Source: Nitrospirota bacterium
Lineage (GTDB): Bacteria > Nitrospirota > UBA9217
Assembly: GCA_963754875.1 (NCBI GenBank)
Contig: CAVWHO010000016.1
Span: 576,001 to 640,000 of the forward strand
DNA length: 64,000 nucleotides
Direction: 5' to 3'
Positions 1-64,000 of the stretch are shown piece after piece; the first letter of the stretch is position 1, and the number at the start of each line of letters is the position of its first letter. The translations under genes were made by a program, and so were the position numbers. The notes beneath the pieces are model-generated. The model did no database searches. It saw nothing but the letters and a program-made list of their open reading frames with translations, and was not told where the DNA came from.

Positions 1-25
1 TTCGAGGGATAACGATAACAAGGCC

Positions 26-1147
26 TCATCCCGAAATACTCACCCCGATCAGACGCCCGATCAGGAAAACCGATGCGGCGGCAACAAGGCCGAAGAGCAC
101 TTGGCGAACGCCCGAGTAAATCACCGAACGGCCGGTGAAGAGCGTAATGGCGGAGCCAATGGCGAAGAGCCCGACAGCGCTCACGCCCGCGCTCACCGTG
201 ACGGCCACAGTCCCTTTTAAAAAAAGAAAAGGAATGACCGGCACGATCGCCCCTGCAGCAAAGAGCAGGAACGAGGTGATGGCCGCTTGCCAGGCCGAGC
301 CTCCCAGGTCCTCGGGGTTCACGCCGAGTTCGTCGCGGGCAAGCGTGTCGAGCGCGCTCGCGGGATTGCTCATGAGCCGAGTCGCGAGCATCCGAGCCGT
401 TTCCTCGTCCATGCCGCGGGCCTGGTAAATCAGGACGAGTTCCTCCGTTTCTTCTTCGGGTACCGTCCTGATCTCTTCGGCTTCGACGCCAATCTGTTTC
501 TCGTAGAGTTCGCGCGAGCTTTGTACCGAAATCCATTCGCCGAGCCCCATCGATATGGCTCCGGCAAGCAGTCCGGCAAAACCGGTAAGCAGGATCCCCG
601 CGCCGGAGAGCTCGGCGCCTGCCACGCCCATAACGAGGTTGAAATTGGAAAGCAGGCCGTCGCTCGCGCCCAGGACCGCCGCGCGCAACGCATTGCCGCC
701 TCCTGCCCGGTGGCGGCCTTCGATCCGTGCGAGCAGGCTGCCCTGCATGCCGCGCGGCCCCTGTTCGAGCTGGCGGAGCAGGCGTGCATGGGATTGCTCC
801 TCAGGGACCATGCCGGCTGCTTCAGACTGTCCGTCGTAAGCATGGGAGTTTTTCTGTTCCATGGACGACATCGCCGGAAGCACGGTGTCCACGCCGAAGC
901 GGCGGGCGAGCCGGATGAGAATGCGCGTTCGGAGAGACACCTGAAACTGCGGCACGTCCGCTCCCGCGTTCCTGAGTCTCTCCACCCAGGCCTCCGCGTG
1001 CTTCTCCTCGGTCCTGGCAAGCCGAAGATAGACGTCGGCAAGCTGCGCGTTCTTTTCGTACGCCGCCAAGGCCCGGTAGAGCGCTGCGCTGTTTTGCTCT
1101 TCTCGCAAGTTTGCACGATAACGCTTAATGTCTTTGTCATCAGTCAT
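26..1147 (-). CDS. VIT1/CCC1 family iron/manganese transporter with N-terminal ferritin/rubrerythrin-like domain
   Basis: ExxH motifs (EEKH, EQSH) in the N-terminal half; LRAAVLGASDGL and GAISMGLGEWISV VIT1 motifs; start at MTDD after GAGAGGA RBS. Confidence 0.85.
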   Translation of the reverse strand: MTDDKDIKRYRANLREEQNSAALYRALAAYEKNAQLADVYLRLARTEEKHAEAWVERLRNAGADVPQFQVSLRTRILIRLARRFGVDTVLPAMSSMEQKNSHAYDGQSEAAGMVPEEQSHARLLRQLEQGPRGMQGSLLARIEGRHRAGGGNALRAAVLGASDGLLSNFNLVMGVAGAELSGAGILLTGFAGLLAGAISMGLGEWISVQSSRELYEKQIGVEAEEIRTVPEEETEELVLIYQARGMDEETARMLATRLMSNPASALDTLARDELGVNPEDLGGSAWQAAITSFLLFAAGAIVPVIPFLFLKGTVAVTVSAGVSAVGLFAIGSAITLFTGRSVIYSGVRQVLFGLVAAASVFLIGRLIGVSISG

Positions 1148-1487
1148 TGTGGAGTTCCTCTCAGCACGATTAGCCTGGACAAATATACCATAGGTAAGGG
1201 GAATATAGCGTGCTTTTCGTTTCTTGGGAAAACCCGAAACGAATCCAAGCAATGGCGCTAAAACCGGGACACGTCTTTCGTGCATCTGCATGAGAACTCT
1301 TTACGCCACGGACCGTTAACATTCCTCAAGATGCCTTACGTGCTTTTTCGTAGACCTGTGGTGTGATACCTTTTCGATCCTCTCGTATCGTGTTGGTCTT
1401 TCAAAATCTCACAAAGAGATTGCGAATCGCCGAAAAATTAAATATACTAACAGCATGCACACTTGGTCATGCAGGGAGATCAGATAG

Positions 1488-2396
1488 ATGAGCATTCTCG
1501 ACACAATCGGCAACACGCCGCTTGCACCATTGGACAAGATCAACCCGAACCCAAAGGTCCGGCTCTACGCAAAACTCGAAGGGAACAACCCCGGCGGGTC
1601 GGTGAAGGACCGCATTGCCTGGTACATGGTCAAGACCGCGGAAGAGGAAGGCAAGCTTGCAAGGGGCTCGACCATTCTCGAAGCAACGTCAGGCAATACC
1701 GGCATCGGCCTTGCCATGGTCGGAACGGCCAAAGGATACAAGGTCAAGCTCGTGATGCCCGAGTGCGTGAGCATGGAACGACGAAAAATTCTCGAAGCCT
1801 TCGGCGCCGAACTCATCTTGAGCCCCGGGAACGAAGGGACCGACGGCGCGATCCGACTCGCGCATAGGATCTACGACGAGCACCGAAACGGGTACTTCAT
1901 GCCGAACCAGTTCGACAACCCGTCCAATGTAAAGGCACATTACGAGACAACGGGAAAAGAGATTTATGAACAGACCAACGGCGAGGTATCCGTCTTCGTC
2001 GCGGGCATGGGCACGACGGGCACGCTCATGGGCGCGGGCAGGAGGCTGAAGGACTTCAACAGTTCGATTACGATCCTCGGCGTGGAGCCGAACCTCGGTC
2101 ACAAGATCCAGGGCCTCAAAAACATGACCGAGGCCATTGTCCCGAAGATCTTTGATCCAAGCATGCTGGACGAAAAATGGAACGTGCTGGACGACGACGC
2201 GTTCACTACCACGCGCAGGCTGGCACTCGAAGAGGGCCTGTTCGTGGGCATGAGCAGCGGCGCCGCCATGTGGGCTGCGATCAAGAAGGCGAAGGAGATG
2301 CAGGACGGGACCATCGTCGTGATCCTGCCGGACCGCGGGGACCGGTATCTGAGCACCGCGCTGTTCACCTCGGTCTGCGCCCAGTGTCCGCCGTGA
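1488..2396 (+). CDS. cysM: Cysteine synthase (PLP-dependent, CysM/CysK family)
   Basis: IGNTPL, KLEGNNPGGSVKDR (PLP lysine), EATSGNTGIGLA, GMGTTGT, PDRGDRYLS. Confidence 0.9.
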   Translation: MSILDTIGNTPLAPLDKINPNPKVRLYAKLEGNNPGGSVKDRIAWYMVKTAEEEGKLARGSTILEATSGNTGIGLAMVGTAKGYKVKLVMPECVSMERRKILEAFGAELILSPGNEGTDGAIRLAHRIYDEHRNGYFMPNQFDNPSNVKAHYETTGKEIYEQTNGEVSVFVAGMGTTGTLMGAGRRLKDFNSSITILGVEPNLGHKIQGLKNMTEAIVPKIFDPSMLDEKWNVLDDDAFTTTRRLALEEGLFVGMSSGAAMWAAIKKAKEMQDGTIVVILPDRGDRYLSTALFTSVCAQCPP

Positions 2397-2457
2397 AAAC
2401 CCCTGAGTTAAATGTCAAGTTTATCGCAATCTGAGTTCGGGAGCAAAGGAGGTCGTT

Positions 2458-3068
2458 ATGCTCAAAAAATTCGTCATCGCTGCAGCCATCATCGTTCTTG
2501 GCGGTGTCTTTTTCGCTGCTTATCTCATTTTTTCCCCCCAGGGCCGGACGTGAGCCAGTATGAATCCCTGAAGCAGCCGCGCATGACGAAGATGGCGGAC
2601 GAGAAAATGCTGGTCGTCACGGCCAAGGGCGACCCGAATGAGGTGGCAAACAAGGCCTTCTCGTTGCTGTTCAAAACGTATTTTAAGATCCCTGGTGTTC
2701 AGAAAAGTATGCACGTGGCTCCCCGTGCGAGGTGGGAAGGCGACATGAACGTGAAGTCCTCCTGGACCGGTTATTACGCCATGCCAGTTCCTGCGCAGAC
2801 AAGCTCTCTTCCCGAAGTCCAGTCAGAACCGGGCCTCAAGGTGGAACTCACTACCTGGGAATACGGCGATGTTGCCGAGATTCTCCACGTCGGCCCTTAT
2901 AACGAAGAAACGCCGACTATCGAACGACTTCATCAATTCATAAAACAGCAGGGCTACGAAGTCATAGGTTTTCACGAGGAAGAGTATGTGAAAGGCCCGA
3001 GCATGATCCTGAGGGGCGATCCGGCAAAATACGCGACGATCATCCGATACCGGGTCAAAAAGAAGTAG
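2458..3068 (+). CDS. GyrI-like small-molecule-binding protein with N-terminal membrane anchor (one frameshift near 2540)
   Basis: AAAGGAGG RBS then ATG 2458 (MLKKFVIAAAIIVLGGVFFAAYLIF) in a different frame from the ILHVGPYNEE...HEEEY...TIIRY GyrI-like body. Confidence 0.7.
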
Positions 3069-3099
3069 TAACGTCACGCCTTTTTCGAGGAGGTGAACA

Positions 3100-3534
3100 A
3101 TGGCACGCATAGGAATCTTGACCTGTTCGAACGCAACACAGGACCTCGGATGCGCATCGACAATCTGCCTCTCTGATTTGCGCAAGCGCAAGGGTACCTT
3201 TGCGGAGTATCCCGCTGATAAGCCGCTGGACCTCGTGGGTATCATCAACTGTCCCGGCTGCCCCACCCTCACCGGGCCGGACAAGCTGCTTCAGCGCATC
3301 CGCGCGCTCACCGGGTTCCACCTTGATGCCCTTCACTTCACCAACTGCATACAAGCGCTTTGCCCATTCAAGGAAAAATACGTAAGTGCCTTGACCGAGG
3401 CCTTTCCCGATATCAAGATCGTCATCGGCACACACCAGGAGCATATTACTCCGGTGCAATTCCGGGGAAGAGTAAAGCGGCTCTTCTGCCAGCCTCGTAA
3501 GACCATGGTGGACATGATACAGGACAAGGACTGA
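3100..3534 (+). CDS. CGGC domain-containing protein (putative metal/Fe-S binding)
   Basis: IGILTC...GC...CL...GIINCPGCP...LHFTNC...CP...GTH pattern; GGAGGTG RBS. Confidence 0.8.
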   Translation: MARIGILTCSNATQDLGCASTICLSDLRKRKGTFAEYPADKPLDLVGIINCPGCPTLTGPDKLLQRIRALTGFHLDALHFTNCIQALCPFKEKYVSALTEAFPDIKIVIGTHQEHITPVQFRGRVKRLFCQPRKTMVDMIQDKD

Positions 3535-3661
3535 GTGTCCTTTGTGAAGAAAAATCAACTCCACACAATACGCAGACTTGGGTGGAATCAGGAAAGAGAA
3601 GTTACGGACCAGGCCGACCGGACCGCCCTGTTCATGCCCGCGGGCGGGGCCTGCTTTTGAT

Positions 3662-4204
3662 ATGGATAAAATGAAGTTTTCATACAGCATAATTCGGGTG
3701 GCCGTCTTAGCGCTCACCCTTGCCCTGTCAGGATGCACATTCACTAAATTGATGACCACCCGGTTAGAGAAGCCAACCTTCACCTATACGGGAACCGCAC
3801 TGGTCGAGGCCTCGCAAAGCAGGGCAATCGTAAACTTTCTGTTCTTCGCGCATAATCCGAATGAAGCTGGATTGAAGAACGTAACCTGCTCGTATGGTCT
3901 TTCTGTTAAGGGGAAAAAGTTCCTGACGGGGGACGACATTCCTTTGACGCTTAACCCGAAAGGCGACACGGAGATCACAGTCCCTGCAACAATCGTTTAT
4001 ACGGACCTCTTTCCGGTTCTGGGGTCGGTCGTACAACTTATTTTATCAGGCCAAAAAACAATACCCATAACGATCGACGCCGTTTTTTCCGGCAAACCCG
4101 CGATCTATAGCGAAGCAGGAAAAGAAAAACCGATTTTCTTCGAGAGGAGATTGATCAAGACTGTCGAGATTCCTTTGCCGCAAGAGAGAGAAAGCAGAGA
4201 ATAG
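3662..4204 (+). CDS. LEA type 2 (WHy) family lipoprotein
   Basis: Lipobox LSGC after a hydrophobic stretch; HNPN motif; start codon uncertain (3662 or 3671). Confidence 0.65.
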   Translation: MDKMKFSYSIIRVAVLALTLALSGCTFTKLMTTRLEKPTFTYTGTALVEASQSRAIVNFLFFAHNPNEAGLKNVTCSYGLSVKGKKFLTGDDIPLTLNPKGDTEITVPATIVYTDLFPVLGSVVQLILSGQKTIPITIDAVFSGKPAIYSEAGKEKPIFFERRLIKTVEIPLPQERESRE

Positions 4205-4386
4205 TGAAATTCGATTACCGCGGGCTTTAGTCCTGGTGTGGTTCGTTTTAAAAAAAACGGTGCAACCTTTCACTATCAATCGTGTCTAATTATATGTATA
4301 ATGCTACATATTTTTTACGAAATCAATCGACGAGAATCAGGTGCTCGCCAGCGACCACAAAGTACACAGAGAAAGGAGCTGCGGCT

Positions 4387-5742
4387 GTGAAGAGGACCTT
4401 CATAAAATGCTTTTTGCCGGCATTTGTTGTGTGCATTTCGGTGCTCCTGTCCGTTCAGGCCTGGGCGGATGACCAGGACCTGACATACTCAATATCATTC
4501 ACGAATGATGAGCTTGATAACCTCCTTGCACCCATTGCACTCTACCCGGACCCTCTGCTCGCCCAGATACTCCCGGCGTCGACGTATCCGGCAGAAGTTG
4601 CCGATGCGGAAACGTGGCTAAAGAGCGGCGGGGATGTTTCAAACATTGACGAGCAGGATTGGGCTGAGCCCGTCAGGGCAATTGCCCACTATCCGAACAT
4701 TCTTCAAATGATGGCCGGGGATATGGATTGGACTGCCAACCTGGGAGACGCCTTTCTCAACCAGCCGGAAGACGTGACCGATTCGATCCAGCGGCTCAGG
4801 TGGCGAGCGAGGGCTGTCGGCAATCTAACCAGTAATGCGGAACAAGACGTGATTATCGAAGGAGACTATATCCAGATTGTTCCAGCCCAACCTCAGTACC
4901 TCTATGTCCCTCAGTATGACACTTCAGTTGTCTATGTCCAATCTCCGGCCACGAGTATATCGCCGTTCATCACCTTTGGCTTTGGCCTGGTAATTGGGGA
5001 CTGGTTGAGCATGGACTTTGACTGGGGTCACCACCATGTGATCTATCATGGTTGGAACCGCCCAGGGTGGGTCAATCATGCAAGGCCGTATGTTCACGTG
5101 AGGAATGTTTATATCAACAGAAGCAGGCCCTTCATAAATCAGACATGGAGGCATGATAGATCACACGGTGACCCCGCCAGGTATTTGGCATCACGTCCCA
5201 GTGGTCCGAACGCCGACAGGTATGCACGCATGGGAGAAGCCAGGGGGAACACTACGATACAGCCCAGGCCCGGCGGAGGGATGTACGGCCCCGGAGGGGA
5301 CGCCCGCGCATACAGCAATCGCGGCCGGGAAAGCCGCGGTACTGTCAATCAGCAGCCTGCGCAATCGACTCCTCGTATCAGTCGACGGCAGACCATACCG
5401 ACTCCAAATGTCCGCGAGCAACGAACAATGCCGACGCCATATGCCGGTCGACGGGCGACAATCCCGGTTCCAGGCATCAGTCAGCAGCGGACGCCGGTTA
5501 CTCCACATGTCAGCAGTAGCGGCTCGAATCAGCCCAGTTCTGCGCGAACGGTCCAGCAGCCTGCCAGGACACCATCAGTTACTTTTGGCGGTTACCGGGG
5601 AGCAGGTGAAGTTAAGACGCAGAGCCTTCGCGGCCAGACCAGCCGTCAAAGCGTCGAACGAGCACGGCCTTCCGCTCCCCCAGTAAGCAGAGGCAGTGTT
5701 CCTGCGGGCAGGGGTGACTCCGGTGACCGGCAACGCCGGTAG
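4387..5742 (+). CDS. DUF3300 domain-containing secreted protein with R/P/G-rich disordered tail
   Basis: ELDNLLAPIALYPDPLLAQILPASTYP and LGDAFLNQPEDVTDSIQRLR motifs; GTG start after AAAGGAG. Confidence 0.85.
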   Translation: MKRTFIKCFLPAFVVCISVLLSVQAWADDQDLTYSISFTNDELDNLLAPIALYPDPLLAQILPASTYPAEVADAETWLKSGGDVSNIDEQDWAEPVRAIAHYPNILQMMAGDMDWTANLGDAFLNQPEDVTDSIQRLRWRARAVGNLTSNAEQDVIIEGDYIQIVPAQPQYLYVPQYDTSVVYVQSPATSISPFITFGFGLVIGDWLSMDFDWGHHHVIYHGWNRPGWVNHARPYVHVRNVYINRSRPFINQTWRHDRSHGDPARYLASRPSGPNADRYARMGEARGNTTIQPRPGGGMYGPGGDARAYSNRGRESRGTVNQQPAQSTPRISRRQTIPTPNVREQRTMPTPYAGRRATIPVPGISQQRTPVTPHVSSSGSNQPSSARTVQQPARTPSVTFGGYRGAGEVKTQSLRGQTSRQSVERARPSAPPVSRGSVPAGRGDSGDRQRR

Positions 5743-5809
5743 CAAAGTCGGGTTTGCTCAACTAATTTCTGTAGCACGGAATATCGTGAATTAAGAAAGG
5801 AAAAAAATC

Positions 5810-6775
5810 ATGGAGACGAGGCGACAAAAATCTCTCTTCCGTTCATCGCGGGGCACGTTTTCTATTGCTGCGTTTTTGCTTTGCGCAACGTTTATCCTTG
5901 CGTGGAGCATGCCGCTCATGGCGGCACCGCAAAAACTTTTTTCCTCTCCCGAAGATGCCTTGAAGGGACTCGTTGAGGCTGTCAAGACAAAAGACAAGGC
6001 TGCACTCGATCAGATATTCGGGCCCGCCGCAAAAGACCTTCGATCCAGTGACGAGGTGCAGTCCGCCGCCGAATTTAAGGAATTTACCAAACATGTGGCG
6101 GAGAAAATTAGCCTCGTGAAAGAGAATGATTCAAAGGTGATCATTTACATAGGCAACGAGAACTGGCCATTCCCGATTCCCCTGGTAAAAATGAACGACC
6201 AATGGTTTTTTGATACCGAAGCGGGCAAAGACGAGATCTTGAACCGCAGGATCGGGGAAGACGAACTCACTGCCATACTGGTCTGTCATACATACGTCAA
6301 GGCACAGCACGAGTATGTTCTGAAGGACTGGGATGAAGACGGGATCCTTGCGTATGCACAGAAACTTCGGAGTGATCCCGGCAAGAAGAACGGTCTCTTC
6401 TGGAGGCACGCACCAGGCGAAGCAGTGAGCCCCTTGGGTGAACTCGTGGCACAGGCCAGGGTAGAGGGCTATAAGAAGGAAAAGTCTGTGTTCAAGGAAC
6501 AGCCGGTGCCGTTTCATGGCTACTATTTCAAGATACTGACAGAACAGGGAGAGCACGCGCCGGGCGGAAAATACAATTACATTATCAATGGCAATATGGT
6601 CGGTGGCTTCGGCCTGGTCGCATTTCCGGCAAACTGGGGCACGTCGGGGGTGATGGCCTTTATCGTCAACCAGCAAGGCAAGGTTTTTCAGAAAAACCTC
6701 GGACCGGACACCTTGAAGATCGCTCAGGAGATGCAATCGTACGATCCGGACGAAACTTGGACACCGGCTAAGTAA
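5810..6775 (+). CDS. DUF2950 family protein
   Basis: FSSPEDA, IGNENWPFPIPL, EILNRRIGEDE, PFHGYYFKIL, FIVNQQGKV; directly follows DUF3300 as is typical. Confidence 0.85.
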   Translation: METRRQKSLFRSSRGTFSIAAFLLCATFILAWSMPLMAAPQKLFSSPEDALKGLVEAVKTKDKAALDQIFGPAAKDLRSSDEVQSAAEFKEFTKHVAEKISLVKENDSKVIIYIGNENWPFPIPLVKMNDQWFFDTEAGKDEILNRRIGEDELTAILVCHTYVKAQHEYVLKDWDEDGILAYAQKLRSDPGKKNGLFWRHAPGEAVSPLGELVAQARVEGYKKEKSVFKEQPVPFHGYYFKILTEQGEHAPGGKYNYIINGNMVGGFGLVAFPANWGTSGVMAFIVNQQGKVFQKNLGPDTLKIAQEMQSYDPDETWTPAK

Positions 6776-6916
6776 TGAGGTCTTATAGATCTCGACATTA
6801 GCGAACCCGGACGGGAGGATCAAAAAGCCCTTCTCAGAGATTAAGCAGGATTTAGGCTAAAATATATCAAGAAAGAGATCTTGTAGGGCTTTGGCGAAAA
6901 ATGAAAGGTACAAAAA

Positions 6917-7840
6917 ATGAAAAGAATACTCACTATAGTGCTGGTGGCATTGTGGGTCTTGGTTTTAATGCCTGCAGGTATCCAGGCGCAATCCGAGCAG
7001 GTAATAGGAGGAGAACAAACTCCAATTGCTCAGCCATTGGTCAGGGAAGGAGATTTGGCAGTCAAACTTGTTGATGCGCTTAAACTGGGAAAAGCTACCA
7101 GCGAGGCTGAAGCAGAGAGTATGCTTGGAAATGCCGGTATCGCGCCTCGGAACGGGTGGATTGCTGATTACCCGGTTACGCCTGACGTTATCGGAGAGTT
7201 GACGCAGTCAATAAGCGCAGCGGCTGAATCCAAGAGCCTGAAAATGGGGAGAGGTGAAGCTTTGCAGGCATTTCAGGATGTTACGGCTGGGGTCAACTTA
7301 GCCGTCAGGAGTGGTACTCCTGGACAGACGTCCCAGCAAGGTCCAAGGAATCTCACTGCACCTGATACTACCGTGATAAACAACTATTACAACGACCAAG
7401 GCCCGCCGGCTGTGACCTACTACCCCCCTCCTTCGGATTACGTTTACTTATACGCATGGGTCCCGTATCCTTTCTGGGGATGGAATTTTTGGTTTCCCGG
7501 ATTTTACATCCTCAACGATTTCCACAGGGTGGTCCATGTCCATGATAGGGTGGAAGTCATCTCCAATCATTTCGTTGACCACCGCACGAACAGGGTTGTT
7601 CGAATTGATCCTTTGAGGAGATTCAACGGACGGACTTTTGCAGGCATCGGTGCACCGCACGATGCAAGACGCTTTTACCCTGGAATGCGAGGAGGGAACG
7701 AAACAATATTTAGAGGCTCCCGCGAACGGGCTATGACAGAGGGCAGGAGAGCGTATTTGCCGCCTTCCCGAGAAGGTAGGCAAGGCCGTCAGCCTTCTGG
7801 TGGCGATAGAACACCGTACGGGGAGAGAAGAGAACGTTAA
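6917..7840 (+). CDS. Hypothetical secreted protein with Y/P/W-rich middle and R/G-rich tail
   Basis: Signal peptide ending AQS; 307-codon ORF with an RBS-like purine run. Confidence 0.65.
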   Translation: MKRILTIVLVALWVLVLMPAGIQAQSEQVIGGEQTPIAQPLVREGDLAVKLVDALKLGKATSEAEAESMLGNAGIAPRNGWIADYPVTPDVIGELTQSISAAAESKSLKMGRGEALQAFQDVTAGVNLAVRSGTPGQTSQQGPRNLTAPDTTVINNYYNDQGPPAVTYYPPPSDYVYLYAWVPYPFWGWNFWFPGFYILNDFHRVVHVHDRVEVISNHFVDHRTNRVVRIDPLRRFNGRTFAGIGAPHDARRFYPGMRGGNETIFRGSRERAMTEGRRAYLPPSREGRQGRQPSGGDRTPYGERRER

Positions 7841-8101
7841 CCAAAGAATGCAGCACATGCGCAATAAAACCGCGCCGTAGCTTCGTCATATTGAGGCAAG
7901 TTATAACCTGTGATTCCAGAGACATAGTATCAAGTGCCAGGAAAGATAGTAAGGGGCAGGCTCGCTTTCCTATGCGCCTTGCGCTGATATTTTAAAGAGG
8001 AAATTGTAAAACTTCTCCATAAGCCTGCCAGCACGACCGTTAGGCACTTTCGCTGCTATAATTTGAACAGGCAACCGGGAATGCTTCGAGAGGAGATTTT
8101 T

Positions 8102-8668
8102 ATGAAAAAGATTCTATCTCTGTCAACATTAATGGTGCTGCTTTGCTTCACCCCGGCGATCGCAAAGGAGGGGCCGTATCTGGGAGCGGCCGTCGTCTAT
8201 AATGACCCCGTTAGTTCAGACATTAATGACATAAAACCGGCTGTCGGCTATGACTTCAAGTTCGGATATAATTTCGGACCGGTCGCTTTTGAAGGCAACA
8301 TCATTGGTTCGAGCCATGGTGATAAGTTGCAGGGATTCGGTACAGCGGATTTCAGCGGCTTCAGCCTCGATGCACGTATTTTTGTCTCTCCCTACGATGA
8401 TCCGAATCAGTTTTATTTTCTGGTTGGCCTGGGGTCCTATTCAATAGATCAATTCAGTACCATTAACGGCGATACGACATTGAGCGGAAGCGGAGTAAAT
8501 TTCGGCGTCGGACTGGAGCACTATCTGAATGAACGGCTTTCTTTGAATATAGGGGTCCTGTACAGGATCATAAAATACGACGAGTTCGATGCCGGAGGGA
8601 TAGCATACTCTGCCGATATTAAGGGTGATACGTTGTCAATCGAGACCGGGCTTAATTTCCATTTTTAA
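8102..8668 (+). CDS. Outer membrane beta-barrel protein (8-stranded, OmpA-like transmembrane domain)
   Basis: Signal peptide, alternating amphipathic strands, C-terminal GLNFHF; GAGGAG RBS. Confidence 0.8.
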   Translation: MKKILSLSTLMVLLCFTPAIAKEGPYLGAAVVYNDPVSSDINDIKPAVGYDFKFGYNFGPVAFEGNIIGSSHGDKLQGFGTADFSGFSLDARIFVSPYDDPNQFYFLVGLGSYSIDQFSTINGDTTLSGSGVNFGVGLEHYLNERLSLNIGVLYRIIKYDEFDAGGIAYSADIKGDTLSIETGLNFHF

Positions 8669-8822
8669 AATCTTGGCTTCCTGTGTCATGTGGAGAATGC
8701 CCGTTGTAGTTTACAGCAAACTCTCCATCCTGCCGTCCTTACATTTGCCATTCTTGTAAACCCACAAGTTCATATAGCAGTCGTTAACATTGTACCCAAA
8801 AATGTTTACCCATTCGCGGTGG

Positions 8823-8851
8823 TTGACAGCTTACCAAAACAGACATATAAT
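8823..8851 (+). promoter_or_regulatory. Consensus sigma70 promoter
   Basis: TTGACA (8823-8828), 17-nt spacer, TATAAT (8846-8851). Confidence 0.75.
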
Positions 8852-9021
8852 CGTGACAAAAATATGCAAATACTTATTCTACGAGCAACTTCGATGAAAC
8901 ATTGTCAAATACATTATTGCGTAGGGCGCCGTTAAACGCCCAGCGATGCCACGGTATTCTTCAATAGAGCTCAAGCTATAACCCGGATATCTAGTCAATG
9001 CTGATCAGAGAGGATTATCGC

Positions 9022-9177
9022 ATGAACATCATCGCACTAAACGGAAGCGCGAGAAAGAACGGGAACACGGCAACGCTGCTTGAAAAGGCCCTTGAAGGCG
9101 CTGCATCGAGGGGAGCCAAGACAGAACTTGTTCATTTGTATGATTTGAAATGGGTGTCAGATTCACCAAAACAGTAA
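9022..9177 (+). pseudogene. Truncated flavodoxin / NADPH-dependent FMN reductase family gene (5' remnant)
   Basis: Manual translation MNIIALNGSARKNGNTATLLEKALEGAASRGAKTELVHLYDLK then early stop; GAGAGGA RBS. Confidence 0.75.
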
Positions 9178-9309
9178 GCTGATGGTACGCAACATGATCT
9201 TTTCCTATTACAATAAAATATCAACCACTCAAAAAAGCATCTGCCATAAGAGCGACGAGATCCATGCCGTCCCGTTGCCTGATATCTACGAATGACAGGA
9301 GCACAAACA

Positions 9310-9753
9310 ATGTCAGCATTTGTATGTTACAACAGAAAAAGTCTCGAAACCTTGTTGCCGCATAGGGGAGCGGCACTCAGAAAAATCGACGGGGTGTTTT
9401 ACAATGCCGGTGCTCCTAACATGCTGATCGGACTCAAAGAGATCGGGATGGATGATCCGGATTTAGAAGGCCATTTTCCACAAGCGCCTACTTATCCGGG
9501 ATACGCGCAAGACGAATTTGTGTGCCTCGTAGCTGCGGCACTCATTCCGATCGCGGTTGAAGGATTGAAGACGGATCCACACGTTGTTCAGAAGATCGTT
9601 CGATATAAAAAGAACGCCGTCCCCGGTGACCGGCTTATTGCCGAGGTAAGACTGAACGGAAGACGCGGTAAATTCTTCATGTTCACAGCCGATATTAAAA
9701 ATCAGAACAACGAGGTTGTCGCAGAATTTGAAAAAATCATCGGCTCGGTTTAA
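9310..9753 (+). CDS. FabZ-like hotdog-fold dehydratase
   Basis: LLPHRG, LEGHFPQAPTYPG, VRYKKNAVPGD motifs. Confidence 0.7.
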   Translation: MSAFVCYNRKSLETLLPHRGAALRKIDGVFYNAGAPNMLIGLKEIGMDDPDLEGHFPQAPTYPGYAQDEFVCLVAAALIPIAVEGLKTDPHVVQKIVRYKKNAVPGDRLIAEVRLNGRRGKFFMFTADIKNQNNEVVAEFEKIIGSV

Positions 9754-9838
9754 ATATTGCGATCTGAGGGTCAGGAAGGGATATCAGCGGAGTTCCCCTC
9801 TTTCTCCCACAGAACAACACCATGGCCGAAAAAACATC

Positions 9839-9867
9839 TTGACAGCAGAAGAGATATTCCCTATATT
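9839..9867 (+). promoter_or_regulatory. Sigma70 promoter of the attenuated methyltransferase-leuA operon
   Basis: TTGACA (9839-9844), 17-nt spacer, TATATT (9862-9867). Confidence 0.7.
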
Positions 9868-9873
9868 TATTTC

Positions 9874-9960
9874 ATGCATCCAATGAATCTCCTTACTCTT
9901 CAGCTCGTCCGCAAAGCAGCATGGCACCTTATTGCCGTGGCCGAGGGGGGATTCTATTAA
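9874..9960 (+). CDS. Putative Leu-rich leader peptide (MHPMNLLTLQLVRKAAWHLIAVAEGGFY)
   Basis: ATG at the predicted +1; four Leu codons in 9889-9906; overlaps alternative RNA stems; lies upstream of leuA. Confidence 0.6.
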   Translation: MHPMNLLTLQLVRKAAWHLIAVAEGGFY

Positions 9961-9998
9961 CTTTTTATCTATACAATAGAATAAAACAATACCCACAT

Positions 9999-10030
9999 GG
10001 CCACGGAAAATCAAATCCGTGGCCTTTTTT
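9999..10030 (+). terminator. Intrinsic terminator (attenuator 3:4 stem)
   Basis: GGCCACGGA-AAATCAAA-TCCGTGGCC followed by TTTTTT. Confidence 0.8.
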
Positions 10031-10079
10031 GTTTTCGTCCTTGGCAGCTGTAAAGTTCAACCCTTCTGGGAGGTGCACC

Positions 10080-10856
10080 ATGAAATGGGACGCAGAGAAG
10101 TACGACGCGGTAAAAGCGCCGCAGATCGAAGCTGGCAAGGAGCTCATGTCCCTGGCCGGGATTCGTGAAAACGATGCAATTCTTGACCTCGGCTGCGGCA
10201 CCGGCAAGCTTACCAAGGAACTCGCGCATCTCGCTTCGAAGGGAGTTGTGGTGGGCATTGATCCGTCCGAGGAAATGCTCGAAAAAGCAAGGGTAGCCGC
10301 GTCACACACCGGCAATATGACGGTACTCCGGGCCGCGGCCGAGGAAATTAATTTTCTCGACAAGTTCGACCTGGCCTTTTCAAATTCCTCCATGCAATGG
10401 GTAAAGGACCAGCCCAAGGCAGCAGCCACGGCTTATCGAGCGCTTAAGCAAGGCGGCAGAATCGCATTTCAGTTTCCTGCGGCGAACTTTTGTGCGGAAT
10501 TCTTCGATTCGGTGGACGGGGCGATATCCATGCTGGGATATGACCGTTTCTTCGAGGGATGGCAGTCGCCCTGGCGGTTTCCCTCAAAGGAAGAGTATGA
10601 ATCAATGCTGAACCGGGCGGGCTTCAGAGCTCTCAATGTTTTTTACAAGAAATATCGAGTCGGTTTCGGAACTATTCCCGATGTCATGATCTGGTGGTCT
10701 TCGGCAGGATTGCGGCCCTATCTCGCGGCTCTGCCCGAAGGAGCACAAGAGCATTTTAAAGAGGCTTTTGCAGAAGGATTCAAGCGGAACAAAACCGATG
10801 CAGGAATCGAGTTCGATTTCAGGAGATTGTTCGCTTTGGCGAAAAAGGAAATATAA
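10080..10856 (+). CDS. Class I SAM-dependent methyltransferase, trans-aconitate methyltransferase (Tam)-like
   Basis: MKWDAEKY start, ILDLGCGTG motif I, GIDPSEEML, FSNSSMQWV; GGAGGTG RBS. Confidence 0.8.
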   Translation: MKWDAEKYDAVKAPQIEAGKELMSLAGIRENDAILDLGCGTGKLTKELAHLASKGVVVGIDPSEEMLEKARVAASHTGNMTVLRAAAEEINFLDKFDLAFSNSSMQWVKDQPKAAATAYRALKQGGRIAFQFPAANFCAEFFDSVDGAISMLGYDRFFEGWQSPWRFPSKEEYESMLNRAGFRALNVFYKKYRVGFGTIPDVMIWWSSAGLRPYLAALPEGAQEHFKEAFAEGFKRNKTDAGIEFDFRRLFALAKKEI

Positions 10857-10957
10857 CCACGTTCTCGCAGAATGCGCGGGACGCACGGATTAAGGCAGTT
10901 TAGTGGAATTCACATCGTATTCTTTACTGTGTGTCCGCGAAGCGGACCCGCGGTTAA
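10854..10957. repeat. Intergenic imperfect inverted-repeat element (TAACCAC...GCGGTTAA family)
   Basis: The reverse complement of the right arm, TTAACCGCGGGTCCGCTTCGCGGACACACAG, resembles TTAACCACGGGTCCCGCTGCGAGACACACAG at 26494. Confidence 0.55.
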
Positions 10958-10998
10958 TCAGGTTTTGACAAAACGCTTTTCCGGATAAGGAGACTACC

Positions 10999-12705
10999 AT
11001 GAAAACAATGCCTGCCCACAAATACAAACCCTTTCCCCCCGTCGCTCTGCCCGATCGTACCTGGCCGTCAAAAAACATAAAAACCGCGCCCACTTGGTGC
11101 AGCGTGGACTTGCGGGACGGGAACCAGGCGCTCGTTGTCCCGATGGGCGTCGAAGAGAAGCTGAAGATGTTTCAAATGCTCGTGGACATGGGGTTTAAGG
11201 AGATCGAGGTCGGATTTCCCTCGGCGTCGCAGATCGAGTACGACTTTGTCCGCATTCTGATCGAGAAACACCTCGTGCCCGATGACGTCACGCTCCAGGT
11301 GCTTACGCAGGCACGGGAACACCTGATCAGGAGGACCGTTGAATCTCTGCGCAACTCGCGCAGGGCAATCGTGCACCTGTATAACTCGACCTCGGAACTT
11401 CAGCGCAGGGTCGTTTTCCGCATGGGCAGGAAAGAGATCATCGAACTCGCTGTTGCCGGCGCACGGCTGATCAAAGAAGAGACCTCAAAGCTCGCGGACA
11501 CGGATTTTATCTTTGAATATTCACCCGAGAGCTTTACCGGCACGGAGCTCGACTTCGCGCTCGAGATCTGTGAAGCAGTAACTGATGTCTGGCAGCCGAC
11601 CTTGCACAGAAAAGTAATTCTCAACCTGCCGGCAACGGTCGAGATGTCAACGCCGAATGTTTATGCAGACCAGATCGAGTGGTTCAGCAGACACCTGCGG
11701 GACCGTGAATCTGTTGTGGTGAGTGTCCATGCGCATAATGATCGCGGCACCGGCGTGGCGGCAACAGAACTTGCGCTCCTGGCAGGCGCGGAACGCGTCG
11801 AGGGCACGCTCTTCGGGAACGGCGAGCGCACAGGCAACGTGGACCTGGTGACACTGGCGATGAACCTGTGCTCACAGGGTATTGACCCGAAACTGGACTT
11901 CCACGACATCGGCAGGATCATTGCCATGTACGAGCAATGCACCAGGCTCAATGTCCACGCGCGGCACCCCTATGCCGGAGAGCTTGTGTACACGGCTTTT
12001 TCTGGGTCTCATCAGGACGCTATCAACAAAGGCATGAAGGCGCGTGAAAAGGAACAATTCGGTTGCTGGGAGGTGCCTTATCTGCCGATCGATCCGAGTG
12101 ACGTGGGACGGACATTCGAGAATGTCATCAGAATCAACAGCCAATCCGGCAAAGGCGGCGTTGCCTATATCATGGAGAAGGAATATGGCTATTCCCTTCC
12201 CCGGGAAATGCATGCCGAATTCAGCCGCATGATCCAGGCGATCTCGGAAAAAACCGGAAAGGAAGTCCGGCCCGATGTCATGTGGGAGACTTTTGAACAA
12301 GAATATTTAAAGAAGACTGCACCGCTCGCTCTCAAGAGCTGCCACATTGACGAGAAGCCTGCGGGCAAGCATAACGATAATGTACGCGGCGCAACGATAC
12401 AGGCCTGTATCGTGATGAACGAAAGAGAGCACGACATAACAGGCACTGGCAACGGACCGATCGACGCTTTCTGTAAGGCGCTCAGGAGTGCGCTTAAGCT
12501 CGACTTCGATATCACGGCTTACTACGAACACGCGCTGGAGCAAGGGTCAGACTCGAAGGCCGTTGCCTACATTCAAGTTCGGGACAGGAACGACAATTTC
12601 GTGTTCGGCGCAGGCGTGGACACCAATATATCGATTGCATCGCTCAGGGCAGTCATGAGCGCCTTGAATAGATTGCCGAGTCTCACAATGGGGGGAACGA
12701 AGTGA
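10999..12705 (+). CDS. leuA: 2-isopropylmalate synthase (type 2, yeast/actinobacterial-like)
   Basis: WCSVDLRDGNQAL, HLYNSTS, EYSPESF, HAHNDRGTG, AFSGSHQDAI, INSQSGKGG, and C-terminal allosteric domain (GNGPIDA). Confidence 0.95.
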   Translation: MKTMPAHKYKPFPPVALPDRTWPSKNIKTAPTWCSVDLRDGNQALVVPMGVEEKLKMFQMLVDMGFKEIEVGFPSASQIEYDFVRILIEKHLVPDDVTLQVLTQAREHLIRRTVESLRNSRRAIVHLYNSTSELQRRVVFRMGRKEIIELAVAGARLIKEETSKLADTDFIFEYSPESFTGTELDFALEICEAVTDVWQPTLHRKVILNLPATVEMSTPNVYADQIEWFSRHLRDRESVVVSVHAHNDRGTGVAATELALLAGAERVEGTLFGNGERTGNVDLVTLAMNLCSQGIDPKLDFHDIGRIIAMYEQCTRLNVHARHPYAGELVYTAFSGSHQDAINKGMKAREKEQFGCWEVPYLPIDPSDVGRTFENVIRINSQSGKGGVAYIMEKEYGYSLPREMHAEFSRMIQAISEKTGKEVRPDVMWETFEQEYLKKTAPLALKSCHIDEKPAGKHNDNVRGATIQACIVMNEREHDITGTGNGPIDAFCKALRSALKLDFDITAYYEHALEQGSDSKAVAYIQVRDRNDNFVFGAGVDTNISIASLRAVMSALNRLPSLTMGGTK

Positions 12706-13602
12706 GTAGTACCACCGCCTTAATCGGACCGGGCAGGGCCAGGGTCATTACCGCACTCCTCACGCTGTACCTCGCCTGGAGCTCCACGTACCTCGCGATA
12801 CGGATCTCGCTCGAAGAGTTTCCCGCCGCTTTTCATTGCAGGGTCTCGGTACATGCTGGTCGGGGCAGGAATGTATCTCTATTTGCGCTGGAAAGGCGTG
12901 CCGTCGCCGGTCAGGCCGCAATGGCTCGCCTCATTAACAGTCGGCGCCTTTCTGCTCCTCGGCGGGACAGGAGGAGTTGTGTATGCCGAACAGTGGGTGG
13001 GGTCGGGCGTTGCCGCTCTCGTGCTCGCGACCACGCCGCTCTGGACCGTACTGTTCGCCGGCATATGGAAACAGTGGCCTGCGCGGCATGAGTGGATCGG
13101 TCTAGCCCTCGGCCTCGCGGGCATTCTCCTCCTGAACGTAGAAGGCGATCTGCATGCCCATCCCGCGGGTGCAATCCTTCTTGTCCTGTCCGCTGCTTCG
13201 TGGTCGTTCGGGTCCGTGCTGAGCCTGCGTCTGCCCCTTCCCTCGGGGATGATGGCAAGCGCGGCGCAGATGTTCAGCGGCGGATTGCTGGTGCTCGTTG
13301 TCGGCTTTGCTTCTGGAGAGCGTATCCCGACGCACCCGTCCATGCGGGCCTTGGGGGCGATGGTGTATCTCGCTATCTTCGGCTCGCTTCTGGGATACAC
13401 TGCTTACACATATTTGTTGAAGAACGTCCGCCCCGCTCTTGCAACCAGCTACGCCTACGTGAACCCCGCCCTTGCGGTGGTGCTCGGGATCTGGCTCGCT
13501 GATGAGACAGTGAACGCAATTGGTGTCATTGCAATGCTCACGATCCTTGCCGGGGTCATACTGGTCATAGCAGGACAGCGGCGATTGAGAGTGACGCCAT
13601 GA
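12702..13602 (+). CDS. yedA: EamA/DMT family exporter, YedA-like (frameshift near 12820)
   Basis: LYLAWSSTYLAIRI in frame 1, continuing in frame 2 to YLAIFGS...ATSYAYVNP; about 10 TM segments. Confidence 0.8.
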
Positions 13603-13675
13603 CCGGCTATGTTGATTGTGGACTGCATCAATATGGTTTTGGCTGAGAGAATGCCTGGCTGAGGAGACTGAACAT

Positions 13676-14419
13676 ATGGATTTGGACGAGATACGACAGA
13701 GGATCGACCAAGTCGATTCAGAGATAATCGCGCTTCTTTCTCAGCGCGCCAAGCTGGTCAGCGCGGCGGGTCAACTGAAAAAGAACAAAGAAGGCGTCCG
13801 GGACGGAAAGCGCGTCGAACAGGTGATCGAGCGGGTAAAGGCAAGGGCTGCCCAGGCAGGACTCTCACCGCATATTGCCGAGAAGGTCTACCGGACCATC
13901 GTCAAGTGTTTCATCGAGAAGGAACTGCAGGAGTACACTAACCTGCTCGACCGGACACTCACCGATGACATACGCCTAGCATCGGAAACGGACGCGGCGG
14001 AGATACTGGAAATACAGAAGGCGGCCTTTCACGGGCAAGGCATTTTGTATAACGACATGACGCTGCCGCCCCTGGTCCAGACTTTGGGCGAACTGGTACA
14101 GGATTTCAAGCACCATTCTTTCCTGAAAGCGCTTTGCGACGGACAGATCGTGGGATCAGTGAGAGGCCGCGTTGAGGGGGACACGTGCCATGTTTCACGC
14201 TTGATCGTGAGGCCGGATTATCAAAACAGGGGCATCGGGAAAAAGCTGATGCTTGCCGTTGAAAACGAATTCAGCAGTGTGCAGCGTTACGAGCTGTTCA
14301 CCGGGCACAAGAGCGAAAGGAACATTGCTTTATACGAAAAACTCGGATATCGCAAATACGGTGAAAAGCCCCAGGGTGATACTGTACTCTTGTTCTGCAT
14401 GGAAAAATGGACAGCCTGA
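13676..14419 (+). CDS. Chorismate mutase (AroQ/CM_2)-GNAT acetyltransferase fusion
   Basis: LDEIRQRIDQVDSEIIALLSQRAKLV...VRDGKRVEQV, then RLIVRPDYQNRGIGKKLM...NIALYEKLGY. Confidence 0.8.
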   Translation: MDLDEIRQRIDQVDSEIIALLSQRAKLVSAAGQLKKNKEGVRDGKRVEQVIERVKARAAQAGLSPHIAEKVYRTIVKCFIEKELQEYTNLLDRTLTDDIRLASETDAAEILEIQKAAFHGQGILYNDMTLPPLVQTLGELVQDFKHHSFLKALCDGQIVGSVRGRVEGDTCHVSRLIVRPDYQNRGIGKKLMLAVENEFSSVQRYELFTGHKSERNIALYEKLGYRKYGEKPQGDTVLLFCMEKWTA

Positions 14420-14558
14420 ACCCCCTTTTATATTCAGGGAGCATAATAGACGATGACCGTTTATTGAGGCACGCCTAACTTTTGCAATACACGTTTGTTT
14501 TTTTCTCGATTTCTGATACACTCGAACTCACAGCACAGGCTGTTGGCTTTTACAATGC

Positions 14559-15764
14559 ATGAGGGAAAATCAAATGGACAGCATCTTTTCCGACAGCATT
14601 ACCGACGTTCCCCGTTCGTTCATCCGTGAAATCCTCAAGGTCGCACTCGATCCTGCGGTCATTTCTTTTGCCGGCGGCCTTCCGAACAGGCAGCTGTTCC
14701 CTGCCAGGGAGCTGAAGGCGGCGACGGACAAGGTATTCGCTTTTCACGGGAATGATATTTTTCAGTACAGCAACTCAGAAGGATATCTGAAGCTGAGAGA
14801 ATATATTGCCGGGCGCTACCGGCAGACGAAGAAGCTCGACATCCCGGTCGAAGACATCCTGATCACCAGCGGCTCTCAACAAGGGCTGGACCTTTTGGGC
14901 AAGATCCTCCTGAACAAAGGCGACAGTGTGGTCATCGAAGAGCCCGGCTATTTGGGGGCGATCCAGGCCTTTTCGATTTACAAGCCGAAGTTTCTCCCGG
15001 TACTCGTTTCTGAGCAGGGAATGGACACACAGCGGCTGCGGCGCGGCCTCGCCTCGGAGAAGCCGAAACTGATGTACACGGTCCCGAATTTCCAAAATCC
15101 CTCAGGTATCTCGTATTCGAATGAAAATAGGGCCGAAGTTTCGGAAATCCTTCGTAGCACAAAAACGCTCCTGATCGAAGACGACCCTTACGGCGAGTTG
15201 CGGTTCTCAGGACAACGCAAACAATCGTTCAAGGAACTGCTGCCCGACAACACGATCCTCTTGGGTTCTTTTTCGAAAACGATTGTACCCGGGTTCAGGC
15301 TGGGATGGATCGCGGCCCCGAAATATATTATGGACAAGCTGATCATTGCAAAGCAGGCTTCCGATCTTCACACGAGCCATTTTACGCAGAGCATCATTTA
15401 CCACTATTTGCGCGACAATGATGTTGACGCACATATAGAAAAAATCCGGGATGCCTACGGGAGGCAATGCAGGGCAATGCTCAACAGTATCGGAAAGCAT
15501 TTTCCTCAGAACGTAAAGCATACGAAGCCCGAGGGTGGCATGTTCCTCTGGGCCGAATTACCGCAGAACGCTGCAGCGCTCGATTTGTTTGATCTGGCGG
15601 TAAAAGACAAAGTCATTTTTGTTCCTGGGGACCCCTTCTACGTCAACAAAACACGAACAAGTACTATGCGCTTGAATTTTTCCTGCGTTGATGAAGAAAC
15701 AATAGAAGTCGGCATTGGCCGGTTGGGCAATGCAATTCGCGAACTCTTACAAAATACGAAATAG
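14559..15764 (+). CDS. PLP-dependent aminotransferase class I/II (LysN/2-aminoadipate transaminase-like)
   Basis: SFIREILK, ISFAGGLP, PNFQNPSG, EDDPYGEL, GSFSKTIVPGFRLGW, PEGGMFLW. Confidence 0.9.
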   Translation: MRENQMDSIFSDSITDVPRSFIREILKVALDPAVISFAGGLPNRQLFPARELKAATDKVFAFHGNDIFQYSNSEGYLKLREYIAGRYRQTKKLDIPVEDILITSGSQQGLDLLGKILLNKGDSVVIEEPGYLGAIQAFSIYKPKFLPVLVSEQGMDTQRLRRGLASEKPKLMYTVPNFQNPSGISYSNENRAEVSEILRSTKTLLIEDDPYGELRFSGQRKQSFKELLPDNTILLGSFSKTIVPGFRLGWIAAPKYIMDKLIIAKQASDLHTSHFTQSIIYHYLRDNDVDAHIEKIRDAYGRQCRAMLNSIGKHFPQNVKHTKPEGGMFLWAELPQNAAALDLFDLAVKDKVIFVPGDPFYVNKTRTSTMRLNFSCVDEETIEVGIGRLGNAIRELLQNTK

Positions 15765-15783
15765 GCGGCTGCGAGGAGAAAGT

Positions 15784-16341
15784 ATGAATTCCGCATTGGT
15801 GCTGGTTGATATTCAACAGGACTATTTTCCGAAGGGGAGGATGGAAGTAGTCGGAGCTGTCGAAGCAAGCCAAGCCGCCAAAAGGCTTTTGGATTTTTTT
15901 AGAACGAAAAAATTGCCGATTGTCCATATCCAGCATATTTCCACGCGGCCGGGCGCTACATTTTTCCTGCCGAATACGGAGGGGATACACTTGCACGAAA
16001 GCGTCTCGCCTTTGCCCGACGAAACAATTGTTAAAAAACATTTCCCGAACAGTTTCAGGGATACGCATCTGCAGGAATATCTTCTTTCGCAAGAGATCAA
16101 GGACCTGGTGATCTGCGGGATGATGTCTCATATGTGTATTGACGCAACCGTTCGGGCGGCCTTCGACAAAGGGTATCAATGTATGGTTGCTCACGATGCC
16201 TGTGCAGCGAGAAGCCTGGCTTTTCATGGTTCCAATATCCCCGCGAGTAACGTCCACGGGGCGTATATGGCCGCCTTGGGTGCAGTTTTTGCGAAGGTAG
16301 CAAGTGCGAACGACATCATGGGGATGCTCGGCGACACGTAA
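15784..16341 (+). CDS. Isochorismatase-family cysteine hydrolase
   Basis: ALVLVDIQQDYF, KHFPNSFRDT, GMMSHMCIDATVRAA. Confidence 0.9.
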   Translation: MNSALVLVDIQQDYFPKGRMEVVGAVEASQAAKRLLDFFRTKKLPIVHIQHISTRPGATFFLPNTEGIHLHESVSPLPDETIVKKHFPNSFRDTHLQEYLLSQEIKDLVICGMMSHMCIDATVRAAFDKGYQCMVAHDACAARSLAFHGSNIPASNVHGAYMAALGAVFAKVASANDIMGMLGDT

Positions 16342-16370
16342 TCAGGCTGTCGAAAAAGGAGGGGCCACGA

Positions 16371-17030
16371 ATGTCCGTAAAAAAGTATATCGTGATATCG
16401 CTCGTGGCGATTGTTGTTATTCTCGCCGTGATCGTCTTCGCTATCATGAAGAAATTTTTTACGCCAACCAAGGGTGCGAAAATCGCCGCCTACGCCAACC
16501 CGCAAAAAGCCCTCCTGGTCATCGACGTTCAGGAAGACTATACCGGGCTCAGAGGCAAGCAGCCTAGCCTGTATAAGAACGTTGAGCCGCAGATCGCGGT
16601 CATCAACACACTTATCGACAAGGCGTCGAAGTCGGGAGCCAGGGTGATCTATATCCGCCAGATCTTTGACGACAACTTCATTACTCGGCTTCTTGGGGGC
16701 CGGGCCATCGAGAGCAAGCCGGGAACGGAAGTCGACTCGAGAATAAACGTGGTAAGTCGCAACGATTTCACAAAGAAGTTTTCCGACGCTTTTTCAAACC
16801 GGCAATTGGACGAGTTCCTCATCCGGAATCAGGTAAACGAGCTGTATCTGGTGGGACTGGACGCTGCCTATTGCGTTCACAACACCGCCAGGGGCGCCCT
16901 TAACCGGGGGTACAAAGTAAAGATCGTCAAGGACGCGATCATAACCCGCATAGACATGAGCGACATCCTGAAGCAATACGAGCAGGAAGGTATTTTAGTG
17001 ACTTCGAGCGCGGAATTCGCGGATAGGTAA
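16371..17030 (+). CDS. Isochorismatase-family cysteine hydrolase with N-terminal membrane anchor
   Basis: TM helix at about residues 6-26; ALLVIDVQED, KFSDAFSN, GLDAAYCV. Confidence 0.85.
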   Translation: MSVKKYIVISLVAIVVILAVIVFAIMKKFFTPTKGAKIAAYANPQKALLVIDVQEDYTGLRGKQPSLYKNVEPQIAVINTLIDKASKSGARVIYIRQIFDDNFITRLLGGRAIESKPGTEVDSRINVVSRNDFTKKFSDAFSNRQLDEFLIRNQVNELYLVGLDAAYCVHNTARGALNRGYKVKIVKDAIITRIDMSDILKQYEQEGILVTSSAEFADR

Positions 17031-17116
17031 TTCCCGTCCAGAACGCCGATGGTGACTCATCCTCTTTGCGTGATACAGTTAATCATATCTGCAAGACTGA
17101 ACATGAGAGGCCCGTC

Positions 17117-17563
17117 ATGAACTACGAAGAGCTCAAAAAAATTCTTGCACCCTGCGGCCTGAACTGCATGAAGTGCCAGATGTACAGCGACGGCGACATC
17201 AAGCGGCATTCAGTGGAGCTGCGAAGGCTGCTGGGCTCCTTCGACAGCTATGCGGAGCGGTTTTCAAAATTCCTTTCCGTGTATCAGAACTATCCCGCGT
17301 TCAAGGAACTGCTCGCCCACTTCAGCCAAGCCGGCTGCAAAGGATGCCGCAAGGGTGACTGCAAATATCCGAACTGCGGGGTGGCGACATGCTACAAGCA
17401 GAAGGGCGTTGATTTCTGTTTTCAGTGTAAGGACTTCCCCTGTGACAAGTCCAACTTCGACCCTAACCTCCATGAGCGATGGGTCAGGATGAACCGTCGT
17501 ATGAAGGAGCTCGGCGTTGAAGCGTATTACGAAGCGACGAAAGACCAGCCGCGATACGCGTAA
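17117..17563 (+). CDS. DUF3795 domain-containing Cys-rich protein
   Basis: APCGLNCMKC...CKGCR...C...C...FCFQCKDFPC. Confidence 0.85.
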   Translation: MNYEELKKILAPCGLNCMKCQMYSDGDIKRHSVELRRLLGSFDSYAERFSKFLSVYQNYPAFKELLAHFSQAGCKGCRKGDCKYPNCGVATCYKQKGVDFCFQCKDFPCDKSNFDPNLHERWVRMNRRMKELGVEAYYEATKDQPRYA

Positions 17564-17628
17564 GTCATACGACTTCACTTCAGTGAACCCTGTCCGGCAC
17601 CTGAGCAATACGTAACGAGGTGTTACCC

Positions 17629-18411
17629 ATGTCCGATAAGCACTCAGAACTTTTCGATCAATTATACTGCGACAATCAGCCAAAGGTATATAGACTCGCC
17701 TTGTCGCTTGCCGGTAATGCGCACGACGCCGAGGACATAACTCAGGAGGCATTTTTCCGCGCTTTTCGCGCCTATGAAACCTTTCGCAATGAGAGCTCTT
17801 TTTTCACCTGGATCTATCGAATCGCCCTGAACGTTGCCAATGACCATCTGAAATATCGAAGCAAGCTGCCCTACCAGTCTTTGACCGAAGACCAGGGTTA
17901 CTCTTTCGAAGAGGTCATCGACATGAATCCTGCGAACAATCCTGAAACCGAGCTTCTTGCTTACCAAGTCAGGATCAAATGCCTTCATGCCTTGACGGAG
18001 TGCCTGCAGGCGAACGAGCGAAAGGTCTTTTGCCTGGCCGTCACCCTGGACCTGCCGCACAAACAAATTGCCGAAATCCTGGAATGTTCCGTCGGCTCCG
18101 TCAAAACAACGCTGCACCGGGCCAGGAAAAGGTGGTTCGGCTACATGGAAAACATGTGCCAGTTCCTCAAGAAATCCAATCCCTGCAACTGCAAGCAGTA
18201 CGTACGCTTCGCCCTTTCTAAGGGCCTGATCTCAAAAAACCTCGCCGTCGATCCCCGCCCGCCGAGAATCATGCAGGCCAAAAAAGAAGTCATTAACCTG
18301 CGGACGATCCGTGATTTCTACCAGGACCTTTACCGGGAACATGCAGACGATTCGTTTGCGCAAAGAATCAGGGACGGCATACGGAATAAAGAATGGACGA
18401 TTCTTTCCTGA
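17629..18411 (+). CDS. ECF sigma factor with Cys-rich C-terminal extension
   Basis: DAEDITQEAF, FFTWIYRIALN (sigma2); HKQIAEILECSVGSVKTTLHRAR (sigma4); extension CQFLKKSNPCNC. Confidence 0.9.
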   Translation: MSDKHSELFDQLYCDNQPKVYRLALSLAGNAHDAEDITQEAFFRAFRAYETFRNESSFFTWIYRIALNVANDHLKYRSKLPYQSLTEDQGYSFEEVIDMNPANNPETELLAYQVRIKCLHALTECLQANERKVFCLAVTLDLPHKQIAEILECSVGSVKTTLHRARKRWFGYMENMCQFLKKSNPCNCKQYVRFALSKGLISKNLAVDPRPPRIMQAKKEVINLRTIRDFYQDLYREHADDSFAQRIRDGIRNKEWTILS

Positions 18412-18419
18412 TTTATTTT

Positions 18420-18448
18420 TGTAACCTTTCCCCTCCGGGCCGGTCTAA
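18420..18448 (+). promoter_or_regulatory. Putative ECF sigma promoter upstream of DUF3795 genes
   Basis: TGTAACC (-35 with AAC) ... GGTCTAA (-10), immediately after the sigma gene and 31 nt before the ATG at 18480. Confidence 0.55.
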
Positions 18449-18479
18449 CTGACAGATAACCCAAAAGGAGGATTTTTTC

Positions 18480-18911
18480 ATGAAGACAAAAGACGACATC
18501 TCCCTCGTCGCGCCCTGCGGAATGCACTGCGGAGCCTGCCCGATGTACAAGGTTAAGGATGATCCGTCCCTGCGGGAAGCGCTGGTCAAGAGGATAAACT
18601 GGAACGGCATTCCCTGTTCGGGGTGCAGACCAGGCAAGGGACATAACCAGTTTATCGAGGGAACATGCCCGACGTACGGCTGCGCGACCGGACGAGGGCG
18701 CGACTTCTGTTTTGAATGCAAGGATTTCCCCTGTGCAAAATTGAATCCGGCGTCCGACAGGGCGGATGTCCTGCCGCACAACCTGAAGATATTCAACCTG
18801 AGCTTCATCAAACAGCACGGGGTGGCCAAGTACCTGGAAAAAGAACCCGAGATCAAGCAAAGATATTACCGCGGCAAGATGGTGATCGGCAAAGGGCCGC
18901 AACTCGGGTAG
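18480..18911 (+). CDS. DUF3795 domain-containing Cys-rich protein
   Basis: APCGMHCGAC...CSGCR...FCFECKDFPC...PHNLK; AAGGAGG RBS. Confidence 0.85.
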   Translation: MKTKDDISLVAPCGMHCGACPMYKVKDDPSLREALVKRINWNGIPCSGCRPGKGHNQFIEGTCPTYGCATGRGRDFCFECKDFPCAKLNPASDRADVLPHNLKIFNLSFIKQHGVAKYLEKEPEIKQRYYRGKMVIGKGPQLG

Positions 18912-19004
18912 ATCGGCTCCTATCACAAGAACGCTGCCATCTTGATGAAAATCGAAGAGATTTGCCGGCGATAATCAATAAATGTATTGTTATAAGGAGG
19001 AGCC

Positions 19005-19436
19005 ATGAAAGACAAAAAGGCTTTGACGGCGCCGTGCGGTTTGGCCTGTTTCCTTTGCGATTTCTACGAGGATAATTTGACAGACGAAGTCGCTGAATTA
19101 ACGCACCTCAAATTCGGCGTGCCAAAAAAAGAAATACCCTGCAAGGGCTGCCGCGGGCAGGACGGGAAGCATTTCCATCTTCCGCACGGGTGCGCAACTC
19201 TGGACTGTGTCAAAGCCAAGGGGGTTACCTTGTGCTGTGAATGTAATGATTTTCCGTGTGCCTTTCTCGCGCCGACGGCGGACAAAGCCGCACACTTACC
19301 TCACAACACAAAACTTTACAATCTTTGCCGTATCAAGAAGATGGGGCTTGAACGCTGGATCGAGGAAGAAGCAGGCCAGATACGAGAAAAATATTTTACC
19401 GGAAAATTTGTCATGGGAAGAGGTCAGGCTGATTAA
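19005..19436 (+). CDS. DUF3795 domain-containing Cys-rich protein
   Basis: APCGLACFLC...CKGCR...LCCECNDFPC...PHNTK; AAGGAGG RBS. Confidence 0.85.
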   Translation: MKDKKALTAPCGLACFLCDFYEDNLTDEVAELTHLKFGVPKKEIPCKGCRGQDGKHFHLPHGCATLDCVKAKGVTLCCECNDFPCAFLAPTADKAAHLPHNTKLYNLCRIKKMGLERWIEEEAGQIREKYFTGKFVMGRGQAD

Positions 19437-19501
19437 GATGCTTCCGGAATATTGAACAAGAGCCATTATCAATAGCATTGGCCCTACGAAGGAGATCAGC
19501 G

Positions 19502-19811
19502 ATGGCCGAGATACTGGAAGTTTTCGTTCATTCCACGAATCAAAAACTGGGTTATATTGGGAGAGCAAAGTCTAATGCTCCGATCGTTATGGACTACACG
19601 CCTCCGCTCGGTGATGGGCAGGGTTATATGCCCCTTGAGCCCCACGTCATTCCGGAAAATTTTTCTCGCCTTTGAGCTCCAGTCCAAAGATGCCGTGGAT
19701 GCAGACGTGCAGAAAGCGCTCAAGCTTGCCGAAGACTCGGTCTGCGCCGTATGGGCCATGGTAAAAGGCAACGTTGAAATTGTGACCGAATACAAGATGA
19801 TGAAGTCGTAA
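19502..19811 (+). pseudogene. OsmC family gene with internal deletion and frameshift
   Basis: N-part MDYTPPLGDGQGYMPLE joins out of frame to PTSFRKIF...AEDSVCAVWAMVK; the segment carrying the first Cys is missing. Confidence 0.7.
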
Positions 19812-19967
19812 CAAGTCATTCTCACACGAAGATCACAAAAGACACAAAGAAAAACCTTAAGTGTTTTCAAGCGGCATTTCTTCGTGTCGTTGTGCCGACC
19901 TGTGAAATTTTGACTTCTTTCGAGACCATCACGATAGTCGCTGCATGAGGAAAGGACGGTCCAGGTT

Positions 19968-20495
19968 ATGAAAGAAATAAACAAAAACATACGTGTCCCG
20001 GACAAGCGGCTTGCCGCGGTCTGCGGCTTGTTTTGTCCTGCTTGCCGCGTCTTCATCGGAACGAAAGAAGAGCCCGAAAGGCTCAAGGCGATGGCCCTTC
20101 GTTTTCAAAAGCCTATTAAAGAAATGCACTGTAACGGCTGCCGGTCGGAGAAGCGCTGCTTTTACTGCGAGAGCAAGTGTACCATGGCAAAGTGCGCAGC
20201 GGCAAAAGGCGTCGACTTTTGCGGCGAATGTGTGGAATACCCTTGTTCAAATTTGAAAGTGTTTCAAGCGGAGATGCCGCATCGCATCGAGTTGTGGCAA
20301 TCCCAGGCGCGCATTAAGGAAGTGGGATACGAAAAATGGTATTCGGAGATGATCGAGCACTATTCCTGCCAAAAATGCGGGACCCTGAATTCAGCCTATG
20401 ACATAGCCTGTAGGAAATGCGGGGCAACACCGAGCTGTTCGTATGTAAGGCTCCATAAGGATAAAATCATGCAGCATCTTGCCAAAATGAAATGA
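19968..20495 (+). CDS. DUF3795 domain protein with extra C-terminal zinc ribbon
   Basis: AVCGLFCPAC...CNGCR...FCGECVEYPC plus CQKCG...CRKCG. Confidence 0.85.
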   Translation: MKEINKNIRVPDKRLAAVCGLFCPACRVFIGTKEEPERLKAMALRFQKPIKEMHCNGCRSEKRCFYCESKCTMAKCAAAKGVDFCGECVEYPCSNLKVFQAEMPHRIELWQSQARIKEVGYEKWYSEMIEHYSCQKCGTLNSAYDIACRKCGATPSCSYVRLHKDKIMQHLAKMK

Positions 20496-20508
20496 GGGCT
20501 GCACAGTC

Positions 20509-20606
20509 GTAGGTTCGGTAGAACGAAGTGAAACCCGATATATGCTAAATACTTAAAGATCATTCAAATTGAGGCGTCGGGTTTCGCGTTGCTCTACCCG
20601 ACCTAC
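20509..20606. repeat. Inverted pair of GTAG-type REP sequences (REPIN-like)
   Basis: GTAGGTTCGGTAGAACGAAGTGAAACCCGA on the left; reverse complement of the right arm is GTAGGTCGGGTAGAGCAACGCGAAACCCGAC; AT-rich spacer; lies between convergent genes. Confidence 0.7.
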
Positions 20607-20740
20607 TGGCTGTTCCTACGTAAGACTGCATAAGAACGCGATCATGCAGAAGGTTGACAGAATGGAGTGATTTACTCTTTCGCAGTGTCGGCAGACGATG
20701 CGGGACTCAAGATCGGATTTCGCATCTCTACCTCACATCC

Positions 20741-21406
20741 CTACCTGGTTCGTGCCAGTTGTGTGATATCCCCGTTTTCCAGGATCTGCTTTGTAAAGCC
20801 TTCCGCCGTCGCTCGAATCATCACAAGCCCCACTTCTTCCAGCGTACAGACATACTTCGGGACAAGGGCTTTCCAAAACGGATAGAGCAGGCCGACGATT
20901 TTGGAAATACTATGTGCGTGCTTCAGGCCTTTCGTGGGCTTTATGAATCCCGGTCTGAACAAATACACGGCCTTGTACGGAAGCTTCATCAGGTCATTTT
21001 CCGTTTTTCCCTTCACCCGTGCCCACATGATGCTGCCTTTTTCAGTACTGTCCGTACCGGCGCCCGACACATAACAAAAGGTCATGTCGGGATTGAGCCT
21101 GGACAACACCCTCGCAGCCTCCATCGTAAGGTCATAGGTCATTCGCCTGTAGTCCTGCTCGCTCATGCCCACGGAAGAGACGCCGAGGCAGAAATAACAG
21201 GCATTGTATCCTTTGAGACGGTCTTCGATCTTCGAGTAGTCAAAAAAATCGTCTTGAAGCAGTTCCGTCAGTTTGGGATGATCCACCTTGCAGGGCCTCC
21301 GACCTACGGCCAGGACCGATTCTACGTCCCGGTGTTTCAACGCTTCGTGGAGCACGCCCTCACCGACCATGCCGGTGCCCCCGAATATGATTGCCTTGAT
21401 CTTCAT
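20741..21406 (-). CDS. NAD(P)-binding atypical SDR / epimerase family protein (CC3/TIP30-like)
   Basis: IIFGGTGMVG, CYFCLGVS, YVSGAGTD, WARVKGKTE, FRPG. Confidence 0.8.
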   Translation of the reverse strand: MKIKAIIFGGTGMVGEGVLHEALKHRDVESVLAVGRRPCKVDHPKLTELLQDDFFDYSKIEDRLKGYNACYFCLGVSSVGMSEQDYRRMTYDLTMEAARVLSRLNPDMTFCYVSGAGTDSTEKGSIMWARVKGKTENDLMKLPYKAVYLFRPGFIKPTKGLKHAHSISKIVGLLYPFWKALVPKYVCTLEEVGLVMIRATAEGFTKQILENGDITQLARTR

Positions 21407-21454
21407 AGGTCATCTCACCTCGCTTCAAAAACCTTTCGCTAAACGTCCTGCAGA

Positions 21455-22030
21455 TCACGGGGGCAGCATCTTCTCGATACGTCGGTCCGGGACCAGCCAC
21501 ATGATTGCGACAAGAACATACAGCCCGCATGCGATCCATGAACTAAAAAATGCCAGAGGAATCGCCGCAGCGTAGATAACGACCGATACCTTGCCTTTGA
21601 AATCCCGGCCGACTGCTTCGGCCAGAACGGATTCCCTGCCGTGGAGTGCAATAAGAGTACGGGTCAGGATGAAGTAGGCGATCGCGGCAAAGAGCAGGAC
21701 CACGCCATACAACGCAACAGGCCACGGTGCGAAGTTATTCTCGCCCGTCCAGCCGGTCACGAACGGAACGAGAGACAGCCAGAACAGGAGATGCAGGTTC
21801 GCCCAGAGCACGCGGCCGTCGACGTGCTTGATGGCCTGAAGCAGGTGGTGATGATTGCTCCAGTAGATGCCGAGGAAGATGAAACTCAGCACATAACTTA
21901 GGAACACCGGCGCCAAAGGGACGAGGGCCTCCCACCGTGCTTCACGCGGGATTTTCAGTTCGAGCACCATGATGGTGATGAGGATCGCGATCACACCATC
22001 GCTGAATGCTTCCATGCGTCCTTTGCTCAT
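21455..22030 (-). CDS. TMEM175 family potassium channel
   Basis: RMEAFSDGVIAILITIMVLE signature, YWSNHH. Confidence 0.9.
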   Translation of the reverse strand: MSKGRMEAFSDGVIAILITIMVLELKIPREARWEALVPLAPVFLSYVLSFIFLGIYWSNHHHLLQAIKHVDGRVLWANLHLLFWLSLVPFVTGWTGENNFAPWPVALYGVVLLFAAIAYFILTRTLIALHGRESVLAEAVGRDFKGKVSVVIYAAAIPLAFFSSWIACGLYVLVAIMWLVPDRRIEKMLPP

Positions 22031-22245
22031 TGTTGAGCACCTCTTAGAAATGTAAGCGAATGCTACTTCAAAGGTATGGCATTGCCCACGGAGAGTCAAG
22101 TTAAATGTGTTTTTTTTTAAGGGATCGGAATTGTTCCAGGGATCATGGACTATTGTGATTTCGTTAATAGTTTTAAGCCTTCGCGTCTCAGCGTAAGTAG
22201 TTGCCTTTGGTTTCAGATTGTTTCATAGGGGCTCGTTGAGAATAC

Positions 22246-22298
22246 TTGACACCCCCCTTATTTTCAGGTATATCTTACCTATCTGATTAATCTGATTA
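22246..22298 (+). promoter_or_regulatory. Putative hgc operon promoter with tandem 9-bp direct repeat
   Basis: TTGACA 22246-22251; -10-like TATATC/TATCTT at 22269-22276; ATCTGATTA x2 at 22281-22298. Confidence 0.5.
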
Positions 22299-22316
22299 TG
22301 CGGATATTCCGGAGAA

Positions 22317-22604
22317 ATGATGACAACGACTAAAAAAGCCAAAATCCCCATGGCCGGACCTTTCGGCAAAGGTGCAAGCTGCTGCGCCGTCGAGGCGCTC
22401 GTGACCGTTGACGAGCGGGGCCAGATGGTGCTCCCCAAGGAGCTCCGCGCAAAGGCGGGCATCAAGGCCGGCGACAAGCTGGCCGTGACGAGCTGGGAAA
22501 AAGACGGGAAGATCTGCTGCATCGCCCTCATCAAGGCGGACAACCTCGAGGGTATGGTTAAAGTAATGCTCGGGCCGGTGATGGGCGACATCCTCAATAA
22601 ATGA
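22317..22604 (+). CDS. hgcC: AbrB/MazE/SpoVT-type DNA-binding protein, HgcAB-associated
   Basis: VTVDERGQMVLPKELRAKAGIKAGDKL AbrB motif flanked by two CC pairs; directly upstream of hgcA. Confidence 0.75.
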   Translation: MMTTTKKAKIPMAGPFGKGASCCAVEALVTVDERGQMVLPKELRAKAGIKAGDKLAVTSWEKDGKICCIALIKADNLEGMVKVMLGPVMGDILNK

Positions 22605-22684
22605 ACCTGCACGGCATCGAGTTCAGAATAAAGGATTTGAAACTAATGTGATTTGAACTTTCTTGTGTCAATCGAGGTGATCCC

Positions 22685-23770
22685 ATGCAGATGCAAACTC
22701 TCAAATTTGTTAAAAAAGAAGTCCCGCCGTATTCTACTGGCGCGGTGAGTACCCCTGCGGGCAGCGTCTTTCGTGTTTCTTCGGACTGGTCCCGCGCTGA
22801 CTACTGGGGCATGATCAAAAGCCGCAGCGGCGCTTTCCGGATGAATTATGCCGTAGCACCGGGACTCTATGCAATAGGCGATCCCACGAAGGAGTCCGAT
22901 GTTTTCGTGAGCGCCAACTACAAACTGAGTTTCGACATCCTCCGCCGCGAATTGAAAGGCATGAATGCGTGGGTCCTCGTGCTCGACACCAAGAGCATCA
23001 ACGTCTGGTGCGCAGCAGGCAAAGGGACTTTCGGCACTGATGAATTGATCGGCCGCATAGCATCAACAAAACTCGAGGCCGTAATCAGCCACCGAAGGGT
23101 CATCGTGCCCCAGCTCGGCGCGGTCGGCGTAAACGCTGCAGAAGTCCAGAAGAAGACGGGTTTCCGGGTTTCCTTCGGCCCTGTTCAGGCAAGAGACATT
23201 CCTTTATATATTGAAGCAGACTATAAGAAAACAAAAGAAATGAGCACGATCCAATTCCCGATGATGGACCGCCTTGTTCTTACTCCTATGGAAATCAACC
23301 CCGCGATGAAAATGTTTCCCTGGTTTGCCGGCGCTGTGCTCATCCTGTTCGGGCTTCAACCTTCAGGTATCCTTTTTAAAAGCGCGTGGTCCGGGGGCTT
23401 GCCTATTCTCGTTCTCGGCCTCATCACTGTGCTGGCGGGTGCATTCCTGACGCCTGTGCTGCTTCCTTTTATTCCGTTTCGTTCGTTCGCGATCAAGGGA
23501 TGGATCATGGGCCTCCTGTCCATGCTGGCTGTTGTACCGTTTCTCGCACCGGCTGTCCGGGGCGAGATCCTGCTACTCGTTGCATCCTGGATCTTCTTCC
23601 CTGCCATGAGCTCCTATATCGCGCTCCAGTTCACCGGCTCAACGACCTTTACCGGCATGTCGGGCGTCAAGAAAGAATTGAAGATCGGAATTCCTCTATA
23701 TTTAACGGCTGCGGGCATTTCGATCGTTCTTTTGCTGGTCTACAAGATCAGGGAATGGGGGATTGTATGA
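22685..23770 (+). CDS. hgcA: Mercury methylation corrinoid protein HgcA
   Basis: PGLYAIG, ANYKLSFD, cap helix NVWCAAGKGTFG, PQLGAVG, GPVQA, C-terminal TM domain with FTGSTTFTGMSGVKKE. Confidence 0.95.
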   Translation: MQMQTLKFVKKEVPPYSTGAVSTPAGSVFRVSSDWSRADYWGMIKSRSGAFRMNYAVAPGLYAIGDPTKESDVFVSANYKLSFDILRRELKGMNAWVLVLDTKSINVWCAAGKGTFGTDELIGRIASTKLEAVISHRRVIVPQLGAVGVNAAEVQKKTGFRVSFGPVQARDIPLYIEADYKKTKEMSTIQFPMMDRLVLTPMEINPAMKMFPWFAGAVLILFGLQPSGILFKSAWSGGLPILVLGLITVLAGAFLTPVLLPFIPFRSFAIKGWIMGLLSMLAVVPFLAPAVRGEILLLVASWIFFPAMSSYIALQFTGSTTFTGMSGVKKELKIGIPLYLTAAGISIVLLLVYKIREWGIV

Positions 23771-24060
23771 AGTATCTCGCGAATGTGACAACGCTTCAGT
23801 ATGCATCGGACAAGTGCGCCGGCTGCGGCAGGTGCGTCGAGGTCTGCCCGCAAGGCGTGTTCGAGATGCGCGACAAGCGTGCTACGATCACGGACAAGGA
23901 CCTGTGCATGGAATGCGGTGCCTGCGCCAAGAACTGCGATTTCGGCGCGCTTTCGGTCAATGCAGGCGTGGGCTGCGCAGCTGCGATCATTACCGGCCTG
24001 CTTACGGGCAGCGAACCCACGTGCGGGTGCAGCGATACTGCCTCAGGAAGCTGCTGCTGA
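23767..24060 (+). CDS. hgcB: Mercury methylation ferredoxin HgcB
   Basis: Two CxxCxxCxxxC motifs including CMECGAC, GVGCA, terminal CGC...CC; ATGA overlap with the hgcA stop. Confidence 0.95.
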   Translation: MKYLANVTTLQYASDKCAGCGRCVEVCPQGVFEMRDKRATITDKDLCMECGACAKNCDFGALSVNAGVGCAAAIITGLLTGSEPTCGCSDTASGSCC

Positions 24061-24065
24061 CCCGG

Positions 24066-24198
24066 TTTCGTAACAAGATGAACTCGTAAAAGTCGAAGAT
24101 AACACCTATGGTGTCTGGCTTGTCCGGAATCCTTCCTTTTCGGTGACTTATATTGCACTACGATTCCCGGCAAGCGGGAATGACAACGCGTTACGAAA
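24066..24198. repeat. MITE/REP-like element with 9-bp terminal inverted repeats
   Basis: TTTCGTAAC ... GTTACGAAA enclosing GATTCCCGGCAAGCGGGAATGAC, related to the repeat at 24557. Confidence 0.5.
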
Positions 24199-24243
24199 TC
24201 TCTGCCAAGGATTTATTCTTCGATTGCAGCTGGAGGCCTTCCC

Positions 24244-24516
24244 ATGTACTTTATGTCCATTAACAAGTTTAAGCACGACGCGGACCGGACACAGATCAAC
24301 AAGGTTATTCTCGCCCACCGCGAATGGGCCAAGCAGCAGCTTGCCGCAGGGACATTGGTTCAAGCGGGCAAGTGGGGCGAGCGGGGCGGCATGATCATCA
24401 TCAAGGCGGAGAGCATAGCAGAAGCGGAAAAAATCGTTGACCAGGACCCGTTCGCACTGGCAGGACTTATCGAATTTGAAACGGCGCAGCTCCACGCTGC
24501 TGTACCGTTTAAGTAG
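24244..24516 (+). CDS. YciI family protein
   Basis: AHREW...AG...GGMII...AEAEKIVDQDPF. Confidence 0.8.
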   Translation: MYFMSINKFKHDADRTQINKVILAHREWAKQQLAAGTLVQAGKWGERGGMIIIKAESIAEAEKIVDQDPFALAGLIEFETAQLHAAVPFK

Positions 24517-24556
24517 CTTAAAATGGCTTTTGACTAATTATTCCCCCCCCCGTTCC

Positions 24557-24628
24557 CGTCATTCCCGCGCAGGCGGGAATCCAGGATTCTCAATCTGTCA
24601 CTGGATCCCCGTTTTCACGGGGATGACG
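24557..24628. repeat. Inverted pair of CGTC-type REP (ATTCCC-N8-GGGAAT, dRS3-like) units
   Basis: CGTCATTCCCGCGCAGGCGGGAATCCAG ... CTGGATCCCCGTTTTCACGGGGATGACG. Confidence 0.75.
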
Positions 24629-24726
24629 AATCAGACTCCAGGGAAGATTTCCCCACCCCTTGACATTCACGTGATCTTACTCAATAATTAATTACTACGG
24701 TGCACCTAATTTCGAGGGAGGCCTTG

Positions 24727-26073
24727 ATGCGGAACATTTTCCGCTCCTTTCTGCTTGCAGTATGCATAGTCGGATCGTTTGTCCCTGCATCAGAAGCAGT
24801 TGAAGCAACGGCAGAAGTCAGCACCGAATTGCCCGCAATTCCCGACCGACGCAAACCCCAGTTCACGAAAGATTTCGGCTACGCCCTTTTCCCCTATCCC
24901 TACAGCTTGCCCGGCATCGGCACAGGCCTCGGACTCGTGGGTGGCGCAATGAACATCGCTGACACGTACACCGACGTTTACGGCATCGTCTTCTCCGGCG
25001 ACGTGCGGGGTGAGGCGTTCGGCGTCGCGGACGTCCACATCATCCCCCGTACGCTCATCCTCGATTTCGGCTACAGCGCGTTGAATGAAGCAACCATTCA
25101 GAGCTACAGCCAGCGGGGAATGAACACGGACAAGCATGACTATCGGCTGCTTGAGTTCGGCGACACGGAATATTACGGCGCCCGGATGACGGCGACGTTC
25201 TTTGACCGCCGCTTCGAAGTCTTCTGGGCATGGTATCAGGGGGCTTCAAAGCTGAAGAGCATCAGGGACAAGGACGGCAACGTTATCGTCGAAGCGCAGG
25301 ATGCCTCCCGGCAGAGCGGTCACGTCATGCTCTACGGGACCCACCTCGACCTGACCGACGACTACTCTGATCCGCGCCGGGGAATCCGGTTCTTCGTCAC
25401 CCGGACGCAGTCCCCGCCTAGCGATTCCGGTCCTGATTATTACGTCATGGACTACAACACCACTGCCTATGTTCCCATCGGCAGGCGCAGCACCTGGGCG
25501 TTCAATTTTCTCCGGTCCGATGCCGTCGTCATCCACCAGGGCGAAACAGACCCCGCAAAGCTCCAGCAGCAACAGGGACTGAACTGCAGCGACCCGACGC
25601 TCACCGCAGAGGAGCAGCAATTCTGTACGGAGGTGATCGCCAACATGATCGCGAACAACAAGTACGGCACAGCTTCGTCACTTGGCGGCTTCAGCCGGCT
25701 GCGCGCCTATCCCCAGGGCCGCTTCCAGGGAGCCCATACGCTGTTCTACGGCACCGAGCTACGCTGGAATCTGACTGACGAACGGACGCCGTTCAACATC
25801 TTCGTCATGAAGGACGTACGGACGTCAGTGCAGATCGCCCTGTTCTACGAGCTCGGCGTCACGTCCGATGTGCAGAGTGACCTGACCAAAAGGTCTAACA
25901 TGCGTGACGACTACGGTCTGGGATTAAGGGTCGTTACAGCTTCAGGAGTGGTTTTCAGGGGTGATGTCGGGTTCGGCAAGGAAGGAGTGTCGCCGGAGAC
26001 TCTTCAAGATCGGCTATCCTTGTGGGGAGATTTAGGAGAGGCAATCGTTCGAAATTCGGTCACTCCCCTATGA
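24727..26073 (+). CDS. Omp85/BamA-TamA-type outer membrane barrel protein (C-terminus probably frameshifted near 26000)
   Basis: Signal peptide; [29 protein letters not shown]; an alternative frame gives a barrel-like end LFKIGYP...EI*. Confidence 0.7.
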
Positions 26074-26476
26074 TCTTCACGAGCACGCGTTTTTTTCGCC
26101 GGCCGTCGAATTCACCGTAAAAAATCTGTTCCCAGGGGCCGAAGTCGAGCTTGCTCTTCGTGACGGCCACAACCACTTCGCGGCCCATGACCGAGCGTTT
26201 TAGATGCGCGTCTGCATTGTCCTCGCCGCTGTTATGCTGGTATTGGCTGGTCGGTTCGTGAGGCGCGAGCTTTTCAAGCCAGACCTCGAAATCAGGGAAC
26301 AGGCCGCGCTCATTATCGTTGATGAACACCGAAGCGGTGATATGCATGGCGTTCACGAGCACGAGACCTTCCTGGACCCCGCTCTCGCGCAGGCAGTCTT
26401 CGACCTGCGGGGTGATGTTGATGAAACCCTTGCGAGACGGGACGTTGAACCAGAGTTCTTTGCGAAAAGATTTCAT
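26060..26476 (-). CDS. yjbQ: UPF0047 protein YjbQ
   Basis: [31 protein letters not shown]. Confidence 0.9.
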
Positions 26477-26493
26477 AGAAACGAAAAGGACAT

Positions 26494-26576
26494 TTAACCA
26501 CGGGTCCCGCTGCGAGACACACAGATAAGCACAGATTTCAGATGTTACCGTGTGCGACGAAGTCGCCAGTGGTTAA
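26494..26576. repeat. Intergenic imperfect inverted-repeat element (TTAACCAC...GTGGTTAA)
   Basis: 8-bp terminal inverted repeat with internal CACAGAT repeats; similar to 10854-10957. Confidence 0.55.
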
Positions 26577-26590
26577 GAACGTATTTGCTC

Positions 26591-28850
26591 CTACACGAAC
26601 TTCACCGCCTTTACCGCCTTGAGCCCCACGCTGCCGCGGGTCATGACGCCGTAATCCTTGAGGTCGATCACCTTCTCCTTGCCCTTCTCGTCGATCACTT
26701 TCACCTGCTGGCCCTTGCGCACGGAGCGGAAGAGCGCCACCTCGCCGTTCTTTACGTTCACGAGCTTGACTCCCTTGCCTGCGCCGGTGAGGACGGGGAT
26801 GTCCTTTGCCGCTACCACGACGGCCTTTCCTTCCAAGGTGAGGAACAGAACGTTCGGCAGATCGAGGATGTCCACGCCCATGATGCTGTCGCCCGACTTT
26901 ACGCCGGCAAACTTTTTCCCTGCCCGGGTCGTCACGGCATTGAACTGCCCCAGGTCGAAGGCGAAGCCGATGCCGTGGCTGGATACGGTGAGCACCGTCA
27001 CTTCACGGGGCGCCAGAGCGAGTTCCGCTTGCTTGTCCTTTCCTGCCTCCTCCGGCGTGCCGGTAAAGACGATCGTAAAATTCATGGTCGCGATCGGCCG
27101 CTCGCCGTCGCCGAATTTGAAGAGGTGCTGCACCGGCTCGCCGAACCCGGAGCCTGACGGAAGGTCGTAGGCTTTCATCACATAGACCTTGCCTGCGGAA
27201 GAGAAGATGGCGATGTTGTCCCTGGTGTTCGCAGGCAAGAGGGCCAGCAGCTCGTCGCCTTCCTTGAAACGTAGGTTTTCGCCAACGGTCTTGACGCGCC
27301 TGATCCAGCCCATCTTCGTCATGATCACGGTCACGTCCTCGTGGGCGAGGAAATCCTCCTGCGAAAATTCAACGTCCTCTGCGGCCTTCATCACGGACCT
27401 GCGCTTGTCTCCGTATTGCTCCTTGATGCTCAGAAGCTCGGACTTGATCAGGCCCCAGATCTTCTTCGGGCTGGCCAGGATCGCTTCGATGTCCTTCCTC
27501 AGCTTGGTCTTCTCCGCTTTCTCCTTCAGGATGCGGTCGATCTCAAGGCCGGCAAGCCGGTAGAGCTGCATTTCAAGGATCGCTTTCACCTGCTCGTCGT
27601 CGAGCTTGAAATGTTTTTTCAGCTTCTCCGCGGCGTCCTCCCTCGATTTTGACTTGCGGATGATCTTGATCGCCGTATCGAGGTCGTCGTAGAGCTTTTC
27701 AAAGGCCGCCAGGATATGGAGCCGGGCCTTCAGGATCCGCAGATCGAAGTTGAGCCGCTTCTTGATCACGTCGTTCCGGAACTCGAGGAAGTAGCGCATC
27801 ACTTCCTTGAGCGGCAGCCTTTCAGGCTCCATATTCGGCTTGAGCGCCGTGAAGTTCATGGGAAAGGAGGACTCGAGGTCCGAAGTGCTTGAAGAGGTAG
27901 GCGGTCACCATCTCCGGGTTCGTTTCGGCCTTGAGCTCGATCACGATCCGAACAATGTCCGTAGATTCGTCGCGCACCGTCGAGACCTGCGGCAGCTTCT
28001 TGTCCTCCATGAGACCGATCATCTTCTCGAGCAGCTTTGCCTTGTTCACGAGGTAGGGAATGGAATGGAAGACGATGGCCTGCCTACCGCGCGGAAGGTC
28101 TTCAACGGTGTATTCGCCGCGGATCCGGATCGCGCCGCTCCCGGACTGATAGATCTCTTTGAGTTCCTTTTTGGAATTCAGGATCTGGCCGGAGGTCGGG
28201 AAATCCGGCCCCTTGATATGCTTCAGAAGGTCTTTGACGTCGATATCGGGATTGTCGATCATGGCAGCAAGGCCGTCGATCACCTCACCGAGATTATGTG
28301 GCGGGAAGGAGCAGCTCATGCCCACTGCGATGCCTGACGTGCCGTTCACGAGGAGCTGCGGAAAACGCGCCGGGAGGACCACCGGTTCCTTGAGCGAGTT
28401 GTCGTAGTTCGCCCGGAAGCCCACGGTTTCCTTGTCGATCTCGACCAGAAGCTCTTCGGCGAGGTGCGACAACCGGGCTTCCGTATACCGCATTGCCGCA
28501 GCCGGATCGCCGTCGAGGCTCCCGAAGTTTCCCGAGCCTTCGACGAGGGGGTAGCGGAGCGAGAACGGCTGCGCCATTCTGACCATGGCGTCATAGGCGG
28601 CCTGGTCGCCATGGGGGTGGAACTTGCCGAGGACCTCTCCGACCACGGCCGCGCTTTTTCGGAATTTCGCTGTTGGGCCGAGGCCCATTTCCCACATGGC
28701 AAAGAGGATCCTCCGGTGCACGGGCTTCAGTCCGTCGCGCACGTCAGGCAGAGACCGTGAAACGATGGTGGAAAGCGCATAGGTAAGGAAACGGTTCTCA
28801 ACCTCGGAATGCAGCGCTGTCGTCAGGATCGTGTCTTCTTTTATCGGCAT
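26591..28850 (-). CDS. parC: Type IIA DNA topoisomerase subunit A (ParC/GyrA family; frameshift near 27880)
   Basis: [33 protein letters not shown] (catalytic Tyr), GPDFPT; short CTD without a visible GyrA box, suggesting topo IV. Confidence 0.75.
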
Positions 28851-28979
28851 CTGGTGTCCCTTTCTTTAACGAAAATGCGTCAGCTGGATGATAAATATTT
28901 CTTTCTGGGCACGCATTGTACCACAAAAAGTGAGTTATTTTCAAAGTAAGTTTGGATAAAGTAGTGTATAATATTTCCC

Positions 28980-29849
28980 ATGATCAACCTGTTCCTTCAT
29001 CACGCAGAGTCATTCAGCAGTGAAGCATTTGAATGCGGCAACTGCGGCCAGGATTTTAGTGCTACAATCATTAACTGGGTGGACGTTTCCAATACACCTC
29101 AGGCAAGACAAACACTGTCAAAATGGCAGTTCAATGTCATCCAGTGCCCGCACTGCGGGTGCCGTCATTTTTCCGGAACTCCCTTTTTCTATGAAGACTT
29201 CGAGGACGGGCTTCTGATCGCCGTATTTCCCCACGTGCCCGAGAAACGGGGAGAGGCCGAAACGACGATCCGGAGAAAATACGGTTACTACCCCGTTCTT
29301 GAATTCTTTTACGACATGACGCAGATATGGATGCTGCTCTATTTCCAGGAGCACTACAAGCAGACCACGAATCTGCGCTCACTTTCACGGCTCGGTTCGG
29401 GAGAGGAGCGTCTCCACAAGATCCTCCGGTTCCTGAAGGAAAACCAGCTCATGATCGACATCCGGGAAGCCCTAACTGAATCTTTTTTTGACGACAGCGC
29501 CAGTGAAAGGCTGACTGAGCTCCTGGGGCAGGCCATCTACATGCTCGAAGAAATGCTGCCCTGGCCCCTGGACCACCGTTGTGTCTGCGGAGGGGACCTG
29601 GCAGGAGAACTTGTCTGCTGCAACAGCCGGATCAACATCAAGGAACATCAGCATCTTCTGTCGAAACACTACATCATTTATTGCCCAACCTGCAAGGAAG
29701 CGCTGTCCGGAGCGTCCTGCGCGCAGTGCGGCCGGGTTTATACCTGGAGACTCGGGACGGTGTCAACACACCGAAGCAGGGAAAAATCCCAGAAACGAAA
29801 ATCGGTGATGTCACACACGTTCCCCCCGATTAAAGAAAGCAGGCCCTGA
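28980..29849 (+). CDS. CpXC domain-containing zinc-finger protein
   Basis: N-terminal CGNCG...CPHCG...PFFYED; further CxC, CC and CxxC motifs at the C-terminus. Confidence 0.7.
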   Translation: MINLFLHHAESFSSEAFECGNCGQDFSATIINWVDVSNTPQARQTLSKWQFNVIQCPHCGCRHFSGTPFFYEDFEDGLLIAVFPHVPEKRGEAETTIRRKYGYYPVLEFFYDMTQIWMLLYFQEHYKQTTNLRSLSRLGSGEERLHKILRFLKENQLMIDIREALTESFFDDSASERLTELLGQAIYMLEEMLPWPLDHRCVCGGDLAGELVCCNSRINIKEHQHLLSKHYIIYCPTCKEALSGASCAQCGRVYTWRLGTVSTHRSREKSQKRKSVMSHTFPPIKESRP

Positions 29850-30141
29850 ACGTTTCCGCATCGCCTTGTCCTTTTCCCGGGAGCATGCCAGGATGATTTC
29901 AAGCCGGACCACAGAAACTTACTTCTTTTTTCATCCCTGATCCGCCCCCTGCACCCTCAACACTGATGTTTGTTTTGCCGGAACGCGACGCAGATCCATT
30001 TAATGCAGCCGTCCCTTCTGGATGGTTACCTTAATATAATGATCTCTTCGCAGAGCGGGGCTCACTGCTTAAATACTGTTGTTCTTTACTTCGTGAACTT
30101 CCTTAACCGAACGTATTTACGAATAGCCTATCCATAAATGC

Positions 30142-30167
30142 AAAAGGCGGTGATTGCTCACCGCCTT
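30142..30167 (-). terminator. Intrinsic terminator after the small membrane protein pair
   Basis: AAGGCGGTGA-TTGC-TCACCGCCTT perfect stem with a U-tract on the minus strand. Confidence 0.7.
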
Positions 30168-30211
30168 CTTGGTAAACTCTGCAGCCCTTTCTTCCGCTCA
30201 TACTTCTCGTC

Positions 30212-30529
30212 TTACGCCTTTTCCGCGACCGCCTTCCGTTCTCTGACTGCCGCGGGAGCTGCTACCACAAAGCCGATCGCCGTACCCATGAGGCCGCCTA
30301 CCACGAGGCACACGGCCGCCGCGCAGGAGATGCCGACTACGATACCCATCACGATCGCCACTCGCACGAAGAGGGTCGGTTCCACCATCCCGCCCAGCAG
30401 CTTCTGGAGCAGGATCAGCGTCCCATAGGACCCGAAATAAAATCCCGGCATGATGCCGAACACCAGAAACACCAGCCCGCCCATTGTTGCACCGATCTTC
30501 ATCCCTGTTTTTACTGTCTCGTTTTTCAT
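30212..30529 (-). CDS. Small Gly-rich membrane protein (paralogue 2)
   Basis: 105 aa, GxxxG-rich hydrophobic helices; AAGGAGA RBS. Confidence 0.75.
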   Translation of the reverse strand: MKNETVKTGMKIGATMGGLVFLVFGIMPGFYFGSYGTLILLQKLLGGMVEPTLFVRVAIVMGIVVGISCAAAVCLVVGGLMGTAIGFVVAAPAAVRERKAVAEKA

Positions 30530-30531
30530 GA

Positions 30532-30846
30532 CTATCTCCTTCCGGCCGCAGCCAAAGTATTCTCCTGGACGGACGTGCCGACAGCTGCGCCGACGAGCCA
30601 TCCAATGGTCGATGTTGCAGTTACAATCACGATCCCCGCTACAAGGACGCCCAGAAGCATTCCCATAAGGACAACCACTCTGGAAAGAAGCCCCGGTTCG
30701 AGAGGAAGCCCGAAGAGCAGGCCGGCGATTTGGATCCCTGCCGCGCCGCCGAGAAGACTACCGGGGAGTAATCCAAACAGTCCGAACAGCACCAACCCCG
30801 CTCCTGCACCGATGTAAGCACCCGATTTTGTCATTGTGGTCTTCAT
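30532..30846 (-). CDS. Small Gly-rich membrane protein (paralogue 1)
   Basis: 104 aa, shares the IGA.GLV.F..FG..PG...G..G...L.EP....RV pattern with its neighbour; AAGGAGGA RBS. Confidence 0.75.
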   Translation of the reverse strand: MKTTMTKSGAYIGAGAGLVLFGLFGLLPGSLLGGAAGIQIAGLLFGLPLEPGLLSRVVVLMGMLLGVLVAGIVIVTATSTIGWLVGAAVGTSVQENTLAAAGRR

Positions 30847-30885
30847 TTTCGTATCCTCCTTTGTGTTCAGTCTTGCTTTCGTAGT

Positions 30886-30902
30886 TGCATCATGTGTGCC
30901 AA
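30886..30902 (-). promoter_or_regulatory. Sigma54 (-24/-12) promoter
   Basis: Minus strand TTGGCACACATGATGCA, 40 nt upstream of the start at 30846. Confidence 0.7.
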
Positions 30903-31209
30903 AAGGTAACGCGCTGAATTTTCAAGAAACACAGTGCGAGGAGCTTTTGCAGAAGTGAGAAGGCAGGTGCTTTTTTTTTAGAGATGCGAAAATGTGTTGC
31001 AGATTGAAGGGGGAAAATGCGGCTTTATTTAAGTCAATAAATATCGCAACAGATGAACTACGGGGCAACAGGTACGCACTTATCTGAAAAAAAGCGGTTG
31101 ATATGAATATGCGCAACTTGGAAGAGCCCTTCCCTCTGCCAAGGGGTGTTCGATGGGTGATTTCAGTTGGATTTCAGAGGTAATAAATTTTCGCTGCACT
31201 ACCTCAGGA

Positions 31210-32172
31210 TCAACCCCGCAGATGGCAGTCTACGAAGTGGCCGCCTCCGAGGTCAGTGGTCCTCGGTACGATCTTGTCGCAGGGTTCGAAGCGGTAGATG
31301 CAGCGGGTGTGGAAGCGGCAGCCGGGCGGGATCTGGGTCGGGCTCGGGATATCTCCCTTGAGCAGGATGTGCTTTTTCCTGAGCGTTGGGTCCGCCACCG
31401 GGATGTCGGCCAGCAGCGCTTCGGTGTAGGGATGCGAAGGATTACGGTAGATCGCTTCCGCGGGCGCCTGTTCCATGATCTTGCCGAGGTACATCACAAC
31501 GACCTTGTCGGAGAAGTGGCGCACGATGTTGAGATCGTGGGCGATGAACAGGAAGGAGAGTTTCAGTTCATCGCGCAAATCTTCAAGGAGATTGATGATC
31601 TGCGCCTGGACCGAAACATCGAGCGCAGATACAGGCTCGTCCGCCACGATAAACGACGGTCCGCTCGCGAGCGCCCGGGCAATGCCGATGCGCTGCCGCT
31701 GGCCGCCGGAAAATTCATGCGGGTATCGCCGGAGCGCGTCAACGGGCATTCCCACCTTTGCAAGCAGCGCCGCCCCCCGCTCTTCAAGCTCATGGTCCTT
31801 TGCCAGGCCGTGGATTACCAGGGGCTCGGTGATGATCTCCTGGATCCGCATGCGGGGATTGAGGGACGCAAAGGGGTCCTGAAAGATGATCTGCATGTTC
31901 TTTCGGAGCGACCGAAGTTCCTTTTTCCCGAGCAGATTGAGGTTCCTGCCGTCGAAGTACACGTTGCCCGAAGTCGGCTCAAGGAGCCGGAGCGCGAGCC
32001 TGCCCAGCGTGGACTTGCCGCAGCCACTTTCTCCCACGAGTCCTACTGCCTCCCCGCGGGCAACGGAGAGCGTAACGCCGTCCACGGCCGTGGCCTCGAG
32101 CTTTTTCCCGAACCCGGCCTTCACGGGGAACGTTTTTTTTATCTTGTCTATGACGAGAAGTTCGTTGGCCAT
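31210..32172 (-). CDS. oppF: Oligopeptide/dipeptide ABC transporter ATP-binding protein (OppF/AppF)
   Basis: GESGCGKST, IFQDPFASLNPR, PHEFSGGQRQR, DEPVSALD, GCRFHTRC. Confidence 0.9.
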   Translation of the reverse strand: MANELLVIDKIKKTFPVKAGFGKKLEATAVDGVTLSVARGEAVGLVGESGCGKSTLGRLALRLLEPTSGNVYFDGRNLNLLGKKELRSLRKNMQIIFQDPFASLNPRMRIQEIITEPLVIHGLAKDHELEERGAALLAKVGMPVDALRRYPHEFSGGQRQRIGIARALASGPSFIVADEPVSALDVSVQAQIINLLEDLRDELKLSFLFIAHDLNIVRHFSDKVVVMYLGKIMEQAPAEAIYRNPSHPYTEALLADIPVADPTLRKKHILLKGDIPSPTQIPPGCRFHTRCIYRFEPCDKIVPRTTDLGGGHFVDCHLRG

Positions 32173-32390
32173 AATAAATTTCTTAAGTCATCGCCTCAGA
32201 TCAAGAAAACAAAACTAAAAGCAAACTAAAAGCATTGAACCGTGAAGGACGCGAAGGTTTTAAGGTCTTAAAAAGCGGGAATTCATGTTTTCCTCGCGCT
32301 CTTAGCGCCCTGGCGGTTCCATTGTGTTATTGCGACGCCTCGTTAAAGACTCTTTTCTTCTTGTTCAGATTCGTTCGAACCGGATTTGTT

Positions 32391-33351
<961 letters not shown>

Positions 33352-33365
33352 CGAGGGGGCTCCGC

Positions 33366-34082
33366 TCAGGAATTTTGGGTTTTTACGAAATTCAAGTATG
33401 TTCGAACAGCAGGATTGTCGGGATCAATCACGAGCGCTTCGCGCCATTCTTCTTCGGCGAGACCGTAAAAGCCCTGTGAATAGTAGGTGACGCCGAGGTG
33501 CAGGCGTGCGGGAATGTACTTAGGGTTGCATGTCTTGGCGTGGTTGAATTCCTTGATCGCTTCATCGAACATCCCTTTGTCGCGATAGGCGATTCCAAGA
33601 TGAGTGATGATGTCGGCAAAGTCCGGAGAAAGGCGGAGGGCCTTCTGGTATTCTTCTATCGACTCGTCCAAAAGGTGGAGGTCGTAATACATGTTCCCGA
33701 GCCGCAAGTGCTCGTCGGAAAGCTTGCCCTTCACGAAGGGATCGATGCCCGAAGTCGGGGTCTTGCCGGCCTGGTCCGTAAAGTGGGCAGCTCGTTCAAA
33801 GACCTCGCGCGCCTTTTCATATTTCCCGAGATCGCTGTAAGTGATCGCCAGGTTAAGCGAGGCCTCGGTATATTTGGGGTTCAGGGCAAGGGCTTTTTCG
33901 AAGGTGCGTGCCGCGAGCTCGAGCCGGTTGGTCTGGTTGTAAATGATGCCCAACTTATTGAGAATATCAGCGAAGCCGGGATGGGCATCCAGAAAATCCC
34001 TAAAAAATTGCTCCGCTATCGCAAACTCTTTTTTTTCGAATGCCTCAGTGCCCTGTTTGTACAGTTCATCGAGCTTTGACAT
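33366..34082 (-). CDS. Tetratricopeptide repeat protein
   Basis: Repeated LG..Y...G....A...F..AL..NP units. Confidence 0.85.
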   Translation of the reverse strand: MSKLDELYKQGTEAFEKKEFAIAEQFFRDFLDAHPGFADILNKLGIIYNQTNRLELAARTFEKALALNPKYTEASLNLAITYSDLGKYEKAREVFERAAHFTDQAGKTPTSGIDPFVKGKLSDEHLRLGNMYYDLHLLDESIEEYQKALRLSPDFADIITHLGIAYRDKGMFDEAIKEFNHAKTCNPKYIPARLHLGVTYYSQGFYGLAEEEWREALVIDPDNPAVRTYLNFVKTQNS

Positions 34083-34608
34083 GGTTACCCCATCACCCCT
34101 GAGCGCGTCTGGAATTCAGTTTGTGTTAAAAAAATTTATCACACCTCGCCATAATATGTCAATGGAAAACCAAGAGAAGTTTTTGGCTCTTTCGTAGGGT
34201 CGATAAGTTATGCAAACTGATTTACACCATGTCGGAAGGAAGTACGCTCAGGAGAAATTAAAACTATTTTCGTTCTCGCTAAGCGGAACGGCTGCCAAAA
34301 CAGAACATGTTTATTTTTCATATCGTAGCCGCACCCTTTAGGGTGCGTTTGTGCCGGTCGAGCCCTTTTTGAATGATAGCCCGCCAATGCTTGTTTCACC
34401 CTTTCGCATTTTTCTTCTCCCTTTCCCCTCCTGAAGATTTAGCTGCTTTGACCTTTGAATATTTTCGGTTTTAAACGGAACTCATGGCGCAATCTAACTG
34501 TGGTTTCTTGGCAACAAAGCAACAAGAATGAAGTCTTTTTTACCACAGCTATAATACTTTATAATTTTTCAACATTCTGATTCTACAACGATTTTTAGCA
34601 TTAGTTCG

Positions 34609-34624
34609 TGGCATGCGGATTGCT
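34609..34624 (+). promoter_or_regulatory. Sigma54 (-24/-12) promoter of lpxC
   Basis: TGGCATGCGGATTGCT 30 nt before the ATG; upstream TGT-N12-ACA-like sites at 34499-34547. Confidence 0.7.
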
Positions 34625-34653
34625 ATAATTATTTGTGTTGAGGGGAAAAAACT

Positions 34654-35559
34654 ATGATCAGATTTCAACGGACATTAAAAACCAAAATACCCTGCGATGG
34701 AATCGGCCTCCACACCGGCAAACCGGTCAGGATGACGCTTAAGCCGGCGCCGGCTGGCACGGGCATCGTGTTTCTCCGGACCGACCTGGGAGACGCCGAG
34801 GTCAAGGCTGTCGCTGCCAATACCGCGTCAACCGGCTATGCAACTTCTCTCTGCCAGGAGAGCGTGTCTGTGAAGACCGTTGAGCATTTGCTCGCGGCAT
34901 TCGCCGGGCTCAATATCGACAATGTCGTCGTTGAGCTCGACAGTGAAGAAGTCCCGATCATGGACGGCAGCGCCCGTCCTTTTGTGCGGTTGATTGCCGA
35001 AGCGGGCATTCGGACCCTGGAAGCGCTTCAACCCGTGCTCAAAATCATCAAGCCCGTCTTCGTACGTGAAGGCAACAAGCAACTGGCCATGTGGCCTGCG
35101 GAAACAACAAGCCTCTCCTATTTTATCGATTTTAACCACCCGATGCTCAAAGAGCAAAGCCTGCAGTACCAGCCGACGGAAGAAGCATTCCTTCGCGAAG
35201 TGTCCGATGCCCGCACCTTCGGGTTCATGAGCGACGTCAAGGCCCTTCAGGCAAATGGTCTTGCAAAGGGCGCGTCATTGGAGAACGCTGTGGCCCTCGG
35301 CGAGGACTCTGTGCTGAACAAAGACGGGCTGCGGTACAAGGATGAGTTCGTGCGGCACAAGATCCTGGACCTCATCGGAGATTTGTCGCTCCTGGGCATG
35401 CCAGTCATCGGCCACATCGTAGCGCACAAATCCGGACACGCCTTGAACGCACAGATGGTAAGTAAGCTTCTCAACACGCCCCACAGCTGGGTCCTGCTGG
35501 GCTCAACCCCGGAAGCAGCAATCAGCCAGACGGAGCAACTCCGGCACGCTACCCTATAA
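34654..35559 (+). CDS. lpxC: UDP-3-O-acyl-N-acetylglucosamine deacetylase
   Basis: QRTL, GIGLHTG, TVEHLLAA, EVPIMDGSA, ARTFGF, RHKILDLIGDL, KSGH. Confidence 0.95.
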   Translation: MIRFQRTLKTKIPCDGIGLHTGKPVRMTLKPAPAGTGIVFLRTDLGDAEVKAVAANTASTGYATSLCQESVSVKTVEHLLAAFAGLNIDNVVVELDSEEVPIMDGSARPFVRLIAEAGIRTLEALQPVLKIIKPVFVREGNKQLAMWPAETTSLSYFIDFNHPMLKEQSLQYQPTEEAFLREVSDARTFGFMSDVKALQANGLAKGASLENAVALGEDSVLNKDGLRYKDEFVRHKILDLIGDLSLLGMPVIGHIVAHKSGHALNAQMVSKLLNTPHSWVLLGSTPEAAISQTEQLRHATL

Positions 35560-35582
35560 CGTCATCGTCCCCACGAAAAAGG

Positions 35583-35615
35583 AAAGCCGACGCCCTATAC
35601 CCGCGTCGGCTTTTT
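35583..35615 (+). terminator. Intrinsic (possibly bidirectional) terminator after lpxC
   Basis: AAAGCCGACGC-CCTATACCC-GCGTCGGCTTTTT. Confidence 0.75.
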
Positions 35616-35635
35616 CATTACAATGCTCGCAAAAA

Positions 35636-36367
35636 CTATTTAAGTTTGCGGTATCCTTTATATCCCAGCGTGTCCTTGTGACTGCCCTCCTTGACTTCCT
35701 TCTCAAAATCATCTTTCGCTTCCTTAAAGTCCTTGGGCGACATGTCCTTTCCGGGATGCCCCGTGTCATAAACGACAAAATCCGCCTCTTGCACTTCCTT
35801 CGCGAATTCATCGGTCGTCATGGGCGAGTAACGGGTCGTTGCATTCCAGCCCGGGTAGATTCCCTGCTGCAATAAATATATTTTACCTGCCTCAAAATGG
35901 AGCCGCGCCGTGTCCGTATTGTCCGCATGGGAGATCACGTAGTGCGCGCCGGGAGTCACGTCGGTAGTGAAAGTACCCCGCAGCAGAGCTGCGGGGCATC
36001 TGGCCTTGGAACCTAAAGATACATCGAAACAAGAGGCTAATCCTGACTACGTCAGGATGTCCTTTTCATCCCAGCAGCAGAGCTGCTGGGTATTTCAGGA
36101 CGCTTTTATAAAAAATTCTTTGCGGTGGGTCTGGCCGATCATTTTCCCGTCAAGGTAGTTGTCCACAACGCTGCCCCAGCCAAAGGACGTGGTCCGTATG
36201 ATGACGAGCACGGCTTTGTTCGATTTTGCAGCAATCGATGGCTTGCGCTCTTGTGGGACCATGTGAAATTTGGGACCGCACGCACCCAGGAATAAAGACA
36301 ACATCACGATTGCTGCCGCCACTGCGTACTTCATCCAAGAATACCTTGATCCGGAAACACTGTTCAT
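35636..36367 (-). pseudogene. Lipoprotein gene (DUF2846-like) interrupted by a 141-bp insertion
   Basis: AAGGAGG RBS, lipobox LGAC; removing 35967-36107 yields continuous ...YLDGKMIGQTHRKEFFITDVTPGAHYV... Confidence 0.75.
35967..36107 (-). mobile_element. Non-autonomous IS200/IS605-type palindromic element (MITE/PATE)
   Basis: Inserted 3' of TTTAT, ends in TTCAC, no target duplication, two related subterminal hairpins. Confidence 0.75.
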
Positions 36368-36482
36368 CTGTGACCTCCTTGATAAATTTTTGGTACGTAG
36401 CCGCTTCGTCTGCTGTCGGCGCAAAAATACCGAGAATCACCAAACGAACACACTCATGACTGGCTGTACTGCAGGTGAGGCA

Positions 36483-37157
36483 TTAACCCGTCTTTCTTAA
36501 AAACTCCTCCATGATCGCGACGCCGGAGCTCGTGCCGATTCGTTCCGCCCCTGCTTCGATCATCGCTGCTGCCGACGCAAGGTCCTTTATCCCTCCCGCT
36601 GCCTTAATGCGGCACGCCGGCCCGATCGTCTGGCGGATCAGCTTTATATCGTCGACTGTGGCGCCGCGCGGCCCATATCCCGTGGAGGTCTTGATGAATT
36701 CAGCATTGGACCGCACCGCGATCTGACACACCCGCACGATCTCGTCGGACGTGAGGCTCCCGGTCTCGATGATGACTTTGTGGACCCTCTGGGGCGTCAT
36801 TGCAATAACGTTCTTGGTGTCGACTTCGGCGGCGTCGAAGCGGCCCGATTTTACCATGCCGATGTTCATCACGATGTCGAGTTCGACGGCGCCGTTTTTG
36901 ACGGCCTCCATGGCTTCAACGATCTTCACCGTCGTCGTGCTTGCCCCGTGGGGGAAACCCACGACGCAGCAGACTTTGACCAGCGATCCGGACAGGAGGT
37001 CGCGGGCGCGGGCAACGTTGCAGCTGTTCACGACAACACAGGCAAAACCGTATTTCTTCGCTTCCTCACATGCCTTCGCAAGGTCGTCCAGCGTAGCGTC
37101 GGGCCGGACCAGCGTATGGTCGATGACATACGCTAACTGGCCTGCGTCTTTAAACAT
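36483..37157 (-). CDS. deoC: Deoxyribose-phosphate aldolase
   Basis: IDHTL, VVGFPHG, ELDIVMN, KVIIETG, FIKTSTG, IKAAGGI, RIGTS; own ATG with AAGAGG RBS. Confidence 0.9.
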   Translation of the reverse strand: MFKDAGQLAYVIDHTLVRPDATLDDLAKACEEAKKYGFACVVVNSCNVARARDLLSGSLVKVCCVVGFPHGASTTTVKIVEAMEAVKNGAVELDIVMNIGMVKSGRFDAAEVDTKNVIAMTPQRVHKVIIETGSLTSDEIVRVCQIAVRSNAEFIKTSTGYGPRGATVDDIKLIRQTIGPACRIKAAGGIKDLASAAAMIEAGAERIGTSSGVAIMEEFLRKTG

Positions 37158-38006
37158 GCGAGAACCTCTTTCTTGTAAGCCTGAAGCAGCAGCGGCGGTG
37201 ACCGGACCGGGCTTGCCGGTTCCGATGGTTTTCTTGTCGATCTTCGTGACCGGCATGATCTCCATGGTCGTGTTCGTGATGAAGCACTCATCGGCGGCAT
37301 GAAGCTTTTTCGGCCGCAGGAGCTGCTCCTTGACCGTTATTTTTTTCCGTTCCGCAAGACGGAGCACCAGGTCGCGCGTGACTCCTTCAAGGATGCCGGT
37401 GTCCAGATGGGGCGTGTACAATACTCCTTTTTTGACCAGAAAAATATTGCTGATGGTCCCTTCTGCAACATAGCCCTGCCAATTGAGCATGATCCCTTCA
37501 AAAGCACCGGCCTTCTTCGCCTCGATCTTGGCGAGGATATTGTTCAGAAAGTTGGTGCCCTTGATGGAGGGCGGCAGCGCGAGCGGATGGTTACGCCGTG
37601 TTTTCACGATGGCCACGGCCACGCCGCGTTCGAAGTATGTTGCCGGATAATCGTGGAACGGCTTGGCAGTGATCACCATGGTGGGCGCAGCACAAAGGGC
37701 CGGATCGAGGCCGATCTCTCCGGGGCCGCGCGAAATATGGAGCCGGACGTAGGCGTCCCGGAGCTTGTTGACGTTCAGCGATTCAATCAGCGCATTGCGG
37801 ATTTTTTCGGGCGAAAGCGGAAGTTTGAGGGAAATAGCGTCGGCAGAATGCTTCAGGCGGGCAAGGTGTTTCTTGAGAAGGAAGAACCGGCCTCCGTATG
37901 CCCGCATGGTCTCATAGATGCCGTCGCCGTAAAGAAAGCCGTGGTCAAAAACGGAAACCAGCGCCTTTTCCTTGTCGACAAAATTACCATCAATATACAC
38001 AAGCAT
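37133..38006 (-). CDS. Class IV aminotransferase (IlvE/PabC/Dat family); an indel near 37190 fuses it to deoC in the ORF track
   Basis: VFDHGFLYGDGIYETMR, HLARL, IKGTNFL, AEGTISN, ILEGVTR, ADECFIT, PGPVT. Confidence 0.85.
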
Positions 38007-38080
38007 GGTAAAAAAGTATCATTATTGGCCAAGCGTGTCAAGGAGGAAAGGGACGGGAAATGCGCGGCCTGTTGATCAGT

Positions 38081-38869
38081 TCATCGCCCCGTTTTTTCAT
38101 GGAGCCACCGTACGAGGACCGGTACCATTTTTCTTGGGGCAGTTCTCACGCTGAACGCAAGAATTTTATTCAAGACTCCATGGACAGCCACGGTCCTGCC
38201 TTTCTGCATGGCTTCGTACCCATAACGTGCAACAGCCGCGGCCGAGGCGGGTTTCGTAAGGGTAAAGAGATTCGTGCGTTCCATTCGCGCAGCGGTCGCA
38301 AAACCGGTGTCCGTGGGACCGGGGCAGAGCGCGGTGACCGTGACGCCGGTGCCCTTCAGTTCGTTCGCAACAGCTTCCGAGAAGGATAACACATAGGCCT
38401 TCGACGCATAATAGACCGCCATAAAAGGCCCGGGCTGAAACGCGGCCGTAGACGCCACATTAACGATCCTCCCGCTCCTTCGCTCGACCATGCCCTGCAC
38501 AAAAAGTTTTGTCATCCGGGTCAGCGCGGTGATGTTGACCGCGATCATCTTTTCCTCTTTCGGCCAGTCTGTCTCGCTGAACGCGCCGTGGTCGCCGAAC
38601 CCTGCGTTGTTGATCAGGATGTCTGGGCTGATATTCTTGCTCTTGAGCTCGCCATAAATTTCTTCCGCTGCACCCGATTTCGAAAGGTCCTTTTCGATGA
38701 TGAGGACCGAGACCGGGGCTGCTGTTTCGAGTTCCTTTTTGACTTCAGCAAGCCTATCCCTGTTCCGCGCCACAAGCAAGAGCATGCTGCAGTCCTGTGC
38801 GAGGAGCTTCGCAAATTCATAGCCTATGCCGCCCGAAGCGCCGGTGATTAACGCTGTTTGGTTTTTCAT
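38081..38869 (-). CDS. Short-chain dehydrogenase/reductase
   Basis: TGASGGIG, NNAG, YYASK, CPGPT. Confidence 0.9.
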   Translation of the reverse strand: MKNQTALITGASGGIGYEFAKLLAQDCSMLLLVARNRDRLAEVKKELETAAPVSVLIIEKDLSKSGAAEEIYGELKSKNISPDILINNAGFGDHGAFSETDWPKEEKMIAVNITALTRMTKLFVQGMVERRSGRIVNVASTAAFQPGPFMAVYYASKAYVLSFSEAVANELKGTGVTVTALCPGPTDTGFATAARMERTNLFTLTKPASAAAVARYGYEAMQKGRTVAVHGVLNKILAFSVRTAPRKMVPVLVRWLHEKTGR

Positions 38870-38946
38870 ATTGGGGCCCTCTTCTATGATAGCTCCCTTG
38901 TCCTGGCTCCAGCTGAAGCGGGAGGAGCAGTTAACGCCGCTCACCC

Positions 38947-39735
38947 TTACGTCAATTCCGCCCGCAAAACGGTGACCGCCTTCCCGCTCAGGATCACCCG
39001 ATCGCCAGCAACGCGTACCTGCACCTCTCCGCCCCGGCGAGACGCCTGATAGGCATGGAACGAATTGCGTTTGAGCCTCTTCTGCCAGTACGGCCCGAGA
39101 CAGCAGTGTGCCGAACCGGTAACAGGATCTTCGTTGATGCCCACGGCCGGGGCAAAAAAGCGGGAAATGAAGTCATACTTCCGGGAGGGGGACTGCGCTG
39201 TCACAATCACGCCGCGCATGGGGATTGCTTTAAGCGCCGTAAAATCCGGATCGAGATTTCGAAGAACATCCTCCGACTCGATCTCGACCAGATAGTCAAA
39301 ACGGTTTTTGCCAATGTAGCGGGGGGCAACATCAAGCGCTGCAATCAGCTCCGGAGGAGGCGCAATTGTTGTTTCAGACTCTGCAGGAAAATCCATCTCT
39401 ATCCCGTCGTCCTTCAGGCGCGCAGTGAGCAGCCCGCTCCTGGTATGGAACCGTGCTTCCTCATCGGGTTGGAGATGCCCGGCCTCCCACAGCACATGGG
39501 CGGAAGCAAGCGTTGCATGGCCGCGGAGGTCCACTTCGGTCTCCGGTGTGAACCAGCGGAGATCATATCCATCGGGCCGCTTGAGCAAAAAAGCAGTCTC
39601 CGACAGGTTCATTTCCCGAGCCACGTTCTGCATCCATCCACCATCCCGCAGCTCTTCAAGAATGCAGACCGCTGCGGGGTTGCCGGTAAACGGCTTGTCA
39701 GTAAAAGCATCGACTTGTATGATCTGCTGGCCCAT
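38947..39735 (-). CDS. PhzF family isomerase
   Basis: VDAFT..PFTGNPAAV, EMNLSETAF, RWFTP, EDPVTGSAHC. Confidence 0.9.
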   Translation of the reverse strand: MGQQIIQVDAFTDKPFTGNPAAVCILEELRDGGWMQNVAREMNLSETAFLLKRPDGYDLRWFTPETEVDLRGHATLASAHVLWEAGHLQPDEEARFHTRSGLLTARLKDDGIEMDFPAESETTIAPPPELIAALDVAPRYIGKNRFDYLVEIESEDVLRNLDPDFTALKAIPMRGVIVTAQSPSRKYDFISRFFAPAVGINEDPVTGSAHCCLGPYWQKRLKRNSFHAYQASRRGGEVQVRVAGDRVILSGKAVTVLRAELT

Positions 39736-39807
39736 GGATCAAGTATACCAGAAGCAAGACGTCGGGAAATCCGTGGGGTCCGTGCCGGTCAGGAGAATGG
39801 CCAAAAC

Positions 39808-41178
39808 TCAGAAGATCTTTCGAAGCCATTTGAGATGGTTCTTGTAGGGAGGATACCGCAAAGGGATGTCGAACAGAAATCCGCTTTTGATGATGCCTCT
39901 CTCATGCGAGAAGGCGTCGAAGCTGGCTTTGCCGTGGTACTTTCCGATCCCGCTCGGCCCTGCGCCGCCGAAGGGAAGGCAGGTGGTCTCATGGATGACC
40001 GTATCGTTGATGCACCCGCCGCCTGCCGCTGTTTCCCTCAGCACGCGGTCCTGAAGGCCCTTGTCCCGTGAGAAGAAATACAGTGCCAACGGCTTCGGCA
40101 GTTTGTTGACGAAGGCGATGGCCTGAGACAGTTCATCATACTCGATCACCGGCAGGAGGGGTCCGAAAATTTCCTCTTGCATGATGGGCTCGTGTCCCAC
40201 AATCCCGTCGATGATCGTAGGTGCGATGTATCGTGAAGCACGTTCAGTCCTGCCGCCGGTTATGATCGTTCCCTTCCCGAGAAGACCCGCGAGCCGCGTG
40301 AAATGCCCATCATCGATGATCCGGCCGAAGTCCGGGCTCTGCGAGGGATCGCTGCCGTAGAACTGGTGAATGCAGTTCTTCATTCGGTCGAGCAGCTCCT
40401 GCTTGACGCGTTTCTGCACCAGGAGATAATCCACGGCCACGCAGCTCTGACCTGCATTGAAGAATTTCCCCCACACGATCCGCCGCGCAGTATAATCCAG
40501 GTGGGTGTCCGCGTCAACGATGCAGGGGTTCTTTCCGCCAAGCTCGAGCGTGATCGGCGTAAGGTGTTTGGCCGCAGCGGCCATCACCAGACGCCCGACA
40601 GCTGGGCCGCCGGTAAAAAAAATATGGTCAAACCGCTCCTCGAGCAGCATCTGGGCGGTTTCCGCACCGCCTTCTACGATGGATACATGGGCGGGATCGA
40701 AAATTTTTCCCAGGATGTTCGTCAGAAGATGAGAGGTCCGGGGAGCTGCAATCGAGGGCTTGAGCAAGGCGCAGTTGCCCGCAGCGATGGCGCCGACGAG
40801 CGGTGCGAGCATTAACTGGACGGGAAAGTTCCACGGCCCGATGATGAGCGTCACTCCATAGGGTTCGGAGTGACGGTAGCTTTTGCTCGGGAAATACGCG
40901 AGCGGCGTCCGGACTTTTTTCGGTTTTGCCCAGCGCGCGAGATGCTTCAGCGTATAATCGATCTCATTGATGACGATTTCCGTATCGCCGCCATAGGCTT
41001 CGAAAGCGGGCTTGTTCAAGTCGGCCTTGAGGGCACCAAAAATCGTCTGCTCGTTATCAACGATTGCTTTTCGTAATATCCGAAGCTTCTCGATGCGGAA
41101 GGACAGGTCTCTCGTCTTGCCCGCGGCGAAGTACGTGCGAAGGTTGTTTACCAGTTTCATGAGTTGAGGTTTGTCCAT
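39808..41178 (-). CDS. Aldehyde dehydrogenase (ALDH3-like)
   Basis: PWNFP, FFTGG, LELGGKNP, NAGQSCVA, EEIFGP, PFGG. Confidence 0.9.
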   Translation of the reverse strand: MDKPQLMKLVNNLRTYFAAGKTRDLSFRIEKLRILRKAIVDNEQTIFGALKADLNKPAFEAYGGDTEIVINEIDYTLKHLARWAKPKKVRTPLAYFPSKSYRHSEPYGVTLIIGPWNFPVQLMLAPLVGAIAAGNCALLKPSIAAPRTSHLLTNILGKIFDPAHVSIVEGGAETAQMLLEERFDHIFFTGGPAVGRLVMAAAAKHLTPITLELGGKNPCIVDADTHLDYTARRIVWGKFFNAGQSCVAVDYLLVQKRVKQELLDRMKNCIHQFYGSDPSQSPDFGRIIDDGHFTRLAGLLGKGTIITGGRTERASRYIAPTIIDGIVGHEPIMQEEIFGPLLPVIEYDELSQAIAFVNKLPKPLALYFFSRDKGLQDRVLRETAAGGGCINDTVIHETTCLPFGGAGPSGIGKYHGKASFDAFSHERGIIKSGFLFDIPLRYPPYKNHLKWLRKIF

Positions 41179-41194
41179 GATCAGGCCCTTTTGG

Positions 41195-42703
41195 TTACCG
41201 CGTTGTCGTAAACTTCTTCTTCTCTTTTTTGCAAATGATCTGGATCACGTTCCGCCCGGACATGGCCACGGCCGGCAAACCGCCGCCGGGCTCGACCCAC
41301 TGGCCTGCCATAAAGAAATTATCCAGCCCCGGCAACGTTTTTTTCATCAGCTTGCCGAAACTCCACGTCTCGGGCGTCACCTGCCAGCCTTCGTAGCTCC
41401 CTTTCCAGTTATTGGTATAACGTACGAACGTTGTCGGAGAAGCCACGTCGCGCATCTCCACTTGAGAAGCGAACCCGGGGAACCGTTTGTCGAGAATGGT
41501 GATCAGGGTATCGGCGATCTTCTCCTTCTGCGCCTTATATTGTTCGTCGTCCTCGCGGAGCTTTTTCCAATATCCATAGTCCGTCTTGAGCATCACTGTC
41601 ACAAGCGTTTTGCCCTCAGGCGCAAGAGTGGGATCGTAGTTGTAGAACCGCACGCCGATATGAGTATGTTCCCGATCACCGATCCTGATCGGCTCCTGGA
41701 GCCTGATGGCAACTCCGCCGACGGAAGGACGGATATCGTTGAACAATCGATTCACTCCGAACGCCACGTACACGAGCGGCGGGAAGGGCAGGAGTTTCTC
41801 GTAGTAGCCTTTGATCGTCTCGTCCAGAAACTTTCCTTCGAGCATGTCGAAGATCGTGGCATGGCCGTCGGCAGCTGAGATCACGTAGTCCGCGCGGTGT
41901 TCGGTTCCGTCCTCCAGCCTGATGCCCACGGCGCGTCCCTTCTCGGTCAGGATCCTGGCGACCTTTGCTTTATAATTCATCTCGCCGCCGAGCGAGAGAT
42001 AGCGTTTCTCGATGCCCCGGCTGAATTCGAGCGACCCGCCCACCGGATACCCGGCGGCCTTCTTGTGCATCCAGGCGAACGTCATGAGCATGAAGGAAAC
42101 AGGAAAGTCGGGCGCAAAGAACATCGGGAAGGCCTCGCGCAGGAGGGGACTTTTAAACCGGGCGGCATAGGCACGGAGGGAGATCCTGTTCCATTTCCAC
42201 AGCATGCGCAAAAGCGAAAATCGCGTGACGATGATCTTGACCATATCGAAGAAGCCGGATACCTCCGGCGCTTTTTCGATCGGCGGTTCAAAGCGCGTGC
42301 ATTTGCGCGCGGCAAAGATGAATTCATCGATAATGGCCGCGTCTTCCGGCGCGGTCTCCTTCAGGTGTTTCTCCAGGCGGTCCAGGTCGGTGTACACGAT
42401 AAGTTGTTTCCCGTCAGGACCTTCCACGCGGCCGTATTCCTCATGGTTGATGATGGTCTTTCCCTCAAGCGCGCCGAGTTCCTGCCAGATGGTGTAAAAT
42501 TTCGAATTCGGGCCAGACCCCACGAGCCAATGGATGCAGCCGTCCACCGTGTACCCTTGCCGCTTCCAGGAAGTGCAGAGCCCCCCTGGTTTTTTCTTAT
42601 GCATCTCGAAGATACGCGTGCGGAACCCGTTCATCTGGCCGTAAGATCCGGCCGAAAGCCCGGCGATCCCGCCGCCGATAATGATGATAGATTTGTCTGA
42701 CAT
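41195..42703 (-). CDS. Phytoene desaturase-like FAD-dependent oxidoreductase
   Basis: IIGGGIAGL, PGGLCTSW, SPTTFVRY, GQWVEPGGGLP. Confidence 0.8.
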   Translation of the reverse strand: MSDKSIIIIGGGIAGLSAGSYGQMNGFRTRIFEMHKKKPGGLCTSWKRQGYTVDGCIHWLVGSGPNSKFYTIWQELGALEGKTIINHEEYGRVEGPDGKQLIVYTDLDRLEKHLKETAPEDAAIIDEFIFAARKCTRFEPPIEKAPEVSGFFDMVKIIVTRFSLLRMLWKWNRISLRAYAARFKSPLLREAFPMFFAPDFPVSFMLMTFAWMHKKAAGYPVGGSLEFSRGIEKRYLSLGGEMNYKAKVARILTEKGRAVGIRLEDGTEHRADYVISAADGHATIFDMLEGKFLDETIKGYYEKLLPFPPLVYVAFGVNRLFNDIRPSVGGVAIRLQEPIRIGDREHTHIGVRFYNYDPTLAPEGKTLVTVMLKTDYGYWKKLREDDEQYKAQKEKIADTLITILDKRFPGFASQVEMRDVASPTTFVRYTNNWKGSYEGWQVTPETWSFGKLMKKTLPGLDNFFMAGQWVEPGGGLPAVAMSGRNVIQIICKKEKKKFTTTR

Positions 42704-42798
42704 GAAAACCTCCACCAGGTACGGGCAGGGGCCAAGCGGTCACGAGACCGGACCGGCTGCGCGCCCCTTGCTGCTCGTTCTGTCCTTTTTTTCTGCAA

Positions 42799-43858
42799 TC
42801 ACACCTTGTCCAGCTTCTTCAGAAACCCGTACATATCGAAGCCGGCGTTGATCAGTTCCTTCGCCCGCTCGACCTTCCGCTTCTCGCGGATGCTCGTCTT
42901 GCCCATGCGGAACTCGATCTTGTCGATGGCGGAGAACGTGTCGCTCGGCACGGACAGGATGGGGATGCCGCGCGCCCGCGCCTTGCCGAGCACCACCTCG
43001 TTGGTCTGGAACCCGCCGGTGAGAATAATGCACTTCGTCGAAGTTTCGAGCGCCGCAAGCTGGATGTCGGATCGGTGGGCGCCGGTGATCACGGCTTTGT
43101 TCGGCATCCTGCGGAAATAGTTGAGGGCGCTGTCCACGTCCATGGCGCCGATCAGGAAGTTTTCGACGAACTCGCCGAGCTTGTCTTCGCAGCAGAGCAC
43201 CTTTCCGTTCAGGATCTCGTTCAGCTGTCCCACGGTCACGGACTCGAGAAACTTGTCCTTGGGAATGACGCCGTAAAGGGAGATGCCTTTTTTTTCGAGG
43301 AACGGCTTGACCGTGTTTTTTGCGAACTCCATCGTTGCCTCCGGCACTTTGTTGATCACGCCGCCGACATAGCGCTTGCCGAGGATCGCCCGCGCTCCGA
43401 AGAGCGAGTCCGCAGAAATATCTCCCCGCCAGGGCTCGACCAGAAGCACCTTCGCTTTTACCTCCTCGGCAAGCGACACGGCATCGATGCCGAGGAGCGA
43501 TCCTTCGATGAGGTCGCTTGCGCCGCAGATGATGATGAAGTCTTTTTTCTTGAACGATTTATAGGCTGCAAGGACCCGCTTCTTTGCATCGACGGTCTTT
43601 CCCTGGAAGAGCAGCGTCTGCTCCTCGTAGCTCATGACAAAGGGCGAGATCACATCAGCGGCTCGTCGAGGCCGAGCGTTTCCTTGATGAACGGAGCATC
43701 GGCATCGTAGACGTCCTTGCCGCCTTCACCGGCACGGTCCCGAAGGGTTTCATCATGCCGACCTTGTAGCCCATGTCCATGAGCTTCAGGGCAAGGCCGA
43801 GGGAGATAAATGTCCGGCCGGCGTAACCGATGTTGGATGCTACCAGGATGGGAACCAT
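42799..43858 (-). CDS. Phosphotransacetylase N-terminal-like (BioD-like plus DRTGG) protein (frameshifts near 43655-43725)
   Basis: AGRTFISLG...MKPFG in the 5' fragment; IGAM, ITGAHRSDIQLAALE, ILTGG in the 3' part. Confidence 0.75.
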
Positions 43859-43967
43859 GAGAACCTCCTTGGACGAATTATGAGCGGTAACTGAAGGGAC
43901 ATTCTGAAGCTCATGTCCCGAGCGTTTGACTTATTCTGCATTCCAAAATCTGCATACCCCATTCTAT

Positions 43968-46072
43968 TCACTTCTTCCCCTCCGGCTGCTTGAAGATAAT
44001 CCTCGCATCGAGCGCCACGGCGCCCTTTTCCATCACCATGAGCGGATTGACATCCAGCTCCTGGATCTCCGGGAAGTCGGACACGAGGCATGAAAGGTTC
44101 ACGATGTAACTTGCGATGGAGCCGATGTCCGCAGGCGGCTCGCCGCGCGCGCCGCGCAGGAGCCCGATGGTCTTGATCTCGTTGATCATGGCAAGGGCGT
44201 CCCGCCGCGCGACCGGCACGATCCTGAAGGCCACGTCCTTCAGTACTTCGACGTAGATGCCGCCGAGGCCGAACATGATCATGTGGCCGAAGGTGCGGTC
44301 ATACGTCACGCCGAGGATCACTTCCTTGCCGCCTTTGAGCATCTCGAAGATCATGACGCCCTTGATGAAGGCATCGGGCATGATGCGCCGCGCATTCGAC
44401 GTAATGTCCAGGAACGCGTCTTCGGCCTCTTTCGGCGATTTCACGTTCACGCGCACGCCGCCCACGTCGGTCTTGTGCAGGATGTCGGGGGACGAGATCT
44501 TCATCACCACCGGGAAAGCCGATCGAGGAAGCCATCTCAGCGGCCTCCTTCGAGGTCTGGCCATCGCATGCTTCGGGAACTGGAACCCGTAGTACGTCAG
44601 GATCTGCATGGCCTCGTCTTCGCCCACCTGGTAGATGCCTTTTTTGAGAATGGCGGCGACGGTCTCCGCCGCAGCGTCGAAGTTGTACCAGCAGGTCACC
44701 AGCTCTTCGGGTTTCGATGTTCTTCCACGCCCGCTGGTCCGACAGGCGCTTGAAGGCCTTGACCGCGAGCTCGGGATAGGAAAAGTTCGGGATCGATGCG
44801 GCCTTGAGCATCTCGATGCCCGCGCGCACGCGCTTTTCGCCCATGAAGGACGTGATGATCGGCTTGTCCGTGGTCTTTGCCGTTTTAATGACCGCGTCGG
44901 CGGTCTTCTCCATGTCCGTCATGGCCTGGGGCGTGAGGATCACGAGGATGCCGTCCACGTTCGGGTCTTTGGCCGCCTGCTCGAGCACGGCGGCGTAGCG
45001 CTCCGAGGTCGCGTCGCCGATCACGTCCACGGGATTGAAGATCGAGGCATTCGGAGGAAGCTTCGGCGCCATGGCCATCAAACTCTCTTTGGTCATGTGC
45101 GGCAGTTCTATGCCCATCCTCTCGGCCGTGTCTGCGGCGATGATGCCCGGGCCGCCGGCGTTCGTGATCACGAGCAGGCCGTTCCCTGCCGGGATCTTGC
45201 CCTCGGAAAAAGCGAGCGCCGTGTCGAACAGGTCCTGCACGCCCTGTGCCCGCATCACGCCGGTCTGCTTGAAGGCCGCGTCAAAGGCAACGTCCGAACC
45301 CGCCAGCGCGCCGGTGTGGGACGAGGCCGCACGCGCGCCGGCTTCGGTGCCGCCGGACTTGAGCAGGATGATGGGCTTGACCTTCGTGGCTTTTTGCGCC
45401 ATCGTCCATGAAGCGCTTGCCGTCCACCACGTCCTCGATGTAGCCGAGGATGAGGCTCGTCTCAGGATCGTTCATGAAATATTCGATAAAGTCGATCTCC
45501 GAGAGGTCCGCCTTGTTCCCGAGGCTGATGAACTTCGAGAACCCCACGTCGTTCCCGATGGCCCAGTCCATGATCGCGATGCCCATGGCGCCGGACTGGG
45601 AAAAGAAGCCGATCGTGCCTTTCGGCAGCATGTCCGCGGCAAAGGTGGCGTTCATGTCCTTGGCGGTGTTGATCAGGCCGAGGCAGTTCGGCCCCAGGAT
45701 GCGGATGTGCTGTTCTCTGCTGATCGCTTTGAGTTCTTCTTCGAGGAGCGTGCCGCCCGCGCCCGCTTCCTTGAATCCCGCGCTGATGACGATGGCGGAC
45801 TTGACACCGCAGGCCGCGCACTCCCGGAGCGAGGCGGGAACGAACTTGGCGGGGATGACGATGATCGCAAGATCGACGTGGTGTTTGATGTCCGATATTT
45901 TTGCGTAGGCCTGGAGTCCCAGGATCTCTCCGCAGGACGGATTGACGGGAAAGAGCGAACCCTTGAACTTGAAGGTCAGGAGATTATTCAGGACCGCATG
46001 TCCGACTTTTTTTGGATCAGCGGACGCGCCGATGACGGCAATGGCGCCCGGGTTGAACAAGGATTCGAGCAT
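43968..46072 (-). CDS. Acetate/acyl-CoA ligase (ADP-forming), fused alpha-beta (several frameshifts)
   Basis: IAVIGAS, ILGPNCLG, SQSGA, SHTGALAG, TNAGGPG, NPVD, KISSPDILHKTDVGGV, ELDVNPL spread over three ORFs. Confidence 0.85.
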
Positions 46073-46300
46073 GATACTTGTAAGTGTAATGGAGAATCAA
46101 TGAGTGGTCAAGGGCGGTAAGACGGAATAATTTTTTCTCGCGGCCAAGTAGAAGCCTGAAGCGGCATGCGTTCGGGAAAATTCGGCACTTTCGGTGCGGG
46201 GCGTGGGATCAAGGCAGGCGTGGTAGCGGGACAGGACGGATCGCGGTCAGCGCAAAGAAACGGTCTGCGATCCGAGACCGTCCGGTGACCGATAATCCTT

Positions 46301-46668
46301 TTAGTTCGTGACCAGCCAGTCCTTGGCTTCGTTTATGTTATCAAACATGTGGATCTTTCGCTTCGAAAACATCATGACCGCTTCGAAGATGATCTTTTTG
46401 ATCCCGCTGACCCCGATGATGGCACCTGCCTTCACGAAGGGCTTGTTATGGGCGGTGAACTCCTTCATGCGGTCGGTCACGTCTTCATTGAAACCGGGCG
46501 TTGGTCACGTCCGTGAGCGTAAGCACCGAACCCTCGGGCTGCGCCCCGATGACCGTACTTTGCCTCGTCAATGGTAGTGAGGACGTCGTTCGTACTGCAG
46601 TCGACAAAATTCAGGAAGAGAATGTCTTTTCCTCCATGTTTGATAAACTTGACTCGTTCTGAAGCCAT
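46301..46668 (-). CDS. Hypothetical SpoIIAA/STAS-like protein (frameshifted)
   Basis: Manual join: MASERVKFIKHGGKDIL...LTDVTNARF...HNKPFVKAGAIIGVSGIKKIIF...FDNINEAKDWL. Confidence 0.6.
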
Positions 46669-46919
46669 ATGTGCCCTCCTTGCACGTCGTCTGTGTCCCT
46701 GCGATGAAATCGGCAGCAAATGTTATCGCTGCAGGCCAACCCGGCTCGACGACGGTACCGTTTTTTTTTGTTCATGCTACAGAATCAGGGCGATCCTGTC
46801 AAGCCTTTCGATGGGGTATTTTTAGGGTATGCCGCATTTTAACAGTCTGTCGGGCAAAAACAGTATCTCTCTCAGATTATGAAACCGGATTTTTGCTATA
46901 CTTTCCACGAGGAGCCATC

Positions 46920-48816
46920 GTGGCCGACGAAAACGTACTCAAAAAAATCGGAGACTTCAAAGCGCTCTATCCGGAAAAATTCCCCGCAATCGGAACGGAT
47001 CTTCAGCGCCATTCATCCCGGAAACCGGATCTTTATCGGCACCGGCTGCGGAGAGCCGCAATGCCTCGTGAAGGAGCTGATCAACTATGTCCGTTCCCAT
47101 CCCAAGGCCTTCTTCGACGCGGAGCTGCTCCAGGTCTGGACCCTGGGCGTCGCGCCGTACGCCGACGAGAAGTTCAAGGACAACTTCCGGCACAACTCCT
47201 TTTTCATCGGCAACAATACGCGCGAGGCCGTGAACCAGGGCCTGGCCGATTATACGCCGGTCTTTCTCTCCCAGGTTCCCAGTCTGTTCAGGAATAAACT
47301 CGTGCCCGTGGACGTGGCGCTGATCCAGACATCGCTCCCCGACGAACACGGGTTCATGAGTCTCGGCATCAGCGTGGACATCGTAAAAGCCGCCGCTGAG
47401 AATGCGGCGCTCGTCATAGCCCAGGTGAACCCCCGCATGCCCCGCGTTCTCGGCGAGACCTTCATCAACATCAAGGAAGTGGATTTCATCGTTCCCTGCG
47501 AAGAGCCGCTCCTGGAATACAGCGACACGGTCTCCGACGAGATCGGCCAGAAGATCGGCACCTACGTTGCCCGCATCGTGCAGGACGGCGACACGATCCA
47601 GGTCGGGTACGGGAGTATCCCGAACGCGATCCTCGCGCATCTGAAGAACAGGGTGCATCTCGGCGTGCACACCGAGCTCCTGACCGACGGCATCGTCGAG
47701 CTCATGCAGGAACGTGTCATCGACAATTCGCGCAAGGAACTGAACCGGGGCAAGACTGTTGCTGCCTTCTGCATGGGTAAGCAGTCCACCTACGACTACC
47801 TGCATGACAACCCGGCTATCGAGTTTCGGCCCGTGGACTACACCAACAACCCCACGGTCCTTGCGCGTCAGAAAAACATGACCGCGATCAACAGCGCCCT
47901 GGAGATCGACCTGTCCGGCCAGGCAACGGCGGAGTCGCTGGGCAAGCTTTTTTACAGCGGCATCGGCGGCCAGGCCGACTTCATGCGAGGCGCGATTTTG
48001 TCCGAGGGCGGCAAGACTATCCTGGCACTCCAGTCCACGGCCGAAAACGGCGAGATATCGCGCATCGTCCCCTATCTCCGGGAAGGCGCGGGTGTAACGC
48101 TTTCACGCGGCGACATCCACTACGTGGTCACCGAGTTCGGCATTGCCTATCTTCACGGCAAGAACATCCGCGAACGGGCCATGGACCTAATCTCAATCGC
48201 CCATCCGAAATTTCGTCAAAGGCTCATCGATGAAGCCAAGGAACGCGGTCTGATCTACCGCGACCAGGCCTTCATTCCCGGCGCGCAGGGCGTCTATCCG
48301 GAGGAACTCGAAGTCCACCGGACCACGAAGACCGGCCTGTCCATGCTGCTCCGGCCCGTGAAGCTTTCGGACGAACACCTCCTCAAGGACTTCTTCTATG
48401 CTTTGTCGAACGACTCGATGTACCGCCGGTTCATCTCGACGCGGACGGACATGCACCACGACCGCTTGCAGCCTTTTGTGGTCATCGATTACACCAAGGA
48501 AATGGTGATCCTTGCCGTGCTCCCGCAGGACGAGACGGAATTGATCGTGGGGATGGCCCAGTACCTGATCGACGAGACCAGTCATACGGCCGAAGTTGCG
48601 TTCGTCGTTCGCGACGACTATCAGCGGAGAGGCATCGGTGCTTCGCTCCTTGCCTATATCACGTACCTTGGAAAGAAGAAGGGCCTCCTCGGTTTCACCG
48701 CAGCAGTATTGATGGAGAACCAGCAGATGCTTCAACTGTTCGAAAAGATGGGGTTCAACATCGACAAACGGAGCGAAGGCGGGCTCTACGAGTTGATCAT
48801 GTCGTTTCGGGAGTAG
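46920..48816 (+). CDS. Acetyl-CoA hydrolase/transferase with C-terminal GNAT domain (frameshift near 46985)
   Basis: GCGEP, IQVGYGSIP, GVHTE, SGIGGQADF, VVTEFG, then AEVAFVVRDDYQRRGIG; GTG start after GAGGAG. Confidence 0.85.
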
Positions 48817-48817
48817 C

Positions 48818-49289
48818 ATGAAACTATCGTGGATGTCTTTTTACACTCTCATTCTTGCCCTTTGGGTAGGCGGCATCGCGGTTTTTACTTTCATCATGAC
48901 GCCCGCGATCTTCCGTTCCTTCAGCAGGGACCTGGCCGGCGAGATCGTCGGAAAACTCTTTCCCGGCTATTTCCTCTACAATTTGGTCATCGCCGCCCTC
49001 GCACTCGTCCTATTTTTCCTGGTCGCAGGTGATCAGACGAGTACGCCAGCCCGCCTTTCGCTCTTTCTTGTGACGCTTGCCCTTTTTATAAACGCCTACG
49101 TCGTGTTCAAGCTCCATCCCGATACGGTAAGGGTGAAGCAGCAGATCGTATCATTCGAACGCGAGTCACCGGACTCTCCGGCGCGGAGGCAGTTTCAGCA
49201 GGCTCCATGCCGTAAGCGCATCACTGAACTTGCTGCTTCTCGCCGATGGCATTGTTCTGCTCTTGATCAGTCCGGCGTTGAGGAAATAG
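48818..49289 (+). CDS. DUF4149 family membrane protein (frameshift near 49197)
   Basis: LWVGG..FTF...P.IF...AGEIVGKLFP.YF; the shifted frame gives RLHAVSASLNL. Confidence 0.7.
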
Positions 49290-49385
49290 GCCCCTTTTCA
49301 CTGCAATGTCAGCGATAAGGGATAAATTTCGCTTGACATTTTCGCGAGAATAATAGATATTACCACTCTCCAAGTGGTTGGAACC

Positions 49386-49461
49386 GGGCGGATAGCTCAG
49401 CTGGGAGAGCACAGCCCTTACAAGGCTGGGGTCACAGGTTCGATCCCTGTTCCGCCTACCA
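49386..49461 (+). tRNA. tRNA-Val (TAC)
   Basis: 76-nt cloverleaf, anticodon arm CAGCC-CTTACAA-GGCTG, GTTCGA T-loop, CCA end. Confidence 0.95.
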
Positions 49462-49470
49462 TTAATATCA

Positions 49471-49558
49471 TAGTTCAGAGTACAAAGTTCAGAGTACTGA
49501 GTATAAGGAAGCTGACTTTGATTTTCACTTTGAACTTTCAACTCTGCACTTTGTACTA
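49471..49558. repeat. Heptamer tandem repeats arranged as a long imperfect hairpin
   Basis: AGTTCAG/AGTACAA units followed by complementary ACTTTGA/ACTCTGC/ACTTTGT units. Confidence 0.65.
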
Positions 49559-49566
49559 TTCCTTAA

Positions 49567-49633
49567 GGGGTGGTAGTTCAGCTGGTTAGAACGTCCCGAC
49601 TGGTTGGGAAGGTCGCCGGTCCAGAATACCGTC
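49567..49633 (+). other. Degenerate tRNA-Asp-like copy with replaced anticodon arm
   Basis: First 27 nt identical to tRNA-Asp at 49680, then TCCCGA-CTGG-TTGGGA, AGGTCGC and a degenerate T-arm; no 3' acceptor strand. Confidence 0.75.
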
Positions 49634-49679
49634 TCGAGCGTTAATTTAAGTGACGATGTAAAGTTTCTCCTCAAAAAAT

Positions 49680-49756
49680 GGGGTGGTAGTTCAGCTGGTT
49701 AGAACGCTAGCCTGTCACGCTAGAGGTCGCGGGTTCGAGCCCCGTCCGCCCCGCCA
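49680..49756 (+). tRNA. tRNA-Asp (GTC)
   Basis: 77-nt cloverleaf, anticodon arm CTAGC-CTGTCAC-GCTAG, GTTCGA, CCA end. Confidence 0.95.
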
Positions 49757-49777
49757 TTCATACCTGCCAAATTTCCC

Positions 49778-50029
49778 ATGCCGTTCTATGTCTATATTTT
49801 ACAGAGCCAGAAGGATGAGTCCCTCTACATAGGACAAACTTCAAATATAGAAGAACGCCTGTTGCGTCACAATCAGGGAAGATCAACGTATACAAAATCT
49901 AAAAGACCCTGGAAATTGCTCTATTATGAATCTTTTAATTCCAGGTCCTCTGCCGTAGGGAGAGAGAAGGAATTAAAATCATTCCACAGGAAAGATCTTC
50001 TCATGGGATTAATAAGGTCAGCTGATTAA
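49778..50029 (+). CDS. Stand-alone GIY-YIG nuclease (UPF0213-like)
   Basis: FYVYIL...LYIGQT...RL..HN...YTK..RPW...A..RE..LK. Confidence 0.9.
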   Translation: MPFYVYILQSQKDESLYIGQTSNIEERLLRHNQGRSTYTKSKRPWKLLYYESFNSRSSAVGREKELKSFHRKDLLMGLIRSAD

Positions 50030-50061
50030 AAACGTCCCGACGAGTCGGGAACTCTTTTCGA

Positions 50062-51891
50062 TTACTTCCTGATCTTCCCCATCCTCTTCGCCAAACGCTC
50101 CGTCTCATCCAGCAGCTTTTCCACTTCATTCAGCCCCCTGTCCCAGAACCGCTTGTCGGCTATGTCGATCCCGAGCCGGCCAAAAATATTCTTCGGCGAT
50201 TCGGAGAGCCCAGCAGAAAGGAATTCTTTCACCTTGTTAATGAAGACAGGATCATTCTTTACAGAATTCTGGAGCGATTTGGAAATCAGAAGTCCACTCG
50301 CGTAGGAATAGACATAGAAGAAATACCGGATATGGTTCCAGTAAACCCACCAGTTCTCCGAGCCCGCTGACTGCTCCACGGCCTTTCCCATGTATGCTGC
50401 CATGTGCTTCTGAAATAGTTCCCCGATCGCTTCCTTCGAGAGATACCCGCTGGCGCGAAACGCCTTATGCAGCTCCTGCTCAAATCGGTAGCAGGCAACC
50501 TGCCGGAAGATGGACGAAACATCGTCGTTCAATTTCTGCATCATGATCGCAAGCCGCAGTTCATCATCAGCAGAATGGATGATCTCTTCGAGCACAAAAT
50601 CCTCCATGAACGTGCTCGCGACCTCAGCAGTGGAAGTCGGGGTGCCGAAATCAAGGGCGTGCTGTTTTTCCCGGATCAACTCGTTGTTGATCCCGTGGCC
50701 GAGCTCGTGTGCTATCGTGAGGACATCGTGCAGCTTGTTCGTATGGTTCAGGAGGATGTACGTTGGCTGGGTCATGAGATGGTGGATACAGAAGGCGCCG
50801 CTGTCCTTGCCTTTGCGGGGGTAGGCGTCAATCTGACCGTTCTTGATGAACCCGGCAAAGATCTCGCCGAACTTCCGGTCAAGCTTGTTCATGACAGTAT
50901 AGACGAGGTTCACTGACTGCTGATAAGGATAGCGCGTCGCAACGACGCCGTACTCCACGTTCCGCTCATGATACTCAAGTCTCTTAATCTTGAGCATCTT
51001 CGCCTTGAGCGCGTAATACCGTGACGGGATGTCGAAACGGCCTGCTACGGAATCGATCAGAGTGTCCACGACCTCGCTCTCGATGTCGTCGGCAAGATGC
51101 CGGAGAGTATCCGGTCTCGGCGAACTGCGGAGCTCGTCGTCGATTTTCTTGTTCTGCAAAACGGAATTGAGCTCAGCCTCGGCGATTTCCACGTTCTTCA
51201 GCAGTATGTCGTTGAAAGCATGTGCTGAAGAATCGCGGACCCGTTTGCTCTTGCTGTTCATGAGGCCGATGATCTCCGTGAACGGCAGGTTTTTTTTCGT
51301 CCCTTTTTCCGTCAAGACAACCCGCTCTTCCTTGGAGAGGAAACCCGACGTCATTTTCGTCCAGTTAGCATAGGAGGTGGCCGATTTGAGGTTCAAAATT
51401 TTTTCTTCTGGTTCGCTCAGGTGATAACGCGATTCTGCAAAGATACGCTCCAGAAAGTGGCGGTATTTTGTGAGGGCCTCGTGATCGAGAAACTTCTTCT
51501 GGGCTTCCGGCTTGACCCTCGCGATGCGCAGATAAAAAAACTGACTCTCGTTCTCCAGCTTCTTGCTGAAGTCTTCTAACTTGTTGAACTTGGCTTTGAG
51601 CTTTGCGTCGATTTGGTCCTGCTGCGTCCTGAGCCAGAAGTAGTAGCCCTCGTCCCCGTCGGTCCCGTAGTGCCGCTTCCACGATTCATATTGGTCGAGC
51701 GCCTGCCTGAGGATGAGGGGGTCTTCCAGATAATCCGTGCGGTCCTTCCATGCGTTGATGAACTCGTAGCTTTTCTGTTCCACGATCTTTCGCTTTTCTT
51801 TCATGCGCGGGTCGGTATCACCCCGGAAAAGCGGCTTGAAGTTCCAGACTGTGCGCTCTACCTTTAAACCATTTTGTCGAATAGGGGCCAT
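50062..51891 (-). CDS. pepF: M3B family oligoendopeptidase F
   Basis: KDSGAFC, HELGH zincin motif, AEVASTFME, FYVYSYA. Confidence 0.85.
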   Translation of the reverse strand: MAPIRQNGLKVERTVWNFKPLFRGDTDPRMKEKRKIVEQKSYEFINAWKDRTDYLEDPLILRQALDQYESWKRHYGTDGDEGYYFWLRTQQDQIDAKLKAKFNKLEDFSKKLENESQFFYLRIARVKPEAQKKFLDHEALTKYRHFLERIFAESRYHLSEPEEKILNLKSATSYANWTKMTSGFLSKEERVVLTEKGTKKNLPFTEIIGLMNSKSKRVRDSSAHAFNDILLKNVEIAEAELNSVLQNKKIDDELRSSPRPDTLRHLADDIESEVVDTLIDSVAGRFDIPSRYYALKAKMLKIKRLEYHERNVEYGVVATRYPYQQSVNLVYTVMNKLDRKFGEIFAGFIKNGQIDAYPRKGKDSGAFCIHHLMTQPTYILLNHTNKLHDVLTIAHELGHGINNELIREKQHALDFGTPTSTAEVASTFMEDFVLEEIIHSADDELRLAIMMQKLNDDVSSIFRQVACYRFEQELHKAFRASGYLSKEAIGELFQKHMAAYMGKAVEQSAGSENWWVYWNHIRYFFYVYSYASGLLISKSLQNSVKNDPVFINKVKEFLSAGLSESPKNIFGRLGIDIADKRFWDRGLNEVEKLLDETERLAKRMGKIRK

Positions 51892-52148
51892 GCCATCTCC
51901 TTATGATCTCTTGAAAAAGTATACCCTCTCTTTCTGTGACTGTCCAGATCGTCCGCACTCCTGCTCATGAAAAGAAGGACCAACCGCAGTAATCAGAAAA
52001 ATACTTGACATTTAAACGCTACTATGGGATTATTTTACCCGAAGTACGGAAGTCTTTGTTGTGAGAGTGCCGCAAAGATTGTTCGCTTTGCGGTTTTTTT
52101 ATGACCCTTCCGTCATCTTCAATATCCACAGAAGGAGGTTCAACCTGA

Positions 52149-52349
52149 ATGGCAAAAGGAACCGTTAAGTGGTTCAATGATTCCAAGGGATTTGGATTCA
52201 TTACCAAAGAAGACGGCGGAGATGTTTTTGTCCACTTCTCTGACATCCAGGACAGCGGCTTCAAGAGCCTGTCCGAAGGTCAGGGCGTGACGTTCGACGT
52301 TGTTGACAGCCCCAAAGGGCCCAAAGCAGCGAATGTCGTAAAACTCTAA
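52149..52349 (+). CDS. Cold-shock protein
   Basis: [31 protein letters not shown]. Confidence 0.95.
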
Positions 52350-52361
52350 GCGTCAAACTTT

Positions 52362-52402
52362 AAAAAGGCCGGCCTCGATATACTCGAGACCGGCCTTTTT
52401 TT
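52362..52402. terminator. Bidirectional terminator between csp and tpx
   Basis: AAAAAGGCCGG...CCGGCCTTTTTTT. Confidence 0.8.
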
Positions 52403-52439
52403 ACCCCCCGCTAAATCTCCCGGCCCATCAATCAGCCCT

Positions 52440-52970
52440 CTACGCTGCCTTTTCCCTGCCGGTGATCATGACGAGCGCAGAGAGCGCTTTTTCATAATCC
52501 GGATGGCTCGACTGCTCAGGAACGATCTCTTTATACCGGACAACATCATCCTTGTCGATGATAAATATAGATCTCGCGAGCAGCCGCATCTCCTTGATCA
52601 GGACTCCATAAGCTGTGCCGAATGCCGCTTCCCGGTGGTCCGATAGAGCTTTCGCCCGGTCTATTTCAGCCGTCGTGCAGAACCGGGTGATCGCGAACGG
52701 CAGGTCCATGCTGATATTCAGCACGACAACATCGTGCGGCAGGTTCGCGGCCTCATGATTGAAGCGCCTGAGCTGCAAATCGCAAACCGGCGTGTCAAGC
52801 GATGGCGTTACACTCACGATTTTCGTCTTCCCGGCAAAATCGCTGAGCCGCACCTCGTTCAGGGCACCGTCGAGTACGGCAAAGTCGGGCGCCTTTTCAC
52901 CCGGTTTCAAATCCGGACCGATGAGCGTCATCGGTTTCCCTTTCATTATTATGATCCCTTTTCGTTCCAT
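52440..52970 (-). CDS. tpx: Thiol peroxidase
   Basis: PSLDTPVC, SMDLPFA..RFC, LLARS. Confidence 0.9.
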   Translation of the reverse strand: MERKGIIIMKGKPMTLIGPDLKPGEKAPDFAVLDGALNEVRLSDFAGKTKIVSVTPSLDTPVCDLQLRRFNHEAANLPHDVVVLNISMDLPFAITRFCTTAEIDRAKALSDHREAAFGTAYGVLIKEMRLLARSIFIIDKDDVVRYKEIVPEQSSHPDYEKALSALVMITGREKAA

Positions 52971-53225
52971 TGATACCTCCTTACCCCATTCTCATGTTCT
53001 CCTTGTCTCCGGTGTAAATCCTGTCCCTTTACTCTATTATATATAGAGGATAGATCAAATCCTGTATATTGTCAAGAATCGGCCTTGCGTACCCTCCGCC
53101 TGCGCCGTTCCTGCCACTGCATGCCAACAGGTCTGGTTGCTGAAAAGGTATCCGCCTCCAGTCCCCTCAGAAGCTCCATTTTTTTCTTCTCCCCTTTTTT
53201 TACTATGATATACTGCAGTGCATGA

Positions 53226-53621
53226 TCCGGCGATGTTGCCACCCTCGACCAGTCGGGACACATCAGGATCATCGACCGCAAGAAGGACATGATCATCGTC
53301 GACGGCTTGAATGTCTACCCTTATGAGATCGAAGAAGTGCTCTACCGGCATGCGGCCATCAAGGACTGCTCCATGATCGGCGTCCCCCATGAGCACGAAG
53401 AAGGCAAGGAACTGGCCATGATGTACGTCGTGTTAAAGGACGGCGCACAAGTCGCGCCGAAAGAACTGCGGGAGTACCTTACCGAGCACGTTGCCCATTA
53501 CAAGATTCCGCGCCGTTTTATCGTTACGAATGATCTTCCGAGGACAGCAACGGGAAAGATCATGAAAAAAGAACTCAGAAAATTGTACCACCAAATGGAA
53601 GTCAAACATCCGCCTGCATGA
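53226..53621 (+). pseudogene. 3' remnant of an acyl-CoA synthetase (AMP-binding C-terminal domain)
   Basis: GDVATLD...IIDRKKDMII..G.NVYP.EIEEVL...LPRTATGKI, preceded by an in-frame stop at 53223; adenylation core absent. Confidence 0.75.
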
Positions 53622-53634
53622 CCGGTGACGTCCC

Positions 53635-54447
53635 ATGAAGGCATCTTCCCGACTAATCTACCCACCGCCCCGCTCGGGGCGGGGCGGTATCACTATTATC
53701 TTCGCAGCCGCGTTCATCCTTTCCATCGTTTCATTCTCGGACCGGCCAAGCACATGGGCTGTTGCCTTGTCTTTGTTACTGGTTGCCACCTCAATCCTGA
53801 CGCGCGAAGTCCAGGCATTTCACCTGGCGTGGTTTACCGCAGCCTTTGTCACTGCGCCTTATCTGCTTCCGTCGTTGCATGGGTGGCCTTTCCTTTTGCT
53901 CATCCCTCTTCTCTGCTATTGCGCTCTTGCTCTCGCTGTGCCGAAACTGCGTTCCACCATCTGCTACCTGCACATCGGACGCTTCAGCAGGGACGTTATG
54001 TTGTTCGCGATGTGCATTGTCTTTATTTCCGGCACCGCCTTGTTTGCATGGTACCGAACGATCAGGCCCGACCTGACAATCCACCTTGCGCATTTCCCGG
54101 CCATGCCGGTCTGGATGTTCCCTCTCGCAGGTTTGGGATTTTCTCTCGGGAACGCTGCCATGGAAGAATTTGCGTACCGCGGCATCATTTTGCAGGCACT
54201 CGACAGCGCAGCGGGCCCTGGACTTCTGTCTCTTCTTGTACAGGCCTGTCTTTTCGGTGCATTACACTATCGAGAAGGCTTTCCAAACGGCACGTGGGGA
54301 GTGGTAATGACGGCTGTTTACGGCATCATGCTGGGTGTTTTACGCCGCCGCAGCCAGGGCATGCTGGCCCCGTGGGCGGTCCATGTTTTTGCGGATTTTG
54401 TAATTTTTACGATCCTTGCGGGCATGGTGCTGAAAAGAGCGGGGTAA
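53635..54447 (+). CDS. CPBP (Abi/CAAX) family intramembrane metalloprotease
   Basis: EEFAYRG, FGALH, H..AD motifs; multiple TM segments. Confidence 0.85.
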   Translation: MKASSRLIYPPPRSGRGGITIIFAAAFILSIVSFSDRPSTWAVALSLLLVATSILTREVQAFHLAWFTAAFVTAPYLLPSLHGWPFLLLIPLLCYCALALAVPKLRSTICYLHIGRFSRDVMLFAMCIVFISGTALFAWYRTIRPDLTIHLAHFPAMPVWMFPLAGLGFSLGNAAMEEFAYRGIILQALDSAAGPGLLSLLVQACLFGALHYREGFPNGTWGVVMTAVYGIMLGVLRRRSQGMLAPWAVHVFADFVIFTILAGMVLKRAG

Positions 54448-54683
54448 CTGGGGGAGAAATGCGTCGGATTTGCCGCATTCGTGCGATAGCCGATAACAGC
54501 AAACGTCAAAAAGTTTTTTTTCACCCGGGTGTTCACACCCAGCGTACCGAGTACGGCCATCCTTTTCAGTTTTCCCAGCGGTATCCGGTTCTTTATGAGA
54601 TAGGAATGCACGCCGGGGCCCTCCGTGTTGCGGATAAATAACGCGCCGACCATAACAATTGAACGTAAGAGTGTGGATGAAGA

Positions 54684-55856
54684 TTAGAATGGCGGAAACG
54701 TTGGTTTTTTGTTTTTTCTGCTTCCTTCGTAGAGTTCATATTCGAGCAGTCTGCACTCGATGCCGCTATTAAAAAATTGAAGGGTTTTAGCGGGTTTCAG
54801 TTTTACCTGCTTTGCGAGCAGGGGATTGCCGGTAAAAACATACCCCCGATAGCCTTTGCATTTTTGTTTGAAATAATTGCCGATACCGTTGTAGAGCTCG
54901 GCAAGTTGGGTGACCTCGCCCATGCGTTCACCGTACGAGGGATTCAACACAAGGACTCCCCCGCCATCGGGCACGACTGTATCTGAGAAGTTACACGTCC
55001 CGAACTCAATGAGATGTTCCACTCCCGCTGTCGCCGCATTCTTCTTCGCGGCCTCGACGACATCGGGATTCATGTCCGTCGCGATAATTTTCCCTGACAC
55101 ACTTTTCCGTGCGTCCTGCTTTGCTTTTTCGCGCAGATCATTCCAGAGCGTTTCCTTGAACCCTTTGATATGCATGAATCCGAAGTTGTTGCGCAAGAGC
55201 CCCGGCGCCCGGTTCAGGCCAATAAGGGCGGCCTCAATGGCGAGCGTTCCGCTGCCGCACATGGGGTTGATAAAGTTCGTGCCGCCACCCCAGCCCGTCG
55301 CGAGCACAACCGCTGCCGCGAGCGTCTCCTGCATCGGTGCGCCGAGAGGTATCTTCCGGTATCCGCGGCGAGAGAGAGGCTCGCCCGAAGTGTCGAGATA
55401 CACGGAGACGCGGTCATCTTTCCAGTAGAGATGGACCACCGACGTGGTGCGCTCAGGACCGGAATCTGGTCGTGTTCCCTGTTTTGTCCTGATCCGGTCA
55501 ACAATGGCGTCCTTGCACCGGAGCGCCGGGAAGCGCGAATCTCTGATGCTCGAGGTGTCAACGCTCGAGGTCACGCACAGATAACCGTCTTCGGGAATAA
55601 AATCCTCCCAGGTTAGACCGAAGAGACTCTGATAGAGATCGTCCGGACCCTTGGCTTTGAATTCCTGCAGGAGAAAAAGGACCCTATGTCCTGTACGGAT
55701 ATGCAGGTTGAGCCGCAAGGTATCGTCAAGCGTACCTGCTGTTTCCACGCCGGCGATCTGTTCGCTGAGAACGGGGAAGTCGAGGGAACGCAGTTCTTGC
55801 TTCAGGAGGGGAGGAATGCCCTTCGGGCAAGTGATAAGAATTTTTGATGTGATCAT
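54684..55856 (-). CDS. THUMP-domain RNA methyltransferase (RlmL-like)
   Basis: LDTSGEPLSRRGYR, APMQETLAA, PMCGSGT, NPSYGERM. Confidence 0.85.
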   Translation of the reverse strand: MITSKILITCPKGIPPLLKQELRSLDFPVLSEQIAGVETAGTLDDTLRLNLHIRTGHRVLFLLQEFKAKGPDDLYQSLFGLTWEDFIPEDGYLCVTSSVDTSSIRDSRFPALRCKDAIVDRIRTKQGTRPDSGPERTTSVVHLYWKDDRVSVYLDTSGEPLSRRGYRKIPLGAPMQETLAAAVVLATGWGGGTNFINPMCGSGTLAIEAALIGLNRAPGLLRNNFGFMHIKGFKETLWNDLREKAKQDARKSVSGKIIATDMNPDVVEAAKKNAATAGVEHLIEFGTCNFSDTVVPDGGGVLVLNPSYGERMGEVTQLAELYNGIGNYFKQKCKGYRGYVFTGNPLLAKQVKLKPAKTLQFFNSGIECRLLEYELYEGSRKNKKPTFPPF

Positions 55857-55974
55857 GGGAGGTGAAACGGGCAATGAGATGATTTCGCCGCGAAGACGCC
55901 ATGGACGCGAAGCGAATCAAACCTCCCCCTCCACTCGAAAAAAGCTGTATGCCTTCTGCTGCAAAGAGGAATTT

Positions 55975-56382
55975 TCAATTCGCCGATGCCATCAGCCGTT
56001 CTTTGTCTTTGAAAAGCACGTCGCATTTATTAAGGTAGATTTTCCGGACAACGCCTTTTCCGAACGTATTGTGGAGCACGACATCTCCGATGCGGTACTT
56101 CTCGGACATTTCATACATGCGCTCTTTGCCCCGCGCTTCGGCTAAACAGGATTCCCACAATAGTTCTGCCGTCTTGATAGCGTCTTCCTTCTTTTTCACG
56201 GCTTTTCCTGATTTGACGTCTGCAGTAGGCCGGTATTTATGCGCGCTTCCGCAGGTCCTGCATTTTACCTTCTCAATCGTTTCACCGTCTGCTGCCATAG
56301 CAACGATGACATGGTCACTCACCAGCTTGCATTTTGTGCAATATGCCGAAACATTCTCACCTGCCGAACGCTTTTCAAGCAT
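55975..56382 (-). CDS. Hypothetical zinc-ribbon protein
   Basis: CTKC...H...CRTCGSAH; C-terminal H.TFGKG.V; GGAGGG RBS. Confidence 0.7.
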   Translation of the reverse strand: MLEKRSAGENVSAYCTKCKLVSDHVIVAMAADGETIEKVKCRTCGSAHKYRPTADVKSGKAVKKKEDAIKTAELLWESCLAEARGKERMYEMSEKYRIGDVVLHNTFGKGVVRKIYLNKCDVLFKDKERLMASAN

Positions 56383-56756
56383 GTACCATCCCTCCTTCCC
56401 TTGTCTCGCAGAGATTTTCTCACCAATGCATTTGTTCTCTATTTTGGATTACGTAGAGACAGGCGGATTTAAGCTTTTGGATTCTGATCTTTTTTGTTTA
56501 TAGGTTTATTTAATATACACCTTCCAGCGCAAAAAAGCTCTAATCCATTTTCTCCGGTTCAGACTTCTTTTGTGCTCCCGGCTCTGTTTTCGTATATTAC
56601 TTGTACTGCCGAACAGACCTTTTGGGCAAATTTCCGGAAACCTGCGCCATTATTGCCTGCCAAGAGGACGGCAACAGATCAATGCGGCGTCCGTGCCTTT
56701 TTTTGGCTTGAAATCGCATTGTTATTCTGATAGTATGCCTAGGCTGAGGAGACGCC

Positions 56757-57242
56757 TTGCTGAGAGCAGACCGTACAACCAGAGCTGTTGCAGGTTTTGT
56801 CGATCTCCTGCTCATCATCGGTCTGGCCAGGCTGCCGGATGTAGTCGGTTTTTTGTCCGCCGCTGGATACATTCTCTTCCGGGACGGTCTCTTCGATCGC
56901 AGGAGCATCGGAAAAAAGCTTATCGGCCTTCTGGTGGCCTCGTCGGAGGATACCGGATCTCCGGTGACCTACCGTGAATCGATCATCAGAAATGTCCCGT
57001 TTGCCGCTGCCTATATTTTGTTCTTGATACCTTACGCGGGCTGGATTCTCGTCACCTTGATGGTTGGCCTGGAATGCCTGGTTGCCATCGGCGACGAACG
57101 CGGCATGCGCATCGGGGACCTGCTGGCGCGGACAATCGTTATGCAGGATGCGTCGAAAGCTGCTGCTGGAGGCCACGAACGGGAGCAGCGACCCGACGAA
57201 TCTACTTCCAGCGCGGCAGCACGACAGGAAGAACACCCGTAA
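56757..57242 (+). CDS. RDD family membrane protein
   Basis: R..A.FVD, SIGKKLIGL, SIIRN, RIGDLLART; TTG start after GAGGAG. Confidence 0.8.
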   Translation: MLRADRTTRAVAGFVDLLLIIGLARLPDVVGFLSAAGYILFRDGLFDRRSIGKKLIGLLVASSEDTGSPVTYRESIIRNVPFAAAYILFLIPYAGWILVTLMVGLECLVAIGDERGMRIGDLLARTIVMQDASKAAAGGHEREQRPDESTSSAAARQEEHP

Positions 57243-57376
57243 CGCATCTTGAGTGCATGCATTCGAACTTTTTCCGACTCAGTGCAGAGAGAAAAGGCCC
57301 GGCCGAAACAAAAAATCCGCAGAGTCATGCCTCACAGGGTATTCTGACCATCAATTGAAAGGAGTTTTTGCATACG

Positions 57377-58402
57377 ATGTTTATCAATTCCATCATGGGC
57401 TGGTTTTCCAACGACATGGCCATCGACCTCGGCACGGCCAACACCCTGGTGTACGTCAAGGGGAAGGGAATTGTCTGCAACGAGCCTTCGGTCGTCGCGA
57501 TATCTGCAAAAACCGGCAAAGTCCTTGCCGTTGGTTCCGAGGCTAAACGGATGCTCGGCCGGACACCCGGGGACATCAAAACGATCCGGCCCATCAAGGA
57601 CGGCGTCATTTCCGACTTCGACTATACCGGCGAAATGCTCAAGTACTTTATTCAACGCGTTCACAACCGAAAATCCTTCATGCGGCCGCGTATCGTTATC
57701 GGTGTTCCGTCGGGCATCACGCAGGTGGAACAGCGCGCCGTGAAAGACGCAGCCATTTCCTCTGGCGGCCGCGATGTCTACCTGATCGAGGAACCCGTGG
57801 CAGCGGCCATCGGGACGGGCCTGCCGATCGCAGAGCCGTCGGGGAACATGATCGTCGATATCGGCGGCGGCACAACCGATATCGCCGTCATTTCCATGAA
57901 CGGCGTGGTGTACAGCAAGGCCATCCGCGTAGGCGGGGACAAGATGGACGAGGCGATCATCAACTACATCAAGCGCAAGTACAATCTCCTTATTGGCGAA
58001 ATGATGGCGGAAACGATCAAGCTCGAACTGGGTTCTGCGTACAAAGTGGACACGAACCGGCAGACTATGGAGATCAAGGGCCGCGACCTGGTTTCCGGCA
58101 TTCCGAAGACGCTCATCCTCGATGACGACGAAGTGCGTGAGGCGCTCGCCGAACCCGTTAGCCAGATCCTGAACGGCATCAAGCAAGCCCTCGAAAACAC
58201 CCCGCCGGAACTTTCGGCCGACATCGTCGATAAAGGCATCGTCTTGGCGGGCGGCGGCGCCCTGCTTAAAGGTATGGACGTGTACCTTCGCGAAGAAACT
58301 TCACTTCCGATCATCATCGCCGAAGACCCCCTGACCTGCGTCGCCCTCGGCGCGGGCAAGGTCCTCGATGATGAGCAAATCCTGAGAAAAGTCATAATGT
58401 AG
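57377..58402 (+). CDS. mreB: Rod shape-determining protein MreB
   Basis: [29 protein letters not shown]. Confidence 0.95.
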
Positions 58403-58418
58403 GGAAAGCGGCAACGCA

Positions 58419-59225
58419 ATGCCCGGTTTCGTTTCAAAAAACAAAAGAATCATAATCGTCATCTTTCTCTTCGTGGTGCTGTTCTGGATGCTCACTGTCC
58501 AAGTGAAGAACGGGCGGTTCCTTTTCCTAGAAAGACCGGTCCTTGCCACAGCGGGGTTTTTCGAACGCATCATCACCAAGTCTTTCAATGCCGTGGAATC
58601 TGTCGGCGCCTGGTATACGTTCCTCGTACGCACCGATCGGGAAAACCAGCACCTCAAAGAGGAAGTCGAGCGGCTGCGGCTTGACAACTCCCTTTTGAAC
58701 GAACTGCTTCTCGAGAATGGACGGCTGCGGGAATTACTAAATTTCCGAAAGCTGCAGCCGCCGTCTGCAATCACGGTTCAGGTCATCGGCAAGGAACTCT
58801 CTCCTGCTTCCAGCACCATAACAATCAATAAGGGATCGGATGACGGTATCGGAAAAGACATGGCGGTTATTACATCGACCGGCGTTGTCGGCAAGATACT
58901 GACTGTTCTTCCGGGCACGGCAAAGGTTATCCTGATCACCGACCCCGGCAACACCCTCGCTGTCAGGGTCCAGCGAAACCGGGAAGAAGGATTGCTCGAA
59001 GGTAAGCTGGTCAATTGCGCCCTCAAGTATGTTTCCTATTACGCGGACATTCAGGAAGGCGACCTCTTGGTCACCTCGGGCCTCGACGGCATCTACCCGA
59101 AAGGGCTTCCTGTGGGAACCGTCGTAAAAGTGACGAAGCGCGAGGCCCGTGCTTTCCAGTCCGTAGTAGCGGAGCCTGTTGTTCGTTTTTCCCGTCTCGA
59201 AGAAGCGCTGGTGCTTAAGAAATGA
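58419..59225 (+). CDS. mreC: Rod shape-determining protein MreC
   Basis: TM helix plus coiled coil ENGRLRELL, VTSGLDGIYPKG; operon position. Confidence 0.9.
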   Translation: MPGFVSKNKRIIIVIFLFVVLFWMLTVQVKNGRFLFLERPVLATAGFFERIITKSFNAVESVGAWYTFLVRTDRENQHLKEEVERLRLDNSLLNELLLENGRLRELLNFRKLQPPSAITVQVIGKELSPASSTITINKGSDDGIGKDMAVITSTGVVGKILTVLPGTAKVILITDPGNTLAVRVQRNREEGLLEGKLVNCALKYVSYYADIQEGDLLVTSGLDGIYPKGLPVGTVVKVTKREARAFQSVVAEPVVRFSRLEEALVLKK

Positions 59226-59734
59226 AACCCTGGGTCTATCTCGTTATTCTGCTGCTGATGGTCCCTTTTCAGGCCAGCCTTCTCAACCCCTTGTCCATCG
59301 GCGGTATCAAGCCCAACCTCGCGCTGGCACTCCTCTTTATCATTGGTTTGATCGCCGGCCCGGTTGAGGGCGCTTTTGCAGGCATGGGTATGGGCCTGAT
59401 CCAGGATATCGGATCAGCAAGCCTGATCGGCTTCACCGGCCTGTCAAGAGGCATCGTGGGACTTTTGGCGGGCTTGCTCGGCAGGAGAGTGTTGGACATT
59501 GATAATCCGGCAATCATTCTTTTTTTGATCGCTTTCAGCACAGCAGAGGGAATTTTTATAACGCTCTTTTTGCAGACAACATACGGGGCGGTCCCTTTCT
59601 TCAGCCTCGTGGCGGGCCGGATAGTCCCCGAGGCCCTTTATACCGGCCTCTTCGGCCTTCTCATGTTGCACTTGACGAAAAAGAAAAAGGTTCTCGCCGC
59701 GATCAAAAGGCAGGATATTCAGAAGGAGCTGTAG
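59222..59734 (+). CDS. mreD: Rod shape-determining protein MreD
   Basis: Hydrophobic protein with KPNL and GLIQD motifs; lies between mreC and mrdA. Confidence 0.85.
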   Translation: MKPWVYLVILLLMVPFQASLLNPLSIGGIKPNLALALLFIIGLIAGPVEGAFAGMGMGLIQDIGSASLIGFTGLSRGIVGLLAGLLGRRVLDIDNPAIILFLIAFSTAEGIFITLFLQTTYGAVPFFSLVAGRIVPEALYTGLFGLLMLHLTKKKKVLAAIKRQDIQKEL

Positions 59735-61543
59735 ATGTATCAGCAGGAAGGCCCGCTCGATTTACAGAAAAGACTCCCCTTACTGGCGGTCTACATCGTG
59801 GCGTGTACGCTTGCCCTCTTCATACGGCTCTGGTATCTCCAGGCAGTCAAGGGAGCATATTACTACGAACAGGCGGAGAGCAATCGTATCAGACCGGTGA
59901 GACTCAGGCCGCCGCGGGGCATTATTTACGACCGCTACGGAAGGCCACTCGTCGAAAACGTTCTCACGTTCGATGTTTCCCTGGTCCCGGAGGACGCGCC
60001 GGACCTTGATGCTACGATCGAGACGATTTCGTCCATCCTCAAGATCGACAAGTCGTCCATCCGCACGGCACTGGACGATGCCGCCCCGGTCAGGTCAAAA
60101 TACGATCCGGTCAAGATACAGGAGGAAGCGCCGTGGAACGAGGTGGCGCTCGTTGAGGCCCACCAGGAAGACATTCCCGGAGCGATCATCGAACCGGAGC
60201 ACCGCAGACACTACCCCTACGATGGACTCGCCTCGCACCAACTCGGCTATATCGGCAAGGCGTCGCCGAACCAGCGAAAACAAGATCAGGACATCGGCCT
60301 GCTGACCGGGCAGGGGGGGCTCGAAAAGATTTACGACAAGCTGCTGCGCGGCATCGCCGGAAGGCGAATGATCCAGGTGAATGCCGCGGGACGAAAGGTC
60401 AAGGACTTGGGAATAGAAGAACCCCGGCCCGGGACCGACCTTTACCTCACTATTGATCTTGATGCTCAAAAAGCCGCCGAGGAGGGGCTCGGCGACCATG
60501 CCGGCGCCGTCGTGGCCATGGATCCGAACAACGGAGAACTGATCGCCCTCGCCAGCCACCCGAACTTTGATCCGAATTTATTTCCGAGGGGGATTTCGCC
60601 AAAGGACTGGGTTCGCTTGATGAACGATCCGACTCACCCCTTGTACAACAGGGCCATCCAAAGCGTATACCCTCCGGGCTCAACGTTCAAAATCATCGTT
60701 GCGCTTGCGGGACTCGCGTACGGCGTGATTACCCCGGATGAAAAGATCGTTTGTCATGGGTCTCTCAAAAGCGGCAAACACTCCTTCCGGTGCTGGAAAA
60801 AGGACGGCCACGGCGCGGTTTCTATGCATCAGGCCATCGTCGAATCCTGCGACGTCTACTTTTACACCCTGGGAGATCGCATCGGCTGGGACCGGGTCGC
60901 CGCGTTCGCGAAAAAGCTCGGATACGGAAGCCTGACCGGCATTCCTCTTCCCGACGAGAAGCCAGGCCTCATTCCCACAACGGAGTGGAAGAAAAAGCGG
61001 ACCGGAGAAGCATGGTACGGCGGTGACACTTTCATCAATTCTATCGGCCAGGGGTACGTTCTCGTGAGCCCCATCCAGGCGTGCCAGCTGATGAGCATTG
61101 TCGCGAACGGCGGTTTTTTTTACCGGCCCCAATTGCTCAAACAATCACGGAACCGCGAGACCGGTGTTGTCACAACCTTTCCAGCGAATCTTGAAAATAA
61201 AATCACCATCGATGCCGCTGCGCTTGACGAGGTGCGGCGCGCACTCGCCGGCGTCGTTGCCGAACCCGGCGGCACTGGCCATGCGGCCCAGACGCCGCTC
61301 GCGACTGTCGCGGGCAAATCAGGGACCAGCCAGGTCATCGCGCAGAAAGTCGCTGGACGGCACTTGGCAGAAAATGCCAGGGACCATGCATGGTTCATTG
61401 CCTATGCGCCGGTCGAAAGCCCGAAGATTGCCGTGGCCGTGCTCGTTGAGCACGGCGGTCACGGCGGCAGTGCGGCCGCGCCCATCGCACGAAGAGTCAT
61501 TGAGGAGTATTTGAAAAATGTTGAGCCAAAGATGGTTCACTAA
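59735..61543 (+). CDS. mrdA: Penicillin-binding protein 2
   Basis: RGIIYDR, STFK, SCD, KSGTSQ. Confidence 0.95.
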   Translation: MYQQEGPLDLQKRLPLLAVYIVACTLALFIRLWYLQAVKGAYYYEQAESNRIRPVRLRPPRGIIYDRYGRPLVENVLTFDVSLVPEDAPDLDATIETISSILKIDKSSIRTALDDAAPVRSKYDPVKIQEEAPWNEVALVEAHQEDIPGAIIEPEHRRHYPYDGLASHQLGYIGKASPNQRKQDQDIGLLTGQGGLEKIYDKLLRGIAGRRMIQVNAAGRKVKDLGIEEPRPGTDLYLTIDLDAQKAAEEGLGDHAGAVVAMDPNNGELIALASHPNFDPNLFPRGISPKDWVRLMNDPTHPLYNRAIQSVYPPGSTFKIIVALAGLAYGVITPDEKIVCHGSLKSGKHSFRCWKKDGHGAVSMHQAIVESCDVYFYTLGDRIGWDRVAAFAKKLGYGSLTGIPLPDEKPGLIPTTEWKKKRTGEAWYGGDTFINSIGQGYVLVSPIQACQLMSIVANGGFFYRPQLLKQSRNRETGVVTTFPANLENKITIDAAALDEVRRALAGVVAEPGGTGHAAQTPLATVAGKSGTSQVIAQKVAGRHLAENARDHAWFIAYAPVESPKIAVAVLVEHGGHGGSAAAPIARRVIEEYLKNVEPKMVH

Positions 61544-62648
61544 TCTGTCCTGGGGTATGGTCTCCCTTATATTCGGCATTACGTTCATCGGTCTTGCCGC
61601 GGTCTATAGCGCGACCTATACGTCCCACGGACCTTCGTCTCTCTACTATAAACAGATCGTCTGGGTGTCCATGGGCATCATCGTCATGTTATTCGCCCTC
61701 ATTGTGGACTATCACACCGTCGGACGATACGCCTATATCCTGTATGCGTTCTCTCTTTTTCTGTTGTTACTCGTCATGGTAATCGGAAAGAGCGGCATGG
61801 GCGCTCAGCGCTGGCTGGCTATCGGTCCCTTTGTCTTCCAGCCTTCCGAGCTTGCCAAACTGTCGCTCACGCTGGCTTTGGCACGATACTTTGCAGAGGA
61901 CCCTCGTCGAGGCGGCTACGGCCTCAGGGACCTGGCTATTCCCGGCGCCATGGTCATAGTCCCCTTAGTGCTCGTGCTCAAGCAGCCCGATCTCGGCACG
62001 GCACTTATGCTGCTCCTTACGGCTTCGATCATCGTCGTTATTGCCGGCATTCACCTGCGATCGGTCTTGACTATCCTTGTTAGCATCGCGGTCGTTGTTT
62101 CGCTGGTCCTGTTCGTTCCTCCGGTGCGCCACAAGATCTGGGGGTCGTTTAAGCCTTATCAACAAAACAGGATCAGGGCGTTTATCGATCCGGGTTCCGA
62201 TCCCCTGGGAAGCGGGTATCATGCTAACCAGTCGAAAATTGCTGTCGGATCTGGCCAGATCTTAGGCAAAGGATACCGCCGTGGAACACAGAGTCAAATG
62301 GCCTTCCTGCCGGAGCGGCACACCGATTTTATTTTCGCGGTCATTGCCGAGGAGATGGGACTGGTCGGCTCCGGGGTGCTGATCCTGCTCTATATGATCT
62401 TTCTTCTTATCGGGGTGGACACGGCGAAGAACTCAAAAGACCGTCTCGGCGTTCTCATGGCCAGCGGCATCGTCGGAATGATGTCGCTCTACGTATTCAT
62501 CAACGTGGGCATGGCAGTGGGCATCGTGCCGGTCGTCGGCGTACCGCTTCCGCTCGTCAGTTACGGTGGCACATCCATCATTACTACCTTCCTCGCTATC
62601 GGATTGCTCTTGAATATCCAAACGCGGCGGTTTATGCTGTTCTACTAA
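61518..62648 (+). CDS. rodA: Rod shape-determining protein RodA
   Basis: GAQRW, QPSELAK, QPDLGT, PERHTDFIF, PLVSYGG. Confidence 0.95.
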   Translation: MLSQRWFTNLSWGMVSLIFGITFIGLAAVYSATYTSHGPSSLYYKQIVWVSMGIIVMLFALIVDYHTVGRYAYILYAFSLFLLLLVMVIGKSGMGAQRWLAIGPFVFQPSELAKLSLTLALARYFAEDPRRGGYGLRDLAIPGAMVIVPLVLVLKQPDLGTALMLLLTASIIVVIAGIHLRSVLTILVSIAVVVSLVLFVPPVRHKIWGSFKPYQQNRIRAFIDPGSDPLGSGYHANQSKIAVGSGQILGKGYRRGTQSQMAFLPERHTDFIFAVIAEEMGLVGSGVLILLYMIFLLIGVDTAKNSKDRLGVLMASGIVGMMSLYVFINVGMAVGIVPVVGVPLPLVSYGGTSIITTFLAIGLLLNIQTRRFMLFY

Positions 62649-62724
62649 AAACAGGGTCCGGGAGTCAGGGTTCAGGAATGATGTTTCTTTCATTGGCCCC
62701 CGGCCACTGTCCCGAAGGAGTCCC

Positions 62725-64000
62725 ATGTACCAAGATTTTCTCCCGCTCGTCGCCAAGCCGAGTAGATACATCAACAGCGAGATTAACGCCATCCATAAAG
62801 ACCTGTCAAAAGTGAAGACCAAGGTCTGCCTTTTTTTCCCCGACGCCTACGAAGTCGGAATGTCGCACCTCGGCTTGCGCATCCTCTATCACATTCTGAA
62901 CAGCAGGAGCGACACGGCGTGCGAGCGGGTGTTCTCGCCCTGGACGGATTATGAAGAACACCTTCGCGCGTCCGGCAGGCCGTTGACGAGCCTTGAGTCT
63001 AACCTTCCGCTCGCACAGTTCGACATTATCGGCATTACGCTCCAGTACGAGCTGTGTTACTCCAATGTCCTCGTTGGCCTGGATTTGGCACACATTCCTC
63101 TCCGTGCCGAGCAACGCACCGGCGATCAGCCCGTTATCATTGCTGGAGGCCCGTGTGCGGTCAATCCGGAACCGCTCTCAGCATTCATCGATGCCTTCTT
63201 CATCGGGGAGGCGGAAGAAGCCATGCATGAGATCATAGAACTGAGGCAGGAGCACAAGAGCAAACTTAGCTTTCTTGAAGCGCTCGCAGAGCGCGAAGGC
63301 TACTATATACCGGCACTGGGCAGGAAGGCCGTACGCAGGCGTTTCATAAAGGACCTTGAATCCGCAGCCTATCCCGATCAGCCCCTGCTCCCTCTCATGA
63401 AACCTATTCATGACCGCGTGACGGTTGAAGTCGCGCGGGGCTGCATCCGCGGGTGCCGCTTCTGTCAGGCGGGAATCATTTATCGCCCCTACCGAGAGCG
63501 GAGCACCGAGCGGGTCAAGGGCCTTCTGCGGGAATCGCTCCGTTGCACCGGATACGATGAACTCTCGCTGGCGTCGCTCAGTGCCGGCGATTATTCGGAA
63601 ATTCAGCCGCTCATGCAGAACCTGGTAAACACCTACCGGGATGACCGCATTTCCATATCACTTCCATCGCTCCGCGTCGGGACGCTCACGAAGGAGATGA
63701 TCCGGGCCGTTGCCGGCGTGCGCAAGTCCGGCTTCACGCTGGCTCCTGAGGCCGGCACCGAGCGGTTACGACGCGTGATCAACAAGCCTGTTTCTGATGT
63801 GGACCTTTTGGGTGCCGCAGAGACGATTTTCAGCTCGGGCTGGAGTGTGCTGAAACTTTACTTTATGATCGGACTCCCGACTGAGACCGACGAAGACCTT
63901 GACGGCATCATCAAACTTGCGCAGGAGATACTCTTCGTGGGCAAAAAATCCTCAAAAAGGAACGTACAAATCAACATAACGGTTTCGACGTTTGTACCGA
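62725..64000 (+). CDS. TIGR03960-type radical SAM protein (runs off the window end)
   Basis: Manual translation MYQDFLPLVAKPSRY...FPDAYEVGMSHLG...RGCIRGCRFCQAG...APEAG; absent from the ORF track because there is no stop in the window. Confidence 0.85.
   Translation, partial: MYQDFLPLVAKPSRYINSEINAIHKDLSKVKTKVCLFFPDAYEVGMSHLGLRILYHILNSRSDTACERVFSPWTDYEEHLRASGRPLTSLESNLPLAQFDIIGITLQYELCYSNVLVGLDLAHIPLRAEQRTGDQPVIIAGGPCAVNPEPLSAFIDAFFIGEAEEAMHEIIELRQEHKSKLSFLEALAEREGYYIPALGRKAVRRRFIKDLESAAYPDQPLLPLMKPIHDRVTVEVARGCIRGCRFCQAGIIYRPYRERSTERVKGLLRESLRCTGYDELSLASLSAGDYSEIQPLMQNLVNTYRDDRISISLPSLRVGTLTKEMIRAVAGVRKSGFTLAPEAGTERLRRVINKPVSDVDLLGAAETIFSSGWSVLKLYFMIGLPTETDEDLDGIIKLAQEILFVGKKSSKRNVQINITVSTFVP

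Follow-up and report, generated by a model that had tools for sequence, protein, structure and literature searches.

A tRNA-linked GIY-YIG nuclease gene bracketed by hairpin-swapped tRNA copies: a candidate selfish cassette in Nitrospirota and other bacteria

The tRNA-Val/tRNA-Asp locus and its partial tRNA copies

The window, by which we mean the whole 64,000-nt stretch of a Nitrospirota genome that was analysed, carries a short tRNA operon in which a gene for an 83-residue GIY-YIG nuclease lies behind tRNA-Asp and is bracketed by two partial copies of that tRNA. The locus contains the following features:

49333..49361, plus strand: promoter-like site TTGACA-17-GATATT upstream of tRNA-Val (consensus scan alone)
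49386..49461, plus strand: tRNA-Val(TAC), first gene of the operon (ARAGORN; Rfam tRNA 67.0 bits)
49567..49636, plus strand: upstream dead tRNA-Asp copy, with positions 1-27, a hairpin and a variable-loop/degenerate T-arm remnant
49680..49756, plus strand: intact tRNA-Asp(GTC), CCA encoded (ARAGORN; Rfam tRNA 68.8 bits)
49757..49777, plus strand: leader of 21 nt from the tRNA 3' end to the ATG
49778..50029 (stop included), plus strand: GIY-YIG nuclease ORF, 83 aa, single domain (Pfam PF01541, E 1.5e-18)
50015..50034, plus strand: D-arm-like tRNA-Asp remnant (82% identity to the D-arm; repeat family D1), overlapping the end and stop of the ORF
50035..50050, no strand: downstream hairpin TCCCGAC-GA-GTCGGGA (TCCCGACGAGTCGGGA), a perfect palindrome
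50062..51891, minus strand: convergent gene for an M3-family oligoendopeptidase F (pepF), outside the cassette and used as anchor for allele comparison

ARAGORN calls tRNA-Val and tRNA-Asp(GTC) in the window and none besides, and this tRNA-Asp gene is the only one among the 42 tRNAs of the 4.3-Mb assembly (90% complete). tRNA-Val is a conserved neighbour of tRNA-Asp in relatives, where the TTGACA...TAGATATTAC context ahead of it is also found. The site at 49333..49361 is the sole plus-strand promoter-like site that the consensus scan returned between 49200 and 50200, and the leader at 49757..49777 holds neither a Shine-Dalgarno-like sequence nor a promoter-like site. We predict that the tRNAs and the ORF are transcribed from 49333..49361. 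Other neighbouring genes encode a DUF4149 protein and an acetyl-CoA hydrolase/GNAT fusion, and no integrase is present among the neighbours.

An earlier note on this DNA, made from the sequence alone, had placed the first 27 nt of tRNA-Asp at 49567-49593, followed at the position of the anticodon arm by TCCCGA-CTGG-TTGGGA and then by resumed tRNA sequence, and its coordinates proved exact. The copy is identical to tRNA-Asp positions 1-27 at 27/27 bases, the place of the anticodon arm (49594-49609) is taken by TCCCGACTGGTTGGGA, a hairpin with one mismatched pair, and the remnant that follows (49610-49636) carries AGGTCGCCGGT, a 91% match to AGGTCGCGGGT of tRNA-Asp; the acceptor 3' strand is missing. 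Against the same-genus genomes G003 and G004, the locus has 113 extra nt inserted behind tRNA position 27, and the upstream copy is part of this insertion. Downstream, the stop codon of the ORF (TAA, 50027-50029) lies within AGGTCAGCTGATTAAAA, where the D-arm appears for the third time (82% identity), again as noted earlier, such that the last codons of the ORF are encoded by a D-arm-like repeat. In alignments this remnant lies opposite the D-arm portion of the downstream copy at the orthologous loci of G010 and G027. The hairpin behind it is followed here by ACTCTTTTCG and in relatives by the whole 3' half of the tRNA; the downstream copy in the window is thus a D-arm fragment plus hairpin that has lost its 3' half relative to theirs. 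Lying between the ORF and pepF, the 50035..50050 hairpin scores as terminator-like on both strands.

The earlier description of both copies as tRNA mimics, in the sense of tRNA-like RNA, did not stand. The upstream copy reaches 17.5 bits with the Rfam tRNA model (gathering score 29), and for the downstream copy the model has no match; ARAGORN calls neither, and acceptor stem pairing is absent from the folds of both. The hairpins do form on folding, with unremarkable energies (z-scores +1.03, -0.73 and +0.18), so that thermodynamics adds nothing. If both copies were nonetheless expressed, whether to act as decoys or regulators, to signal processing or to partner the nuclease, and resembled tRNA-Asp without its anticodon, they would be transcribed as part of the tRNA operon in which they lie, D-arm and T-arm-like hairpins could form, and the tRNA-??? 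calls that ARAGORN outputs for full-length swapped copies in some other genomes would fit as well. Against such RNAs stand the tRNA scores and missing acceptor stems of the window copies, the lost 3' half of the downstream copy, truncation points that differ between genomes, and the reported failure of SsnA, a hairpin-binding GIY-YIG nuclease, to interact with RNA (PMC11893778). We regard functional tRNA-like RNAs as very improbable; given the tRNA scores and the absent acceptor stem, we read both as truncated, dead tRNA copies.

Recurrence in relatives and at other tRNA genes

All four full-length orthologues (4/4; in the Nitrospirota genomes G010, G006, G018 and G027; 66-72% identity) lie directly 3' of tRNA-Val/tRNA-Asp. 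Their downstream copy runs from the D-arm through GTCCCGAC-NN-GTCGGGA into AGGTCGCGGGTTCGAGCCCCGTCCGCCCCGCC and is far fuller than that of the window. The G006 locus has a second tandem unit from which the ORF is deleted, and in G018 the 21 nt following the tRNA occur again after the copy. Among eight genomes of the same genus with the Val-Asp-pepF locus, the cassette is intact in G000, G006 and G010, the ORF has decayed in two (2/8; G001 and G011), and the cassette is undetectable in three (3/8; G003, G004 and G014). The ORF remnant in G001 was detected by tblastn alone (E 3e-4) and that in G011 is marginal at the DNA level, with 9 of 300 shuffles scoring as well. A reading of the G003 spacer as a decayed cassette was rejected, as its MAFFT match was equalled by 147/300 shuffles.

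The tandem arrays and empty alleles that the note had suggested looking for were found in part: arrays occur in G006 and on a Bacteroidales contig (see below), and three genomes have a locus with no detectable cassette, but a near-identical empty allele was found in none of the genomes compared, nor were near-identical cassettes at different sites. No public sequencing run contains more than 0.21 of the sampled words of the locus (0.06-0.10 for RNA runs), and these matches are likely the tRNA genes shared by relatives. The Val-Asp site is also occupied in Desulfobacterota and Zixibacteria; a shared site together with saturated dS fits homing, and fits long vertical residence at a conserved site too.

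We then considered the 80 loci that gave the best hits to the window ORF, which are not a random sample and include related genomes that are not independent. The expectation that the flanks of homologues would be tRNA-like was borne out: a same-strand tRNA ends within 200 nt upstream in 31/80 of these loci, and the linked tRNAs belong to 10 isotypes (Asp, Val, Gly, Met, Thr, Ala, Glu, Ser, Ile and Pro). The distance from tRNA to ORF is 1-183 nt, mostly 8-62 nt. Alignment of the stop region covered 26 of the 31 tRNA-linked loci, the other 5 being covered by hairpin scans, and in 16/26 the region around the ORF stop copies the same tRNA that lies upstream (local alignment scores of 28-51 in those 16, against control maxima of 9-17). 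On one Bacteroidales contig, hairpin-swapped tRNA-Val copies, some full and some truncated, form an array together with a pair of intact tRNA-Val genes and two ORFs of identical sequence. In a quick tree of 111 rows, 39/39 tRNA-linked ORFs fall into one half of 68 rows and none into the other 43, with weak deep forks and weak support for the split that holds the tRNA-linked ORFs (SH-aLRT 79). Within that half, sister ORFs sit at different isotypes, namely Met/Val (support 99) and Ser/Glu (support 98).

The hairpin was asked to account for itself as well, since the note had named a genome-wide REP repeat, unlinked to GIY-YIG genes or tRNAs, as the observation that would speak against its proposal. 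The hairpin pattern gives three matches in the window, which correspond to two sites (the palindromic one being counted on both strands), against a chance expectation of 0.19 in shuffles; three matches were reached in 0/100 shuffles. A loose form of the pattern has 19 matches in the 4.3-Mb genome, and the D-arm flank accompanies it only at the two window sites; a single site in the whole genome matches the strict form GTCCCGAC-N(0-8)-GTCGGGA. Across 401 Nitrospirota genomes the hairpin with its variable-loop flank was found in 10, at one copy each and with no control hits, and at these 10 loci the ORF is intact in five, interrupted by an in-frame stop in one and absent from four. In five other genomes 15/17 pattern matches lie at cassette loci (reversed control 0). 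We took the G402 matches C67:6213 and C45:18436, which have no tRNA or ORF nearby and the first of which lies in coding-looking sequence, as chance matches. A REP-like palindromic repeat was rejected on the grounds that copies are few and tied to cassette loci.

The core of the hairpin is shared beyond the Nitrospirota. TCCCG-N(3-24)-CGGGA is present near the stop of 17/39 tRNA-linked ORFs, as compared with 3/640 control windows and 3/70 ORFs without an upstream tRNA. A locus holds one to five cassette hairpins, upstream and downstream copies of one locus often share a variant, and the commonest variants span several isotypes (TCCCGAC is found with Asp, Glu, Met and Val). Stems differ between lineages, with TCCCGAC, TCCCGTC, TCCCGAA and TTCCGT among them. 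The swapped segment corresponds exactly to the anticodon arm in most copies; it is flanked by ...GCG or ...ACG in 22/41 copies and by AGGTC or AGATC in 22/41.

The nuclease and its known counterparts

The ORF matches Pfam PF01541 with 67.3 bits (cut-off 22.6) over profile positions 2-74 of 78, in agreement with the earlier description of an 83-aa GIY-YIG protein 21 nt past tRNA-Asp without a clear ribosome-binding site; the only other Pfam domain is a weak, overlapping T5orf172 match. Residues Y6, Y17, G19, R27, H31 and E63, which include the catalytic Tyr (GIY), Tyr (YIG), Arg, His and Glu, do not vary across an alignment of 31 relatives that takes in the window ORF. For 3 of 10 orthologue pairs dS was computable, and these give dN/dS values of 0.10-0.13; dS is saturated between orthologues. 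Judged from these sequences, the nuclease gene is intact and under constraint. Strong purifying selection is no proof of selfishness, and a gene useful to the host fits it too.

AlphaFold2 models the protein with a pLDDT of 90.8 as a three-stranded sheet flanked by helices, with elements E3-10, E16-21, H24-33, E45-53, H56-68 and H72-82. In Foldseek searches the predicted fold is closest to UPF0213 (BH0048) and to the nuclease domain of Slx1 (6seh), at TM 0.70-0.72, rmsd 2.1-2.4 A and E 4.5e-5 to 5e-4, while I-TevI (1ln0) is matched at E 0.7; 1zg2, also a Foldseek match, is found by sequence at E 3.6e-8. No PHROGs family matches the ORF above cut-off, and neither does any NCBIfam model, the group I intron endonuclease model reaching 19.1 bits where 56 are required. 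On our own profiles the window ORF scores 130.8 bits with tRNA-linked proteins, 68.0 with SsnA-like, NTS-flanked proteins and 65.6 with UPF0213-like proteins. The protein is a nuclease with one domain, of the Slx1/UPF0213 type, and its clade is distinct from that of SsnA-like proteins. UPF0213 proteins (BH0048, EF2693) and Slx1 are its best matches in both sequence and fold, and it shares with them a minimal GIY-YIG domain that lacks a C-terminal Asn characteristic of the UvrC/HEase lineage (PMC1564403). A partner protein for the cassette nuclease is not evident at the locus. Slx1 differs in this respect, as it acts on branched DNA with its partner Slx4.

Might the locus be nothing special, that is, an ordinary local duplication or the remains of an old integrase-made island, with a UPF0213 gene of housekeeping type and an unremarkable terminator alongside? 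Integration at tRNA genes is common, several 3'-half tRNA fragments lie elsewhere in the genome, and the hairpin does score as a terminator. However, the three-part layout is repeated at 10 isotypes in several phyla, and the ORF is set apart by its profile scores from UPF0213-like proteins, of which the genome has a separate paralogue elsewhere that is present in most relatives, vertically distributed and never tRNA-linked. Integrase islands and prophages resemble the cassette in using a tRNA gene as site, of which part is duplicated and one copy stays intact. They differ from it in that the cassette has no integrase, forms a unit of only ~0.3-0.5 kb, repeats the 5' part and D-arm of the tRNA and has an arm replaced by a foreign hairpin. 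We rejected an integrase-mediated island, since no integrase or recombinase lies beside the tRNA and the repeats are the 5' part and D-arm rather than the 3' end, unlike integrase att sites. That nothing special is present is scarcely credible to us.

Two recently described nucleases bear on the cassette more closely. SsnA is a 94-aa single-domain GIY-YIG protein that binds the TTCCCGCG...CGCGGGAA NTS hairpin as single-stranded DNA only and cuts just 5' of it, in an NTS-ssnA-NTS layout that its authors remarked to be IS-like (Chenal et al. 2025, PMC11893778). The cassette has a single-domain protein of similar size (83 aa, against about 90-100 in the Ssn family), its gene is likewise bracketed by GC-rich hairpins of one type, the palindromes have a common core (TCCCGAC...GTCGGGA in the cassette), and in both systems hairpin variants often follow the ORF locus or lineage. 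The differences are that cassette hairpins lie inside tRNA-derived copies, where they replace an arm, and number one to five per locus, whereas NTS number tens to hundreds per genome. Neither window hairpin matches the published SRM motif HGTCWY-N(0-2)-YYVSBRH-N(0-5)-WNVSBRG-N(0-2)-RNCYNB, only the TCCCG...CGGGA core being common. Elsewhere in the genome the motif picks out ~11 canonical NTS-like repeats, one of them at 24557-24584 of the window. Among 112 loci the motif was matched in two, L027, with a canonical NTS on both sides and a third weak match, and L108. The NTS-flanked homologue L027 and its alpha-proteobacterial kin, our proxy for SsnA/cd10448, form a separate clade (support 99); at 68.0 bits on their profile, the window ORF is no closer to SsnA-like than to UPF0213-like proteins (65.6 bits). 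The word tRNA has no occurrence in the main text of PMC11893778 and appears only in gene descriptions in 12 of its 14 supplement files.

Another reading would make the cassette a domesticated module useful to its host, serving in single-stranded DNA processing during transformation or repair or in termination or insulation of the tRNA operon, with the repeats as by-products of local duplication. A dN/dS of ~0.1 over saturated dS would suit such a module, as would the role of SsnA in modulating natural transformation in Neisseria (PMC11893778), the presence of the ~11 canonical NTS-like repeats in a genome whose closest SsnA-like protein is the window ORF (E 3.4e-9, 39% identity), and the terminator score of the 50035-50050 hairpin on both strands. 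It sits poorly with the patchy distribution, given that within one genus and at one locus the gene is a pseudogene in 2/8 genomes and the cassette undetected in 3/8, and that the hairpin-plus-flank pattern is confined to 10/401 Nitrospirota genomes; isotype switches between sister ORFs and the commonness of tandem arrays and deletion derivatives also speak against it. We consider a host module unlikely.

The second counterpart is SegB, a phage GIY-YIG protein of the I-TevI type from the T-even tRNA cluster, which acts on double-stranded DNA, loses its toxicity along with its C-terminal part and drives tandem amplification of tRNA-plus-nuclease segments, a process that depends on recombination through homology of the 5' region of a tRNA to the 3' end of the SegB gene (PMC13096335). 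As with SegB, the cassette gene lies amid tRNA genes without isotype preference, the 3' end of its ORF is itself a D-arm copy and tandem units occur in relatives. It differs in encoding an 83-aa chromosomal protein of the Slx1/UPF0213 type without the I-TevI-type C-terminal DNA-binding part, and the accessible text of PMC13096335 reports neither a conserved hairpin nor tRNA copies with a swapped arm for SegB.

If the nuclease were instead a classical free-standing homing endonuclease like SegB, its target would be the double-stranded anticodon-arm region of intact tRNA-Asp genes in genomes lacking the nuclease, repair of the cut would bring in a copy of the nuclease gene, and the swapped copies would be alleles immune to cleavage. 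The earlier note had likewise suggested that the swapped arm may mark an immune or processed site. That SegB is a GIY-YIG enzyme of tRNA clusters that cuts inside tRNA genes (PMC13096335) is in keeping with this account, as are the exact coincidence of the swapped segment with the anticodon arm in most copies and the fact that all redundant copies are swapped and one is kept intact. However, every occupied allele carries an intact, presumably cleavable tRNA-Asp in cis, which the immune-allele model leaves unexplained, and a TCCCG...CGGGA core common to different isotypes and phyla is not to be expected of immune sites. The 83-aa protein moreover lacks a DNA-binding domain and shows a weak I-TevI match (Foldseek E 0.7) and no PHROG match. 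SegB-type homing is, in our judgement, quite unlikely, and an immune site is the less likely reading of the swapped arm. Because the TCCCG...CGGGA core recurs across isotypes and phyla and is common to the NTS hairpin bound by SsnA (PMC11893778), the swapped arm is more likely the recognition hairpin of the cassette itself.

A proposed cassette that swaps tRNA arms

We propose that the locus holds a recurrent cassette, composed of a promoter-less gene for an 83-aa nuclease behind tRNA-Asp and of hairpin-swapped dead tRNA copies, which is probably selfish and integrase-free. The minimal integrase-free selfish element of the earlier note is retained in part: a small unit of nuclease gene and tRNA-derived cis DNA is tied to tRNA genes and has no integrase, but a fresh insertion was not found, and we infer tRNA targeting and mobility from sequence comparison. 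Read-through from the tRNA operon promoter would transcribe the ORF. By analogy with SsnA and its NTS, the nuclease may bind its own hairpin in single-stranded DNA and nick alongside, in the D-arm region. The breaks would be repaired by host homologous recombination between the tRNA-derived repeats, which would create and remove tandem units, spread the hairpin to redundant tRNA copies and introduce the cassette into tRNA genes free of it, with the tRNA sequence as a portable homology arm; selection would retain one intact tRNA.

Transposition of the IS200/IS605 kind would differ in its chemistry. IS200/IS605 and RAYT enzymes are HUH/Y1 transposases with covalent intermediates. A GIY-YIG hydrolase is unable to join strands, and any movement of the cassette must therefore use host recombination. 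What the cassette shares with IS200/IS605 and REP-associated (RAYT) elements is a gene for a small protein flanked by cognate single-stranded DNA hairpins, a comparison drawn in PMC11893778.

A further and more tentative suggestion, possible though doubtful in our eyes, is that the cassette represents a new class of mobile DNA, in which a ~250-nt nuclease gene and a 16-nt hairpin form an arm-swapping drive. The nuclease would nick single-stranded cloverleaf DNA beside its hairpin, and recombination would overwrite the anticodon arm (sometimes the T-arm) of spare tRNA copies, duplicate the unit and carry the cassette to homologous tRNA genes of distant phyla through conserved tRNA homology arms, without transposase or integrase. 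In our reading, the cassette would act like Ssn/NTS and like SegB, yet can be assigned to neither family. Full-text searches, together with the accessible text of PMC1564403, PMC11893778 (with 12 of 14 supplement files), PMC13096335 and bioRxiv 10.64898/2026.09.22.753630 (main text), turned up no account of mini GIY-YIG cassettes linked to tRNA genes or of tRNA copies with a swapped arm.

The cassette accounts for pseudo-tRNAs and tRNA-??? calls beside small GIY-YIG genes. If our reading holds, it would be among the smallest autonomous selfish units known, with one 83-aa nuclease and a 16-nt hairpin. Such a unit would persist inside essential tRNA genes, where deletion is risky and where near-universal conservation provides homology in distant hosts. 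It would join hairpin-specific single-stranded DNA nucleases (Ssn, 2025) to nuclease-driven amplification of tRNA segments (SegB, 2026) and carry both over to the chromosomes of bacteria from several phyla. The loci would also offer a set of naturally paired nucleases and hairpins whose stems vary, and these may serve as site-specific single-stranded DNA tools.

Anatomy of the cassette at tRNA-Asp

The earlier note described an 83-aa GIY-YIG nuclease gene (the ORF) behind an intact tRNA-Asp, with tRNA copies on either side in which a hairpin stands instead of an arm (swapped copies) and with the ORF stop in a D-arm. This layout was borne out as follows.

Features of the cassette and its flank
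49386-49461: tRNA-Val(TAC), called by ARAGORN; Rfam 67.0 bits
49567-49593: upstream copy, 5' part, equal to tRNA-Asp positions 1-27 (27/27 bases)
49594-49609: upstream hairpin TCCCGA-CTGG-TTGGGA, beginning exactly at the expected anticodon-arm start
49680-49756: intact tRNA-Asp(GTC), called by ARAGORN; Rfam 68.8 bits
49778-50029: GIY-YIG ORF, 83 aa; Pfam GIY-YIG E 1.5e-18
50035-50050: downstream hairpin TCCCGAC-GA-GTCGGGA, a perfect palindrome directly after a D-arm copy

The window holds these two tRNA genes only. The upstream hairpin has one mismatch and is followed by AGGTCGCCGGT, which is 91% identical to the tRNA-Asp variable loop and T-stem start. The ORF starts 21 nt past the intact tRNA-Asp, and its TAA stop lies inside AGGTCAGCTGATTAAAA, a third D-arm copy (82% identity). 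Three matches to the hairpin pattern were observed against 0.19 in shuffles, with 0 of 100 shuffles reaching three. The hairpin is no genome-wide REP, the alternative raised at the outset, as its D-arm-flanked form occurs at these two sites only in the 4.3-Mb assembly (in strict form once). The copies had also been called tRNA mimics: they are indeed tRNA-derived, but the term is too generous, since neither can form an acceptor stem, neither is called by ARAGORN, and the upstream copy reaches 17.5 bits on the tRNA model, whose gathering score is 29. With acceptor stems missing, truncation points varying and scores below threshold, it is very unlikely that such copies are functional tRNA-like RNAs. 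The cassette, by which we mean the ORF with its hairpin-bearing copies, is partly decayed in the window: the downstream copy lacks its 3' half and the upstream hairpin is mismatched, while the ORF is intact.

The spacer between tRNA-Val and tRNA-Asp is filled by a long imperfect inverted repeat (49469-49557; 27-nt arms, 81% complementarity) with an internal 14-nt tandem CA(T/A)AGTTCAGAGTA, and may serve the tRNA operon as a stem for processing or insulation. Similar spacers (GTTCAGAGTAC/GTACT...GAACT) occur in genomes G003, G004, G010 and G180. Elsewhere in the window genome (C17:112186-146757, C20, C21 and C10), several 3'-half copies of tRNA-Met, tRNA-Ala, tRNA-Thr, tRNA-Arg, tRNA-Leu and tRNA-SeC are found kilobases away from the genes concerned; unlike the 5'-part copy of tRNA-Asp, they resemble the usual att-type scars left by integrative elements.

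Alleles and orthologues in Nitrospirota

The closest named relative of the ORF is found in a Nitrospirae MAG, which makes the window genome a member of Nitrospirota. All four full-length orthologues (G010, G006, G018 and G027; 66-72% identity), one of them from a different family (G027), are located immediately 3' of tRNA-Val/tRNA-Asp. The ORF of G006 and G018 leads into (G)TTAGAACG, GTCCCGAC-NN-GTCGGGA and AGGTCGCGGGTTCGAGCCCCGTCCGCCCCGCC(A), which are the D-arm end, the hairpin and a complete tRNA-Asp 3' half. Judged by sequence, these fuller downstream copies represent the former state of the window's remnant. The T-arm is swapped too in G010 and G027, for TCCCGAT-N(3)-ATCGGGA. G006 carries a second tandem unit from which the ORF is deleted, and G018 has, beyond the downstream copy, a repeat of the 21 nt that follow the tRNA, comprising the leader and four codons. 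The window, G010 and G018 share the upstream copy; G006 and G027 lack it.

Within the genus, with the convergent M3-peptidase gene pepF as anchor, eight loci were readable from tRNA-Val to pepF.

Allele states between tRNA-Val and pepF
Intact cassette: G000 (the window genome), G006, G010
Decayed ORF after tRNA-Asp: G001, G011 (the latter also with an upstream copy, stem CCCGG/CCGGG)
No cassette detectable: G003, G004, G014

The closest of these loci is that of G003 (pepF 94% identical). Relative to G003 and G004, 113 nt are inserted in the window behind tRNA position 27: the hairpin, a variable loop/T remnant, a spacer and positions 1-27 once more. A decayed cassette in the G003 spacer gave no significant match, with 147 of 300 shuffles scoring equally well. 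The empty alleles sought after the earlier note exist as loci without a detectable cassette. Two points count against the mechanism proposed below: no direct trace of cassette movement was seen, and dS is saturated, which would allow long vertical residence. At the cassette's position between tRNA-Asp and pepF, G014 has an unrelated small ORF of ~70 aa whose translation, by eye, looks like an S4/YbcJ-type RNA-binding protein.

The motif CGTCCCGAC-N(2-8)-GTCGGGAAGGTC was found in 10 of 401 Nitrospirota genomes, once in each (reversed control 0), and the further seven of these loci all lie at or adjoining a tRNA-Asp gene or pepF. Five of the ten have an intact ORF, one has an in-frame stop and four have none; some ORF-less loci (G391, G254) carry tandem upstream units.

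Recurrence at other tRNA genes and the hairpin-ORF link

At 31 of the 80 best related loci in species genomes, a tRNA on the ORF's strand ends no more than 200 nt ahead of it, and these tRNAs cover the isotypes Asp, Val, Gly, Met, Thr, Ala, Glu, Ser, Ile and Pro. Hosts of tRNA-linked loci include Desulfobacterota, Bacteroidota, Zixibacteria, Acidobacteriota, WOR-3 and one gammaproteobacterium. The tRNA-like flanks to be expected of homologues were present at 16 of the 26 tRNA-linked loci examined, where the ORF-stop region is a copy of the locus's own upstream tRNA (scores of 28-51 against control maxima of 9-17 at the same 16), with one arm replaced or interrupted by a GC-rich palindrome. A layout that recurs this widely, with no integrase, makes an ordinary duplication or island scar extremely improbable.

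The extreme form is L039, on a Bacteroidales contig: three tandem full-length swapped copies, tRNA-Val, a swapped copy, tRNA-Val and the ORF are followed by a truncated copy, two more full copies, a second ORF identical to the first and additional copies. Tandem arrays, which the earlier note had proposed looking for, are found here as in G006, G391 and G254. A variant layout is seen at tRNA-Ala in a Bacteroidia genome (L149, G405:C39, 1043-1570), in the order full-length swapped copy with its own duplicated 5' flank, ORF, real tRNA and truncated swapped copy; that genome has a further cassette at tRNA-Pro with another stem variant.

The pattern TCCCG-N(3-24)-CGGGA occurs at -50 to +140 nt relative to the stop for 17 of 39 tRNA-linked ORFs, compared with 3/640 control windows from the same loci and 3/70 ORFs without an upstream tRNA. 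Near tRNA-linked ORFs there are 41 perfect 7-bp TCC-stems; TCCCG opens 34 of them, and one of the 41 is a genuine tRNA-Thr anticodon arm; perfect stems were demanded by the search, so pairing per se is no evidence. Stem positions 6-7 vary, the upstream and downstream variants are often identical within one locus, and the commonest variants are common to several isotypes. The flanks are mostly ...GCG/...ACG and AGGTC/AGATC, and the hairpin therefore replaces exactly positions 27-43. In five other genomes, 15 of 17 matches to a looser pattern fell at cassette loci (reversed control 0), and in one of them tRNA-Ala bears a second cassette, which has a separate ORF (~40% identical to that of the window) and a stem variant of its own.

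The nuclease, known systems and a proposed mechanism

Residues Y6, Y17, G19, R27, H31 and E63 show no variation among 31 relatives. Of 10 orthologue pairs, the 3 whose dS is unsaturated give dN/dS values of 0.10-0.13. The last 5-10 residues (e.g. ...IRSAD, ...VRTSR) are the D-arm read in frame. The AlphaFold2 model (pLDDT 90.8) is closest to UPF0213 protein BH0048 and the Slx1 nuclease domain (TM 0.70-0.72, rmsd 2.1-2.4 Å), and BH0048 also matches at the level of sequence; in structure comparison I-TevI matched only at E 0.7, no PHROG family matched and no NCBIfam model scored above cut-off. A classical homing enzyme, with the swapped copies 'immune', is improbable: there is an intact tRNA in cis, different isotypes share the conserved hairpin core, and the domain is minimal and Slx1-like, without a DNA-binding part.

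A weakly supported split (79) divides a quick tree of 111 rows into parts of 68 and 43 rows, and every one of the 39 tRNA-linked ORFs lies in the larger part. The 43 rows of the smaller part comprise an SsnA-like clade with canonical flanks of NTS, the hairpin repeat of the Ssn family (support 99), a vertically distributed UPF0213-like clade with the genome's own paralogue (97) and a Bathyarchaeia clade (98). Sister ORFs occur at differing isotypes (Met/Val, support 99; Ser versus Glu, 98). Held out of the profiles, the window ORF scores 130.8 bits as tRNA-linked, 68.0 as SsnA-like and 65.6 as UPF0213-like. Three Bacteroidota loci (L069, L073, L077) have a GIY-YIG domain of this broad group fused N-terminally to very long open frames (at least 445-922 aa, all reaching the end of the DNA analysed); these three make up a separate clade (support 100) with no tRNA link.

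SsnA, as described in PMC11893778, is a 94-aa single-domain GIY-YIG protein encoded as NTS-ssnA-NTS; it binds the NTS hairpin (CGTCATTCCCGCGMAVGCGGGAATCYRG) as ssDNA only, requires both stem sequence and structure, and cuts a few nt 5' of the hairpin. The word 'tRNA' is absent from the main text of that paper. The window genome has ~11 repeats near-identical to the Neisseria NTS consensus (e.g. CGTCATTCCCGCGCAGGCGGGAATCCAG), often as convergent intergenic pairs ~44 nt apart.

NTS-like repeats
Window: 24557-24584 (+); 24601-24628 (-)
Elsewhere in the genome: C13:97856/97899; C16:265894/265938; C16:451053/451100; C13:161220; C21:217989; C22:63472

The assembly (90% complete) contains no member of the SsnA-like clade. 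Within the assembly, an NTS-flanked SsnA-like query matches best to the window ORF (E 3.4e-9, 39% identity), which may therefore also act on these repeats, or the repeats are orphans. Such orphan repeats, together with purifying selection, would suit a domesticated host function, which we nevertheless consider unlikely given the patchy distribution, pseudogenes and isotype switching.

The data establish the anatomy, its recurrence, the hairpin-ORF link, the range of alleles and a nuclease gene that is both intact and under constraint. For the way in which the cassette works, we favour the following mechanism, which as a whole we regard as moderately probable. The ORF would be expressed by read-through from the tRNA operon; the sole + strand promoter-like site within 49200-50200 (TTGACA-17-GATATT, 49333-49361) precedes tRNA-Val, and the 21-nt leader has no Shine-Dalgarno sequence. 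By analogy with SsnA, its product would recognise the cassette's own hairpin in single-stranded DNA and nick beside it. Breaks would be repaired by recombination among the tRNA-derived repeats, as for SegB, a homing endonuclease of phage tRNA clusters: according to PMC13096335, SegB nuclease activity with UvsX and UvsY yields tandem amplification through homology of the tRNA 5' region with the segB 3' end, and the 3' end of the window ORF is itself a D-arm copy. Such recombination could produce tandem units and deletions, spread the hairpin to spare copies and allow entry into cassette-free tRNA genes, with selection retaining one working tRNA; tRNA-Asp is present once among the 42 tRNAs of the window genome. 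Counting against this mechanism, the hairpins do not match SRM, the published search motif for such repeats, the protein falls outside the SsnA-like clade in the quick tree, and the downstream hairpin also looks like a terminator in both directions.

A search of the full-text literature, with supplements covered in part, found no published account of mini GIY-YIG cassettes that are embedded at tRNAs and accompanied by arm-swapped tRNA copies. Compared with Ssn, the hairpins differ in the SRM motif and the clade may differ; compared with SegB, domain type and size differ. By analogy, the cassette would work like the Ssn/NTS pair and like SegB, and it cannot be assigned to either family. It can be viewed as a single-domain GIY-YIG nuclease associated with hairpins or, with equal right, as a free-standing GIY-YIG gene associated with tRNAs.
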